The translations under genes and the position numbers were made by a program. The notes below the pieces were generated by a model. It was not told the origin of the DNA. It did no database searches and worked only from the letters and a program-made list of their open reading frames with translations. A stretch of 64,000 nucleotides of DNA, taken from the NCBI GenBank assembly GCA_037925075.1, contig JAXSNR010000001.1, forward strand, positions 32,001 to 96,000, given 5' to 3'. This stretch comes from Aquificaceae bacterium (GTDB taxonomy: Bacteria > Aquificota > Aquificia > Aquificales > Aquificaceae). The first letter of the stretch is position 1. Each line of letters opens with the position of its first letter. Positions 1-64,000 of this stretch are shown here, in pieces.

Positions 1-424
1 GCTGTATCTACATGTGGTGACCGCCTTTACAGGTTATGCGGGCTTCACGGTGGGCTTCGGTGGTGCGGTTTTGTATCTTTTGAAGGAAAGGTTTTCAACA
101 CTGCCCTTGCCTTCAAAGGACCTCCTTGACGAGATTACCTACAAGTCCATAGTGATCGTCTTTCCCATATGGACTGCCTCCATAATACTGGGTGCAGCTT
201 GGGCAAACGAAGCATGGGGTGGATACTGGAGCTGGGATCCCAAAGAGGTTTGGTCTCTCATAGTGTGGCTCTTTTTTGGAGCTTACTTACATGCAAGACA
301 AATGCTTGGATGGAAGGGGAAAAGAACCGCATGGATGGTGGTCTTTGGTTTCATCACAGTCCTTATATGCTTTTTTGCGGTAAATCTCTTCTTCCCAGGG
401 CTTCACAGTTATGCTACTGATTAA
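1..424 (+). CDS. ccsA: Cytochrome c biogenesis protein CcsA (5' truncated by window edge)
   Basis: WWD motif WANEAWGGYWSWDPKE, AYLHAR and terminal GLHSYA; frame is open to the window start. Confidence 0.92.
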   Translation, partial: LYLHVVTAFTGYAGFTVGFGGAVLYLLKERFSTLPLPSKDLLDEITYKSIVIVFPIWTASIILGAAWANEAWGGYWSWDPKEVWSLIVWLFFGAYLHARQMLGWKGKRTAWMVVFGFITVLICFFAVNLFFPGLHSYATD

Positions 425-1635
425 GACACAAACTTCTCAGCTTCAAGTTTCGCTTCTTCCAGTATGTTCTTTATGTGCTCTGGCGAGGTTCCCAAAACCT
501 TTGCCACTTTGTTCACGGTTTGCTCATCTCTGTTGTCCTCTAATAAATCTATAAGCGAGAGTATAAACCCGAGAAGACTCAACCTGTTCTCGTATGCTTC
601 AACTATCTCCTTATCAAGAAGCAAAGCTCTTGCTATATCTTCCGGCTTTTGTCCCAATATTTCCCATGAGAGAGAAAACAAACCCATAAGATAAGCTTTA
701 TCCCTCATCTCCTTTGCGTTTATCTCGGCTATCTTTTCACCAAGGCTTGCCCTAAAGAGTGCTCTCCTCCAAAGCTCCTTTTCTCCTTCCTCTACAAACA
801 TATCAGAGAGGGCAAGCACTATGGTAAACTTGGCAACATTTTCAAGTCCAAGATAGACGACCGCATCTTCCACATTACTGAACTCCCTCAATTTTGAAAA
901 ATAGGCTGAGTTTACAAACCTGAGAAGTTTGTATGTCACACCTACATCTTTTTCTATAACCTCAATAACCTTCTTTATATCTTTGGACTTTATTGCCTTA
1001 TATATCCTAAGTATAGTTGATTTAAGGAAAGAAATGGTTCTTGTATCCTTTACCAGTGCAGGTTTTGAGAGATAAACTCCCTGAAAATATTCAAACCCAA
1101 GCTTGTAAGCTCTTTCATGCTCCTGCTTGGTTTCTATATTTTTGACTATTATACCTTTTTTTAGGCTTTTTAATATGCTTATAACCTCTCTCAATTCTTC
1201 TTCGTTGTATGGGTTATTCTTTATATCTATTTTCACAAAGTGACACTTGTTCAGAAGTGGCAAATAGTCTATCTTTTCAAAACCAAAATCATCTATGCAG
1301 AATTTAAAACCACGTCTTATAAGGATTTCGATAGCCTCAAAAAGTGTATTGCTCAACCTTTTGTTCTCAACAAGCTCTATACCCACATACTGAGGCGGAA
1401 GAAGGTCAAACATAGAAGCCTCAAGAAATATGGCTGGCACGTTCACAAAGACGAGCTTACCATTACCCACCTTTTGTGGGCCTATTTCAGTAAGCACATC
1501 TATGCATATACTTGTAGCCTTCAGAGGGTCAAAATCCTTTGGGTATGAGCCTGTGCTTCTGTCTTGAAGGAATACCTCATAAAAGGCTACCTTTCCCTCT
1601 CTGTTGTATATTGCTTGTTTACATACTACGTTCAT
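421..1635 (-). CDS. EAL-HDOD domain protein (YuxH/PdeH-like), degenerate EAL
   Basis: KQAIYN..YEVFL, FVN, IDDFG, VKIDI, FEYFQGVY; C-terminal HDOD (YKLLRFVNSAYF, AVVYLG, AYLMGLFSL). Confidence 0.8.
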   Translation of the reverse strand: MNVVCKQAIYNREGKVAFYEVFLQDRSTGSYPKDFDPLKATSICIDVLTEIGPQKVGNGKLVFVNVPAIFLEASMFDLLPPQYVGIELVENKRLSNTLFEAIEILIRRGFKFCIDDFGFEKIDYLPLLNKCHFVKIDIKNNPYNEEELREVISILKSLKKGIIVKNIETKQEHERAYKLGFEYFQGVYLSKPALVKDTRTISFLKSTILRIYKAIKSKDIKKVIEVIEKDVGVTYKLLRFVNSAYFSKLREFSNVEDAVVYLGLENVAKFTIVLALSDMFVEEGEKELWRRALFRASLGEKIAEINAKEMRDKAYLMGLFSLSWEILGQKPEDIARALLLDKEIVEAYENRLSLLGFILSLIDLLEDNRDEQTVNKVAKVLGTSPEHIKNILEEAKLEAEKFVS

Positions 1636-2255
1636 GGGTTTATATTATAAAAGGCGTCCAAAAGGCCATGCAAATTGCCATCCTTACGCCTTTGAAGATA
1701 ATTCACCACATACTTGCCCACTATATCCACTTCCACGTTTACCATATCTCCCAGTTTTCTAAATCTCAGGTTGGTGTTTTGGTAGGTGTGTGGTATCACA
1801 TTTATGTGTATAAGGTTTCTCTCAACCTTGTTTATAGTAAGGCTTATTCCATCTATGCCCACAGACCCCTTTTCTACAAAATAAATCTCATACCCGGGTT
1901 TTATCTCAACAATTAAAGACCAATGCTCTCCCTTTCTTTGTAGTTGAACTATGTGGGATGTAAAATCCACATGTCCTTGCAGGATATGTCCGCCAAGCCT
2001 GTCGGACAATCTGAGAGCCCTCTCCAAGTTCACATGGTCTCCCCTTTTTAGAAGTCTCAGGTTGCTTCTGCTTAGAGTTTCTTCAGATAGGTCAAAGTGA
2101 AGCAATTTATCCTCGCTTTTTACCAAGGTAAGACATACACCATTTACCGCTATACTTTCGCCTATTTTTGGCTCTTCAAAGTCTGCCTCTACAGTTAGCT
2201 TTCCGTTTCTTAGGCTCTCTACCCTTCCTACCTTTTCCACTATTCCCGTAAACAT
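1632..2255 (-). CDS. ribE: Riboflavin synthase (alpha chain)
   Basis: Diagnostic N-terminus MFTGIVE at 2255; SIAVNGVCLT, VNLERA, GGHILQGHVD, VNVEVD. Confidence 0.96.
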   Translation of the reverse strand: MFTGIVEKVGRVESLRNGKLTVEADFEEPKIGESIAVNGVCLTLVKSEDKLLHFDLSEETLSRSNLRLLKRGDHVNLERALRLSDRLGGHILQGHVDFTSHIVQLQRKGEHWSLIVEIKPGYEIYFVEKGSVGIDGISLTINKVERNLIHINVIPHTYQNTNLRFRKLGDMVNVEVDIVGKYVVNYLQRRKDGNLHGLLDAFYNINP

Positions 2256-3001
2256 CAGAAAAGCACCTCCTCCGCAGGCAAAACTGGTCCTTCGTAGCAT
2301 ACCCTTTTGTAGCCCTCTGGAGTTTTTACCACACATCCAAGGCATACGCCCCATCCACATGCCATCCTGCTTTCAAGAGAGAAATACATCCTATGTCCAG
2401 CGTTGATGTTTTTCAAAGCCCTCAGCATGCCCTTTGGCCCACAGGCATGAACAGTCCACGATGTATCAAAATCCTTAAGCACCTCCGTAATAAGACCCCT
2501 TCTGCCCTTGCTTCCATCCTCTGTATAGAGTATGTAATCAAAGCCCTCCTCTTTTAGCCAACCTTCCATGCCTAAATGTTCCTCAGACCTGCCTGCATAC
2601 ACAAACATAACCCTTTTCCCCATTGCTCTTAGTTCCTTGCCCAAGAGGGTAAGCCCCGCAAGCCCTACACCACCACCAAGAAGTAGGTGTTTTTCTCCTT
2701 CCTTTGGAAAAAGCCCTTTACCAAGAGGACCAAAGGTCCAAACCCAAGCCCCTTCTTCTACTTGAGACAACAGTCCAGTCCCCCTTCCCACAAGCTCGTA
2801 AAAGATAAGGATATTTTCATCTTTTACATCCGCCACCGCAAAGGCCCTTCTTCCCATAGGGTCAAGGCTTTGAGAAACCCTCAGCATCACAAACTGCCCA
2901 GCCTTAACAGACCTTGCAATATCTGATGCATGGATCCGAAGAAGGTACAGCCTTCCCCTTATACACCTATTTTCCACAACCCTACACAGCACATCCTTCA
3001 T
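2255..3001 (-). CDS. pyrK: Dihydroorotate dehydrogenase electron transfer subunit
   Basis: AGQFVML, GPLGKG, GGGVG, CGPKGM, 2Fe-2S motif MACGWGVCLGC...CYEGPV. Confidence 0.9.
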   Translation of the reverse strand: MKDVLCRVVENRCIRGRLYLLRIHASDIARSVKAGQFVMLRVSQSLDPMGRRAFAVADVKDENILIFYELVGRGTGLLSQVEEGAWVWTFGPLGKGLFPKEGEKHLLLGGGVGLAGLTLLGKELRAMGKRVMFVYAGRSEEHLGMEGWLKEEGFDYILYTEDGSKGRRGLITEVLKDFDTSWTVHACGPKGMLRALKNINAGHRMYFSLESRMACGWGVCLGCVVKTPEGYKRVCYEGPVLPAEEVLF

Positions 3002-3975
3002 CTTTTCTCACTCTTTAGAAGGTTATCACCAAGAAGGTTAAAGGCTATAACAAGAAGAAACAATGCCATCCCAGGTGATAGTATCCATGGGTGTGCGACT
3101 ACAAGGTTTATATTCCTTGCATCCGAAAGCATATTGCCCCAACTGGGAAAGGGCTCCTGAATGCCCAAACCCAAAAAGCTCAAAGACGCCTCAGCCAAAA
3201 TGTACCCCGGAAAGGAGAGGGTTGCGGAAACTATAAGATAGTAGTAGGTGTTTGGTAGGATATGAACCTTTAGTATTCTCAGCGTTCCAGCACCGTAGGT
3301 CTTTGCGGACTGGACAAACTCCTTCTCCCTTATGGAAAGAACCATACCCCTTATTACTCTCGCAAGCCCAGCCCACCCAAGAAAGGACAAGATAAAGATC
3401 ACCATCAGAAAAACCTGAAAGCTCTCCATGGTGAGAGGAAACACAGACCTCAGCGAAAGCATGAGGTAAAAGGTAGGTATTGCCAAAAGCACCTCCACAA
3501 GCCTCATTATAGCGGTATCTACCTTTCCGCCTAAGTATCCAGAAATTCCCCCTATGAGACTACCAAGAAGAAAGGTTATACTAACTCCAACAAGGCCTAT
3601 GGTTAGGGAAACCCTTGACCCATACACAAGCCTGCTAAATATATCTCTTCCGAGCTTGTCTGTGCCAAGTACATACAGATGACAGGGATCCTCAACGGAT
3701 AAAAGCCTGTAACCATTTTGTGTTTTGCTAAAAAACCTTAACCTGCAAGTGATGTTTTTATCTTCTTCATAAACCTTAAAGAGTGGGTCTGTCATCCTGT
3801 AAGGATGCACATAAGGGAGTGTGGGCTTTCCATCCATGAAAAGGTGTATCCTTGTAGGTGGGTGGAAGGGTGCCTTTCTGTTCTGTAGGGAGTAAGGGTA
3901 GGGAGCGATTATGTCCGCAAGGGTCGCAAGAAGGAGGAAAAAGCCTATTATGGTAAGGGGAAAGGCAAGCCTCAC
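2998..3975 (-). CDS. Peptide ABC transporter permease (OppC/DppC family)
   Basis: LGTDKLGRDIFSRLVYGSRVSL, EAA-loop region, EASLSFLGLG, PSWGNML. Confidence 0.9.
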   Translation of the reverse strand: MRLAFPLTIIGFFLLLATLADIIAPYPYSLQNRKAPFHPPTRIHLFMDGKPTLPYVHPYRMTDPLFKVYEEDKNITCRLRFFSKTQNGYRLLSVEDPCHLYVLGTDKLGRDIFSRLVYGSRVSLTIGLVGVSITFLLGSLIGGISGYLGGKVDTAIMRLVEVLLAIPTFYLMLSLRSVFPLTMESFQVFLMVIFILSFLGWAGLARVIRGMVLSIREKEFVQSAKTYGAGTLRILKVHILPNTYYYLIVSATLSFPGYILAEASLSFLGLGIQEPFPSWGNMLSDARNINLVVAHPWILSPGMALFLLVIAFNLLGDNLLKSEKR

Positions 3976-4003
3976 AGTTTGAATAGTATAAAATATTTAC
4001 GCC

Positions 4004-4324
4004 ATGAGTGTGCTGGTGTTTGTAAGCATGACGCCCTTGGGTAAGGGAGAAAGTGTAAGCGAGTATGTGGCAAGGGTGGTAGACCTTGTGGACAGGTCTG
4101 GACTGCCTTACGTGCTAACTCCCATGGGAACCATAATAGAGGGGGAAACATGGGAAGAGGTCATGTCCGTGCTAAAAGAAGGCTTTGAAGCTCTAAAAAG
4201 GGACTGCCCTCGCATATCCATAACCATGAAGATAGACTACAGGGAAGGAAAATCGGGAAGGCTTTTTAGCAAGGTAAGGTCTGTGGAAGAAAAGATAGGA
4301 AGAGAAATAAGGAAGGCGACATAA
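4004..4324 (+). CDS. MTH1187/YkoF family thiamine-binding protein
   Basis: SVSEYVA, LTPMGTIIEG, KIDYR motifs; 106 aa. Confidence 0.8.
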   Translation: MSVLVFVSMTPLGKGESVSEYVARVVDLVDRSGLPYVLTPMGTIIEGETWEEVMSVLKEGFEALKRDCPRISITMKIDYREGKSGRLFSKVRSVEEKIGREIRKAT

Positions 4325-4325
4325 G

Positions 4326-6665
4326 GTGGCTATAAAAAGATTATCAAAGGAAGACCTCACCTACGGATACACCTACACTTACTCCACAAAGGATGTGGAA
4401 CCCGCAGAGCTTTTCCCAGGACAGGAAAGGGTAAGGTCCGCCTTTGACCTTGCACTAAATACAGAGTTTGAAGGCTATAACCTCTATGTTTCTGGACCTG
4501 AAAGTATAGGAAGAACCATATACACACTTAAGAGGCTAAGGGAATCTGCAAAGGGTAAGAAAAAGCCCGAGGACATATGCTATGTCAACAACTTTGATAA
4601 TCCTCTTAGACCAAAGTATCTTTTATTGCCCGCGGGCATGGGTAAAGAACTAGCTTACCACATAGACAAGGCTATAGATACTCTAAAGGAGGAGCTTCCC
4701 AAAGCCTTTGAAAGCAAAGAGTATGAAGAAGAACTGGCAAGCATAAGAAAAAACATAGAAGGTAAAAAGGAGGAATTAGCTCAGAGGCTCATTGATGAGG
4801 CTCAGTCTCATGGCCTCGGCGTTGTATTTACACCTGCAGGCATAAAGCTACTTCCCCTCGTGGGTAGAAGGATAGTTTCCGAGGAGGAGCTTTATGCCAA
4901 CCCAAGACTTCAAGAAAGCTACGAAAGGAACCTTTCAGGGTTTGAGGAAAGGTTTAGAGACTTTATAAGGGAGCTAAGAGAGCTGGATCACCTCCTTTCG
5001 GATCAGGTGATAGAGCTAAGGAACAGGGTAGCCAGCTACGTGGTGGATAAGGTTTTTTCAAGGTTTGAAGGCAAATACATGGAGTATGAAGGTGTATACG
5101 AGTACATAAACAGACTAAAGGCTGAGCTTGCAAAAAATTCAGACCTATTCCTTTCCTGGCATACTTCAAAGGGAAATCTCGCCTTCCAAAAAATGCTGGA
5201 AAAATCCTTTAACGCCTTTAGGGTAAACGTTCTTGTGGATAATTCAAGCCTTGAGGGTGCTCCTGTTGTCTTTGACGAGGTACCCACCTTCCAAAGCCTT
5301 TTCGGAAGGGTTTTTTATTCTGCAGAGATGGGCATTCTTTATGCGGACCACATGAGTATATCCGCAGGAAGCCTTCATAGAGCAAGAGGTGGCTACCTTT
5401 TAATAAGGGCTATTGACCTTCTAAAAAACCCCTTTCTATGGGACGCCTTCAAAAAGGTGCTCATGCACAAAAAGATACACATGCCTTTACATCCCTTAGA
5501 GGATGCCCTTATGCCTCTTGTGGGTATAAGTCCTGAACCTCTGCCTGCGGACTTTAAGGTGGTTCTTATAGGAGATCCTTATCTTTATTATTTACTCTAC
5601 AACTACGACCCCGAGTTTGGGAGGCTGTTCAAGGTAAAGGCGGACTTTGACCCAGTGGTGGATATTAAGGAAGAACTTTTTGACGCCCTTCCAAAGATAT
5701 TCAGAAAGATATTGGAAGAAGAAGGGCTCAAGCATCTTTCTGCAGATGCCCTTTCAGAGCTTTTCAGGTATGGAGTGGAGCTCTCCGGAAGCAGAAAAAA
5801 GTTTAACATGGTTATTGGACACCTTGTGGATGTGGTCAGGGAGGCGCATGCTTTTGCGGAAGGAAAGGAACTTATAGAGGGACAAAACATAAGGAAAGCA
5901 ATAAAGGAAAAGCTGTTTAGGTCAAACCTTCTTGAAGAGAAGATAAGAAAAGCCATAGGCGAAGGGAAGTTCATACTGCGTATTGAAGGGGAGGAAATAG
6001 GACAGGTTAATGGTCTGAGCGTTTTTGACCTGGGGGACTACAGCTTTGGCAAACCTACCAGAATAACAGCCTCAGTCTATATGGGAGAGAAGGGAATAGT
6101 AAACATAGAAAGAGAGGTGGAGCTTAGCGGTCCTATACACTCAAAGGGCGTGCTTATACTGAGCGGGTACCTTGGTCGGAAATATGGAAGGGAAATGCCA
6201 CTCCATCTTTCTTGCACCCTTACCTTTGAACAAAGCTACGATGAGGTGGAAGGCGATAGCGCATCCATGGCGGAGCTTCTCGCCATACTTTCCGCCCTTG
6301 CGGAGGTTCCCCTAAAGCAGTACATCGCCATAACAGGTTCCGTTGACCAGTTTGGGAATGCTCAACCCGTTGGCGGTGTAAAGGAGAAGATTGAAGGCTT
6401 TTACAAGGTATGTAAGATGTTTGGGCTTAAGGGTAATGAGGGGGTGATAGTCCCACAAAGAAATTATGATAATCTCCTTCTTGATGATGAAGTGTTGGAA
6501 GCTGTTGAAAAAGAAAAATTCCATATATACACCGTAGAAACGGTTGATGACGCCATAGAAATACTCACTGGAATTGATGCCAAAAGTTTTCATGAGCTTG
6601 TTAGAAGAAGGTTGAGGGAGTTTTTCAAAAGGTCTATTCGGGTTGGAAAGAAAAGAGGTATATAA
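4326..6665 (+). CDS. Lon-family protease, LonC-type (degenerate AAA + S16 protease domain)
   Basis: GQERV, degenerate Walker A GPESIGRT, GSLHRARGGYL, GQVNGLSV, catalytic GDSAS and GGVKEKIEGF. Confidence 0.88.
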   Translation: MAIKRLSKEDLTYGYTYTYSTKDVEPAELFPGQERVRSAFDLALNTEFEGYNLYVSGPESIGRTIYTLKRLRESAKGKKKPEDICYVNNFDNPLRPKYLLLPAGMGKELAYHIDKAIDTLKEELPKAFESKEYEEELASIRKNIEGKKEELAQRLIDEAQSHGLGVVFTPAGIKLLPLVGRRIVSEEELYANPRLQESYERNLSGFEERFRDFIRELRELDHLLSDQVIELRNRVASYVVDKVFSRFEGKYMEYEGVYEYINRLKAELAKNSDLFLSWHTSKGNLAFQKMLEKSFNAFRVNVLVDNSSLEGAPVVFDEVPTFQSLFGRVFYSAEMGILYADHMSISAGSLHRARGGYLLIRAIDLLKNPFLWDAFKKVLMHKKIHMPLHPLEDALMPLVGISPEPLPADFKVVLIGDPYLYYLLYNYDPEFGRLFKVKADFDPVVDIKEELFDALPKIFRKILEEEGLKHLSADALSELFRYGVELSGSRKKFNMVIGHLVDVVREAHAFAEGKELIEGQNIRKAIKEKLFRSNLLEEKIRKAIGEGKFILRIEGEEIGQVNGLSVFDLGDYSFGKPTRITASVYMGEKGIVNIEREVELSGPIHSKGVLILSGYLGRKYGREMPLHLSCTLTFEQSYDEVEGDSASMAELLAILSALAEVPLKQYIAITGSVDQFGNAQPVGGVKEKIEGFYKVCKMFGLKGNEGVIVPQRNYDNLLLDDEVLEAVEKEKFHIYTVETVDDAIEILTGIDAKSFHELVRRRLREFFKRSIRVGKKRGI

Positions 6666-6672
6666 TTAGAAA

Positions 6673-6909
6673 ATGCAAGGAAGACCACTTTTACCCAATG
6701 AGCTTGAGCTTTTTAAAAAAGCCCTTGGTATAGGACCGCATAACTTTTGGAGATGGTCCTCACGGACGAGAAACTTTAAGCTTCTCACCGATGGTAAGGT
6801 TATATGGGTTGAGGGAGAAGAAGAAAACATAGGTAAAACCATGCCCGTTTATGAAGCCACATGGTGGAGTTGGGACCTTATAAGGGAAAAAATCAAAGAG
6901 ATGGGTTAA
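6673..6909 (+). CDS. Hypothetical protein (78 aa, Trp-rich)
   Basis: Fills the gap between Lon and fabD; TATAAT 6 nt before ATG; no recognised domain. Confidence 0.65.
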   Translation: MQGRPLLPNELELFKKALGIGPHNFWRWSSRTRNFKLLTDGKVIWVEGEEENIGKTMPVYEATWWSWDLIREKIKEMG

Positions 6910-6921
6910 AATAAGGAGCTT

Positions 6922-7851
6922 ATGGGAAAGTTAGCCTACGTTTTCCCTGGACAGGGTTCCCAGTATGTGGGTATGGGGTATGACTTTTACAGGGAGTTTT
7001 CAGAATCCGCGGATGTTTTCCACGGTGCGGAGACAGCCCTTAGGTACAACCTCACCGATATAATCTTCAAGGGTCCGGAAGAAGAGCTAAACAGAACAGT
7101 CCATACACAGCCAGCCATACTGACCACAAGCCTTGCCATATATGCGGTTATGAAGGAAAAGGGCTTTCCTCAGCCAGATTTTGTAGCTGGGCACTCCCTT
7201 GGAGAATACACCGCTCTTGCGGTAGCTGGAGGTGTGGAGCTTTTTGAGGCAGTTAGGCTTGCAAGCCTTAGAGGTAAATACATGCAGGAGACGGTGCCAG
7301 AAGGTGTGGGTGCCATGTCCGCAGTTTTAAAGCTACCACCAGAAAAGGTAGAAGAGGCTTGTAAGCTCGCTCAGGATGAGGGAGTGGTTGAACCAGCCAA
7401 CTATAACTCTCCAGAGCAAACGGTTATATCTGGAGAAAAAAAGGCTGTGGAAAAGGCAAGCGAAATAGCAAAACAGATGGGAGGTAGGGTAATACCTTTA
7501 AAGGTTTCTGTTCCTTCTCACTGTTCCCTTATGAAGCCCGCCGCAGACGCCTTTAGGCTAAAGCTTGCCCAAACTCCTATAAAAAACATAAACATCCCCA
7601 TAGTCCAAAACCACACAGCAAAAGCCCATACTATGGCTCCTGAGATAAGAGAAAACCTATACAAGCAGATATTTTCTCCAGTAAGGTGGTTTCAAAGCGT
7701 GCTTTACATGGTGGAGCAAGGTGTGGATACCTTTGTGGAAATAGGACCTAAAAATGTACTTTCTAAGCTTATCCAGCAAACAGTGCTTCAGGTGAGGGTT
7801 TTTAACGTGGAGAAGTTGGAAGATGTAGAAAAGGTTTTAAGGGCTTTATGA
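6922..7851 (+). CDS. fabD: Malonyl-CoA:ACP transacylase
   Basis: FPGQGSQYVGMG, TQPAI, GHSLGEY, ANYNSPEQTVISG, EIGP. Confidence 0.97.
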   Translation: MGKLAYVFPGQGSQYVGMGYDFYREFSESADVFHGAETALRYNLTDIIFKGPEEELNRTVHTQPAILTTSLAIYAVMKEKGFPQPDFVAGHSLGEYTALAVAGGVELFEAVRLASLRGKYMQETVPEGVGAMSAVLKLPPEKVEEACKLAQDEGVVEPANYNSPEQTVISGEKKAVEKASEIAKQMGGRVIPLKVSVPSHCSLMKPAADAFRLKLAQTPIKNINIPIVQNHTAKAHTMAPEIRENLYKQIFSPVRWFQSVLYMVEQGVDTFVEIGPKNVLSKLIQQTVLQVRVFNVEKLEDVEKVLRAL

Positions 7852-8747
7852 GTATGGAGAAGTACATAGAAAAGGCTAAAACTCTTCAGTCCGCATTGCC
7901 TTATATAAGGGAGTTTTACGGCAAAACCTTTGTGATAAAGTACGGTGGCTCCGCCATGGTGGAGGAAAGTCTTAGAGAAAGCTTTGCGAGGGATGTGGTG
8001 CTTTTGAGGTACGTGGGCATAAGGGTTGTGGTGGTTCATGGAGGGGGTCCCCAGATAAGCCAAGCCCTTGAAAGGTTTGGTATAAAGCCCCATTTTGTGG
8101 GGGGCATGAGAAAGACAGATGAAGAGACCATGCATGTGGTGGAGATGGTCCTTTCAGGAGACATAAACAAGGACATAGTCGCCCTTATAAACACGCATAG
8201 CGGTCAGAACATATACGCGGTGGGTCTTTCTGGAAGAGATGGACAGCTCATCAGGGCAAAAAAGCTTGACAAGGAAAGATACTTTAAGGAGTTGGGAATT
8301 GAAGCACCAGAAGAAGATATAGGCTACGTGGGTGAGGTAGAAGGTGTAAATACGGAGCTTCTTAATGTGCTTATGGAAAAGGGGTACATACCTGTTATAG
8401 CACCTGTGGGTGTGGGCAAAAGGGGAGAGGCGTACAACATAAACGCGGATGTGGTTGCGTCAGAGGTTGCAGGAGCTCTCAAATCTGAAAAGCTTATATT
8501 CCTGACAGATACAGAAGGCGTAAAGGATGCCCAAAACAGGCTCATACCAACCCTTAACAAGGAGACGGTTTATGAACTTATAAAGCAAGGTGTTATAAAA
8601 GGAGGCATGCTTCCAAAGGTAAGAAGTGCTATTAAGGCATTGGAGTATGGAGTTAAAAAGGTTCATATAATAGACGGAAGGATCCCCCACTCCATACTTT
8701 TAGAGGTTTTTACAGAAGAAGGCATAGGCACAGAGATGGTGGAATAA
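7848..8747 (+). CDS. argB: Acetylglutamate kinase
   Basis: VIKYGGSAM, VHGGGPQI, YNINADVVA, GGMLPKV, HIIDGR. Confidence 0.97.
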   Translation: MSMEKYIEKAKTLQSALPYIREFYGKTFVIKYGGSAMVEESLRESFARDVVLLRYVGIRVVVVHGGGPQISQALERFGIKPHFVGGMRKTDEETMHVVEMVLSGDINKDIVALINTHSGQNIYAVGLSGRDGQLIRAKKLDKERYFKELGIEAPEEDIGYVGEVEGVNTELLNVLMEKGYIPVIAPVGVGKRGEAYNINADVVASEVAGALKSEKLIFLTDTEGVKDAQNRLIPTLNKETVYELIKQGVIKGGMLPKVRSAIKALEYGVKKVHIIDGRIPHSILLEVFTEEGIGTEMVE

Positions 8748-8855
8748 GCATATAAAAACATTCATATGTCTTATTGAAAGATAAAAAATTTTAATGGAAA
8801 AAGGGCAAAAACTTTTGGTATGCTTTAAGCAATAACCTACTTGGGAGGTGATGAA

Positions 8856-9341
8856 ATGAAAAGGCTTTGTCTTCTTGTACTTGGATTAAGTGGATTTGCT
8901 CTGTCCGCACCAGTTTTTATGGATGGTGAGTATGCAAAAGCCCTCTGTGAAGCATGGAATAAGACACCTCAGCTTTCTGAACAGCTTGGCAAGAGCGAAA
9001 GCTGGGTTGCAGTTCCAGAGAGGAAGATTTTTATATACAGGGAAGACTGCGGAGATGGAAAACAGATACAGCTAACTATAAAGAATGAGGGTGGTAAAGC
9101 TATTTGCGTCTATGGAGGTCCTGCAAAGGACAAGAGGGGCAAAGATGACTTCCTTATGTATGCGGAGACCAAAAGGTGGATAGAGATGGGAAAGAAGGAG
9201 TACGGACCTATGAAGGCTATGATGTTGGGTAGGCTAAAGTTTGAAGGACCCAAGGTCGTTGCCATGAAGAACATGGGTCCCTTTGAGGCTTTTCTTGATA
9301 TGGTAGATAACCCACCACATGACGCCAGCAAATGCCCTTAA
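8856..9341 (+). CDS. Exported SCP2 (sterol-carrier-like) domain protein
   Basis: SD GGAGGTG then ATG at 8856; signal peptide MKRLCLLVLGLSGFALS; SCP2-like PMKAMMLGRLKFEGP; four Cys in the mature part. Confidence 0.7.
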   Translation: MKRLCLLVLGLSGFALSAPVFMDGEYAKALCEAWNKTPQLSEQLGKSESWVAVPERKIFIYREDCGDGKQIQLTIKNEGGKAICVYGGPAKDKRGKDDFLMYAETKRWIEMGKKEYGPMKAMMLGRLKFEGPKVVAMKNMGPFEAFLDMVDNPPHDASKCP

Positions 9342-10063
9342 AGTATGACCCTTTCAAGGGTAAGTCCCTTAGCCTTTGCGGTGTAAGGGCACTTGCCCTC
9401 TCCTCTAAGGTAGCTTTTTATATCTTCTTGTGATAGCTTTCCAAGTCCCACGTATATAAGACTCCCTACAATCCTTCTAACCATGTATCTCAGAAAGCTC
9501 CTTGCCCTTATCCTAAACTCTATCAGATCTTCCACCTTTTGCAAGCTCACCTCCTCCACATCAATAAGAGTGTTTTTGTCCTCTTCCTCTAACTTTGAAA
9601 AACCAGAAAAATCATGAAGACCAACAAAAAGTTCAGAAGCCAAGAGCATCTTTTCATAATCCAGCTTGTAGGGAATCCTCCAACAGAAGGGCTCCATAAA
9701 GGGGTCTCTGGCATGCGTGTTTAGAATCCTATAAAGGTACACCTTACCCTTTACACTGTATCTTGCATTAAAACCTTCCTGTATCCATACCCTCTTTATG
9801 CCCACATCCTCAGGTAGTAGGGAGTTGAGAGCTTTAAGCAATATCTCTGGTTCCATAGGGCGTTCCCCATGAAAGTTTGCCACATACTCAAAAGCATGCA
9901 CGCCCGCATCGGTCCTACAGCAACCTGTAAGCTTTACCGGATGTTGAAAAAGTCTTTCTATAGCCTCCTTTAGAACTCCTTGGACTGTTCTAAGTCCCGG
10001 TTGAACCTGCCAGCCATGGAAATGGGTACCCACAAAGGAAAGAAAAAGCACATAGTTAGGCAT
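9338..10063 (-). CDS. truA: tRNA pseudouridine(38-40) synthase
   Basis: FHGWQVQ..RTVQG, RTDAGVHA, FNARYS, HDFSGF, FLRYMVRRIVG. Confidence 0.96.
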   Translation of the reverse strand: MPNYVLFLSFVGTHFHGWQVQPGLRTVQGVLKEAIERLFQHPVKLTGCCRTDAGVHAFEYVANFHGERPMEPEILLKALNSLLPEDVGIKRVWIQEGFNARYSVKGKVYLYRILNTHARDPFMEPFCWRIPYKLDYEKMLLASELFVGLHDFSGFSKLEEEDKNTLIDVEEVSLQKVEDLIEFRIRARSFLRYMVRRIVGSLIYVGLGKLSQEDIKSYLRGEGKCPYTAKAKGLTLERVIL

Positions 10064-10072
10064 CCAATAGAA

Positions 10073-10525
10073 TTATAAGTCTCTGACAGATGCCATAAGA
10101 ACTTCTTCTACTTCAAGAAATTTCCTTTCCTCCTCCCCTCCAAGCTCGTGGTCGTAGCCAAGAAGATGCACAAAACCATGAACCAAAAGTCTCCTTATCT
10201 CCTCCTCAAGGCTATGCCCTAACTCTCTTGCCTGCCTGCTTGCGGTATCCACAGATATAACAATCTCACCTAAAAGCCTGTACCTTCCCACAGGCTCATC
10301 GTAAATAAAGGAAAGCACATCTGTAGGCTTGTCCTTTCCTCTGAAGTCTCTGTTAAGAGCCCTTATGTCCTCATCATCCGTCAGGTATACGCTTATTTCA
10401 GTTCCTTCAAAACCAACCGCTTCCAAAAGCTTAATGACCGTACTCTTCACCCACGTGAGCTTGACCTTTCCTTTCTTCTTTCTCACCAGAACCCTGTTCT
10501 TCCTTCGCCCTTTCAAATTCTTCAT
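10073..10525 (-). CDS. ybeY: rRNA maturation endoribonuclease YbeY
   Basis: [35 protein letters not shown]. Confidence 0.96.
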
Positions 10526-11465
10526 AGGCTTTTATTATCCTTGCCACTATAGGATGTCTGACCACATCCTCCTCTTTAAACCACACAAAACCGATCCCTT
10601 CTATACCTTGCAAAACTTTTATAGCCTCCACAAGGCCAGACTGCTCTCTCCTCGGTAAGTCTATCTGCGTTATATCGCCTGTTATCACAACCTTTGAACC
10701 AAAACCTATCCTTGTGAGGAACATCTTCATCTGTTCCTTTGTAGAGTTTTGAGCCTCATCAAGGATTATAAAGGCATCGTTAAGGGTCCTCCCCCTCATG
10801 AAGGCAAGGGGTGCTATCTCTATTATGTTCCTTTCAAGCATATAACTTGCCTTGTCGTAGTCCACCATGTCATAAAGGGCGTCGTAAAGGGGTCTAAGGT
10901 ATGGGTCTACCTTTTCCGCTATACCGCCGGGAAGAAAGCCAAGCTTTTCACCAGCCTCCACCGCAGGCCTCGTGAGTATTATTTTGTTTACTTTGTTAGC
11001 CTTCAGATGTGCCAATGCCATAGCCATGGCAAGATAGGTTTTTCCTGTCCCAGCGGGACCTATTCCAAAAACTATATCGTTGTTCCTTATAGCATCTACG
11101 TATATTCTCTGAGTGTGTGTTTTCGGCACTATGGCCTTTTTTCTATGGGTTATCAGTATTACTTCCTCTTTTAGCTCCTCTGGTCTTTCAGACTTTAACT
11201 GGATGTAGTTTTTAGCCCTCTCTCTAACTTCCTGAGAGGTCAGCGTGGACGTTCTTAGCTCCCTTATTATTTCTCTCAAAAATTCATAAAGAGCTTTTAC
11301 TTTGTCTTCTTCACCCCTTATAAGTATCTCCGTCCCTCTTGCGGATATTTTTACATCAAAGAGTTGTGAAAAGTACTTTAGGTTTTCATCCCCCCTGCCC
11401 ACTATGGCATAGAACTTCTCATCAAAGCTACCTAAATCTAACCTTTCTTCTACCTTTTCTGTCAT
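10431..11465 (-). CDS. phoH: PhoH family protein (YbeZ-like)
   Basis: [48 protein letters not shown]; upstream of ybeY. Confidence 0.95.
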
Positions 11466-11528
11466 CGTACCTGTACTTCATACTAAATATAAACCTTCTA
11501 CCTTTAAAATCAACTACATTATTTAAAG

Positions 11529-11556
11529 TTGACAAGCCATCACGTCTTCCTATTAT
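11529..11556 (+). promoter_or_regulatory. Sigma70-type promoter for htpX and its leader
   Basis: TTGACA (11529-34), 16 bp spacer, TATTAT (11551-56). Confidence 0.7.
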
Positions 11557-11566
11557 ATTTATGAAC

Positions 11567-11656
11567 CGTGGGCCAAAGCCGCCTGCTGGGGATGGCCCAC
11601 GCAAAAAGGCGGGATACAAATACCCCAGCCCAGGCCGACCGTAAAAGGTGGTCTGG
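11567..11656 (+). ncRNA. Candidate structured RNA (5' leader of htpX), family unknown
   Basis: GC-rich in an AT-rich intergenic region; 9-bp stem, two further complementary pairs from its loop, and a 3' hairpin with a G-U pair. Confidence 0.5.
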
Positions 11657-11671
11657 AAAAGGAAAAAGGAA

Positions 11672-12541
11672 ATGGGCTACGCAATAAGGAGCGTTATACT
11701 TCTTGGACTTCTGACAGGTATTTTTCTGTTTGTGGGCAATCTTATAGCCGGCAAGGCGGGTATGACCATAGCCCTCTTGTTGGCGGGAATAATGAACTTT
11801 CTCGCCTACTGGTTTTCTGACAAGATAGTGCTTGCCATGTACGGAGCAAGGGAAATACCCTACGAGGAGGCTCCATGGCTTCATAGGATGGTGGAAGAGC
11901 TTGCCCAAAGGGCAAACATACCCAAGCCCAAAATCTACCTTGTTCCCATGGAACAGCCCAACGCCTTTGCTACCGGTAGGGGTCCATCTAACGGTGCGGT
12001 TGCGGTGACCTCTGGAATCCTTCACCTTCTAAATGAGAGAGAGCTAAGAGGAGTGCTTGCCCACGAGATGGGGCATATTAAAAACAGGGATGTGCTCGTT
12101 GCCACAATGGCGGCAACCATTGCAGGTGCCATATCCTACCTTGTTAATATGCTTCAGTGGTCTCTCTTGCTTGGACACTCAAGAGATAATGAAAATAACA
12201 ACCCACTTTCCCTTATAGCCAGCATAGCCACGATAATCATCACACCCATAATAGCCACCATAATACAGATGGCTATTTCTCGTTCAAGGGAGTACATGGC
12301 GGACGAGACGGGTGCAAGGATATCGGGAGACCCTCTGGCTCTTGCCAGTGCCCTTGAAAAGATACACAACTATGTGCATCAAATACCCGCAGAGGTCAAC
12401 CAAGGCACCGCACACCTGTTTATAGAAAACCCCCTTTCAGGTCAAGGCATATGGGAGCTTTTCTCTACACACCCCTCCACAGAAAAGAGAATAGCCAGAC
12501 TTAAGGAGCTTGCCAGAGAAATGGGCGTTTTTGCCTACTGA
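11672..12541 (+). CDS. htpX: Membrane zinc metalloprotease HtpX (M48)
   Basis: QPNAFATGR, ELRGVLAHEMGH, SRSREYMADETGA, LFSTHP; likely start ATG 11672. Confidence 0.95.
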   Translation: MGYAIRSVILLGLLTGIFLFVGNLIAGKAGMTIALLLAGIMNFLAYWFSDKIVLAMYGAREIPYEEAPWLHRMVEELAQRANIPKPKIYLVPMEQPNAFATGRGPSNGAVAVTSGILHLLNERELRGVLAHEMGHIKNRDVLVATMAATIAGAISYLVNMLQWSLLLGHSRDNENNNPLSLIASIATIIITPIIATIIQMAISRSREYMADETGARISGDPLALASALEKIHNYVHQIPAEVNQGTAHLFIENPLSGQGIWELFSTHPSTEKRIARLKELAREMGVFAY

Positions 12542-12927
12542 GATAGCACGTGCTTTTCTGGAACAAAGCAGAGGAATTCCCCCTCTGCTACCTTCTCCTC
12601 TTTCCTTTTAACTTCTACAGAAACCCATCTTTTTTTACCTTCTGACCTTGTAAGCCTGCCTTCCGCGATAAGCTCATCACCAACCACCACCGGCTTTAAA
12701 AACTTAATGCTCGCCTGACCAAGGACTACCGTAGGCTCATTTACCGTCGCCATAGCACAAAAGTCCGCAAGGGAGAAGATAAAGCCTCCATGCACAAGCC
12801 CCGTACTGTCCGCTATCATCCTATGGTCTGTTTTTAGTCTCAAGACCGCACGACCCTCCGAAAGCTCCAAAACTTCACCGCTGAGGCTTTTGTCAATCTC
12901 CAAGTGCGTCCTTAACTGCATGAACAA
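12535..12927 (-). CDS. PaaI-family hotdog thioesterase
   Basis: GLVHGGFIFSLADF, IKFLKPVVVGD. Confidence 0.85.
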   Translation of the reverse strand: MFMQLRTHLEIDKSLSGEVLELSEGRAVLRLKTDHRMIADSTGLVHGGFIFSLADFCAMATVNEPTVVLGQASIKFLKPVVVGDELIAEGRLTRSEGKKRWVSVEVKRKEEKVAEGEFLCFVPEKHVLSQ

Positions 12928-13504
12928 ACTCCTCCATCTTTTTATGGTCCTTTACGCCCGGGCTTGTTTCCACACCAGAAGAGACATCCACTCCGTAAGG
13001 CTTTACAAACCTTATGGCTTCCCTTACGTTTTCAGGATTTAGCCCGCCTGCAAGTATAACTCTAAAGCCCCTTTCAACAAGCTCTCTTGCCAAGTTCCAA
13101 TCGGACCTTTTCCCGCTTCCACCGTATGCCTCCGAGCATGCATCCAACAAAACCGCATGAGCCTTTTTCCAATCTTTATGGACCTCAAGCCCCGGACAGC
13201 TTCTAAAGGCTTTTATAACCCTCTCTATACCAAGCTTTGTAGCAAAGTCTAAATCCTCCTCCCCATGAAGCTGTATAAGGTCAAAGACCTCCAAAGCCCT
13301 TTTAACCTCCTCCAAAGTTGGATTTACCATGACCGCCACCCTCTTTGCACCTACTCCCGCCTTCAAAAGCTTCTCAGCCCTCTCTGGGTCCACATACCTT
13401 GGGCTTTTGGGATAGAGTATTATACCCACATATTCCACGCCTAAGCCAACCGCCTTTTTTATGTCTTCTTCTTTTGTAAAACCACAGAGCTTGATTTTGA
13501 CCAT
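12893..13504 (-). CDS. trpF: Phosphoribosylanthranilate isomerase
   Basis: KIKLCG, SPRYV, IQLHGEE, GGSG, LAGGLNPEN, DVSSGVE. Confidence 0.96.
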   Translation of the reverse strand: MVKIKLCGFTKEEDIKKAVGLGVEYVGIILYPKSPRYVDPERAEKLLKAGVGAKRVAVMVNPTLEEVKRALEVFDLIQLHGEEDLDFATKLGIERVIKAFRSCPGLEVHKDWKKAHAVLLDACSEAYGGSGKRSDWNLARELVERGFRVILAGGLNPENVREAIRFVKPYGVDVSSGVETSPGVKDHKKMEEFVHAVKDALGD

Positions 13505-13539
13505 TTAGAGAAGAATATTATAGGTGAGGAGGTAAAAAA

Positions 13540-14028
13540 ATGAAGCTGATATTTGGATTATTAATAATTTTCTGTCTTGCCCTTGCCCAACCTCATGGCA
13601 AGGTGGTACAAACCCCTTACACAAAGCCCTTTAAGGTGGTTTATGAACTCTTTTTGGACCGTCCAGAAAAGATAAGACCAGCTCTTGGATGGATATCCAA
13701 TGTTATATTTGTGCTCACCAATCCACCTTACAACTACAGTCCTGAGGATATACACATAGTGGTGGTCTCTCATGGGAGAGAGCTTCCCGTGTTTGCCACA
13801 AAAAACAAGGAACAGTATGCGGACATAGTGGAAAGGCTTGAAAGCCTAAGCTTATACGGAGTTAAGTTTAAGGTGTGTAAGATGGCTTCAGAACAGTTAT
13901 ACGGGCTTTCGGAAAAAGACTTTTATCCCTTCGTGGAGCTTGTACCCTCCGCCATAACTGAAATCATCCATTGGCAACTACAAGGCCATGCCCTAATGAT
14001 CCCTCAGGTCTTTGAAATAAGAAGATAA
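13540..14028 (+). CDS. Exported DsrE-family protein
   Basis: Signal peptide; IHIVVVSHG, GVKFKVC, VPSAITEI..WQ..G as in DsrE/DsrF-like proteins; SD GAGGAGG. Confidence 0.7.
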   Translation: MKLIFGLLIIFCLALAQPHGKVVQTPYTKPFKVVYELFLDRPEKIRPALGWISNVIFVLTNPPYNYSPEDIHIVVVSHGRELPVFATKNKEQYADIVERLESLSLYGVKFKVCKMASEQLYGLSEKDFYPFVELVPSAITEIIHWQLQGHALMIPQVFEIRR

Positions 14029-14360
14029 GATCCAAGCTTTTTTAGAAGCTCCCCTTTTCTACTTTTCTCCACCACTATCAGGTCAAAGTCTAAAGGAAGC
14101 CTGTCCGCAATAAAGTTAAATATCTCCCTGTAAATACTCCAGAAGTTTGACCTGTTTATCTCCCCCTTTATCACCACCAGCAGGTCCACATCGCTAAGCC
14201 CCCTTTCTTCACCCCTTGCCAGAGAACCAAAAAGGTAAATCTCTTCTATGTCCCCCAGCTTGCCCTTCATCTCTTCAGCCAAGGTACTAAGGAAATCCAA
14301 CACCTCAGACCTTTTTATGTATATAAGCTTTGCACCATTGGAGGATACTATGGCACGCAT
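14004..14360 (-). CDS. Minimal nucleotidyltransferase (MNT)
   Basis: IYLFGSLARG...SDVDLLVV motif; SD AAGGAGG. Confidence 0.85.
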   Translation of the reverse strand: MRAIVSSNGAKLIYIKRSEVLDFLSTLAEEMKGKLGDIEEIYLFGSLARGEERGLSDVDLLVVIKGEINRSNFWSIYREIFNFIADRLPLDFDLIVVEKSRKGELLKKLGSYLLISKT

Positions 14361-14554
14361 TTATTGCCTCCTTTGCTTCCTCTTCTGTGTAATGATTGGA
14401 GGGCTTGCCAGCGGGTAGTAGGTCAAGTTTTTTGGCGGAGTTCTCCACTTCCTGCGGTAAAGCAAGCCCACTCATAATAACCATGCTCTAAATCAAGCTT
14501 AGCCTTCTCTTCATACCTAAGTGCCTGCTCCCACCAGTCCCTCCAACGGTTCAT
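14305..14554 (-). pseudogene. HEPN-domain gene remnant (partner of MNT), internally deleted and frameshifted
   Basis: N-terminal [34 protein letters not shown]; in another frame PQEVENSAKKLD-LLPAGKPSNHYTEEEAKEAINACHSILQWC; middle portion absent. Confidence 0.8.
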
Positions 14555-14575
14555 GGATTATACTATAACAAAGAA

Positions 14576-16462
14576 ATGACCATTTCTTATGACTTTTCCC
14601 TCATAACCGACTACGATGTGTACCTTTTTAAGGAAGGCTCTCACTGTAGGATGTACGAAAAGCTTGGTTGTCATCTTTTTGAAGATGGTGCATACTTTGC
14701 GGTTTGGGCTCCTCATGCGGAGCAGGTTTTTGTCTTTGGAGATTTCAACGGATGGGACAAGCATTCTCTACCTTTGAAAAGAAGGGAAGATAATTCTGGT
14801 ATATGGGAGGGCTTTGTAAGGGGTGTAAAGAAAGGTCAAAGATACAAATACCATCTTTACACCCACTGGGGCTATTGGACAGACAGGGCTGACCCCTTTG
14901 GTTTTTTTCACGAAACTCCACCGGGCACTGCCTCTATTGTATGGGACTTAAACTACCAGTGGAAGGATAAAGACTGGCTCAGAAAAAGAAAGGAATTAAA
15001 CCATCACAGGGCTCCCATAAGCATATACGAGGTTCACCTCGGCTCTTGGAGAAGGGTGCCGGAGGAAGGAAACAGATCCCTAAGCTACAGGGAGCTTGCA
15101 CCTTTGCTGGCTGAGTATGTGAAGGAAATGGGCTTTACCCATGTGGAGTTTCTACCTGTTATGGAGCATCCCTTTTATGGCTCATGGGGCTATCAGATAA
15201 CGGGCTACTTTGCTCCCACTTCACGCTACGGCAATCCTCAGGACTTTATGTATCTTGTGGATTATCTACATGAGCAGGGTATTGGTGTAATCCTTGACTG
15301 GGTGCCCTCTCATTTTCCCACCGATGGCCATGGGCTTGCTTACTTTGATGGCACGCATCTTTACGAATACGAAGACTGGAGGAAGAGATGGCATCCCGAT
15401 TGGAAAAGCTATGTTTTTGATTACGGAAAGGGAGAGGTAAGGTCTTTTCTTCTTAGCTCAGCCCACTTTTGGCTTGAGAAGTACCATGCGGATGGGCTAA
15501 GGGTAGATGCGGTCGCAAGCATGCTTTATCTGGACTACTCAAGGCATGAGTGGGTTCCCAACATTTATGGAGGCAAAGAAAACCTTGAAGCCATAGATTT
15601 CCTAAAAAAGCTCAACGTATGTATATACAAAGATTTTGAGGGAGTACAGACCATAGCGGAAGAATCCACCGCCTTTCCCATGGTAAGCAGACCCGTATAT
15701 CTCGGAGGGCTTGGCTTTGGGTTTAAGTGGAACATGGGCTGGATGAACGACACGCTCTTTTACATGTCCAAAGACCCCATATACAGAAAATACCATCACC
15801 ATCAGCTTACCTTTAGCATCTGGTACGCCTTTTCCGAAAACTTTATACTTCCCCTTTCCCATGATGAGGTGGTTCATGGAAAGGGCTCCCTCCTTTCAAA
15901 GATGCCCGGTGACTACTGGCAAAAGTTTGCCAACCTGAGACTTCTCTATGGCTACATGTGGACACATCCCGGAAAAAAGCTTCTCTTTATGGGTGGAGAG
16001 TTTGCCCAGTGGAGGGAGTGGAACCACGAAGAAAGCCTTGATTGGCATCTTCTTGAGTATGAAAGCCATAGAGGCATTCAAAGGCTCATAAAGGACCTAA
16101 ACAGGCTATACAGAGAAGAAAAGGCTTTGCATGAGCTTGACTGCGAGCCAAAGGGCTTTGAGTGGGTGGATTTTTCAGACTGGGAGTGTAGCATAATAAG
16201 CTATCTGAGAAAATCCTCCGAGGGAGAGACTTTACTGGTGGTTTGCAACTTCACACCAGTTCCTAGGTTTAACTACAGAGTTGGCGTGCCAGAGGGTGGT
16301 TTTTGGAAGGAGCTATTAAACACGGACTCTGAAATATATGGTGGGTCAAACCTTGGAAATAAAGGAGGTGTTTGGGCAGAGGCTGTGCCCTTTCACGGAA
16401 GGTCCTACTCTCTTAACTTAACATTGCCACCCCTTGCTGTGGTGGTGTTTAAGAAAACTTAA
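14576..16462 (+). CDS. glgB: 1,4-alpha-glucan branching enzyme
   Basis: [50 protein letters not shown]. Confidence 0.97.
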
Positions 16463-16469
16463 CTAAGTA

Positions 16470-16542
16470 TGGGTCGGGCGGGAGTCGAACCCGCGACCCA
16501 CGGATTAAGAGTCCGTTGCTCTGCCTGCTGAGCTACCGACCC
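16470..16542 (-). tRNA. tRNA-Lys (anticodon CTT), CCA not encoded
   Basis: GGGTCGGTAGCTCAGCAGGCAGAGCAACGGACTCTTAATCCGTGGGTCGCGGGTTCGACTCCCGCCCGACCCA folds as a cloverleaf with TTCGA T-loop. Confidence 0.96.
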
Positions 16543-17479
16543 TTTGCAGTCTGTTAATTATAAACCTTTCTAAAAAATCTTTCAAGCCCTCCACCTCCAC
16601 CTCAAAGTCAAGGTAAAAAAGGTTCTCAGCAGGCTCAAGCTTTACAAGGTCTTTTAGAGTGGTTATGTATAGCTTTTCCTTTTGAAGCTTGAAGCCCTTA
16701 TAGCGGTAATGGTCTGGAAAGCCTATGGTGCCGTCAAGCTTTACACCCATCTCCCTAAGGGTTTGGAAAAACTGCTCATTGTCCCCCAGCCCGCAAAAGG
16801 CGATAAAGCTTAGCTTAGAATAGTCTTCTACTACCTTATTGTCTACGCTTCTTATTAGCTTCCATTTGGTTCTATACATCTTAAAGGTGGGCTTGTGAGG
16901 ATGCTTCCATTCAAAGTTTTCCAACTCTCCATAAGATAGCACCAGTATATCCGCCCTTTCCATGCACTCAATAGGCTCTCTCAACCTCCCAAAGGGCAAA
17001 ATCTTATCTGAGAAGTCTCTTTTTCTCAGAAGAAGGATGTTCAGATCCCTGTGTATTTTCCTGTGCTGAAAGCCATCGTCTAAGATGATGAGTTCAGGGC
17101 TTAGCTCCTTGATTGCAAAGCTTACACCCCTGCATCTGTCCTCATCCACAAGAACGCTAACCCTTGGCAAAACCTTAGCCAGCATAAAAGGCTCATCCCC
17201 TGCATCTTCCCAACTTGCCAAAAGCTCCCCCCATCTGGAAAGGAGAAGGGTCCCCCTTGTCCTCCTTTTGTAGCCTCTTGAGACTACGCACACCCTTAAG
17301 CTACCACTTAGCAAGCTTGCAAGATATCTAACCAAGGAGCTTTTACCACTTCCCCCAACAGAAAGGTTGCCAACGGATATAACCAGAATGGGAGGCTTGC
17401 ACTGGGCTATAATACCCTTATCGTATGCCCAGTTTCTCAGTTTAATAACCCAGAGGTATGGGTTGAGGTTTTCAAGCAC
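16505..17479 (-). CDS. lpxK: Tetraacyldisaccharide 4'-kinase
   Basis: VISVGNLSVGGSGKS, SRGYK, GDEP, DDGFQH, PFGRLRE, FPDHY, TTLKD; probable GTG start at 17479. Confidence 0.93.
   Translation of the reverse strand: MLENLNPYLWVIKLRNWAYDKGIIAQCKPPILVISVGNLSVGGSGKSSLVRYLASLLSGSLRVCVVSRGYKRRTRGTLLLSRWGELLASWEDAGDEPFMLAKVLPRVSVLVDEDRCRGVSFAIKELSPELIILDDGFQHRKIHRDLNILLLRKRDFSDKILPFGRLREPIECMERADILVLSYGELENFEWKHPHKPTFKMYRTKWKLIRSVDNKVVEDYSKLSFIAFCGLGDNEQFFQTLREMGVKLDGTIGFPDHYRYKGFKLQKEKLYITTLKDLVKLEPAENLFYLDFEVEVEGLKDFLERFIINRLQRVGSSAGRATDS
16557..16585 (-). promoter_or_regulatory. Sigma70 promoter for tRNA-Lys, inside lpxK
   Basis: TTGAAA, 17 bp spacer, TATAAT ending 14 nt upstream of the tRNA 5' end. 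Confidence 0.75.
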
Positions 17480-18437
17480 CCTTGAACCTCTTTGCATCCC
17501 TTATGAGAAGAAAGGTAAGCATAAGCCCTCCAATGACGGCACTCAGATATTGGGTTATAAACCTCCATAGCAGAGAAAAACCCCCAAGAAGAGAAAGCTC
17601 CAAAAAGGGTTCAAAGGTGTACAAGGCTCCTACCTCTCCCACACCGCTCCCACCGGGCGTCGGGCTTATAAATATGGCGTACACTAGCATAAGCTGGTGC
17701 TCCATAAGGGTAAAAAAATCAGGCTCTTGATTAAAACTCTTAAGAAGAAAAGCCCCAGACCCCAAAAAGGAAAGATAAAGAAGCACACTGCTTACGCAGG
17801 CAATTAGTATGCTTTTCTTTTTGTCTCTGAGGAAGATCCTTGAGACCACAAGGTATTTTTTGATGGTGTATCTCAGTTTTTGCATAAACTTCTGATTTTT
17901 TGTAGCCTTTGTATTTGAAAGGAGCCTAAAAAGTAAATATAAGACCAAACCTAAGACAAAGAAAAAGAGCAGAAGGTAGGCTATCCTTATACCGTGAGAA
18001 GGATTTTTATAAATATAAACAAAAACATAAGGTAGAACCAAGACAAAAAATGTCATACCTGTTATAGTCTTCATGGTAACTATGCTCATAACCTTGTGCA
18101 GTTTGCCACCTTTCCTTGAAAGGGTGTACATGGACATGAACTCACCACCCACATGAGCGGGCGTTATGGTAGCCCCAAAGGTGTTTATGAAGGAGATTAC
18201 ATAGCCGTAAAAGAAGGAATATCTCAATTTCATAGCCCTTGAAAGGACGAATAATCTCAGATTGTCAAAGCTGTGGTAAAGAAACATAAGAAGGACAGAG
18301 AGGATAAGGTATCTTTTGTCCGCATATAGAAGCACACCCATAAAGTCCTTTGTCAGAGTTTTTTTCACTATGTATATAAGAGAACCCCCTACAAACAAAA
18401 GGGTAAAGAATATGCCATATAGAATTGACCTGTACAT
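17472..18437 (-). CDS. Lysylphosphatidylglycerol synthase TM-like / flippase (UPF0104)
   Basis: Multi-[31 protein letters not shown]. Confidence 0.8.
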
Positions 18438-18461
18438 GTACAGGTTTATATTTTAATCCCT

Positions 18462-19049
18462 ATGCGAGTTCTTATGATAGACAACTATGACTCTTTTACT
18501 TATAACTTGGTTCAGTACTTGCAGATGCTTTCTGTGGATGTGGCGGTAAGAAGAAACGATGAGATAACCCTTGAAGACATAAGAAGGGCAAAGCCAGATG
18601 CCATACTTATCTCACCCGGGCCCTGCACTCCAAAGGAAGCAGGAATCTCCGTAGATGTGATTAGAGAGTTCCACAAGGAAATTCCCATACTTGGGGTTTG
18701 CTTGGGTCATCAGTCCATAGGGTACGCCTTTGGTGCCCGCATAGTCAGGGCAAAAAGGCTCATGCACGGTAAAACATCCCAGATATTCCACACGGGAGAG
18801 GGCATATTTGAAGGTCTCAAAAATCCCTTTACCGCGGTGCGATACCACTCCTTGGTGATAGACAAAAGCACCCTGCCGGATGTTCTAAAGATAACCGCAT
18901 GGTCTGAGGACGATGAAATAATGGGTATCCAGCATGTGGAATATCCCCTTTTTGGTGTTCAGTTTCATCCAGAGTCTATACTTTCAGAAGAGGGTATGAA
19001 GCTCCTTGAAAACTTTCTTAGGATAGCAAAGGAAAAGGTTTTGGTATAA
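18462..19049 (+). CDS. trpG: Anthranilate/aminodeoxychorismate synthase glutamine amidotransferase subunit (TrpG/PabA)
   Basis: [35 protein letters not shown]. Confidence 0.93.
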
Positions 19050-19053
19050 TTGA

Positions 19054-20336
<1,283 letters not shown>

Positions 20337-20337
<1 letters not shown>

Positions 20338-20365
20338 CTTCAAAAGTGTAAAGCTAACGCTTCAA
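20337..20365 (+). promoter_or_regulatory. Candidate regulator site 1 (possibly LytTR)
   Basis: TTCaaAAGTGTAAAGCT (20339-55), shared with 22841-57; GCTTCAA repeated at 20337 and 20359 (22 bp apart). Confidence 0.5.
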
Positions 20366-20397
20366 TCCGATAACCCATTGTGCAAATATTTATCCTC

Positions 20398-21852
20398 ATG
20401 TTTGATTATGCGGTGGTTGGTGGTGGTATAGGTGGAGTCTTGGCGTCCGCACTTCTTTCTCACGTGGGAAGGGATGTTATCCTTTTTGAGGCCCTTGACT
20501 ACCTTGGAGGCTGTGCAGGAACCTTTAAAAGAGGTGGATACTACTACAATGTGGGTGCTTCTACCTTTGTGGGTGCGGAAGAAAACTTTCCAGTGGGGAA
20601 AATGGCCAAGTTCCTCCGCGTGGAGCTTCCCATAAAGCCCATAGATCCCGCTATGGTGGTTTATGTGGGTGATAAGGTGATAAGGCGTTGGAAAGACAAA
20701 GAGAAGTTTCTTGAGGAGCTTAAACAAGCCTTTCCTGAGTTTGACCATAGACCCTTTTGGAAAAGGGTTTATAGCGTGAGCGATGCCCTGTGGAATATGT
20801 GGTGCGACAGCCTACCTTATCCCACTCTAACCTCACCCTTGAAAAGCTTATCAAAACATCCTATAAGCTTTCTTTCTACCTTTGTATGCAACTTTCTAAG
20901 TGCCAAAAGGGTTGCAAAGGCATACCTTGGAAGTTTCAACTCCGACTATGAGCTTTTTCTCACACATCATACCCTAATAACCGCTCAAGGCTTTTGGGAA
21001 GAGGTGCCCTTTTCCGTTGCATCCTTGGGACTTACCTATCCCAACCTTACCAACTACTACGTGATAGGTGGAATGGGAAGGCTACTTGACACCTTTGCCG
21101 AGAGGGTAAGTCATATAAGCATGAAAACAAGGGTAAAAGCCATAAGAAAAAAGCCTTGGGGCTTTCTCGTAGAAACAAACAAGGGACAGTTTGAAGCAAA
21201 AGGGGTAGTGCTAAACACCACCATCTGGAAGGCGGGAGAGCTTATGGAGGAGCTCAGAGACTTTTCCGAAAGAGCTAAAAGAAAATACTCTAAGCTTTGG
21301 GGTGCCTTTACCATATACATGACCGTAGAGGGCGACCTACCCTCAGATTTTTCCCATCACCACTTTATACTTCTTAAAGAACCCATACCCTACACGGGCA
21401 GTAGGTCCCTGTTTCTTTCCATCTCGGAAGAAGAAGACCCAGTGCTTAGCAAAGAAAAAACTCGTAGCATTACCATATCCACCCACACAAGCCTTGAACT
21501 GTGGGAAGGGCTTTCAAAGGAAGAATACGAAGAAAGAAAGGAGAGGGCTATTGAGTATTGCCTTAGGATAATATACGAACATCTTCCAGAGCTAAAAAAT
21601 CTCAGAAAAATCCGCGTTTTTGCTGGCACTCCCAAGACCTTTGAAAGATACACGGGCAGATACAGGGGCTCTGTGGGTGGCATACCTGTTATAAAGGAAA
21701 ACTTTCCCTTTTCCTATCCATCTCCCTTTACGTCAGTTGATGGCGTTTATCTTGTGGGTGATACAGTCTTTCCGGGTCAAGGATGGCCCGGTGTTAGCAT
21801 GGGGGTGATAAACTTGCTTAAGTTTATAGAAAGGGATATTCGCATATGTTAA
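20398..21852 (+). CDS. Phytoene desaturase-family FAD oxidoreductase (CrtD/CrtI/CrtH-like)
   Basis: VVGGGIGG, GGCAGTFKRGGYYYNVGA, GGMGRL, TPKTFERYT, LVGDTVFPGQG. Confidence 0.8.
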   Translation: MFDYAVVGGGIGGVLASALLSHVGRDVILFEALDYLGGCAGTFKRGGYYYNVGASTFVGAEENFPVGKMAKFLRVELPIKPIDPAMVVYVGDKVIRRWKDKEKFLEELKQAFPEFDHRPFWKRVYSVSDALWNMWCDSLPYPTLTSPLKSLSKHPISFLSTFVCNFLSAKRVAKAYLGSFNSDYELFLTHHTLITAQGFWEEVPFSVASLGLTYPNLTNYYVIGGMGRLLDTFAERVSHISMKTRVKAIRKKPWGFLVETNKGQFEAKGVVLNTTIWKAGELMEELRDFSERAKRKYSKLWGAFTIYMTVEGDLPSDFSHHHFILLKEPIPYTGSRSLFLSISEEEDPVLSKEKTRSITISTHTSLELWEGLSKEEYEERKERAIEYCLRIIYEHLPELKNLRKIRVFAGTPKTFERYTGRYRGSVGGIPVIKENFPFSYPSPFTSVDGVYLVGDTVFPGQGWPGVSMGVINLLKFIERDIRIC

Positions 21853-22832
21853 GGATAAGACCGAGGGAATGGCTTTACATACTCTTGCTTGCTCTTCTTC
21901 TCGGCTTTTCCATATCCGGCTTTGTTGCGTCCTTGCACGGTCAGAAGCTAATACCTGTGGTTTTTCTGGGGCTTATAACCGCCTTTTACATATTTTTTCT
22001 TTCCTTTATCACCACTGAGATTAACAACCGCTGGCTTATAAATAAAATTCCCAAGCCTTTTAGAACTTTCTTTAGCCTGTTTCTTGCCTTGCTTTCTGGT
22101 TTTATCGGTGCCATAGGTGGATACTTTACCAACAAAGCCCTTGGCATAGTGGAACTGCATATCTCTATGGACAAAACTTTTAGCCTTTCCTTTTTTCTTG
22201 GTCTTATGACCGCATCCCTTGGCTATCTTCTTTACAAGTTAGTTTCTCTGCAAAGAAGAGAAGAGGAAAGTAAAAGGCTACTGCTTGAAGAACACATAAG
22301 AAACTTGGAGAATCAAATAGGTCCTCACTTTATGTTTAATACCCTGAACGCACTTACAGAGCTTGTCTATCAGAGCCCTCAGAAGGCTGAAGACGCCATA
22401 CTGGCTTTGGCAAACCTATTAAGAAAAAGCCTCTACTTTGAGCCCCTCATAACTCTTGGAGAAGAGCTTGACATACTTAAAGACTATTGGAAGATTATAA
22501 GCCTGAGATTTACCGGCAGGATTGAACTTGAGACGCAAGTGGATGAAAGCCTTTTGAACCTAAAGGTGCCAAAGTTTTCACTGCAGGTGCTTGTGGAAAA
22601 CGCACTAAAGCATGGGCTAAAGCTTCGCCACGGCAAAGTGGAAGTAAGAGCCTACAGGAAAGGGAATAAGGCAATCGTGGAGGTTGTGGATAACGGCGTG
22701 GGATTTAAGCAAATAAGGGAAGGCACTGGACTTTCTAATCTAAGAAAAAGGCTTGAGCTATGCGGTGGAAAGCTGAGCTACCAATCTTCTAAAGGTCTGA
22801 CGGCCTTTAGGATGGAGTTTGACAAAAGGTAA
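21846..22832 (+). CDS. LytS-type sensor histidine kinase
   Basis: About 4 TM helices; H-box QIGPHFMFNTLN, LVENALKHG, DNGVG, GTGLSN. Confidence 0.9.
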   Translation: MLRIRPREWLYILLLALLLGFSISGFVASLHGQKLIPVVFLGLITAFYIFFLSFITTEINNRWLINKIPKPFRTFFSLFLALLSGFIGAIGGYFTNKALGIVELHISMDKTFSLSFFLGLMTASLGYLLYKLVSLQRREEESKRLLLEEHIRNLENQIGPHFMFNTLNALTELVYQSPQKAEDAILALANLLRKSLYFEPLITLGEELDILKDYWKIISLRFTGRIELETQVDESLLNLKVPKFSLQVLVENALKHGLKLRHGKVEVRAYRKGNKAIVEVVDNGVGFKQIREGTGLSNLRKRLELCGGKLSYQSSKGLTAFRMEFDKR

Positions 22833-22840
22833 AAATCAAA

Positions 22841-22857
22841 TTCTTAAGTGTAAAGCT
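22841..22857 (+). promoter_or_regulatory. Candidate regulator site 2 (possibly LytTR)
   Basis: TTCttAAGTGTAAAGCT, matching site 1. Confidence 0.5.
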
Positions 22858-22925
22858 GTGCTATACCAGAGGGAAAGGGAGATGTGTATTTTGTTTTTTT
22901 AGTAAAAACTAAGGAGGTATAAACC

Positions 22926-23027
22926 ATGCAACTACCAGAGACCTTTAGGTTTATGAGGTTGGGATGGTGGATAGTCCATATAATTGGGATAACTCTTGTT
23001 TTCTTGCTTGGTAGATGGACCGCCTGA
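22926..23027 (+). CDS. Small membrane protein (33 aa), missed by the ORF track
   Basis: SD AAGGAGGT, then MQLPETFRFMRLGWWIVHIIGITLVFLLGRWTA*; one TM helix; overlaps the start of the next gene. Confidence 0.7.
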   Translation: MQLPETFRFMRLGWWIVHIIGITLVFLLGRWTA

Positions 23028-23605
23028 AAGATGCCCGCCATGCCTTGCCTCCTCCTGAGAGGGTCTCCCCCGCCCCTCAGGAAACTTTCAAAAGCTTGGA
23101 GGACGCTTATTTTTTGGGTTATGTGCCAAGGCCAGTGGCACTGGTTTGCGTAGGAGAAAACCCGCTGGCGGTCGCTTGGCACATGCCCACAAACAAAGAG
23201 CCCTTTATGTACGCGGTAGCCATCGCAAAGGAAAACTACAGCCACCAGCTTCTACAGTCAGAACAAGACTTTACCATCAACTTCCTACCATCAAAGTACC
23301 TAAGGGACATACTCATAGCGGGAAGTCATCACGGAAACTTGATAAACAAGTGGGAATTGTTTAAATATATTAAACCTGTAAGGGCATCTAAGGTGAGGGC
23401 TTTGATGGTATCTGACGCTTTGCTCGTGTATGAATGCAAGTACGAAAGGCTTTTACCCTTTTATGACCACAGCTTACTTATAGGCAAGGTGGAACTCATA
23501 CACTACCAAAAGGGCAAGCTAAAGCCGGAAAAGGTAAAGTATCCACTTCACATGGGGAAAAGCTACTTCTCCGAAAACAAAAAACCCCACAAAGAACGAC
23601 CATGA
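23015..23605 (+). CDS. Flavin reductase-like protein (DIM6/NTAB family)
   Basis: PRPVALV, FTINF, VYEC, DHSLLIGKV. Confidence 0.8.
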   Translation: MDRLKDARHALPPPERVSPAPQETFKSLEDAYFLGYVPRPVALVCVGENPLAVAWHMPTNKEPFMYAVAIAKENYSHQLLQSEQDFTINFLPSKYLRDILIAGSHHGNLINKWELFKYIKPVRASKVRALMVSDALLVYECKYERLLPFYDHSLLIGKVELIHYQKGKLKPEKVKYPLHMGKSYFSENKKPHKERP

Positions 23606-23853
23606 AAAGGACCATCCACAGGCTTTTGGGCTTTTCATTTCTTGGGCTTGGCACCATAGGGATATTTTTACCCCTTTTGCCTACCGTTCCCCTGTACCTG
23701 CTTGCCTTATTGTTTCTCTCAAAGGCAGGCAAAAGGGATATAGTAAGACTTAAAAGGCTACCATTCTTAGGTAAAAGGATACATCCGTACATAAAAAGGT
23801 CTTTAAAATACCTAAAAAGATGGACTACACGACCGCAAAGTTTATACACCTGA
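23602..23853 (+). CDS. YbaN/DUF454 family membrane protein
   Basis: LGFSFLGLGTIGIFLPLLPTVPLYLLA signature. Confidence 0.75.
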   Translation: MKRTIHRLLGFSFLGLGTIGIFLPLLPTVPLYLLALLFLSKAGKRDIVRLKRLPFLGKRIHPYIKRSLKYLKRWTTRPQSLYT

Positions 23854-24260
23854 TGGGCATCTTTGTGTGGGCGAGTGCCTCATCATCCTTGGGACTTTTT
23901 ATGCTCTACTCCATGAGAAAAGAGACCGGTTGCAACCAACATATTCTGAGAAGCTTCTACCGATGGATGACAAACCTTGAAATAGCGGGCTTTTTGGTCG
24001 CCCTGAGCATGGGGCTTTATATGCTACATCTTTTGAGGTATAAGTTTGACATAAACTGGCTCAACTACAAACTACCCTTGGTCTTTGGCGTGCTTTTGCC
24101 ATTGGAGGTGCTTAACTTCTGGTTTGTTAATATCCACATCCCAAAAGCAAAGGATAAGATGAAAGCATACAAAAACTATGACCTTTTCAACTACATGGTC
24201 GCAATTCCTTTGATAGTGGTCTCCTTGATGGTTATATACCTTGCGGTTGCAAAGCCATGA
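23820..24260 (+). CDS. Four-TM membrane protein (CopD/HemJ/DUF2269-like)
   Basis: KFIHLMGIFVW, WLNYKL, terminal LAVAKP. Confidence 0.55.
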   Translation: MDYTTAKFIHLMGIFVWASASSSLGLFMLYSMRKETGCNQHILRSFYRWMTNLEIAGFLVALSMGLYMLHLLRYKFDINWLNYKLPLVFGVLLPLEVLNFWFVNIHIPKAKDKMKAYKNYDLFNYMVAIPLIVVSLMVIYLAVAKP

Positions 24261-25540
24261 GGGCGGTCTATCTTTTCAAAAGGGACCTAAGACTAAAAGA
24301 CAACAGGGGGCTTTCTATTGCGTCAGAAAGGCACAAGGAAGTGATCCCTCTGTTTATCTTTGATAAGCATATACTTGAGGACCTAAGGGTAGATAAAAAA
24401 AGGTTAGGATATCTGGTAAATGCTTTAGAAGCTATTTCATCTAAGATAAAGCTTTACTGTCTTCAAGGTAGCACGCGGGATGCACTTGTGGAAGTCTTTA
24501 AGGTCGCAAAGCCCACGCATCTGTACACTACCGCCTCTTACAGTTGGAGCGGAAAAGAGAGAAACGAAGCCATAAAAGAGGTTTGCAAGGCTTACGGTGT
24601 GGAGTATGTGGAGGTCTTTGAAAACTTCCTTGCACCACCAGAAACCATACCCCAAAGAAAAGTATACACGCCCTTTTACAAGGAGTGGATACAAAGACTG
24701 GACCTTTCGGAAGCTTCATTACGGACTTTCAGAGTGCCAGACCTACCACTTCCAACGTTAAGGGACCTTAGCCTTGAGTTTGAGGACCCAAAGCCCTTTT
24801 ATCCAAAAGATTGCGAGCAAAGGCTCAAAGGCTTTTCCTTTGAAGAGTATGATAAGCTTAGAAACTACCCCGCACTTGATGGCTCTTCAAAGCTTTCTCC
24901 ATGCATAAGGTTTGGAATGCTTTCTCTCAGAGAAATTTTTAAAACTGCCCAACTTAGAAGCGATCAGTTTATAAAGGAGCTTGCTTGGAGAGAGTTTTGG
25001 TACCACATAGCCCTACACTTTCCACATACCAGATATGTTGAATTTCAAGAGAAAAGAAGAGGTATAAGATGGGAAAACAGGGAGGAGTATATAAGGGCAT
25101 TTTTAGAAGCACGTACAGGCTACCCCATAGTGGATGCGGGCATAAGACAGTTAAGGGAAGAAAAGTGGCTTCACAACAGAATGAGGATGATAGTGGGAAG
25201 CTTTCTCACCAAGGTTCTACTGGTAGATTGGAGAATAGGTGAGGAGTTTTTTAAAGAGCATCTTCTGGACTACGACGAGGTGGTAAATGTGGGCAACTGG
25301 CAATGGACTGCTTCCGTAGGTGCAGACCCAAAACCCCTAAGGCTTTTCAACCCAATTCTTCAGGCACAAAGATATGACCCAGAGTGCAAATACATTAAAA
25401 AATACATCCCTGAGCTTTCAAAACTACCCTGTTATATGCTACACGACCCACTAAACCACTCTCTTCCTTACCACAAGCCCATAGTCCATTACTACGAAAG
25501 GATAAAGTTAGTAAAGGAGCTTTACAGAACATCTCCATAG
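24257..25540 (+). CDS. phrB: Deoxyribodipyrimidine photolyase
   Basis: RDLRLKDN, SKLSPCIRFG, ELAWREF, TGYPIVDAGIRQL, HNRMRM, LDYD, GNWQW, RLFNP. Confidence 0.93.
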   Translation: MRAVYLFKRDLRLKDNRGLSIASERHKEVIPLFIFDKHILEDLRVDKKRLGYLVNALEAISSKIKLYCLQGSTRDALVEVFKVAKPTHLYTTASYSWSGKERNEAIKEVCKAYGVEYVEVFENFLAPPETIPQRKVYTPFYKEWIQRLDLSEASLRTFRVPDLPLPTLRDLSLEFEDPKPFYPKDCEQRLKGFSFEEYDKLRNYPALDGSSKLSPCIRFGMLSLREIFKTAQLRSDQFIKELAWREFWYHIALHFPHTRYVEFQEKRRGIRWENREEYIRAFLEARTGYPIVDAGIRQLREEKWLHNRMRMIVGSFLTKVLLVDWRIGEEFFKEHLLDYDEVVNVGNWQWTASVGADPKPLRLFNPILQAQRYDPECKYIKKYIPELSKLPCYMLHDPLNHSLPYHKPIVHYYERIKLVKELYRTSP

Positions 25541-25569
25541 AGCCCAAAGGTATTATATTTAATAGGAGC

Positions 25570-26433
25570 ATGGAGCTAATTGTTAGCACCATAACGATTA
25601 TAGGAGCTGTGGTAGGCGTTGGAGTGTTTTTGCTTATGCATATGGACAAGAGAATAGACAGACTTCAGGAGGACATCCACAAGCTTGAAGAAAGGATAGA
25701 CAAGGTAGATGCCAAAGTGGAGGCGGTCAGGCAGGAACTAAAGGAGGATATACAAAGATTAGACGCAAAAGTGGAGGCTGTAAAGCAAGAACTAAAGGAA
25801 GATATACATAGACTTGAGGAAAGAATAGATAAAGTGGATGCAAAAGTGGATGCGGTCAAACAAGAACTCAAGGAAGATATACATAGACTTGAGGAAAGGA
25901 TAGATAAAGTGGATGCAAAAGTGGATACGGTAAAACAAGAGCTAAAGGAAGATATACAAAAAGTAGATGCAAAAGTGGATGCGGTCAAGAAGGAGCTTAA
26001 AGAGGATATACAGAGAGTTGAAGAAAGAATAGACAAAGTTGATGCAAAAGTAGATATAGCCAAACAGGAGTTAAAAGAAGACATACAGAAAGTAGATGCG
26101 AAGATAGATGTAGTAAAACAAGAGCTAAAAGAAGATATACAAAGAGTTGATGCAAAAGTTGATGCAGTCAAAAAGGAACTCAAAGAAGATATAAATAGAG
26201 TTGAGGAAAGGATAGATAAAGTGGATGCAAAAGTGGATACGGTAAAACAAGAGCTTAAAGAAGAAATACACAAGGTAGAATCTAAAGTGGATATCACACG
26301 TCAAGATTTAAAGGCGGAGATTATGGAAACCAACAGAAGAATAAGCCATGCGGAGTCTGAGCTAAAACAGGATATTAGAGAGATAAGGGTGGTGATCTTT
26401 AAGATATTGGAGGTGCCTCACAAAGAGGGCTAA
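25570..26433 (+). CDS. Membrane-anchored tandem-repeat coiled-coil protein
   Basis: N-terminal TM, then repeated ELKEDI(HRLEERI)DKVDAKVDAVKQ units; SD AGGAG. Confidence 0.8.
   Translation: MELIVSTITIIGAVVGVGVFLLMHMDKRIDRLQEDIHKLEERIDKVDAKVEAVRQELKEDIQRLDAKVEAVKQELKEDIHRLEERIDKVDAKVDAVKQELKEDIHRLEERIDKVDAKVDTVKQELKEDIQKVDAKVDAVKKELKEDIQRVEERIDKVDAKVDIAKQELKEDIQKVDAKIDVVKQELKEDIQRVDAKVDAVKKELKEDINRVEERIDKVDAKVDTVKQELKEEIHKVESKVDITRQDLKAEIMETNRRISHAESELKQDIREIRVVIFKILEVPHKEG
25660..26310 (+). repeat. Intragenic imperfect tandem repeats (54- and 75-bp units)
   Basis: Recurrent gaagatatacatagacttgaggaaag.atagataaagtggatgcaaaagtggat and shorter variants. Confidence 0.85.
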
Positions 26434-27155
26434 AGGTTTAGGTAATCTCTCAAAGCTTTAGCACCCTCTCTACTGGTTTTTAGGGTCTCGTTTATGTCTT
26501 TGAAAACTATCACATATTTACTTTGCTCTACGCTTTTTAGCTCCTTTACCTTGTTAAGATTTACGAGGTAAGACCTATGGACTCTGAAAAAGTTATAGGG
26601 TCTTAGCTGTTCTTCTATTTCATAAAGCTTTTTGCTTAGTGGCAAAAGTCCCTCTTTTGTCCTCACGCTTACCTCTCCCATCTCCGCTTGCACATAGTAT
26701 ATGTCTTCTGGGTTTAGAAATATAACCTTATTGCCAAGCTTTGCGGGTATTATGGGACGCTCCACCTTTATAAGGTTGGATACTTGTTGAAAGTTGCTTT
26801 TCTTTTCTAAGACCTTGTCTATGGCTTTGGTTAGGTCTTCTTGGGAAAAGGGCTTTAGAAGGTAATCTACCGCAGAAATTCTGAAGGCTTCAAGGGCGTA
26901 CTCACCATAGGCTGTGGTAAAAACAATATAAGGCTTTAGCCCAAGAGAAAGCACCTCCTTTGCCAAATCTATACCTGTGCCATCTGGAAGCCTTATGTCA
27001 AGGAATATTACATCCGGCTTTTTCTCCTCTATAAGCTTTAGGGCTTCTTCGTAGGTGCCTGCTTCTCCCACAATTTCAAGCCTGCCGTCTTGACTTATCA
27101 TTCTTTTAAGTCTTTGGACTGCAAGAGGCTCGTCTTCAACTATGAAGGCTCTCAT
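26430..27155 (-). CDS. LytTR-family response regulator
   Basis: REC domain (VEDEPLA, FLDIRLP, FTTAY, DYLLKP) plus LytTR domain (FFRVHRSYLVNL). Confidence 0.93.
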   Translation of the reverse strand: MRAFIVEDEPLAVQRLKRMISQDGRLEIVGEAGTYEEALKLIEEKKPDVIFLDIRLPDGTGIDLAKEVLSLGLKPYIVFTTAYGEYALEAFRISAVDYLLKPFSQEDLTKAIDKVLEKKSNFQQVSNLIKVERPIIPAKLGNKVIFLNPEDIYYVQAEMGEVSVRTKEGLLPLSKKLYEIEEQLRPYNFFRVHRSYLVNLNKVKELKSVEQSKYVIVFKDINETLKTSREGAKALRDYLNL

Positions 27156-27215
27156 GTTATATATTTTCTTCGTCCCTTATGCATTTTATAGACCACTTTT
27201 TACTTTTCATCCTAT

Positions 27216-27250
27216 AAAAAAGGAGGGCTCCCCCACATGGGAAGAGCCTT
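27216..27250 (-). terminator. Probable intrinsic terminator after the TonB receptor
   Basis: Minus-strand hairpin AGGCTC-TTCCCATGTGGGG-GAGCCCT, then CC and T6. Confidence 0.55.
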
Positions 27251-27268
27251 AGTATTGCCATGCTGGGC

Positions 27269-29338
27269 TTAAAATTGGTAGCTGGCACTCAAATATAAGC
27301 TTCTTCCCGGCTCGGGAACCTTTACTCCCGTCGCAAAGGGATTTCTTACATAAGAGAGGTGTTCGTAGTACTTTTTGTCAAAGAGGTTTTCTACACCTAA
27401 GTTTAGTGTAAGGTTAGCAATGCTTACTCCAGCCTTTAGATTAACAATGCCCCAGCCCGAGGTTTTTTGTTCTCCAAGGTCTGAATCCACCTTGCTTTGA
27501 GTGGAGGTTGCTATGGTCTCTGCCTCCACAAACCATATGCCCGTGTCGTACCTTACTCCAAGCCTACCTCTCAAAGGTGGCACCTCCGCCACATCCTTGT
27601 CGTTGATGTTTATGTCTGGCTTTTTGTCTTTTCTGCCTTCTACGTAGCTTGCACCGGCAAACAAGAATAGGTTTTTCCAAAGGTTGTAGGTGGAGCTTAG
27701 CTCAAAGCCCCAAAAGCGGGCATCCACGTTGGCATAGGTCTGAGCCATCCCACCAGAGGGAGCGACCATTGGTATAGGATTGACTACTGGCTTTTTATTT
27801 ACCGTTATGTAGTCCTGCACATAGCTAACAAAGACAGTAGCCTTTGCAATGGACTTTTGGGTTTGATGTTTAATTCCAAGGTCAAGCTCAAGGTTTTTGG
27901 AGGGCTTTAGCTGAGGATTACCAACCCACGCACAGAAAGTGTTGTTTTGTTGTGGATTGCACATCATAGCCCTATTTAGAGCAAAATACCTTTCCTGAGG
28001 GTCTGGCACTCTTACCGCATAGCCAAGTCCCGCAAAGAGTTCCACTCCAGAAGATAGGTCATAAAAGAGCTGAAGATTTCCGGAAGGGTATGTATCACTT
28101 TTTGAGGTGCTTCTGGTGTTGTGGTACGCATAGTAAAGGTCTGTGTTTGCCTTAGAAGAGTCCGCTTCGCTCTTTGTAGTATCAAGCCTTATTCCTGCAA
28201 CCATTCTAAGGTTTTGGCTTATGGTCCTTTTGTACTCTCCGTACATGCCAAAGCTTGTTATATCCACATCTGGGATAATAAACTGCCTGCCATAGGCTTG
28301 AGCCATCTGATTCCACATGTAATTTACCGCATCCCAGTTTCTCTTGTAGGCTTCAAAGCCAAGGGTGAGGTCAGAAATCTTTGCTTCTATTCTTCCCCCG
28401 TAGGTCTTTGTTTGGGCGTCGGTAGCCATGGAGTAGGGTCCTGATGGCTGACCGCTAAAGGTTCTGTATCTGTTGTCCATCCAGTGGTCCACCTTTGTGT
28501 AGTAGAGCTGGAATTCAAGGGATTTTATGAGGTCTGAGATTTTACCAATCTTGTAGTTTAGGTTAAACCTGTCCGTCTTGTCGTATATGGCATCCATCAT
28601 AAGTGCGGGATAGAGCACATGTCTTGCGTCCTGCTTTGTGTAGCCTACTTCAAACTCGTGGTTTTCCAAAGGTTTAAAGCCAAGCTTTGCCCAGTAGGTG
28701 TTTATCTCAAAGGCTTTGGAATTCTTAAATTGAGGTTTGTAGTTGGCATACTCGGTTATTTTCTTTCCATCTCCATCCTCATAGGGCTTGGAATACTTGT
28801 AGGAATATCCAAAAAGGCTGTAGAACCTTTCATCTCTGTAGGAAATCACAGGCGAGAAGTTTCTAAAGTCAAAGGATCCAAGGGTTGCGTTAAGCTTTAG
28901 CCTAAAGCCTTTCTCTGGCTTTTTGGTTATTATATTGACAAGCCCTCCGAGAGAGCCCTGATGCCTTATATCAAAGGGACCTTTTGTGATATCTATCTTT
29001 TCCACTTCGGAAAAATCCACATGAAAGGCGGGTGGGTCCATCCTGTTAGGACATGCCCCATGAACCTCCGAATCATCAATAAGCACGTTTATGTTGTCCC
29101 TCTGAAAGGCACGAATTAGCACATCGTTGGCTATCCCAGCCTTTCTGAATTTGTGAAGCCCTTCAATCTTTGTGAGTGCGTCTCCCACATCTTTGGCAAA
29201 GGATTCTCTTACCTCTCTTATCTCAAGGCTGTCCTTAAAGGTTTCCCTTTTGCCCTTTACTTCCACCTCTTTAAGTAAAAGCTCCTGAGCTAAAACTGGA
29301 AAGCTAAAGACCGCACCAAGCAGAAGAAATTTTCTCAT
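27269..29338 (-). CDS. TonB-dependent receptor, OprC/NosA-like (copper)
   Basis: Signal peptide; plug motif GACPNRMDPP; YPALMMDA; C-terminal NLFDKKYYEHL...EPGRSLYLSASYQF. Confidence 0.85.
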   Translation of the reverse strand: MRKFLLLGAVFSFPVLAQELLLKEVEVKGKRETFKDSLEIREVRESFAKDVGDALTKIEGLHKFRKAGIANDVLIRAFQRDNINVLIDDSEVHGACPNRMDPPAFHVDFSEVEKIDITKGPFDIRHQGSLGGLVNIITKKPEKGFRLKLNATLGSFDFRNFSPVISYRDERFYSLFGYSYKYSKPYEDGDGKKITEYANYKPQFKNSKAFEINTYWAKLGFKPLENHEFEVGYTKQDARHVLYPALMMDAIYDKTDRFNLNYKIGKISDLIKSLEFQLYYTKVDHWMDNRYRTFSGQPSGPYSMATDAQTKTYGGRIEAKISDLTLGFEAYKRNWDAVNYMWNQMAQAYGRQFIIPDVDITSFGMYGEYKRTISQNLRMVAGIRLDTTKSEADSSKANTDLYYAYHNTRSTSKSDTYPSGNLQLFYDLSSGVELFAGLGYAVRVPDPQERYFALNRAMMCNPQQNNTFCAWVGNPQLKPSKNLELDLGIKHQTQKSIAKATVFVSYVQDYITVNKKPVVNPIPMVAPSGGMAQTYANVDARFWGFELSSTYNLWKNLFLFAGASYVEGRKDKKPDININDKDVAEVPPLRGRLGVRYDTGIWFVEAETIATSTQSKVDSDLGEQKTSGWGIVNLKAGVSIANLTLNLGVENLFDKKYYEHLSYVRNPFATGVKVPEPGRSLYLSASYQF

Positions 29339-29373
29339 GATTTCACCTCCAATTTAAAGTGGAATTAAAGTAA

Positions 29374-29402
29374 ATAATAACACAGAATATGACCTGTGTC
29401 AA
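29374..29402 (-). promoter_or_regulatory. Sigma70 promoter with an overlapping palindrome (candidate operator)
   Basis: TTGACA, 17 bp, TATTAT; ACACAG-N8-CTGTGT at 29380-29399. Confidence 0.7.
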
Positions 29403-29434
29403 GCTTTGTATGTGAAGTACCTTAGATAGCCTTA

Positions 29435-29941
29435 TTACTTATAGACTTTCCTTCTGAAAATATCCTTTGGGGATACGAGCCTTTCTATGAACACCTTTCC
29501 CTCAAGGTGGTCTATCTCGTGCTGTATCACAACCGCCTCAAAGCCCTCCGTTTCAAATTCTAAAAGTTCTCCCTTCTGGTCAAGAGCCCTTACCTTTATC
29601 CAGTAGTGTCTTTTTACATTGCCCGTGTAGTCTGGGACGCTAAGACAGCCCTCTCTTACCACAAGCTCTCCCTCCGCCTGAACTACTTCGGGGTTTATAA
29701 GCACCATAAGCCCATGGCTAAGCTTGTTTTCTCTGTGTTTGGAGTTGGAGGTATCCACCACTATTATCCTTTTATGGACTCCCACCTGAGGGGACGCTAT
29801 GCCCACACATCCGGGGGAGGCTTTCATGGTATAAACAAGGTCTTCTACAAAGCTTTGTAAATCCTTGTCAAAGGAAACCACCTCAAGGGAGGGGATCTTA
29901 AGCCTTTCGTCGGGGTAGGTTATTATGGGTAGCTTTCTCAT
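29435..29941 (-). CDS. def: Peptide deformylase
   Basis: VGIASPQVG, EGCLSVP, QHEIDHLEG. Confidence 0.95.
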   Translation of the reverse strand: MRKLPIITYPDERLKIPSLEVVSFDKDLQSFVEDLVYTMKASPGCVGIASPQVGVHKRIIVVDTSNSKHRENKLSHGLMVLINPEVVQAEGELVVREGCLSVPDYTGNVKRHYWIKVRALDQKGELLEFETEGFEAVVIQHEIDHLEGKVFIERLVSPKDIFRRKVYK

Positions 29942-30456
29942 AACCTTTCCTCTTCTTCTCTCTCCACGCTTATATCAACGCCCAAAGAGTCCCTTAGTTT
30001 CTCAAGTTCAAGCCTTAGCGTGCCTTCCATATCTTCCTTACCTTCCGCCTCTATAACCATCACATAAAGGCTTCCCCTCTTTTCTGTCCTGAGGTCGCTT
30101 ATGTTTAGTCCAAGCTTGGCAAGGGCTGACGCAACTCCATAAACTATGCCCGGCTTGTCGGAGCCAAAAACCACAATCCTATAAAGAGCCTCCGCCTGAG
30201 GATATACCACCTCTTCCAGTTCCCTGCATACCATAAAAAGCTCGTAGCTTTGTCCCACCTGTTGAAGATTTTGAAGTATGTCTTCCGCGGTTATGTCCCT
30301 TTCGGAGGATATTATTAGCATTATGGTAAATTCACCGTTTAGCCTTGTCATGGAAGAGTCCTCAAGGTTAAGCCCCATCTCATAAAGAGCCTTTGAAACT
30401 CCCGCGACTATGCCCGGCCTGTCTTTGCCGAAAAGGGAAAGGATAAAAAACTTCAT
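29938..30456 (-). CDS. Double-ACT domain protein (GcvR-like)
   Basis: GKDRPGIVA and GSDKPGIV ACT motifs. Confidence 0.85.
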   Translation of the reverse strand: MKFFILSLFGKDRPGIVAGVSKALYEMGLNLEDSSMTRLNGEFTIMLIISSERDITAEDILQNLQQVGQSYELFMVCRELEEVVYPQAEALYRIVVFGSDKPGIVYGVASALAKLGLNISDLRTEKRGSLYVMVIEAEGKEDMEGTLRLELEKLRDSLGVDISVEREEEERL

Positions 30457-30470
30457 GCTAAGATTTTAAT

Positions 30471-30782
30471 ATGGAAGAGCTCGAATTTCATATATCTGAG
30501 GTGGCAAAAATACTGGGTCTTGCACAGCCCATGGGTTTTATGCTTTCCTATGAGTTTGGAGACATATGGATAGACATCTATCTTGAAAAGACTTCAGAGG
30601 GGTGGTCTGGTAGGACATACACTATAAGCGTTCCCAAGGTAAAGGCGGACAAACTCAAAAGGCTTGTGGAAAGCATAGGGGGTTCATCCGAGGAGGTTAT
30701 GTCAGATTCCGACAGGGCTTATGTGAGCCTTTCTTACGAAGACTGGGAATCCGCAAGCCCTGTTATAATGAGCTTACTATGA
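30471..30782 (+). CDS. Hypothetical protein (103 aa)
   Basis: ATGA-coupled to the next gene; no recognised domain. Confidence 0.65.
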   Translation: MEELEFHISEVAKILGLAQPMGFMLSYEFGDIWIDIYLEKTSEGWSGRTYTISVPKVKADKLKRLVESIGGSSEEVMSDSDRAYVSLSYEDWESASPVIMSLL

Positions 30783-31657
30783 GGGTTGGCTTTATAGGAC
30801 TTGGAAGCTTGGGAAAGGCTATAGCGAAAAGACTTTTAGAACAAGGCGTGGAGCTTTTAGTATGGAACAGGACAAAGGAAAAGGCTTTTGAATTGGGTCT
30901 TCCTGTGGCAAACAGCCCTGCGGAGCTAATAAAAGAAGTGGATAGGGTCTTTCTTATAGTTTTTGACTCTCAGGCTTCTGAGGAGGTGATCTTTGGTAAA
31001 GATGGGTTGGTCATGGGTGGAATTGAGGGGAAAACCGTAATAGATATGACCACAAACCACTACGCCTATGCCCGTATGGCTTACGAGGAGTTAAAAAAAC
31101 TTGGTGCCTACTACCTTGATGCTCCAATACTTGGAAGCGTGGTGCCAGCCCAAAGGGGTGAGCTAACAGTCCTTGTGGGGGGAGACAGAGAAAAGTTTGA
31201 AGAGAATAAGCCCATATTTGAAAAGTTCTGTAAAAACATCTTTTATGTGGGTAAGGCTGGGGATGCCAGTAGGCTAAAACTTATAAACAACATGGTACTT
31301 GGTGGCTTTATGCAAGTGCTTTCCGAAGCCATAGCCATCGGGGAGCTTGCGGGCTTTGACAGGGAGCTTCTAATACAGGTCCTTGAAAGTGGTGCGGGGA
31401 AATCTTACCTTTTGGAGGTGAAAAGGAAAAAGCTTCTTGAAAGGGACTATTCGGTGCATTTTTCCGTGGACCTTATACACAAGGACCTTCATTATGCGGA
31501 GGATATGATAAAGAACTTGGGAGCCTTTAGTTTTTCTGTACAAAATGTGAAAAATGCCTATGCCCTTGCAAAGTATTTAGGAATGGGGGGAGAGGACTTT
31601 TCGGTCCTCGTAGAGTTGTATAAAAGGCTCAAAGCTCAAAGTCCCTCAGATACTTAG
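30779..31657 (+). CDS. Beta-hydroxyacid dehydrogenase family NAD(P) oxidoreductase
   Basis: [29 protein letters not shown]. Confidence 0.88.
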
Positions 31658-33341
31658 CCCTTGCGGGGTGCCTTAGCTTTCTTATGGCTTTTGTTTCAAG
31701 CTGTCTTATCCTCTCCCTTGTTACGTTAAACATCTTTCCTATCTGTTCAAGGGTGTATTCTATACCATCCACAAGGCCATATCTGTACATGAGTATTTCC
31801 TTTTCCTTTTCTCCAAGAGTGCTAAGCACCTTTATAAGCTGTTCTCTAAGAAGCTTTCTTGAAACCTGCTCCTCTGGGGATGGCACGCTCTTGTCCTCTA
31901 TGAAGTCCCTTAGGTGGGTTTCTTCGTCATCTCCTATGGGTGTTTCAAGGGATATAGGCTCTTGGGAGACTCTCATCACCTTTCTTGCCTTCTCTGGTGA
32001 TATGCCAAGGTGCTTGGCTATTTCTTCTGCGGTGGGTTCCCTGCCAAGCTCCTGAAAGAGCTTTTTGTGAGCTTTGGTGATATCGTTTATGGTTTCTATC
32101 ATATGTACAGGTATGCGTATGGTTCTTGCCTGATCCGCTATCGCCCTTGTTATCGCCTGACGTATCCACCATGTGGCATAGGTGGAAAACTTGTAGCCCT
32201 TTCTGTAGTCGTATTTGTCCACCGCCTTCATAAGCCCTATGTTGCCCTCTTGTATAAGGTCAAGGAAGTGAAGACCTCTATTTACATACTTTTTGGCTAT
32301 GGAAACCACAAGCCTTAGGTTGCACTTGACCATAACCTGCTTTGCCTGTGTTACCTTTGTCCTTCCCTCTCTTATTATGTGCATAACTCTTTGAAGCTCT
32401 TCGGGAAGTATGCCCATCTCACGTTTTAGGTCTTCTATTTCCTTTTTGAGTGTAAGATACTCATCTCTAAGCATTTGAAACCTTGCAAAGCCATAGCCTG
32501 CCCTTTCTGCCTTTTTCTGTAAGGTGGTGTCTTGGTGGTATTTTTGTATAAGCTCCTCTATGTTTGGGTGGATGCTTTCCAGTTTCTTTTTCCTTACTTC
32601 AAATTCTTTGAGCTTCTTTGTGTATTTGTTGTAAAGGTTCAAAAGTTCATCCGCAATTCTTTCGAACTTAGAGTGTTTTAGCTTCATGTCTTTTAGAATT
32701 CTGTTCATTTTTGCATGTCTTCTGAGATATTCCTTTTTGTACTCTGGCGTTGCGTATAAAAGGTAAGCGTCCCTCCAGTAGATGGCTTCTTTGTATGCCT
32801 TTGCCAGGTCAAGTCCTTTTTCTATAAAGTACCTTTCTAAATGCTCGTGGCTTTCTTCGTACTCCTCAAGGGTTTTACTTTCATCCACCGTATCCATAAG
32901 ATCACTAGCTTTTAGCTTGCCGTTGCATACCTCCCCCCAGTCTCTAAGCACTCTGTCTATAAGAAAAGAAGTCCTCAAAAGCCCTCTTCTCATTATCTTT
33001 CTTCCTATCTCTATCTGTCTTGCGTACATTATCTCCTCTTCCCTTTTGAGAAGCGGTATCTTGCCCATGTCTTTCAGATATAGCCTTACAGGGTCTCCGT
33101 CTTTACCAGTAAGAAGTAGGCTTTCGGTGGATACGGTAAAGGCATCCTCCTTTTCTACTTCCTCTGTTGCTTCTTCCGTTTCTACTATCTTTACACCTCT
33201 CTCCTGAAGAAAGTCCATTATCTCTTCGTAAAGCTCCGTATCCACAAGCTCCGGACCAAGAAGCTCATTAATTTCATCATAGGTCACATAGCCCTTTTCA
33301 CTGACCTCAATCAGCTTTTTCATAAGCTGTTTGTAGAGCAT
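31629..33341 (-). CDS. rpoD: RNA polymerase primary sigma factor
   Basis: Region 1.1 [49 protein letters not shown]. Confidence 0.97.
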
Positions 33342-33387
33342 CTAAAACCTCCTGTCGCAGGGTACTTTTATCTCCATAACTTTGTAA

Positions 33388-33416
33388 AATATACTCATAC
33401 CTTTTGGGTCTGGCAA
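33388..33416 (-). promoter_or_regulatory. Probable rpoD promoter
   Basis: TTGCCA, 17 bp, TATATT; SD AGGAGG before the ATG. Confidence 0.6.
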
Positions 33417-33445
33417 CTCAGATTGGGGTATAAGGTTATGGCAAC

Positions 33446-36400
33446 CTAAGACCTTTGGGCTTCTTCTATTATTTTTATTTCTTCCTTTGTTAGACCATAG
33501 AGCCTATAAACCAGCTCATCTATTTCCCTTTCCCACTCGGTGGTGTCCGCCTCTGGGTTTTGCTTTTTGGTGGTGATGATTTTATCCACTAAGGCGGATA
33601 TGTGGTCTGCTATGTGCTGGTTTTCGGGGGTGATGGGGGGTAGGGGAAGATTTATTAAAAACGCTTTTTTATATCTGTATCCTTCCTCTCCTAATCCACC
33701 ACCAGAATACCACTTTTTAAAAAAGTAAGCTACAGGCATGGAATTTAGCAATCCGCAAAGGTATTTAACATTCTTACCTGTCATTAAAAACGCCGTGGCT
33801 TCAACATAAAATTTTTCAGTATCATAATAAAATTGTGGTTTATGAACAATCTCCGAATACATCACCTTCTCCTTTTCAAACTCGTGGTAGTAAGCAATTT
33901 GGTCTTGCGTCTCAAACCATTTATTACCTGTCTTTTTTCGTGCATTGAAGCCAAGTTTTGGATATTTCTTTCCAGATTGTTCTAATTGGCGTATGTCAAA
34001 ATTGCTTAAAAAGTATTCTTTCAAAGCGGGGTAATCTTCAATGTCCAAATGCAAAGCTGGGAATGTCCCTATTATCCACAGCCCCGCCCACTCGTAATAA
34101 TACCTTTTAATATCCCTGCCCCTTAGGATTGGCTTGATAATAGCGGATGTGCGTTTTCTTTCTTCTTCATCCCTGCAATTCGCCAGTATTTCATTTCGCT
34201 TTTCTGTGGTGATTATAAAAGCTTCGTTCAAGCCTGTTAGTATGCCACGATAAATCTTCACATCCCACTCCTTTAAAGGCTTGCCCATTTGCTCTATCTT
34301 CTCTTTTAGCCTTTGCTCTGCGGTAGAACCTATAAACCATGGACCTTTATCCAGCTTTTCAAGGATTAAATACCAAGCTATTCTCGTTAGGTTTAGCATC
34401 ATTTCAGTAATTACCTTCTCTTTTGGTATTGAAAGCTCTCCTCTTATGTTTAGCCCTCTTTCAAGAACTATAGGTTCCTTAAGGGTCAAAGCCTTTAGGT
34501 TAAACTTGTCCGCCTTTGCCTTTTGGATTGTAAGGATGTTAGTATCCACCGTGCTACTTTCAAAAACACCGGGTCCTAAATCAATGAGTAAAACAGGGTT
34601 GTATTTGGTAAAGAATTCCCTTAGCTTTTCACCATAGCCTGCACGCATCCACTTGTTGGAAGTTATAAAGCAAAGGTATCCATTGGGTTTTAGTATCTTT
34701 ATGCCCTGCTCGTAGAAAAGCACATACACATCACCTCTTCTGTCAAAGGTTTCATATCCCTGATCCTTGTACCTCTTAGCAAGCTTGCCACCATCCTTTT
34801 GAAGTTGAACATACGGCGGATTTCCTATCACAATATCAAATCCATCCTCCACTCCAAACATCCACTCAGGGTCAAACCAGTCCGCTCTATCAAGCTGGTC
34901 AAAGATATCAAAGCGCACTATTTTTTCCACATCTTCACTTTTCCAACCAAGCTTGGTTAATATTTCCTTCATTTCCTCCCTTATCCTTCTGGCTTCCTTC
35001 TGGATTTTCTTTTTCTCTTCCCTTTCCCTTATGGAAAAGTGCTTTTTATAAAGCTCCTTTAACTTCTCCTTCAGCCCTGATAAAGCCTGATCTCCAAAAT
35101 TCAGTTGTTTGTTATTTTCAATCCCTATCAGAAAATCCGCACACACAAAGTTTGTCTCCAAGTGTGGAAGTGGCATTATGCCATAGTTTTCCGCCTGTGG
35201 GTCTATCTTCTGGTCTATAAGAAGAGATAGGAAAAACCTTAGCTTGCATATCTGCACCGCTATGTTTTGTATATCCACTCCATATATTGAGTTTTGTATT
35301 AGGTAAAGCTTTCTTGCGTAGTCTGGATATTTAGTTTTTTCGCTAAAGTTTTCGCTTAGCTCCTTTAACAGCTCTCTTCTTTCTTGTTCATCTTTTGTTC
35401 TATTAAAAATCTCCTCCACTTCTTTTAATGCCTTTCTCCTCTGAATGTATTTCCATTTTGTGTTGTCCTTGTCAATCCTACTTAAAAGATGTACAAGCTT
35501 GTGAAGAACGCCCATAGGAAAGGCACCGGAGCCTACCGCAGGGTCTAAGATTTTAAGCTGGTCAATAACGAATATAAGTGTGTCCTTTTCTTCTTCGGTA
35601 AGCTGGACTTCTTCCTCTGAATAGGATAGCAATTTTCTTAGTTTTTCCTCTTCTATTGTTGTGTGGGTTTTGAAGTATTGCACAAGGACTTCTTCAGCCA
35701 TAAAATCCACTACTTCCTTGGGAGTGTAGTAGGAGCCTGTTTGCTTTCTTGCGGTTGTCTTTGTCTCTTCATTATACACCGCAAGAAGATTTTCAAAGAT
35801 GTGTCCCAAAAGCTCTGGGTCAAGGGATACTTCCACATCCACAGGCGATGACTCGTCGGCGGTAAAGTTGTAGTCTTTTAGGATGTTTATAAGTCCTCTA
35901 ACTCTTTCAACCTTTTTCTCTCCATAAAAGTGGGATAGGTCTTCGTATCTTTCTGATGAGAAAAACAGATAGTCAGGGATTTTTGCCCTCTTGCTTTCGT
36001 TTCTTGAAAAACCATCCACATAATTTTTATCGTCATCAAGGCACTCAAACAAGCCACCGTTTATAAAGGGAACCTTTTCAAAAAGCCTTATGAACTCTTC
36101 CTTTGGGATTTTCAAAAACTTTTCGTATCTAAAAAGGCTCTTAACACCAAACTCCTTTATATTGGCTGGATAGCCCTTATCTTCCGCAAATTTCCTGTCC
36201 TTTATAGGTCTGTTTAGGGTTGCAAAAAACAGGTTTTGGAGAATTACATTGTAGTAATGGTCTTTTTCCCCAAAGTCTTTTACTATCTCCCTTAGGCTCA
36301 TTTCATCAAAAATTTCCTGTGGGACGAGCGACTTTTCCTTCAAAAACCATACAAAAATAAGCCTTGTTAAAAGCCTTATAAGGTTTTCTTCCTTAGTCCC

Positions 36401-36988
36401 TCCGGGAAAATACGCATTTTCCTTCAAAGCCCATGCGTACCAGTTTTGGATTTCCTTGTAAAACTCCTTTATGAGTGGCTTTACAGAAAAGGCTTGCTTT
36501 ATGCTCTCAAGGTCCTTTAGCTCAATCTCCATCAAAGCCTTTTTGAAAGTGCGGTAAGGCTTTCCCCTTTGCACATAGTAGGTATATCTCTTGTAATGGT
36601 TATACTTTTTCTTTGTGCCTTTATATTCCGCATAGACAAGTGAAAATCTAAAGTTTTTATTCTCATCATAAAACACAAAAAAGCCCGCATCAAAAAACTC
36701 AGAAGACAAAAGATATTTTGCTAATTGAAATTGCTTTACTTTGCTTGTCCTTTCTGTAAGCTCACCAGCATATTTTATGGTAAAAACACAAAAATCAGTA
36801 TCATCTTCTAACTTAACCTTACCAATAAGGGTTATCTCTCCAAACTCCTTAAACTTATCTTTATCTTCAAGCTCATATTTTTCATCAAAAAGCTCAAAGT
36901 TTTTGTTTTTTATACTTATAAAATCCCGTAAGGTTTCGGGTGAAAAGTTTTCAATTAGCTCATCAATCTTATTGTCCACCTCGCCCAT
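33446..36988 (-). CDS. Type IIG (Eco57I-like) N6-adenine methyltransferase with TaqI-like C-terminal specificity domain
   Basis: GSYYTP, motif I LDPAVGSGAF, IYGVDI, motif IV IGNPPY, C-terminal EIDELVYRLYGLT. Confidence 0.9.
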   Translation of the reverse strand: MGEVDNKIDELIENFSPETLRDFISIKNKNFELFDEKYELEDKDKFKEFGEITLIGKVKLEDDTDFCVFTIKYAGELTERTSKVKQFQLAKYLLSSEFFDAGFFVFYDENKNFRFSLVYAEYKGTKKKYNHYKRYTYYVQRGKPYRTFKKALMEIELKDLESIKQAFSVKPLIKEFYKEIQNWYAWALKENAYFPGGTKEENLIRLLTRLIFVWFLKEKSLVPQEIFDEMSLREIVKDFGEKDHYYNVILQNLFFATLNRPIKDRKFAEDKGYPANIKEFGVKSLFRYEKFLKIPKEEFIRLFEKVPFINGGLFECLDDDKNYVDGFSRNESKRAKIPDYLFFSSERYEDLSHFYGEKKVERVRGLINILKDYNFTADESSPVDVEVSLDPELLGHIFENLLAVYNEETKTTARKQTGSYYTPKEVVDFMAEEVLVQYFKTHTTIEEEKLRKLLSYSEEEVQLTEEEKDTLIFVIDQLKILDPAVGSGAFPMGVLHKLVHLLSRIDKDNTKWKYIQRRKALKEVEEIFNRTKDEQERRELLKELSENFSEKTKYPDYARKLYLIQNSIYGVDIQNIAVQICKLRFFLSLLIDQKIDPQAENYGIMPLPHLETNFVCADFLIGIENNKQLNFGDQALSGLKEKLKELYKKHFSIREREEKKKIQKEARRIREEMKEILTKLGWKSEDVEKIVRFDIFDQLDRADWFDPEWMFGVEDGFDIVIGNPPYVQLQKDGGKLAKRYKDQGYETFDRRGDVYVLFYEQGIKILKPNGYLCFITSNKWMRAGYGEKLREFFTKYNPVLLIDLGPGVFESSTVDTNILTIQKAKADKFNLKALTLKEPIVLERGLNIRGELSIPKEKVITEMMLNLTRIAWYLILEKLDKGPWFIGSTAEQRLKEKIEQMGKPLKEWDVKIYRGILTGLNEAFIITTEKRNEILANCRDEEERKRTSAIIKPILRGRDIKRYYYEWAGLWIIGTFPALHLDIEDYPALKEYFLSNFDIRQLEQSGKKYPKLGFNARKKTGNKWFETQDQIAYYHEFEKEKVMYSEIVHKPQFYYDTEKFYVEATAFLMTGKNVKYLCGLLNSMPVAYFFKKWYSGGGLGEEGYRYKKAFLINLPLPPITPENQHIADHISALVDKIITTKKQNPEADTTEWEREIDELVYRLYGLTKEEIKIIEEAQRS

Positions 36989-36991
36989 CTT

Positions 36992-39900
36992 CTACTCCCT
37001 TCGGTTTTCTATTGCTATTATAACCTCTTCTTCAAGTTCCTTTTTTGATTTTACCTTTTCAAGAAAGTCATCCCCCAGCTTTTCCTTAAGGCTATTTATC
37101 TTTTCTTTCAAAGAGTTTATATTACCTTTTTTGTAATCTTCCTCCCAATCAACTATAACAGACAAAGCGTATTCTGATAGCGTGCCATAGTCTTTTATAT
37201 CCTCTATCAAAGCGGAAATAAAAGGTTCATATTCCTTTAGCCTTTCATCTTTCTTGAGACTTTTCAAAAGATTAAAAGCCCTCCTTTCTCTATCTTGCCC
37301 TGCCTTACCAATTTTCTTTGCTTTGTATTCTTTTCTATTAATATTCTCGTAGTCCTCCCAAGCCCTTTTGCTAAATTCAAGGGTTGGAGTATCCTTATCC
37401 GCCTTTATCTTCTCATATACATCTTCAAAGGAAACCACATAGGGCTTTTCGTCTTTATCGTAGTTTTTGTATAAAACAAACAAGTCTTTACCTCTTTTTA
37501 TAAACACGCATAGCTCCTCTTCCGTGCTGGGCTTTGCGGTCTTAACTCTGTTTGGTATGTCCTCTATTGCTTCTTCAATTTCCGGTGATTGCTCCTTAAT
37601 CCTTTCGTATTCTTTCCTTATCTTTGTAAAAAAGCTTTCCTCCTCTTCTGGCAAGGTGGTTAGCCTTCTGTAAAGCTCGGACGGCTGGGGCTTTTCATCG
37701 GGATGGAAGATTTTGGCATCCTCTCCCAGAACTTGATGTATCATAAACATCTTCTCTTGGGCTATCTCCCTTGACTTTACAATATCTGCCCCCTTTTCCG
37801 TGGGGAAGAAATGCACTATGTAGATTTTGTCATACACCTTTTTGCCTATCCTGTTAATCCTTCCCACTCTTTGAATAACTCTAACAGGGTTAAAGGGAAT
37901 GTCGTAGTTTATCACCACCCCAGCCCTGTTTAGGTTAAAGCCTTCTGAAAGCTTGTCTGTGGTCAAAAGAATTTGGTACTTGTCTTCTTGCTCCTTAGCT
38001 TGTGCATCAAAGTTTTTGTAAATGGCTTCTGAAACTTGTTTTGATAGGTTGCCATAGGCGGTAAGCAAAATATTCCCAAACCTTTCCCTTAATATACCTT
38101 CAAGATATTTTGCGGTATCCACATACTCCGTGAATATAACCACCTTTCTTTTTTCTCTTAGCCACTTTTCTATTTCCTCAATGAGCTTCTGAGCTTTTGG
38201 ATCGTTCTCATCAAGCCCATAAAATTCAAAACCTTGTATAAGCTCTTCAAAAAGCTCTTTGTCCTTTCTTAGGTCCTCCAAAAAGCCTTTGAGACTGCTA
38301 ATCTCATATACCTTGTGATATTTGCTGTCTTTTTTTAGCTCCTGTAGGGATTTTTTGTATTCATCCAAAAGCTCATTGACTCTGTCTTCGTCCTCCTCGC
38401 TTACTAACTCCTCCATCATATCCCTGTCAAGGATAAACTTTCCTGTTTTTTCCACAAACTCAAGGGCAAGCTCATGAACCTCTTTGAACCTCTTTATGCT
38501 CTCCTTAAAGGCACCAAAGCTACTTTCAAACCTTTTGACCAAAAGCCTCCTCATAAAGTGGTAAAGGCTTTGCTGGGATGTGTAGGTAAAGTCTTCTGTC
38601 TCTTCTTCTTTTCTATCTTCGTATCTGGCAGGGAAGTATAGGGCACCTCTGAAATCTCCCCCCTCATCATAGGGTAAAAAGGCGTCAATGACATCTTCGT
38701 AGAACTTAAGCTGATCTTTGGTAAGCTCAAAGAACACCTCTATTGGGTTTTCCACCTCTGGAAAATCTACCTTTTCTCCATAATACTTTAGGTCAAGGCG
38801 GTTTCTCCTTATGGTTACTGGCTCAATAATCTTCCTCATTCCGTCCGCTATCTTCTTTATTTCTCCTCTTACCTTTTTAAGCTCTTCCTCTCCTATTCCT
38901 CTCCTATCTTCCTTAAAAACTTCTTTGTAGTATTTTAGAACCTTTTCTCTTTTCTTCTCATCCTTTGAGTTTGCGTATCTTATGATGTAGGAAAGCTTGT
39001 TAAAGCTTCTTTGGTATTTTTCAAACACTTGGGAAAGGTCTTCATCATAAACAAGGCTGGACTTTTTAGGCACATCAAAAAGCTTCAAAAGGGCAAAAAT
39101 GTCCGATGGCTTGTTGTTAAAGGGCGTGGCGGTCAAAAGAATTACCTTTTTGCCCCTACATATCTCCCTAAGGTAGTGGTATCTTTGGGTAAGCTCGTTT
39201 CTAAACCTGTGGGCTTCATCCACGATTACCACTTCAAAATCCCCTCGTTCTTTCACCAGCTCCAAAGCAGTATCTAACTTGCCTATGGAAAAGACTTTCC
39301 AACCATAAAGCTCAAAGTCTTCTATATACTTCCGCCATCCATACTTTCCCATTTCGTCCCCCATAAGATGTGGCGGGCATATAACTATGCCTTTCTTACC
39401 AAGAAGATGGGCGGTAAGGCTCGCTATAACACTTTTGCCAAGCCCCACCACATCCGCTATTATGACGCCGTTGTGGTATTCACAATTCTGAACTGCCTGT
39501 GCCACCGCTTCTATCTGATAGGCATAGGGCTTGTAGCCAATTTCTTCCATAAAAGTCCTTATGTCCTTTTCAAGCTTGCCTTCTTGTAGCTGTATGTATG
39601 TCCTTAGCAAATACGCATAGGCTTGAAAAGGTGTAATGTCGCTAAAGATGGTTTGCCTTTTAATTACCTCTATTACATGTGATTTATCAATCTCAATGGC
39701 GTCCTTCCAACGCTCATCAAAATACTTCTCTACTTCCACAAATCCATAATCCTTTATCTCTACATTGAACTCCTCTTGGGACTCAAGCCCAAACTTTGTT
39801 AGATTGCTACTTCCTGTAATAAAAAAGCCTTCTCCACCAAGCAAATCTCTATAATCTTCCTTCACCTTAAAGATGTATAGCTTTGCATGGTTTGGCTTTT

Positions 39901-40270
39901 TTGTCTTTTTCAGGATTAGTTTATTCTCCTCTACAAGCTTTATGAAAAACTCAACTTGCTCGTACGCTTCCTTACTATCAAACTCCGCGGAAGTGAAAGC
40001 TGTCCGTAGGGAATGATAAAAGTCTTCCGCTCCCGCCTTAGGCACCTCATAAAGCCCATAGGCAGACCTATCCACTCCAAGCCCCACCAAAACCTTTATA
40101 TGCCCATCTTTAAGCTTTCCCTTCTCATACAGATTTTTTAGCTCCTCGTAAAGCCCCCCGACACCAGAAAAATAGAAATATCCCACTAAAATTTTGATCT
40201 CCTTGCTGTACCTTATAAGTTTCCTTAACCTTTCCCCTAAGGTCTTCTCTCCCGAATTGGTAATAAACAT
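36992..40270 (-). CDS. PLD-nuclease / SNF2-type helicase fusion
   Basis: PLD motifs HAKLYIF..GSSNLT..EFNV; ADVVGLGKS, DEAHRF, TATP, SEGFNL, QRVGRINR. Confidence 0.9.
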   Translation of the reverse strand: MFITNSGEKTLGERLRKLIRYSKEIKILVGYFYFSGVGGLYEELKNLYEKGKLKDGHIKVLVGLGVDRSAYGLYEVPKAGAEDFYHSLRTAFTSAEFDSKEAYEQVEFFIKLVEENKLILKKTKKPNHAKLYIFKVKEDYRDLLGGEGFFITGSSNLTKFGLESQEEFNVEIKDYGFVEVEKYFDERWKDAIEIDKSHVIEVIKRQTIFSDITPFQAYAYLLRTYIQLQEGKLEKDIRTFMEEIGYKPYAYQIEAVAQAVQNCEYHNGVIIADVVGLGKSVIASLTAHLLGKKGIVICPPHLMGDEMGKYGWRKYIEDFELYGWKVFSIGKLDTALELVKERGDFEVVIVDEAHRFRNELTQRYHYLREICRGKKVILLTATPFNNKPSDIFALLKLFDVPKKSSLVYDEDLSQVFEKYQRSFNKLSYIIRYANSKDEKKREKVLKYYKEVFKEDRRGIGEEELKKVRGEIKKIADGMRKIIEPVTIRRNRLDLKYYGEKVDFPEVENPIEVFFELTKDQLKFYEDVIDAFLPYDEGGDFRGALYFPARYEDRKEEETEDFTYTSQQSLYHFMRRLLVKRFESSFGAFKESIKRFKEVHELALEFVEKTGKFILDRDMMEELVSEEDEDRVNELLDEYKKSLQELKKDSKYHKVYEISSLKGFLEDLRKDKELFEELIQGFEFYGLDENDPKAQKLIEEIEKWLREKRKVVIFTEYVDTAKYLEGILRERFGNILLTAYGNLSKQVSEAIYKNFDAQAKEQEDKYQILLTTDKLSEGFNLNRAGVVINYDIPFNPVRVIQRVGRINRIGKKVYDKIYIVHFFPTEKGADIVKSREIAQEKMFMIHQVLGEDAKIFHPDEKPQPSELYRRLTTLPEEEESFFTKIRKEYERIKEQSPEIEEAIEDIPNRVKTAKPSTEEELCVFIKRGKDLFVLYKNYDKDEKPYVVSFEDVYEKIKADKDTPTLEFSKRAWEDYENINRKEYKAKKIGKAGQDRERRAFNLLKSLKKDERLKEYEPFISALIEDIKDYGTLSEYALSVIVDWEEDYKKGNINSLKEKINSLKEKLGDDFLEKVKSKKELEEEVIIAIENRRE

Positions 40271-40313
40271 GCCAATTATTTTACTATCCTGAATATATCC
40301 TCTAAGCTTCTTC
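40256..40313. repeat. Composite junction: repeat B (40256-40285) plus repeat A (40283-40313)
   Basis: B is identical to 41455-41484 (30 bp); A matches the nitroreductase 3' end 43859-43889 (31 bp, 1 mismatch). Confidence 0.9.
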
Positions 40314-40436
40314 CCAACTATAACATTTTGACTTCTTTAAAGAAATTTTTTCCGAAAGTTGAAGTTGCATCAAAGAAAACAAAAAACACTCATTAAAAAG
40401 TAGAAGCGGAAAAATCTTCGCAAATTTTACTTAAAC

Positions 40437-41240
40437 TTATTCTTTTTCTATGTCAATTAACCTTCTTACAAGTTCATCTTCATCGTCAATCTCTACCAAT
40501 CGCTTTTTATAAAGCCTCATAAGTGAATCAATTGAAACCACTTTTACAACTATGTCGTCTGATATTCGAAATCTCCTTGTATTTTCGTCTCTCTTAATTA
40601 TCCAAACATGTTTTGTATAATTTTTTATGCCCCATTCACTATCTTGTTCAAACCTGTAAGAATCACCCCTTAAACTATTTATATAGTTCTCTATCTGCTT
40701 TTCCTTTTCCTTCAGATCGCCAAGCGTAGCATCATAAATCACTACTAAATTTCCAATTCTAAAAATGCCATCAGCATGTCCCCTTTGCTTATAAAATTTT
40801 CTTATATTGTTAATCCCTAATAGTTTTAATACTACATGTACATCGTGTTCAAATTGTTCCCAATCATTTTCTGTTTTCAGGCTTTTAAAAAATGGAGGTA
40901 AGTAAGGATCTTCTTGAGGTACCTCTTCGTCTAATTCGTGTATATACCATCCACTCTTAGTTAACTTTAATAGTGGAATGCCCGGTGGGGGCGAATCTAA
41001 TTTAGCCTTAAGGTTAACATTAAAATATATTTTGTCACCAATAATTCTTACGTCAGAAATACGACCTTCGTATATATGCTCAATCTGGCGATTATCATTA
41101 ATCTTCACAAATAGCGTATCAAGTTGTTCACAGTCTTCTATGTTCACTTGTGGTGCAAGTGGCTTAGTGTAAAATGTTTTTGTGACATTATCCCAGTGAT
41201 AACGCCAAGTTGTCACCATGATGTTAATCTTCCTACCCAT
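40437..41240 (-). CDS. Hypothetical protein with restriction-endonuclease-like C-terminal domain
   Basis: WEQFEHDV..LLG, HADGIF..IYDAT resembles a PD-(D/E)xK variant; AT-rich; probable start 41240. Confidence 0.6.
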   Translation of the reverse strand: MGRKINIMVTTWRYHWDNVTKTFYTKPLAPQVNIEDCEQLDTLFVKINDNRQIEHIYEGRISDVRIIGDKIYFNVNLKAKLDSPPPGIPLLKLTKSGWYIHELDEEVPQEDPYLPPFFKSLKTENDWEQFEHDVHVVLKLLGINNIRKFYKQRGHADGIFRIGNLVVIYDATLGDLKEKEKQIENYINSLRGDSYRFEQDSEWGIKNYTKHVWIIKRDENTRRFRISDDIVVKVVSIDSLMRLYKKRLVEIDDEDELVRRLIDIEKE

Positions 41241-41454
41241 GTGTAACATCCTTTTACTTTTATGCCCCTTGCTTATATTATAGTTCAAAACAAGCTGATT
41301 GCCAATATAGTGGTGAAATTCCAAGAGAGTTCTCAAAACTAAGACTATTTTCCTTGTTTTTTCACAAGCCAAAGCCCTCGGCTACTTTCCACTTTAAGTT
41401 TCTTAAATCCCATATCCCTCCAATACCTCTCCACACCTCGGGGCTTTTTGCCAG

Positions 41455-41484
41455 ATTGGTAATAAACATGCCAATTATTTTACT
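41455..41484. repeat. Second copy of the helicase -10/start segment
   Basis: attggtaataaacatgccaattattttact identical to 40256-40285. Confidence 0.9.
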
Positions 41485-41671
41485 TCCTTGACAAGATTTT
41501 CAGTGCTATTTCTTTAACTTTCCCCCTTGTCGCCAAATCCCATGTAAATAGGAACTCTGCATAATGCAACGGTTGCGGACATACAAAATACAAGGCATAA
41601 TCAAGCCTTTAAATTAGTAAACGCAACCCCCAACCAAGCAGGTGCGTACTCTTATTCGAACTTTTTATAGC

Positions 41672-43579
41672 TCATATGAACAACTTTTCATATATTTTTC
41701 TTAAAAAATTAGCAGTCTCTTCATCTTCACAGAATATATATGTACCCTTAATGCCCCTTGTTAAAAATATTCTATAACGGTTTATCAAAAGTTTATAAGC
41801 CCTTTCTTCTGCTTTTTTATCTCCATTTTTTCCAGCATTTATTAACTGTTTCAAACTGCGTTTGCCTATGTTATCTTCACAGTTATCTCCAATTTGCCAT
41901 TTACCATCTCTTATAACAAAATCACGACCCCATATAATACCCGCGTAATCTGTCTCAAACCCCTGGCACCCATATATCGAGGCACACTTTTCTAATTTAT
42001 TTGATTCACCCTTTACCCAGAATGGAACATAATCTTTTTTAGGGTCCATGAGCCAGTAAATATTCTTACCTAACCCCTTATAAATGTCCAATCCAGAAGG
42101 TAATGGATATCCGATACGAAGATTTTTCTCTGATTTTGGATGATCGTTATCCCCAGGCGATTCGGTAAAGGAGGCAATTAAAGCAACTTTAAATCCCTGG
42201 TTCTTTTTATCCTCCAGTAATGAAAATAACTCATCTATATGAGAACACACTTTAAAATCATAATTATCTTTCCATGAATTTATATTGTCTTTTGAAAGAT
42301 TATTTGGATTTTCTAGAAGGTTTTCTACAAACTTATGGTATTGTTCTCCTCCCTGTGTTCTATAAAAACCTTTTAAAAATTTCATTTCTATTGTCTTACT
42401 TTGTCTTTTTGCTTCATTAACAAAATTTTCAGTAGTACCCTCCTCTTCCTCGTTCAGTATCTGGCCCTCATCATAAAAGAAAACAGCTACCCTCCCTCTT
42501 TGCATTGCATAATGAATATTTTCCCTTGTCATCCTTTGAGCTTCATCATATATTACAATATCAAACTTACCACCTTCGAAGTTCTTTTCAGCAATACCTT
42601 TATAATTTCCTTTCGGGCCAACTGAATAAAATTTAATAGGGTCACTAAGGCCATGTCCAATTGAGTCAAAAATACTTTTTATTGAATTTATTAACCTATT
42701 ATTACGGTAAGCCAATATTGTTTCATAGTTATTACTAAAACTATTTAGTAAAAGATGAATTGCAACAAGAGTTTTCCCAGAACCAGGTGCACCTTGAACA
42801 AGGTATACTATGTCTTTTGCATTATTTTTAACATCCATCATTATTTCGTTTATAAGCTCTAATTGCTCCAAAGATAGTCCCCATCCATTTTCTGCTAATG
42901 TCAGATAACTTTGTTTTTGTATTTCTTCAAAATGTTGCTTTATAGCATCAAATAGCTTTTTTGACTGCTTATACTGGCCTTTAATAAATCTTTCTATGGT
43001 TTCATGATCAAGAGTTGATCTGAGATGCGAGCTTATGAAGTCTTTTAATTTTTCTTTGTCGTTTTTGTAAAAAACTTGTATATCATTAAACTTTATTTCT
43101 ACGTCGTTTTCATTAGCGTTGTACATCAGAACTGCTGGTATTATATTGAAATTTTCAGATTCTGAATGAGAAAATATAATCTTCCCAACATAATTTTTTA
43201 CTTGATACTCTGGGTGTGTTGTTATCCCAATATCGCTTTCAATGAGATATTCATGAGAGCATCCATTTGCTTTTTTCCATCCTTTTAGTTCAAAAACAAT
43301 AATGGTAGGTTTGTCGTTCTTATCTTTTCCAAATATAATCAGGTCAATTCTTTCATCACTAAATGGTAATCTGTATTCAAAAACCACAGTTAGGTTGTGT
43401 AGCTCATTATAATTAAGAGCCTCCTTTAAAAAATCTATTGATGATTTCCATGCGTTTATCTGTTCAATATCTGGCTGATCACCATATATAATTCTAAAAC
43501 TATTTTTAAAGGCGTATAACAGTATGTTTGAGTCTTTGACTATAAAATCCCTTATAAGACCGGTAAATATATTGTTCAT
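41672..43579 (-). CDS. DUF2075 (Schlafen group 3-like) helicase with N-terminal nuclease-like domain
   Basis: FEYRLP..RIDLII..FELKGW; GAPGSGKT; DEAQR; SIYGCQGFETDY; YRIFLTRGIKGTYIFCED; SD GGAGG. Confidence 0.85.
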   Translation of the reverse strand: MNNIFTGLIRDFIVKDSNILLYAFKNSFRIIYGDQPDIEQINAWKSSIDFLKEALNYNELHNLTVVFEYRLPFSDERIDLIIFGKDKNDKPTIIVFELKGWKKANGCSHEYLIESDIGITTHPEYQVKNYVGKIIFSHSESENFNIIPAVLMYNANENDVEIKFNDIQVFYKNDKEKLKDFISSHLRSTLDHETIERFIKGQYKQSKKLFDAIKQHFEEIQKQSYLTLAENGWGLSLEQLELINEIMMDVKNNAKDIVYLVQGAPGSGKTLVAIHLLLNSFSNNYETILAYRNNRLINSIKSIFDSIGHGLSDPIKFYSVGPKGNYKGIAEKNFEGGKFDIVIYDEAQRMTRENIHYAMQRGRVAVFFYDEGQILNEEEEGTTENFVNEAKRQSKTIEMKFLKGFYRTQGGEQYHKFVENLLENPNNLSKDNINSWKDNYDFKVCSHIDELFSLLEDKKNQGFKVALIASFTESPGDNDHPKSEKNLRIGYPLPSGLDIYKGLGKNIYWLMDPKKDYVPFWVKGESNKLEKCASIYGCQGFETDYAGIIWGRDFVIRDGKWQIGDNCEDNIGKRSLKQLINAGKNGDKKAEERAYKLLINRYRIFLTRGIKGTYIFCEDEETANFLRKIYEKLFI

Positions 43580-43580
43580 T

Positions 43581-43661
43581 TTATACCTCCCTTAAGTTTT
43601 TCATTACCATAATCTGTACTTTGTTGTAAACCTTAAATTTAGTTTCCCAGCGGAATCTCAT
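43581..43661 (-). pseudogene. Collapsed type I RM specificity subunit (HsdS) remnant
   Basis: SD GGAGG then MRFRWETKFK (HsdS-like N-terminus) joined to NKVQIMVMKNLR (HsdS-like C-terminal helix); follows the hsdM remnant. Confidence 0.55.
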
Positions 43662-43702
43662 AACTCCTCCCGTTTAATCTTTAGAACATTATATCTTCAA
43701 TC

Positions 43703-43855
43703 CTAATGATTTTTGTCTTCAAAGGGAATGCCCCCTTCTTCGGGTTTAATGCCAACATGCGTGCTAAGTTCAAGAGCCACATATTTATACTCATGAGCTT
43801 CAACCTTCCCTCTTAATTTATCCACCGCTTTCCAAAGTTCATCCTCAAAAGACTT
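43703..43855 (-). pseudogene. Collapsed type I RM methyltransferase (HsdM) remnant
   Basis: KSFEDELWKAVDKLRGKVEAHEYKYVAL (HsdM N-terminus) joined to HVGIKPEEGGIPFEDK (HsdM C-terminal-like); no start codon. Confidence 0.8.
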
Positions 43856-44370
43856 CAGACTATCCTGAATATATCCCCTAAGCTTCTTCTTGGTGTAGGT
43901 AGTGGCTCTTCCGCTGGGTATCCTACGGTAAGTATGGCTACGGGTTTTAACTCTTTTGGTGCGGACAGGCTAGACTTTAGACCTGCTTCTTCAAAGGCTC
44001 CTATCCAGCATGTGCCAAGTCCAAGGGCTACCGCCGCAAGCTGGGCATAGGCACAGGCTATGGTGGCATCTTGCACACAGTAAAGTTCTGCTCCCCTTTT
44101 GCCATACTTTATTGCACTCCTTGATGGGTTCGCAAAGAAGACAAAAACCACGGGAGCCTGTGCTATAAACCATTGGCTCAGAGCCCACCGGGCAACTTCC
44201 GCCTTTTTTGCTTCATCAAGGATTACCATCACCTCATAAGCCTGAAGATTTCCCGCAGATGGCGCACTCCTTATGGCTTCCATTATCTTTATGAGCTTTT
44301 CTTCTTCAACGGGCTTTTTCTGATAGCTTCTTATAGAATGTCTGTTTTTTAGCACTTCAAAGAACTCCAT
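43855..44370 (-). CDS. Nitroreductase family protein
   Basis: RHSIRSY, APSAGNLQ, LGLGTCWIGAF, VGYP. Confidence 0.92.
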   Translation of the reverse strand: MEFFEVLKNRHSIRSYQKKPVEEEKLIKIMEAIRSAPSAGNLQAYEVMVILDEAKKAEVARWALSQWFIAQAPVVFVFFANPSRSAIKYGKRGAELYCVQDATIACAYAQLAAVALGLGTCWIGAFEEAGLKSSLSAPKELKPVAILTVGYPAEEPLPTPRRSLGDIFRIV

Positions 44371-44992
44371 CTTTTAAAAGCTCCTCCACCTCTGAGTCTT
44401 CCACCTGTCTAAAATCTTTGTAAAACATGCCCACTGCAAAGCTACCGCTCTCGGAGGTGTGAAGACAATAAACTTCGTCCGCATGCTCTTGCAGTCTTTT
44501 CATGCTTTCCACAGGACACACGGGTACGGCGACCAAAACCCTTTTTGCACCCTTTCTTTTTAGGTACTCCACTCCGGCGATTACCGTCTGCCCTGTGGCT
44601 ATACCATCATCCACCACAAGAACCACCTTATCCTTTGCCTCCAACTCTTTACCCTTTAAAAACTTTTCTTCTCTTTCCCTTATCTTTTTCAGCTCCTCCT
44701 TTGCAACCTTTTCTATGTCCTCTTGGGAAAGTCCAAAGTAATCCACAGTCCATCTGTCTGTGTAGATCCTTCCACCAGGGTCTATGGCTCCAAAGGCAAG
44801 CTCAGGGTTTGAGGGAACGCCCAACTTTCTCACTATAAGAAGGCTTAGGGGCACGCCAAGAGTTTCTGAAACCTCCTTTGCCACCACCACGCCACCCCTT
44901 GGTACTCCAAGCACAAGGTCCACATCTTTTACCTTCTCCTTCAAAAACTCTCCTAAAAGTTTTCCCGCTTCTTCCCTGTTTTTAAAGACCAT
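44357..44992 (-). CDS. Phosphoribosyltransferase family protein
   Basis: FKNREEAG, GVPRGGV, VRKLGVP, VVDDGIATG; start 44992. Confidence 0.88.
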   Translation of the reverse strand: MVFKNREEAGKLLGEFLKEKVKDVDLVLGVPRGGVVVAKEVSETLGVPLSLLIVRKLGVPSNPELAFGAIDPGGRIYTDRWTVDYFGLSQEDIEKVAKEELKKIREREEKFLKGKELEAKDKVVLVVDDGIATGQTVIAGVEYLKRKGAKRVLVAVPVCPVESMKRLQEHADEVYCLHTSESGSFAVGMFYKDFRQVEDSEVEELLKDGVL

Positions 44993-45010
44993 GTCTATAA
45001 TTTTAAAGTC

Positions 45011-45298
45011 ATGGGCAAGCATAGAAAAAATAAGGTGAAGTTAGAGCACCATCTTTTGGAAGGGCTTAGTGAATATCTGGAAGAGCTTTCTCGCATGGAA
45101 TCCGTTAGCTCCATAATACCGGGTAGGATAATAAGGCAGAACGGGGGTAGAGGCTCACGGGGGCTTTTTCTAAAATACAGGACAAGCTCTGGCTATAAGC
45201 TCTTGTACAAGATTGGCACATCTGTGCAAGAGGTTTTTGTGGTATGCAAGGACCCACAAGCCTTTGAAAAAGCCTTTGCGGAGAAAATAAAGCTATGA
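45011..45298 (+). CDS. DUF2103-family protein
   Basis: KLEHHLLEGL, IIPGRI, SVQEVFVV. Confidence 0.65.
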   Translation: MGKHRKNKVKLEHHLLEGLSEYLEELSRMESVSSIIPGRIIRQNGGRGSRGLFLKYRTSSGYKLLYKIGTSVQEVFVVCKDPQAFEKAFAEKIKL

Positions 45299-45786
45299 GG
45301 CTTTTAATTGTATTCCTGTCTTTTGTAAGCCTTTTGATGGCTCAAGAGGTGAAGGTTTCTGCCATAGTTCAGGGCAGGGTGGAAAAGGTGTTTGTAAAGG
45401 AAGGTCAGAGGGTAGAGAAGGGAGAGGTGCTTGTGCAAATAGACCCTGTGCTTTACACAACTCAGAAAAGGAGCCTACAAGCTCAGCTAAATCTTCAAAG
45501 GGTTGTATTGGAGAAGGTGGAGAGGGATTTTAGGAGGTATGAAGAGCTCTTCAACAGGGGGCTTCTTTCAAGGAGCGAATACGAGGACTGGAAAAGTAAG
45601 TATGAAAAGGAGCTTGCACAGCATGAATCTCTAAAGGCTCAACTTGATAGGATAGAAAAGCTTATAGAGTACTGCACCATAAGGTCGCCTGTAAGGGGTG
45701 TTATAAAAAGGCTCTTTGTCAGGGAAGGTCTTTTTGTAAATGGGACTACAAGCCCTGAAGTTTTACTACTTATTGAAGAAAGATAG
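45295..45786 (+). CDS. Short HlyD-like periplasmic adaptor (lipoyl + hairpin)
   Basis: Signal peptide; VQGRVEKVFVKEGQRVEKGEVL, coiled hairpin, TIRSPVRG. Confidence 0.75.
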   Translation: MRLLIVFLSFVSLLMAQEVKVSAIVQGRVEKVFVKEGQRVEKGEVLVQIDPVLYTTQKRSLQAQLNLQRVVLEKVERDFRRYEELFNRGLLSRSEYEDWKSKYEKELAQHESLKAQLDRIEKLIEYCTIRSPVRGVIKRLFVREGLFVNGTTSPEVLLLIEER

Positions 45787-46442
45787 CTACCTTACCACTT
45801 CCCACTCGGTTATAAGATGGGCACCCCTCTTGAAGTGAGACCTAAGCCTTAGGTGAAGAAGGTTTTTTAGGCTTTTAAAGCCCTCTCCACCTACAAGTGT
45901 AGGCACATTCTCACCACCCACTATTACAGGTAGATGTATAAGCCTTATCTCGTCCACAAAACCCCTTCTGATGAATTCCCAGTTTATGGAGGCTCCACCT
46001 TCCACCATAAGGCTTTTTATTCCCTTTTCATACAGAAGAGGCATAAGCCTTTCAAAATCCACAAGGTCCTCACCCACCACCAACACCTCAGCACCCAAAG
46101 CCCTTATTTTTTGAATCTTTTCCTCTGGAGCTCTATTTGTGGTGACTATGATGGTGTGTGCGTCCTTTGAAAAGATGTTGGCATCCAGTGGTACGTTGGC
46201 GGTGGAACAGGGTATTATGCGTGTGGGGTTTTTGCCCTTTACATACCTGACTGTGAGGCTTGGGTTGTCCGTTCTGACCGTCTCACAACCCACCATTATG
46301 CCATCCACCTTTGCCCTTACTTCATGAAGATACCTGTAAGCCTCTTGGTCCATAAGGGTCATAAGCTCCTTGCTGGAAGCACCTCTATATAGGGTCAGCT
46401 TTCCATCCACGCTTACTTCGGAGACGATTATCACATAGGGCC

Positions 46443-46446
<4 letters not shown>
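45787..46446 (-). CDS. 2,5-diamino-6-ribosylamino-4(3H)-pyrimidinone 5'-phosphate reductase (archaeal-type RibD2)
   Basis: RPYVII, SVDGKL, DGIMVG, DNPSLTVR, MVEGGA; no deaminase domain. Confidence 0.82.
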
Positions 46447-48082
<1,636 letters not shown>

Positions 48083-48097
48083 TTAAGCAATTATACA

Positions 48098-48556
48098 CTA
48101 CTTTTCAAATCTGAAAAACACAGAAAGGTAGTCTTTTCCTATTTTGTACCTGCTTATGAGAAGCTTTTCTCTAAACTGCTTAGGTATCTTTTCATAGGTG
48201 TCCGTGAGCACCACAGCTAGCATTACATCTATGCCAAGGTATTCGCCTTCTTTACTAAAGCCCTCCAACTTCAAAAGCTGTTCAATACCATCCTTTGATA
48301 GGATTTTAAAGAAAGCCCATTGCTTGGAAGTTTCCCTATCCTTTCTAACCGTACCATCCACATCCGAAAGTCTTATCTCCTGATCCTTGCTTAGGAAAAG
48401 TACCTTTTTCTTTGTAAGAAGCCTAAGGATGCCATCCTTTATGTCAAAGTTCATGCCGGGGTATGCCTTTTTAAGTTCCTCTGGAGTTAACCTTATCTCT
48501 AACTCCGCATCTATAAGATTGCCGAAGTTTAAAAGGTCTTCAATAAATAAGCCCAT
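48098..48556 (-). CDS. Hypothetical protein (152 aa)
   Basis: Full-length ORF on the local gene strand; no recognised domain. Confidence 0.65.
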   Translation of the reverse strand: MGLFIEDLLNFGNLIDAELEIRLTPEELKKAYPGMNFDIKDGILRLLTKKKVLFLSKDQEIRLSDVDGTVRKDRETSKQWAFFKILSKDGIEQLLKLEGFSKEGEYLGIDVMLAVVLTDTYEKIPKQFREKLLISRYKIGKDYLSVFFRFEK

Positions 48557-48611
48557 AGGTATAAAAATATACCAGCACTTAAGGATTGCGAAAAGAAGGT
48601 TAGCTTTTAAG

Positions 48612-49952
48612 CTATAAGTTTTTCCTTATTTCTCTCCTGTAAGCCCAGTAGAAAATAAGAGCCCGCAGTGTGGTTTCAAAGCTCATAAAGACCCAAGGTA
48701 CCACTGGGTGTGGAAAGAGTTTTAATGTAAGCATGGAAGGTAATATCCTGAAAATCCAAAAGGAGGAGAGATTAACCAAAAGAGGTATATGGGTCTTACC
48801 CATGCCTTTTAGAGAACCAGAAAAGATGCTCGCGTAGGCCATCTGAGGCTGAGAGAGGGCAACTATAACAAGATAATAAACCGCATACTCTATCACTTCC
48901 TTGTCCCTTGTAAAGATGAGAGAAAAGTACTGTGGGAAAAGGGCTATAAAAAGCCCTATAGAGCCCATTATAATTGCGGTGGTGTGGGCACTTGCTCTAA
49001 CACCGTGGTCAAGCCCTTTGAAGTTCTTGGCACCCCAGTTTTGACCTGCCAGTGTAGTTGATGCAATCATCATACCAAAACCTATCATAAAGGAAACACT
49101 TTCTACTCTGAGACCCACTTGATGTGCCGCAAGGACCTTATCTCCAAACTGGGCCACAAGACCCACAAAGATGTTAAAGGAGAGGCTAGTAAAAGCCCTT
49201 TCTATGGCGGTGGGTGTGCCTATTCTAAGCATCTGAAAAAGCACAGCTCTTTTAAAGTTCAGTTTTAAGGGAAAGGGCTTTTTGTACCTTATGTACAGGT
49301 ATATGTAGAAAAGAAGACCCGCAAGCTCCGAAAGGGCTATACCCCAACCCGCACCTGCCACCTCAAGCCTTGGAAAACCAAATTTTCCGTATATGAGAAG
49401 GTACGCGGAGCCTATGTTTATCACATTCATAAGAAGGGCGGCCTTGAAAGGTGTTTTTGTGTCTCCATAGCCGTTGTATCCCGCATAAAGGGCGTTGGTT
49501 ATAAAGCCTACGGTTATAAACATAAAAACAGGCTTTAAGTATTCCCTTGCAAGGCTTGCGACCGTATGGGAAGCTCCAAAGGTGAGCATGAGATGTGCAA
49601 CAAGCTCCTCACCCCAGAAGGTTAGGGGTAAGGCTATCGCAAGGGAAAGAACCATACCCCAAAGAAGAGCTGGTGATGGGTCTTTGCCTGCTCCTACCCT
49701 TTGAGCCACAAGGACAGAGGTGCCCGTGTAGGCAAGAGCCATAAGGGAGTATATGAACCAAAGCATGCTGGTGGAATATCCTACCGAAGCAACCGCAGAA
49801 GCGGAAAGCCCAGAGACCAAAATTATAGAAAAGGCACTCTCTACAGTGTATAGCAGGTTTGACAGAATTATGGGGAGGGCAAGCCTTAGAACTCTACGGG
49901 CAACCTTTAACTTCCCTTCCGAGGGGTCTATAAGGATTCTGTTATCGGGCAT
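48612..49952 (-). CDS. MATE family efflux transporter
   Basis: LALPII, GDTKTPF, GAGWG, IGTP, LAAHQV, GQNWGA; about 12 TM. Confidence 0.9.
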   Translation of the reverse strand: MPDNRILIDPSEGKLKVARRVLRLALPIILSNLLYTVESAFSIILVSGLSASAVASVGYSTSMLWFIYSLMALAYTGTSVLVAQRVGAGKDPSPALLWGMVLSLAIALPLTFWGEELVAHLMLTFGASHTVASLAREYLKPVFMFITVGFITNALYAGYNGYGDTKTPFKAALLMNVINIGSAYLLIYGKFGFPRLEVAGAGWGIALSELAGLLFYIYLYIRYKKPFPLKLNFKRAVLFQMLRIGTPTAIERAFTSLSFNIFVGLVAQFGDKVLAAHQVGLRVESVSFMIGFGMMIASTTLAGQNWGAKNFKGLDHGVRASAHTTAIIMGSIGLFIALFPQYFSLIFTRDKEVIEYAVYYLVIVALSQPQMAYASIFSGSLKGMGKTHIPLLVNLSSFWIFRILPSMLTLKLFPHPVVPWVFMSFETTLRALIFYWAYRREIRKNL

Positions 49953-50688
49953 AGGCTTTCATTACCTGAAGAGTCTTTTCATAGCCAAGCCTGTATATTT
50001 CATCCGCCTTAAGGAGGCTCAAAGGAGAATAAGAATACAGGTCTGGCTCTATCAAAACATGGCACAGCTCTTTTCTTTTCTCCGTGTTAGACCTAACAGC
50101 CAAAAGAAAGCTTCTCACAAGTATCTGAAATATATTCCCAACCCTTTCAAGTGGTGTGTTTGGGTTTACGTCAACGCCCACAAGCATACCTTCCATACCT
50201 AAGAGGGGCTCAACGGGTAGGTTGTTGGTTATACCACCATCCATAAGGATGTAGCTTTTATACCTTACAGGCTCAAATATGCCCGGTAGGGCACAGCTAC
50301 CCAAAAGAAGGGGAAAAAGGCTACCACTGTCAAAATAGTGAGTCTTACCACTTTTTATATCCACCGCACCTATAAAAAGCCTTTTGCTTAAGTCCTCTAT
50401 CCTCTCCACAGAAAGCATGCTTCTTAGATACTTTTCCGCATGTTTTAGAGATATAAGCCCAAGCCTTGGCACTGTGGGTCTAAGGTATTTTAGCCACTCC
50501 CTTGACTTTACCACTTTAAGCATCTCTTCCGGAGTGTAGCCATCGCAGTAAAAGGCACCTACCAAAGCCCCCGCACTTACACCGCTTATGGCCCCTATTT
50601 CAAAGCCAAGCTCTTCAAGGGCTTTTATAACTCCTACGTGTGCAATACCGCGAGAGGCTCCACCAGAAAGTGCAAGATTAACCTTCAT
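49942..50688 (-). CDS. Patatin-like phospholipase
   Basis: LSGGASRGIAHVG, GVSAG, DGG. Confidence 0.9.
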   Translation of the reverse strand: MKVNLALSGGASRGIAHVGVIKALEELGFEIGAISGVSAGALVGAFYCDGYTPEEMLKVVKSREWLKYLRPTVPRLGLISLKHAEKYLRSMLSVERIEDLSKRLFIGAVDIKSGKTHYFDSGSLFPLLLGSCALPGIFEPVRYKSYILMDGGITNNLPVEPLLGMEGMLVGVDVNPNTPLERVGNIFQILVRSFLLAVRSNTEKRKELCHVLIEPDLYSYSPLSLLKADEIYRLGYEKTLQVMKAYAR

Positions 50689-51151
50689 GTATTAAAAGAA
50701 TAGTGCAAAAACAGGCTATTCCATCGTACTTACAAAAGCCCTCTGTGCTTTTACCTTTTATGGATATGTTCTCTGGTGCCACAGACAAAAGCTCCGAAAG
50801 GTTCTTTTTTATGGCTTCTTTGTGAGGTGCTATCTTTGGCTTGTCTGCTATAAGCACACAGTCAAGGTTAAGTATTCTGTAGCTTTTTTCTTTCATTCTT
50901 CTTAGGGCTTCTTGAAGGAAAAGCCTTGAGTCTGCGTTTTTCCACCTTGGGTCCTTGTCTGAAAAAATCTGCCCCATGTCTGGCTCTCCAAGGGCTCCAA
51001 GGATGGCGTCGGTTATGGCATGAAGTAGCACATCCGCATCTGAGTGTCCCTTTAAGCCCACAGAAGACTCAATGACTACTCCACCAAGCTTAAGGGCTTT
51101 TCCTTCCTCAAAAGCATGGGAGTCAAAGCCAAGCCCTATTCTTATGTTCAT
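50678..51151 (-). CDS. ispF: 2-C-methyl-D-erythritol 2,4-cyclodiphosphate synthase
   Basis: RIGLGFDSH, GHSDADVLLHAITDAILGA. Confidence 0.96.
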   Translation of the reverse strand: MNIRIGLGFDSHAFEEGKALKLGGVVIESSVGLKGHSDADVLLHAITDAILGALGEPDMGQIFSDKDPRWKNADSRLFLQEALRRMKEKSYRILNLDCVLIADKPKIAPHKEAIKKNLSELLSVAPENISIKGKSTEGFCKYDGIACFCTILLIHEG

Positions 51152-51576
51152 TGGTTGAGAAATTGCATAAAGTAGAAGATAAGCCAGCCTGTTATGGCTA
51201 CATAAATCCAGACAAAGGCGGTTATTGGAGCTATCTTCCTGTGCCTTTCAAAAAGCCCCTTAAGGGCATACCTCAAGGTTATAACCGCAAGGGGGAAATT
51301 CACTATGGCAAGGGCTGTGTGGGACCAAAGGATAAAAAGAAAAAGCCCCCTATAGGGTCCCTCGTACCTTCCAACGGGCACAAGCCCCTGAGCCTGAAGT
51401 AGGTTCCTAAGGATGTAAAGGAAGACAAATATAAGGGCAAACACGGAGGCGGTTATCATAGCCCTTTTGTGTGCCTGCCTTTTCCCAGCCTTTATGAGTA
51501 TTACACCAAGAACTATGGCAATGCCACTTACGGATATGGTGAGCATACTTAGAAGAGTTATAAAAGTGGTGAGCAT
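51148..51576 (-). CDS. DUF420 family membrane protein
   Basis: HKRAMITA, SHTALA, HRKIA..WIYVAITG. Confidence 0.8.
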   Translation of the reverse strand: MLTTFITLLSMLTISVSGIAIVLGVILIKAGKRQAHKRAMITASVFALIFVFLYILRNLLQAQGLVPVGRYEGPYRGLFLFILWSHTALAIVNFPLAVITLRYALKGLFERHRKIAPITAFVWIYVAITGWLIFYFMQFLNQ

Positions 51577-51616
51577 GTAGTTTATTATACAAGTACAAAG
51601 GTGTTAAAATCTTAGT

Positions 51617-52366
51617 ATGTTTCAGATTGACCTGTCGGGTAAAAAAGCTCTCATAACGGGCTCCACCAGAGGAATAGGAAAAGCCATAGCGGAATTCCTT
51701 GCAATGTCTGGGGCAAGTGTGATAATAACGGGAAGAGACCAAAGCAAGGCGGAGGAGGTGGCAACCAGTATAGCCAAAAGCCACAAGGTGGAAGCCCTTG
51801 GCATCGCCATGGACCTATCTGACAAAGACTCCATAAGCTCAGCCTATGAGAAGATAGAATCGGTTTTTGGTGGTGTGGACATACTCATAAACAACGCAGG
51901 CATAACAAGGGATAAGCTCTTTTTGAGGATGTCCCTTGAGGATTGGGAGGAGGTCCTGAGGGTGAACCTCACGGGCACCTTTCTGATAACCTCCCTTGCG
52001 GTAAAGGGCATGTTAAAGAAGAGATGGGGTAGGATAGTAAACCTGTCCTCTGTGGTGGGCTTTACGGGTAATGTGGGGCAGGTGAACTACTCTTCAACCA
52101 AGTCCGCCCTTCTTGGCTTTACAAAAAGCCTCGCCAAAGAGCTGGCAAGCAGAAACATAACTGTCAATGCGGTAGCCCCGGGCTTTATAGAAACGGACAT
52201 GACCTCGGTGCTCAGCGAAGACCTAAAGCAGGCTTATCTCAAAAACATACCTCTGGGTAGATTTGGAAAGCCCGAGGATGTGGCGGGTGTGGTGCTTTTC
52301 CTATGTTCGGAGTATGCCAGCTACATAACCGGTCAAGTCCTGCACGTAAACGGCGGTATGTATTAA
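51617..52366 (+). CDS. fabG: 3-oxoacyl-ACP reductase
   Basis: TGSTRGIG, NNAGITRD, NYSSTK, VAPGFIETDMT, VNGGM. Confidence 0.95.
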   Translation: MFQIDLSGKKALITGSTRGIGKAIAEFLAMSGASVIITGRDQSKAEEVATSIAKSHKVEALGIAMDLSDKDSISSAYEKIESVFGGVDILINNAGITRDKLFLRMSLEDWEEVLRVNLTGTFLITSLAVKGMLKKRWGRIVNLSSVVGFTGNVGQVNYSSTKSALLGFTKSLAKELASRNITVNAVAPGFIETDMTSVLSEDLKQAYLKNIPLGRFGKPEDVAGVVLFLCSEYASYITGQVLHVNGGMY

Positions 52367-52376
52367 CTTTTCTTTT

Positions 52377-52865
52377 ATGCCCCTTTGCTACATAGCCATT
52401 GGAAGCAACTTAGAGGACAGGCTCTTTTACATAAATAAGGCTTTGGAGCTTCTCAAAGACTACGGCCGGATAAGAAAGGTATCCACTCTATACATTAGCA
52501 AACCATGGGGCAAGGTAAATCAGCCTGATTTTCTAAACGGTGTGGTTGAATTTGAGACAAGACTTGGACCTATAAGCCTTCTTAAGGTTTTAAAGGAAAT
52601 AGAAAAGAAAACGGGCAGAAAACCGAGAGAAAGATGGGGACCAAGGGAGATTGACCTTGACATACTCTTGTATGAGAATCATGTCCTTATGCTCAGCTTT
52701 CTTAGAATTCCGCACCTCCACCTTACAGAGAGGGACTTTTTTCTCTTTCCGCTCCTTGAACTGAACCCTGACCTTGTACATCCCTTACACAAGACCAAGC
52801 TTGAAGAATACGCAAAGAAGCTTGAAAACCACCTTGTGCCCTTTGCATGCCTTTTACCATTTTAG
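52377..52865 (+). CDS. folK: 2-amino-4-hydroxy-6-hydroxymethyldihydropteridine pyrophosphokinase
   Basis: AIGSNL, QPDFLN, RWGPREIDLDIL, IPH. Confidence 0.95.
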   Translation: MPLCYIAIGSNLEDRLFYINKALELLKDYGRIRKVSTLYISKPWGKVNQPDFLNGVVEFETRLGPISLLKVLKEIEKKTGRKPRERWGPREIDLDILLYENHVLMLSFLRIPHLHLTERDFFLFPLLELNPDLVHPLHKTKLEEYAKKLENHLVPFACLLPF

Positions 52866-53882
52866 CTCGCTTCTTTTGGTGTAGGTTTGTGGCTTTGCTT
52901 GGAAGAAGTCCGTCTTTGTGTCGTTTATGCTCCTAAACTGGTCAATCCACTTCATGGGGTTATCCGTCACCTCAGGATACAAGGGCTTAAAGCCAAGTTG
53001 GGTAAGCCTTAGGTTAGAAAGATACTTTATGTACCTATCTATGAGGTAGTCGTTAAGACCAAGTATCTGGTTCTGGGTGACATACTTGCCCCACTCTATT
53101 TCCTTTTCCGTGGCAAATCTAAAAAACTCATACACCCACCTTTCTATCTCTGGTGTGAAAAGCTCTTGCTGTTCTTCCTTTAACGTCAGGATGATGTTTC
53201 TAAAGAGGGTCACGTGGGTTAGCTCATCTCTGTTGATGTACTTGATCTGCTGGACCGTGTTTCTTACCTTTCCTTGTCTTCCAAGGGTGTAAAAGAAGGC
53301 AAAGCCTGAGTAAAAGTAAAGGCTTTCAAGCACGTAGTTGCCAAAAACCGCCTTTATGAAGTTATCCTCCGTAGGATTTCTTATAAACTCGTTGTACAGC
53401 TCCGCAACGACCCTGTTTCTTTCCATCAGCACAGGGTCCTGCCTCCAGTAGTTGTATATTTCATCGGCAACCCTCGGGTCCACCACGCTTTCAAGGATGA
53501 ACTGATATGAGTAGCTATGCAAGGCTTCCTGAAACTCCTGAGAGGTAAGAGCCATCACAAGCTCCGGTGCGGTTATGTACCTTGCAAACTCCTTAAGCAT
53601 GTTTACCTGATAGGAGTCAAGGGCTATAAGGAAGGAAAGAACCATCTCGTAAGCCCTTTTTTCGTACTCGGAAAGCTCTTTTTCATACTGCTTTCTGTCT
53701 TCGTGCATGGATATCTCTTCCGGTATCCAAAAGTTGGTAAAGCCCATGGTCTTATAAAGGTCAAAAGCCCACTGATACTTGACGCTGTTTAGCTCCATTA
53801 TGTTGGTTGGATTGCCAAAGGCTATTTTTCTCTTAGAAGGTTCTCTATCGCCCTCAGGGTTAAAGATTATAGTCCTTTCCAT
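52854..53882 (-). CDS. nrdB: Ribonucleotide reductase class I, beta subunit
   Basis: FWIPEE, LDSYQ, QEALHSYSY, LESLYFYSGF, RDELTH, TDFF. Confidence 0.95.
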   Translation of the reverse strand: MERTIIFNPEGDREPSKRKIAFGNPTNIMELNSVKYQWAFDLYKTMGFTNFWIPEEISMHEDRKQYEKELSEYEKRAYEMVLSFLIALDSYQVNMLKEFARYITAPELVMALTSQEFQEALHSYSYQFILESVVDPRVADEIYNYWRQDPVLMERNRVVAELYNEFIRNPTEDNFIKAVFGNYVLESLYFYSGFAFFYTLGRQGKVRNTVQQIKYINRDELTHVTLFRNIILTLKEEQQELFTPEIERWVYEFFRFATEKEIEWGKYVTQNQILGLNDYLIDRYIKYLSNLRLTQLGFKPLYPEVTDNPMKWIDQFRSINDTKTDFFQAKPQTYTKRSELKW

Positions 53883-53893
53883 CTTCTACCTCC

Positions 53894-56185
53894 TTAGGTG
53901 GAACAGCTTTCACACTCTTCAATATCTGTCATGGACTTGCTTCTTGTGTAGTACATGGTCTTTAAGCCCAACTCCCAAGCAAGCTCGTAAAGCCTTGAAA
54001 GCTTGGGACCATCTATATTCTCCGGGTCTATGAAGAGGTTAAGGGACTGTGCTTGGTCTATCCACCTTTGCCTTACCGCACCAGCTTTTATTATCCACTC
54101 TTGGTCTATACTGTATGCACTTTTGTAATGCCAAAAGTATTTGTCAATCTCCGGTGGCACCTGCGGAAGTATGCCGGACATGTTCTCTTCCTTGTAATAC
54201 TTGGCGAATATGGGGTCTACCGAAGGGGTTGCACCCACTATGAGAGAAGTGGAGCCTGTGGGCATTACCGCAATAAGGTACGCGTTTCTCATGCCGTGCC
54301 TTTTGACCTCTTCCGCAAGACCAACCCAGTCAAAACCGTTTTTAGAAATCCTCGTGTTCTCCTCCGCGGTCCTACCAAAGAAGATACCCTTGCTCCAGTC
54401 GGAGCCTTCAAAGAGCTCATACCTTCCCCTTTCCTTTGCCAACTGCATGGAACCTTTTATAGCATAGTAGGCTATCCTTTCAAAGAGGGCTTCCGCAAAC
54501 TCAAGGTGCTCTTCTGACTCCCATTGGATACCGTGCTTAACAAGGCAGTAGTGGTAGTTGCTCACCCCTATGCCTATGGACCTGTACCTTTTGTTTGTCC
54601 ATTCTGCCTCCTTTATGGCATAGAAGTTTATGCTTATCACATTGTCCAACACCCTCACCAACAGTGGCACAACCCTTTCCATATCCTCCTTTGTGTAGAC
54701 CTTTCCCAAGTTTATGGAGCCAAGATTACACACTACCACATCGCCAGCCTTCTTTCTGTGGATTATGGTACCATCTTCTTGTAGAGTATCTTCCATGTGT
54801 AGAGTAGTGGACATGTTTTGGACAATCTCATGGCAAAGGTTGGAACTATATACCATACCACAGTGTTTATTAGGATTTAGACGGTTGGCGGTGTCTCTAA
54901 AAAAGATATAGGGCTCTCCAGTTTCAAAGATCACGGTCAAAAGCCTCTTCCACAGTTCAAAGGCATCCACTTGCTTTTTTGCATAATCTGGTAGCTCCTT
55001 TTCCAGCCGGAGGTAAAGTTCTTCAAACTCCTCTCCGTAAAAATCTTCAAGGTTTTTCCCATCCTTTACAGCCTTACAGTAATAGGGGTCAAAAAGCGTC
55101 CATTTCTCCCTTGCTTTGAGCCTTTTCATAAAGAGGTCTGGAATGGCTATTGCGGGATGTATGTCATGGGCTTTTTTTCTTTCGTCCCCCACATTGGTTT
55201 TCACCTCAAGAAAATCCAAAACATCCTTGTGCCATATATCAAGGGTTATGGAAGCAGAACCTTTCCTCATACCAAGCTGGTCCACGTATATCATCACATC
55301 GTTGAGTATCTTCACCACAGGGAGAACTCCAGAGCTTGCACCTTTGAACTTCCTTATGGGTGCACCCGTTGCCCTTATTTTACCCAAGTATATGCCAAGA
55401 CCACCTGCAAACTTGGAAATCTGCCCAGCCTTCTGCACGTTGTCGAAGATGTCATAAAGGTCGTCATCCACCGTGAGGACAAAGCAGGAGCTAAGCTGAG
55501 TGTGGGTCCTGCGGGCGTTCATAAGGGTGGGGGTTGCCAAGGATATCTCGTGCTTGCTCATAAGGTCATAAAAAAGCTTTGCATAACCAAGCCTCTCTTC
55601 CTTTTTCTCTGGAAGGGCAAGGGTCATGGCTATAAGCATATACATCTCCTGAGGTAGCTCTAGTATGTTTCCGTCCTCATCTCTGACCAAATATCTATCT
55701 GCGAGCACCTTTATACCCGTGTAGTTAAAAAGCAGGTCCCTGTCAGGGTCTATATACCTTGCCATCTGACTGAAGTCCTCTTCCGTGTACTCTTTGAGGA
55801 GGTACTCTCCATATATACCCTTTTCCGCATAGGTTTTTACCAGCTTGTAAAAGCTATCTGGGTTGTATGGTTTGTATTTTCCGTTTATTTTGTCCTTTAC
55901 CTCATAGCCCCTGAGATGCCCAACGTCCTTGTAAAGGTCATAAAGAAGCAATCTTGCCGCCACGTATTGCCACTGGGGTGTTTGGGGTGATACCTTCTCC
56001 GCCGCAGTCCTTATAAGGAGCTGTTGTATTTCCTTGGTACTTATCCCATCCTTGAACTGTATCTGAGCATCCAATTCAAGCTCCATAGGGTCCACATCTA
56101 TACCTGCACAGGCAAAGTCTATTACTATGCGTATCTTAGATATGTCCAAAGACTCCTTTTTTCCGCTCCTTTTGAGAACTTGCAT
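53894..56185 (-). CDS. nrdA: Ribonucleotide reductase class I, alpha subunit with ATP cone
   Basis: VLKRSG, ATPTLMN, LSSCF, SNLCHE, CNLGS, MPTGSTS, DQAQS, C-terminal CESC. Confidence 0.96.
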
Positions 56186-56324
56186 GAGCTTACCTCCTTT
56201 TCTTATGTTTTTAGTTTATGTTCATCCACATCCTTGTGGCAAGTTCAAGAGGTCCTTGAAAAGCCATGACTTTGGCCCCTATTCTACTTAGTATGGCTTC
56301 TTCCATAAAAAACACTCCTGAAGG

Positions 56325-57575
56325 CTACTCCATCTTCAGATGGGCTATCGCCTCAATGTGGTAGGTATTGGGAAAGTTATCCACCATTCTTACACTGATA
56401 GGCTTGTAGCCACCTTTTACCAAGACCTTTAAGTCTCTTGCCAGTGTGGTGGGTTCGCAGGAGATGTAAAGGATTTCCCTTGGTTTATTCCTTAGAATCA
56501 TTTTAGCTTCACCGTTGGAAAGCCCTGACCTTGGAGGGTCAAGAAAAAAAAGGTCTATAGGCTCTCCCGCATGTCTTTTGAGGGCTTCCAGACCGCTCTC
56601 GTGCTCAAAGCTCACATTGCTTACAGAATTTATCTTTGCATTGTATTCAGCATCTCTTATAGCTGACCTGTTAGTGTCGTAAGCTAAGACAAATTCTGAC
56701 CTTTCCGCCAAGAAAAGGCTAAAAAATCCTATACCGCAGTGTAGCTCGAGAACACGATTGAGCATTTCCTTTGGAAGAGTAGAACCTACAAAGGAGCCCC
56801 ACAGAAAATGGTTAACCTGAATAAAGGAGTCCATACTTACCCTGTATCTGTAAGGACCAACCTTTACAAAGGTAAAATCCCTACCAAGGCTATAGAGTCT
56901 CTGGTCTTTGTATAGACCCACACCCACTACCTTCTTGGGAAGAATAGCTTCTATTAGCCTTCTGAGTTTGTCTTTGGGAAAACTTTTTTCTGAGTAAAGC
57001 TTTAAAAGAAATTCTCCTTCATGAGGAGAATAAAGCACGTGTATCTCCTTTAAACCATCTATCTTTTTTACAATCTCTTTGAGAGAGGGAATTAGATCAT
57101 TGATGGCTGGGTGGACAACAAGGCACTCCTTAACTTCAACTATCTTATGGCTTCTTCTTTCAAAAAATCCCAACTTTCCCTCGGAAGCCTTAAACTGAAC
57201 CCTAACCCTGTACCCAAACTCTTCAGAAGACAGGGAAGGTTCAAGACTTTTCAGCTCTAACTTACCTATCCTACTTAGGGTTTCAAGAAGTATCTCCTCC
57301 TTTGACTTTATCTGAGCGGGATAGTCCATATGTTGAAGTTGGCATCCTCCACAGATTCCAAAGTATGGACAAGGTGGTTCTCTCCTCGCGGAGGAGGGCA
57401 TTATCACCCTCTTTACCCTTGCAAGAAGGTAGTCTTTCTTCTCCTGAAAGGTCTGAACCTCTACTATTTCACCGGGAAGTGCGTAATCCACAAGGACGCT
57501 TTTTCCTTCCCTCTGGGCAAAGCCGTAGCCACCGTAGACGAGCTTTTTTATGTACAGACCCTCTTGTGAGTTCAT
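56325..57575 (-). CDS. RNA (uracil-5)-methyltransferase, RlmD/TrmA family
   Basis: TRAM domain, CPYFGICGGCQ, SFIQVN, DPPRSG, YISCEPTTLARD, FPNTYHIE. Confidence 0.9.
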   Translation of the reverse strand: MNSQEGLYIKKLVYGGYGFAQREGKSVLVDYALPGEIVEVQTFQEKKDYLLARVKRVIMPSSARREPPCPYFGICGGCQLQHMDYPAQIKSKEEILLETLSRIGKLELKSLEPSLSSEEFGYRVRVQFKASEGKLGFFERRSHKIVEVKECLVVHPAINDLIPSLKEIVKKIDGLKEIHVLYSPHEGEFLLKLYSEKSFPKDKLRRLIEAILPKKVVGVGLYKDQRLYSLGRDFTFVKVGPYRYRVSMDSFIQVNHFLWGSFVGSTLPKEMLNRVLELHCGIGFFSLFLAERSEFVLAYDTNRSAIRDAEYNAKINSVSNVSFEHESGLEALKRHAGEPIDLFFLDPPRSGLSNGEAKMILRNKPREILYISCEPTTLARDLKVLVKGGYKPISVRMVDNFPNTYHIEAIAHLKME

Positions 57576-58555
57576 GAGAGTCCTATAAGAGTTTGAAAGT
57601 CTTCCTCAGACATAACATCTATATGCCAGCCGGTAAGCTTGTTTGCCAACTTCACGTTTACACCATGCTTGCCTATAGCGAGAGATAGTTTTTCCTTGGG
57701 CACCGCCACCTCTGCCCTTTTGCTTTTTCTGTCAAGCCTTATTTTTGACACGGGGGCAGGAGAGAGGCTTCTCCTTATAAGCTCTTCATCATCGGAGGTC
57801 CATCTTATCACATCTATCTTCTCACCAGAAAGCTCCTCGGATATGGGAGCTATCCTTGAACCTCTTATGCCCACTATAACACCCACGGGGTCTATTTTCG
57901 AGTCCTCGGAATGTACAAGCACCTTTGCCCTCTCCCCCGGCTCTCTCACTACAGCTTTGATGACCACATCACCTCTTGCAACCTCTGGCACCTCATGCTC
58001 TATGAGCTTTTTAAGAAATTTAGGGTGAGTCCTTGACAGTATTATTTCATATCTTCCCCTTTTCTCCTTCACACTCAAAAGCAGGGCCTTAATCCTATTG
58101 CCCTGTTTGTACTCTTCTTTTCTTATCTGTTCTCTTTGTGGAAGTACTCCCACCACCTTGCCCAGGTCCACTATTACATCACCCTCTTCAGTCACCCTTC
58201 TAACTATACCGAACACTATATCCCCCTCTCTTTCAAGATATTCGAGGTATCCCCTCTCTTCCTCTGCCCTCTCAAGCTCTTTTAGAAATTCCTCCTTTGC
58301 AGCATGAGCTGCTATCCTGTTTACGTCCTCCGTTGATATATCCAAAGGAAGCTTTACCAACTCACCGTTTCTTCTTCTCACTACGCATACCCTTATTTGA
58401 TCATCCTCAAGATGTACTTCAAGGTCTTCCCTTATTCTTCTATCCTTTTTTATGGCGATGGCTATGGCGTTCTTTAGAGACTTCTCCACAATCCACTCGG
58501 GTAGGCTTTTGTCCTTTGCTACCTGCTCTATAAGCTTTTTAAGATTCTTTACCAT
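57572..58555 (-). CDS. nusA: Transcription factor NusA
   Basis: S1 domain, LSRTHP, EVPEV, REPGERAK, EKIDVI, LAIGKHGVNVKLA. Confidence 0.95.
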   Translation of the reverse strand: MVKNLKKLIEQVAKDKSLPEWIVEKSLKNAIAIAIKKDRRIREDLEVHLEDDQIRVCVVRRRNGELVKLPLDISTEDVNRIAAHAAKEEFLKELERAEEERGYLEYLEREGDIVFGIVRRVTEEGDVIVDLGKVVGVLPQREQIRKEEYKQGNRIKALLLSVKEKRGRYEIILSRTHPKFLKKLIEHEVPEVARGDVVIKAVVREPGERAKVLVHSEDSKIDPVGVIVGIRGSRIAPISEELSGEKIDVIRWTSDDEELIRRSLSPAPVSKIRLDRKSKRAEVAVPKEKLSLAIGKHGVNVKLANKLTGWHIDVMSEEDFQTLIGLS

Positions 58556-59022
58556 TTTTCAATCTCCAAGTTGGCTCTGGCAATAAGAGAAAGGGGAATG
58601 TGATATTCTCTACCCGTTTCCTTTTCTCTTAGTTGTAGAATACCCTCTCTGAGAGCCTCTATGTATCCTTTCATCTCCCTTTTGCCTTCTATAGGTTCTC
58701 TAAGGATAACCCTTATTAGTCTTCCTTGAAAAAACTCAAAGTGAGAAGGCTTTGTTAGCTCCCTCGTAAGCCCAGGTGAGGACACCTCAAGCACGTAAGA
58801 AACGGGCACAATATCCTCCACATCCAACAGGGCACTTATTCTCTTGCTTACCTCTTCGCAATCTCCTAAGGTTATGCCACCTTCCTTGTCCAGTATAACC
58901 CTCAACACCCATCCCCTTTCCGATTTAAACTCCACATCAAAGAGTTTATAGCCCATGTTTTTCACTATGGGCTCCACAAGCTCCTTTACTTTTTCCGCTA
59001 TTACTTTTTCCTGCAAATGCAT
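58549..59022 (-). CDS. rimP: Ribosome maturation factor RimP
   Basis: LRVILDKEGGITLGDCEEVS, YVLEVSSPGL; start about 59022; upstream of nusA. Confidence 0.93.
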   Translation of the reverse strand: MHLQEKVIAEKVKELVEPIVKNMGYKLFDVEFKSERGWVLRVILDKEGGITLGDCEEVSKRISALLDVEDIVPVSYVLEVSSPGLTRELTKPSHFEFFQGRLIRVILREPIEGKREMKGYIEALREGILQLREKETGREYHIPLSLIARANLEIEKW

Positions 59023-59058
59023 GGTTCTACAATTATAGCACTGTATAATGTTCTTGGT

Positions 59059-59970
59059 ATGGAGCTTGAGCTTGTGATATCGGAAGTAAGGAGGGTGCTC
59101 AGGGGGAAGGATGAAGTGGTGAAATACTCTTTCGTATGCCTTCTCTCGGGCGGGCACCTTCTTTTGGAAGATGTGCCGGGTGTAGGGAAAACTACCCTTG
59201 CCCTTTCCATGGCGAGAGTTCTTGGCTTTTCCTTTGCAAGGATCCAGTTTACGAGCGACCTTTTACCCTCTGACATACTTGGGGTGAGCGTTTATGACCA
59301 ATCAAAGAAATCCTTTGTTTTCAAAAGAGGACCCATATTTAACAACCTCATACTTGCGGATGAGATAAACAGGGCTACACCAAAAACCCAGAGTGCACTG
59401 TTAGAAGCGATGGCGGAGGGTAAGGTCTCCATTGATGGCGTAACCTACGAGCTTCCTCAGCCCTTTTTTGTGATAGCCACACAAAACCCCGTAGAACAGT
59501 ATGGTACATATCCTCTTCCAGAGTCTCAGCTTGACAGGTTTAGCATGAGGCTAAGCCTTGGATACCCAGACATGGAAACGGAAGCCCAAATACTCAGGGG
59601 AGAAAACCCCCTTGAAAAGGTTGAAAGATTAAAGCCCGTGCTAAAGCCTCAAGAAATTGTATCCACGATGGATGGTATAAAAAAGTGCTACGTATCCCCA
59701 GAGGTAGCCCACCTCGCGGTGGAAATAGCCCATGCCACAAGACAGCATCCAGATATAATCCTTGGCGTATCCACAAGGGGTCTTATACATCTTATAAACT
59801 GTGCCAAGGCGATGGCTTACACTAAGGACCGAGACTTTGTGGTTCCAGAAGACATTTTTGAACTTGCACCCCTTTGCCTTTCCCACAGGATAATAACAAG
59901 GGAAGGTGGGCAGGCGGATCAAATCATAAGGAGTGTAGTTGAAGATATAAAAACCGTCTTCAAATCTTAA
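59059..59970 (+). CDS. MoxR-family AAA+ ATPase
   Basis: GHLLLEDVPGVGKT, RIQFTSDLLPSD, DEINRATPKTQSALLEAM, ATQNP, QLDRF. Confidence 0.93.
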   Translation: MELELVISEVRRVLRGKDEVVKYSFVCLLSGGHLLLEDVPGVGKTTLALSMARVLGFSFARIQFTSDLLPSDILGVSVYDQSKKSFVFKRGPIFNNLILADEINRATPKTQSALLEAMAEGKVSIDGVTYELPQPFFVIATQNPVEQYGTYPLPESQLDRFSMRLSLGYPDMETEAQILRGENPLEKVERLKPVLKPQEIVSTMDGIKKCYVSPEVAHLAVEIAHATRQHPDIILGVSTRGLIHLINCAKAMAYTKDRDFVVPEDIFELAPLCLSHRIITREGGQADQIIRSVVEDIKTVFKS

Positions 59971-59983
59971 TAATTTTTTCACA

Positions 59984-60019
59984 AAAAGCGATATATAATA
60001 TAAAAGCGATATATAATAT
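59984..60019 (+). repeat. Perfect 18-bp tandem duplication upstream of the OmpA-family gene
   Basis: AAAAGCGATATATAATAT x2, each copy containing TATAAT. Confidence 0.9.
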
Positions 60020-60038
60020 AGTGTAAGGAGGTAGGAAC

Positions 60039-60698
60039 ATGAAAAAGGTAGCCTTAGCTTTAGCATTATCCTCAGGCTTTGTAATGGCCCAGGACAAGGA
60101 AAAGTCCCTTGACCCCTGCGGGAGCCCCAAGGAGTTTTACTCCAAGTATCTCTTGGACAAATGCTACAAGGGGTACTTTGATGCCATAGTGGAGAACAAA
60201 AGGCTTGCAGAGGAAGCAAGCAAGAAAGCTGATGATCTTGAGGGAAGGGTCAGAAAGCTTGAAGGCACAGCAGAAGACCACGAAAGACGCATAAGAGCCC
60301 TTGAGGGAAGACCTGCACCAACACCTGCACCCACACCAAAGAGGGAGGAAGGTGTTGGTCCATACAAGTGGCAACTTGAAGAAGTCGGGGTTGTCTACTT
60401 TGACTTTGATAAGTTCCACATAAAGTCCTCTGAAGCAAAGAAGCTTGACGAGATGGTGGAAAAGCTAAAAGGAGAAAGCAGGGAAGTTCTTGTGGTAGGC
60501 TTTGCAGATACCAGAGGAAGTAGCAAATACAACTTCAACCTATCCACGTGGAGGGCACAGATGGTAGCCAGCCATCTGGCAAGGAAGGGCGTGGATATAG
60601 GAAGGATAAGGGTGGCTTCTTACGGTAAGGAGGTGGCGGACCTTCTAGGTCCAAAACACGCACAGCAAAGAGCGGTAAGAATCTACCTTATAAAGTAA
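60039..60698 (+). CDS. OmpA-family peptidoglycan-binding protein
   Basis: Signal peptide, coiled coil, PAPTPAPTP linker, VYFDFDK, GFADTRG..YNFNLS.WRA; SD AAGGAGG. Confidence 0.88.
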   Translation: MKKVALALALSSGFVMAQDKEKSLDPCGSPKEFYSKYLLDKCYKGYFDAIVENKRLAEEASKKADDLEGRVRKLEGTAEDHERRIRALEGRPAPTPAPTPKREEGVGPYKWQLEEVGVVYFDFDKFHIKSSEAKKLDEMVEKLKGESREVLVVGFADTRGSSKYNFNLSTWRAQMVASHLARKGVDIGRIRVASYGKEVADLLGPKHAQQRAVRIYLIK

Positions 60699-61804
60699 TC
60701 CCTTAACCTTCTGGCACCCTCTTTGAGGGTGCCCCCATCCTTTGCAAAGGATATCCTTATGTATTTTTCTGTGTTGTTCTTCCCAAAATCCACACCGGGC
60801 GTAACCGCAACCTTTGCCTCCCTCAAAAGTTTCTGTGAAAGAGTGTAACCATCAATCCCGTACATTTCCACCTTTGCCCACAGATAAAAGGCTCCCTCCG
60901 GGTATGCGTCAATGTCAAAAAGGTCCTTCAGCTGTTGGTAAAGAAAATCTCTCCTTTTTCTGTAGGTATCTCTCACCTTCTCAAGATAGGCATAGTCAAA
61001 AGCTCCGAGAGCGGCGTATTGGCTCAATACGGGGGCGGATATGAAAAGGTTCTGTAGCACCAACTCCGCCTTCCTCACCAGACTATCGTCGGGAAGTACC
61101 ATCCAGCCAAGCCTAAAGCCGGGCATACAAAAAGCTTTTGAAAAGCCACTTATAACTATTGCCCTTTGGCTGAATTCAAGAGCGGTCCTTTCTTTCCTAT
61201 CATAAACCAGTCCATGGTATATCTCGTCAGATATAAAGTATTTACCTTTCTCCTCGCAGTATGCTATCAAAGATTTCAGGTTATCATCCTTATAGAGAGT
61301 GCCGGTGGGGTTTGCGGGAGAGGATATATGGACTGCACTAAAGTCCTTTATCTCCCTCAGATGGTCGGGGACTATCTGATATCCTGTACTTCTGTCCACC
61401 CTTACAAAAAGGGGGTCTATGTCAAGCACGTGGGCAAAGTTCTTGTAGCAAGGGTAAGAGGGGTCAGAAAGCACAACTCTTTCTCCTGCGTTCATAAGTA
61501 TGGCATAGGCTACAAGGAAGGCTCCCGATGTTCCAGTGGTTATAACAACCCTTGAAGGGGAAACATCAACGCCATAATACTCATAGTAGTGCTGGGCTAT
61601 ACGTCCCCTCAGCTCCCAAAGACCAAGACTGGGTGTGTAGAAGTACTTTTTTTCCTTTATAGCTCTCTCAATAGCTTCTATTACGGTAGGTGGAGGCTCA
61701 AGGTCTGGTTCACCTATTTCCATATGAACCACATCCCTTATGGCTTGGGCTTCCTTGAGAATGTCCATAACTATAAAGGGGCTTACTCTGTCAAGTCTTC
61801 CCAT
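60683..61804 (-). CDS. PLP-dependent aminotransferase class I/II
   Basis: EIGEPD, SPANPTG, SDEIY, GFSKAFCMPGFRLG, IRISFA. Confidence 0.92.
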   Translation of the reverse strand: MGRLDRVSPFIVMDILKEAQAIRDVVHMEIGEPDLEPPPTVIEAIERAIKEKKYFYTPSLGLWELRGRIAQHYYEYYGVDVSPSRVVITTGTSGAFLVAYAILMNAGERVVLSDPSYPCYKNFAHVLDIDPLFVRVDRSTGYQIVPDHLREIKDFSAVHISSPANPTGTLYKDDNLKSLIAYCEEKGKYFISDEIYHGLVYDRKERTALEFSQRAIVISGFSKAFCMPGFRLGWMVLPDDSLVRKAELVLQNLFISAPVLSQYAALGAFDYAYLEKVRDTYRKRRDFLYQQLKDLFDIDAYPEGAFYLWAKVEMYGIDGYTLSQKLLREAKVAVTPGVDFGKNNTEKYIRISFAKDGGTLKEGARRLRDYFIR

Positions 61805-62006
61805 CTTTAATGTTTTCTAGAAAAGCATCGTAGTACAACTTACTATCAAAGGACTTGCCTTCAAGCATAGGTCTGAAAGCTTCTTTCAAGACCTCCTTTA
61901 AGAGTATGGCTTCAAACTCAATGGCAACCGCTTTTTTATCTCTTTTAAGAGTATCCATGTAATTCGTTCCTTGAATGGAAAAAAGCATTTTTCTGCTAGG
62001 CTCCAT
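61791..62006 (-). CDS. FlgJ-like rod-binding protein, possibly C-terminally deleted
   Basis: AIEFEAILLKEVLKEA resembles the FlgJ N-terminal motif; lacks the usual GGxGxA tail. Confidence 0.5.
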   Translation of the reverse strand: MEPSRKMLFSIQGTNYMDTLKRDKKAVAIEFEAILLKEVLKEAFRPMLEGKSFDSKLYYDAFLENIKDGKT

Positions 62007-62021
62007 TGCTAAAATTATAAT

Positions 62022-64000
62022 ATGTTTCTTCTCATTCTTTTCTTCTTTTTCCCCCTAAGCCTCTTTGCCCAAGTTTTCCTAATGTCCAACTACCCCCTTA
62101 GGAAAAGCAACATAGAGCAGGTTATAAATAAACAGAATTATAGGGAAATGGTGGAGATGCTAAAAAAGATAGAGGATGTGAAAGATGTCTACCTCATGGA
62201 AGGCGAAGAGGTGTACATCTACATAGAGAGGTTCCCCATCATCAGGTCTATACACATAAAGGGAAACTTGGCACTCATCAGAGAGGAGATACTTTCTTAT
62301 CTTGGTTTTTACGAGGGTATGCCGGTACGAGGTCCAGAGTTCAACGAAGGAGATGTAGAGGGTAGGATAAAAAGGCTATACATGGATAGAGGTTTTCTTG
62401 ATGCATCTGTGGGGGTTACGCTGGTAAAGGACGAAAATGGCTATATAGACCTGTACATAGGGATAGATGAGGGGCCTGTGTATTTTACAGAGGGGGGAGT
62501 TTACAAGGGTACAAGCTACAACGCTTCTCTTTTGGACGAGGCTATGGGGCTTGTAAAGGGTAGAGTGGTAAAGGAAAGCTTTTTCAGAGAAAGCGTGTTC
62601 CAGCTTCAGGACTTTTACATTGGGGAAGGGTTCTGGGACAGCTTTGTTTATTACGAGGGGCTGGAAAGGATAAGGCTAAACAGACCTTTCTACCATGTTC
62701 TTATGCCAATGGATAGAAGTGTAAGGAAAAGACCTCTCAGACTTTTTGGTTCTTTGTCTGAGGGTATATCAAACCTTTTTAGCCACCCAATTGCTACCCT
62801 TAGAGCCTTGACTGGGAAAGGGTTTGTCGCAAGACCCGTTTTTCAGATAATTGAGGGCAAGAGGTACAGAATCCATTGGGAAGGGGCGAGCTTTTTTAAG
62901 GAAAAGGACCTCATCCGCATAAGCGGTTTAGAAGAGAAGGGCGTTGACCCCTTTTCCCTTGAGGAGGCAAGGGAAAACATAATAAACGCATACCACAAAA
63001 AGGGTTTTTTTGATGTGAAGGTTGAATATGAAATGGCAGGAGATAGCATAAATTTCAAAATACAGGAAGGGGATAGGTACACGGTAGTGGGAGAGGGCCT
63101 TAACGAACAGTTTTATGACGAGGACGCACTGGAGAAATTGCTTGAATCTGAGCTTGAAAAATTACACAAAGATGGTTATACACTTGCGGAAGGTAGGTTA
63201 AAAAAAGAAGTTCTTAGAGAAAAAAAGGAGGTCAAAGTAAATTTTGATATAAACCCGGGGAAAAGGCAAATACTAAAGGATGTAATTTATGAAGGAGAAA
63301 ATAAGGATATAAAAGTGCTTTTTAGGAAGTACAAAGATAAACTACCAGCCATATTCAACACCAACTTGATTGAAGCCATAAACATAGACCTACAAAACTA
63401 TTTCCTTAAAAAGGGTTTCATGGAGGGCAGTTTTGACATAGACGTTAAAATTCAAGAGGAGGAGGAAAACCTTTTTTACATATACACGTACAAAGTGAAG
63501 GAGGGGGAAGTCTACGGGCTTGGTAATACCATCTACTATGGATATGAAAAAACTTCACTCCGGGAGCTTTCTTACATGACAGAAAAGGCAAAGAATTACT
63601 CGCAGAGTCTTGACGATACCACGCTGAATAACATGTTAACCAGCGGAGTTTTCAATGGTGTGTCTATAAATACCTTTGTGGACAAGGAAAAAAAATTAGT
63701 GCACCGACTGATTCAGGTGTCGGAGGACAAAAGGGGCATGTTTGACCTTTCTCTTGGATACAACACCGAAGAAAACATATCTGCGGAGGTTTTTCTTGGA
63801 TTGAAGCACCTATTGGGGATAGGGCTTTCCTCTGGCTTGAAATATAAGAAAACGGGTAAGAGAGAGCTTTACGAACTTAGCCTTTCTGACAACTTCCTCT
63901 TTTCGAGCAGATACTGGTTCAAATCTAACCTGTTCAAGACCTATGAAGAGCATAAAAGCTATAATCTGAACTCATACGGTTCTAACCTTCAGTTAGGATA
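62022..64000 (+). CDS. POTRA-domain outer-membrane assembly protein (BamA/TamA-like), 3' truncated; absent from the ORF track
   Basis: Signal peptide MFLLILFFFFPLSLFA; POTRA-like IRSIHIKGN, LYMDRGFLDA, YHKKGFFDVKV..IQEG; frame appears open to the window end. Confidence 0.8.
   Translation, partial: MFLLILFFFFPLSLFAQVFLMSNYPLRKSNIEQVINKQNYREMVEMLKKIEDVKDVYLMEGEEVYIYIERFPIIRSIHIKGNLALIREEILSYLGFYEGMPVRGPEFNEGDVEGRIKRLYMDRGFLDASVGVTLVKDENGYIDLYIGIDEGPVYFTEGGVYKGTSYNASLLDEAMGLVKGRVVKESFFRESVFQLQDFYIGEGFWDSFVYYEGLERIRLNRPFYHVLMPMDRSVRKRPLRLFGSLSEGISNLFSHPIATLRALTGKGFVARPVFQIIEGKRYRIHWEGASFFKEKDLIRISGLEEKGVDPFSLEEARENIINAYHKKGFFDVKVEYEMAGDSINFKIQEGDRYTVVGEGLNEQFYDEDALEKLLESELEKLHKDGYTLAEGRLKKEVLREKKEVKVNFDINPGKRQILKDVIYEGENKDIKVLFRKYKDKLPAIFNTNLIEAINIDLQNYFLKKGFMEGSFDIDVKIQEEEENLFYIYTYKVKEGEVYGLGNTIYYGYEKTSLRELSYMTEKAKNYSQSLDDTTLNNMLTSGVFNGVSINTFVDKEKKLVHRLIQVSEDKRGMFDLSLGYNTEENISAEVFLGLKHLLGIGLSSGLKYKKTGKRELYELSLSDNFLFSSRYWFKSNLFKTYEEHKSYNLNSYGSNLQLG

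Follow-up and report, generated by a model that had tools for sequence, protein, structure and literature searches.

The nearest described relatives of the RNA reported here are the guide RNAs of TnpB (omega-RNA or reRNA) from IS605 and IS607 elements, for which a nexus pseudoknot has been reported as universal (10.1101/2023.11.20.567912). The RNA lies in the 5′ leader of htpX, within a window of 64,000 nucleotides of an Aquificaceae bacterium (assembly GCA_037925075.1, contig JAXSNR010000001.1, positions 32,001 to 96,000). The source genome of the window is designated G000, other G numbers denote related genomes and L numbers denote loci. The three crossing helices P1, P2 and P3 are referred to as the knot, and a knot copy without an upstream nexus hairpin is referred to as an orphan.

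Like the omega-RNAs of IS605 and IS607, mobile copies of the motif overlap the right end of the element and the 3′ end of tnpB, and they contain a nexus hairpin, whose loop is complementary to the 3′ terminus, together with additional stem-loops (10.1101/2023.11.20.567912). Unlike them, the htpX copy comes without the nexus, the CCAGG end and a cognate tnpB, and the three-helix knot, which sits within the first post-nexus hairpin, is missing from many relatives. The reRNA derived from RAGATH-18 (IS607 TnpB, ISFba1) is likewise a right-end RNA with pseudoknots, and the ISFba1-type target, AGGAG or GAGGG, is purine-rich and Shine-Dalgarno-like, as here (PMC11061315). Its helix layout is nevertheless different, the knot gave no Rfam match to RAGATH-18, and the TnpB proteins considered here have about 500-560 aa versus 387 aa for ISFba1 (PMC11061315). 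Preservation of such an RNA in mRNA leaders is not treated in the available parts of that paper.

Three other systems are close in different respects. IStron group I introns may, by analogy, also be regarded as an RNA device in an IS605/IS607 element limiting the harm to the host gene (10.1101/2023.11.20.567912); unlike the intron, the module described here is about 90 nt long, remains in the mRNA and outlives the element. Standalone omega-RNAs are likewise right-end RNAs left without effector or transposase, but they are described as acting in trans where an effector is present (PMC10691335), whereas knot orphans without the nexus persist in genomes without a cognate TnpB match. The 5′ pseudoknot of tisB is needed for binding of S1 and the 30S subunit upstream of a poor initiation site (PMC7708055), and this standby site, compared by description and not by sequence, would be the closest analogue of the mechanism proposed below. 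The tisB initiation site is sequestered (PMC7708055), in contrast to the site here, which is predicted to be open but weak.

In the comparison with Rfam no family matched the element at E up to 10 (three weak matches lie elsewhere) and the motif in six related loci gave no match at E up to 1, in agreement with the first-pass annotation, which had recognised no known consensus. The motif was not found in the literature searched, subscription journals being outside the coverage. It is not described in the available parts of PMC4227106, PMC8632094, PMC11109978, PMC11061315, PMC10691335, 10.1101/2023.11.20.567912 and PMC7708055, where the candidate table of PMC4227106 consists of coordinates only and PMC8632094 was compared by its text and one supplement, others of which could list the motif. 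New here are the loss of the nexus and the 3′ pseudoknot from orphans and of the knot from transposon lineages, a controlled comparison of Shine-Dalgarno sequences and the contrast between knot and knotless targets.

The htpX leader and its pairing

A sigma70-type promoter, TTGACA-16-TATTAT, occupies 11529..11556 of the + strand (TTGACA 11529-34, TATTAT 11551-56; 11/12 consensus matches), and from its position transcription of this strand was predicted to start near 11562-11564. A comparable promoter was found upstream of 18 of the 22 knot-bearing htpX loci. One additional sequencing run yielded no contig covering the leader, a result that does not bear on expression. All parts of the leader lie on the same strand. 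P1 (11567..11601), in which CGTGGGCCA at 11567-75 pairs with TGGCCCACG at 11593-601, is variable in sequence with its pairing kept, and its counterpart in the right-end RNA of the transposon is the first post-nexus hairpin. P2 (11579..11612) pairs CCGCCT at 11579-84 with AGGCGG at 11607-12 and has a nearly invariant 5-bp core, and the strongly covarying P3 (11585..11629) pairs GCTGGGG at 11585-91 with CCCCAGC at 11623-29. Between the 3′ strands of P2 and P3 lies the conserved A-rich loop GATACAAATA (11613..11622; consensus RRTANAARTA, partly fixed by the search patterns). The P4 hairpin (11630..11656), of variable sequence, corresponds to the final stem-loop of the transposon right end. It is followed by a purine tail (11657..11671), a decayed transposon end plus spacer, which offers a weak Shine-Dalgarno sequence with GGAGG absent; mobile copies end in NNNACCAGG at the corresponding place. 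The promoter, the three helices, the hairpin and the purine tail had all been placed correctly in the first-pass annotation.

The gene htpX, encoding a zinc metalloprotease (NF002826, 379 bits, above cut-off), extends over 11672..12541 on the + strand and starts with an ATG at 11672 that is common to orthologues, so that GTG 11648 was rejected as its start. A 27-codon ORF from ATG 11561 was also rejected, an ATG there not being evident in orthologues, as was an outward −10 promoter inside the A-rich loop, whose 7-base spacing does not fit and whose flanks covary as RNA. Upstream lies a divergent phoH-like gene (10431..11465, − strand; PhoH models match below cut-off). A second knot copy in the same genome, at G000:C1:402965-403021 (− strand, outside the window), has another P1 and precedes an uncharacterised gene.

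The helices follow in the order P1-P2-P3-P1′-P2′-P3′, so that all three cross, and three mutually crossing perfect helices of at least 6 bp arose in 1 of 3000 dinucleotide shuffles. The first-pass annotation had considered either a compact knot or mutually exclusive switch states: the crossing knot stands as real, and the exclusive states were abandoned because the helices have no bases in common. From the anatomy, P2 and P3 would be stems 1 and 2 of an H-type pseudoknot whose first loop is a single base and whose third is the 10-base A-rich loop, with P1 linking the 5′ end to its long middle loop. By analogy with other H-type pseudoknots the A-rich loop is predicted to form base triples with P2. 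P2 as RNA (CCGCCU/AGGCGG, window 11579-11612) is one pair away from the anti-Shine-Dalgarno/Shine-Dalgarno duplex CCUCCU/AGGAGG, which it possibly mimics.

Covariation was assessed in 87 aligned copies (156 unique matches thinned by identity to 88, with L022 left out). In this alignment 99.4 % of P2/P3 cells are paired and 7 of the 12 P2/P3 pairs change on both sides, a value reached in 0 of 500 shuffles and in no slid control. The covarying pairs are 6/7 in P3, where L208 swaps five of the seven, and 1/5 in P2, which is 100 % paired and shows a C-G to G-C switch in 3/87 copies; the invariance of P2 is partly built in, since four of its pairs were fixed by the search patterns, as was part of P3, whereas most covarying P3 positions were free. 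P1 reaches at least 7 bp in 163 of 166 copies, compared with a mean of 29 (maximum 40) when its strands were cross-paired, and its sequence varies freely among copies. The G-U pairs of variants favour the + strand, as had been proposed earlier from a G-U pair of the 3′ hairpin. The pseudoknot-free fold of the leader has a z of −2.62, a type of fold which cannot show the knot. Taken together, the conservation and covariation proposed earlier as a check bore the element out, and a real conserved RNA fold is almost certain.

Four pattern matches (L096, L121, L132 and L140) were judged to be chance and dropped. L106 was excluded from the alignment and the P1 count, and L012 carries the knot but escaped the pattern used for the core-identity and P1-pairing counts. 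L106:2301-2363 (− strand), from an AT-rich uncultured bacterium, lacks P1 but has P2, P3 and the A-rich loop before an asd-like gene, an arrangement that is possibly the minimal core.

The right end of IS607-type elements

A gene for a TnpB of 500-560 aa (TIGR01766 above cut-off in 2/2) reaches with its 3′ end into the motif in many genomes, and in some of them tnpB lies behind an IS607 serine-recombinase gene (TnpA of L063, NF033518, 224 bits, cut-off 110). A PDB search with the TnpB alignment gave one weak match, to Cas12f1. The full right end consists of the nexus hairpin, P1 with the knot, P4 and ACCAGG, with which the knot-bearing element ends. IS607 family elements have a GG core at their ends and neither inverted repeats nor target duplication; GGAGG was present in 35 of 39 left flanks, GG being fixed by the pattern, and no inverted repeats were seen by eye. 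The gene behind a knot-bearing end has its start codon 2-10 nt after that end. The GGAGG left flank and the start codon so close beyond the end together show insertion at Shine-Dalgarno sites, by which the downstream gene is left with only AGG. A purine-rich target motif has also been reported for another IS607 TnpB group (PMC11061315). An origin of the knot from an IS607 right end is very probable.

At the htpX locus no left end, tnpA, tnpB or intact right end was found. IS607 TnpA above cut-off was found in none of the five genomes searched, G000 included, and G000 gave no match to the cognate TnpB of the knot-bearing element. A currently mobile mini-element at htpX was rejected, the left end being absent and no TnpA scoring above cut-off. 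Of a TnpB from another subfamily, only the zinc-finger tail is present in G000, at G000:C4:2657-2851 (− strand, L224), where contig C4 breaks off. The knot-bearing TnpB family is represented in ten of 24 genus members; other TnpB subfamilies are carried by G016, G024 and G034, and three examined lack the knot at their ends. Internally deleted derivatives of about 550 bp with a tnpB tail, nexus, knot and CCAGG end were observed in G060 (L031, L035) before rpsM-, rpsN- and ccoN-region genes, and are intermediates on the way to orphans. L231 retains a nexus remnant and the end only.

The nexus loop is complementary to the 3′ terminus of the right end, and by eye this pairing changes in step across relatives: CUUGG or CCUGG with CCAGG in IS607 elements, CAGGG with CCCUG in relatives with inverted repeats and CUCGGGG with CCCCGAG in CRISPR-linked ones. 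Of 50 copies called as having a nexus, two of which (L054, L055) look like false calls, 44 end in the CCAGG tail, versus 9 of 117 without a nexus, and at htpX neither the nexus nor CCAGG was found (0/22 loci each). Conversely, several IS607 lineages, two with inverted repeats and one that is CRISPR-linked still have the nexus but no longer the knot, and in G023 knot-bearing and knotless copies exist side by side. Since orphans lose the nexus and the 3′ pairing and TnpB relatives lose the knot, the knot behaves as a module that can be separated from the guide scaffold. In a tree of 44 TnpBs (three of 47 are absent from it) knot-bearing elements lie on both sides of the midpoint root; for that reason the knot looks ancestral in the TnpB family and repeatedly lost, and, if ancestral, it may first have served TnpB. 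The TnpBs of the four knotless IS607 copies checked, which are putative nucleases, have all three RuvC acidic residues.

Two groups of related elements were observed alongside. In L274, L276, L278 and L279 TnpB relatives are followed by CRISPR-like repeats (from about 2760 onward in L274 and L279) and the repeat end CCCCGAG is the complement of their nexus loop CTCGGGG, which suggests a type V-like system arising from the knot-related TnpB family. L211-L222 (G015, G017, G005), L291 and L313 contain sister TnpBs in elements with terminal inverted repeats and not IS607 ends; they keep the nexus, have no knot and no preceding GGAGG, and L216 and L218 show apparent target duplications of 9-10 bp.

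Conservation and distribution of orphan copies

The knot precedes htpX in 22 loci, those of G000 and of 21 of the 24 same-genus genomes; G019 has htpX without the knot, and no htpX locus was obtained from G002 (64 % complete) and G004 (86 %). Identity across 21 htpX loci is 0.965 in the knot core, 0.59 in P1 and 0.48 in the tail, and in the htpX comparison fourfold-degenerate sites are 0.48-0.50 and codon positions 1-2 are 0.95 identical. A core about 97 % identical beside fourfold sites at 0.48 reflects purifying selection on the RNA fold at htpX. In the 14 htpX loci from genomes without a match to the cognate TnpB core identity is 0.976, and selection has likely maintained the knot for a function in cis that does not involve TnpB. 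Resolution of the HtpX tree is low; the knot-free G019 protein is placed on a long branch, as are the out-of-genus rows, which fits a single insertion in the ancestor of the other genus members.

A DNA search matched 40 of 61 related genomes, and a relaxed pattern, which had 0 matches in the control, 45 of 61; the largest number of copies in one genome was 24 (G034). Seven genomes, 94-99 % complete (G003, G008, G011, G016, G018, G021 and G024), had one knot match each. The scan of one genome per species gave 121 loci, mostly in Aquificota, the other taxa being Thermosediminibacterales, Thermoanaerobacterium, Atribacterota, Thermodesulfobacteria, Pyrinomonadaceae and an Archaeoglobaceae bin; the pattern scan of viral contigs gave 0 stretches. 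An orphan with a common P1 sequence was observed in six family f3 genomes (L241, L242 and matches in G038, G048, G054 and G059); it precedes a napA-like gene in the two loci fetched and is a second long-kept locus.

A sense start codon follows P3 by 19-58 nt in 115 of the 117 copies without a nexus, which makes the stand-alone sRNA offered as one option in the first-pass annotation unlikely. The genes behind the knot, named by reading their translations, include rpsT, rpsU, rpsR, rpmF, rplY, rpoA, rho, infC, hfq, ndk, ftsH, glyA, atpA and napA. They number dozens, are unrelated, have no common pathway and differ between genomes, and several copies lie within operons, 13-35 nt after the upstream stop. 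A riboswitch for htpX finds no support in this spread, and the supposed association with heat shock does not hold, copies preceding ribosomal-protein genes, rpoA, rho, ndk, glyA, napA and many others. In a pseudoknot-free model the purine tail (11657-71) has an unpaired probability of 0.47-1.0 at 37 °C and 0.69-1.0 at 70 °C; the wide spread of genes and the mostly open tail therefore disfavour the thermometer reading. What survives of the proposed cis-regulatory RNA is a conserved, uncatalogued, structured 5′ leader RNA under selection, and not its heat-shock role specific to htpX.

Proposed role of the leader and its alternatives

Of 42 families, 35 have a weaker Shine-Dalgarno sequence before the knot-led gene than before its knot-free orthologue in G000 and 7 a stronger one, with medians of −6.8 (knot-led) and −11.9 kcal/mol (knot-free). 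In a separate set GGAGG preceded 1 of 23 knot-led genes versus 19 of 23 knot-free orthologues, and control neighbours without the knot had it in 18/69 on both sides. GGAGG is present at both of the htpX loci without a knot that were examined (−13.0 and −14.1), and the 19 knot-led htpX rows average −6.3. A change from CCAGG to GGAGG needs two substitutions, and GGAGG was found in only 9 of 115 orphans despite synonymous drift at htpX to 48 % identity. Behind an intact right end an ORF of at least 60 codons was present in 47 of 54 cases with the knot versus 6 of 17 without (p 8e-5, an overstatement because the elements compared are related).

These patterns fit a leader allowing gene expression after loss of GGAGG, from which we infer ribosome recruitment. 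As at a standby site, a pseudoknot, supported by covariation, lies upstream of a poor initiation site, its Shine-Dalgarno sequence weak against the controls, and G000 encodes a near full-length S1 (match below the model's cut-off). On the evidence of sequence comparison the best reading, to which we give about even weight, is that the conserved right-end pseudoknot leader helps ribosomes to start on a gene robbed of its GGAGG; hosts would likely retain the knot after loss of the transposon since the leader replaces the cut-away ribosome-binding site. The wider proposition, held slightly more tentatively, is that transposons targeting Shine-Dalgarno sites may carry in their guide-RNA end a separate ribosome-recruiting pseudoknot that rescues the gene and is kept at dozens of genes, many of them housekeeping, in several thermophile phyla.

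The ancestor of the genus would have taken an insertion at the GGAGG of htpX, with the left end, tnpA, tnpB and the nexus hairpin later deleted up to the host promoter and the knot retained since htpX expression depended on it. The P2/P3 H-type pseudoknot, braced by P1 and the A-rich loops, is predicted to bind S1 or the 30S subunit as a standby site adjoining the open purine tail. Inside the transposon the knot would be a harm-limiting device, comparable to the IStron intron.

Several points weigh against the best reading. Since insertion produces a weak site automatically, the weak Shine-Dalgarno sequence shows loss and not the role of the knot, and only persistence is informative. The 9 orphans with GGAGG nevertheless retain the knot, the 7 families with a stronger knot-led site run counter to the trend, and the six knotless elements precede long ORFs as well. 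The knot, which looks ancestral in the TnpB family, may also have served TnpB first. Many bacterial genes are translated well without a Shine-Dalgarno sequence.

Given the same origin, the knot might instead have been retained because it stabilises the mRNA at its 5′ side and protects it against nucleases at high temperature, an explanation considered unlikely. P1 starts about 5-25 nt from the −10 box in htpX loci, the fold is compact and GC-rich, and G000 has RNase E/G; no RNase J scored above cut-off in G000, however, which leaves no obvious 5′-3′ exonuclease to block. Protection of a 5′ end would need no more than a plain hairpin, which leaves the conserved loops unexplained; the copies inside operons, 13-35 nt after an upstream stop, also speak against a stabiliser.

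A switch sensing a ligand or protein (riboswitch, thermometer or site of a global regulator) and spread by the transposon is improbable. Conserved unpaired bases on a rigid pseudoknot recall aptamer cores, and some stress genes lie downstream (htpX, hsp20, hpf and hfq, named from translations), but the downstream genes differ between genomes without a common pathway, the helices do not overlap and the purine tail is predicted by the pseudoknot-free model to be mostly open at both 37 and 70 °C.

That the leader is a standalone omega-RNA, a guide or decoy with TnpB in trans, or a means of homing for its own allele upon arrival of TnpB, is slightly less probable still. Trans-acting examples have been described (PMC10691335), and TnpB of the knot family is present in 10 of 24 genus members. 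The nexus reported as universal (10.1101/2023.11.20.567912) and the CCAGG end are, however, missing in 22/22 htpX loci, the cognate TnpB was not matched in G000 and genomes without it show no drop in conservation.

Small ribozymes are common in mobile elements, and a conserved core with variable peripheral stems would suit an uncatalogued self-cleaving ribozyme processing the transposon transcript and the host mRNA; with no match to any Rfam family, ribozymes included, and no conserved candidate cleavage site beside P1 or P4, this is similarly improbable. A neutral relic homogenised by gene conversion, to which genomes with many similar copies such as G034 (24) might point, is the least probable, as seven genus genomes show one match only and P1 and P4 differ between loci yet pair, with synonymous sites down to 48 % identity.

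The knot leader is thus probably a domesticated piece of TnpB right-end RNA which is itself no guide RNA and has a new role. Whatever its function, strong selection acts on this uncatalogued three-helix pseudoknot, and its more than 160 distinct natural copies, together with knot-free orthologues, make it directly testable. If recruitment of ribosomes by the leader is the correct reading, it would be a natural, compact and heat-stable leader starting translation without a full Shine-Dalgarno sequence and would bear on structure-driven initiation in bacteria. The RNA of a TnpB system, and not its protein, would have been domesticated many times, and insertions of TnpB transposons would have a second way, after IStron splicing, to become harmless.
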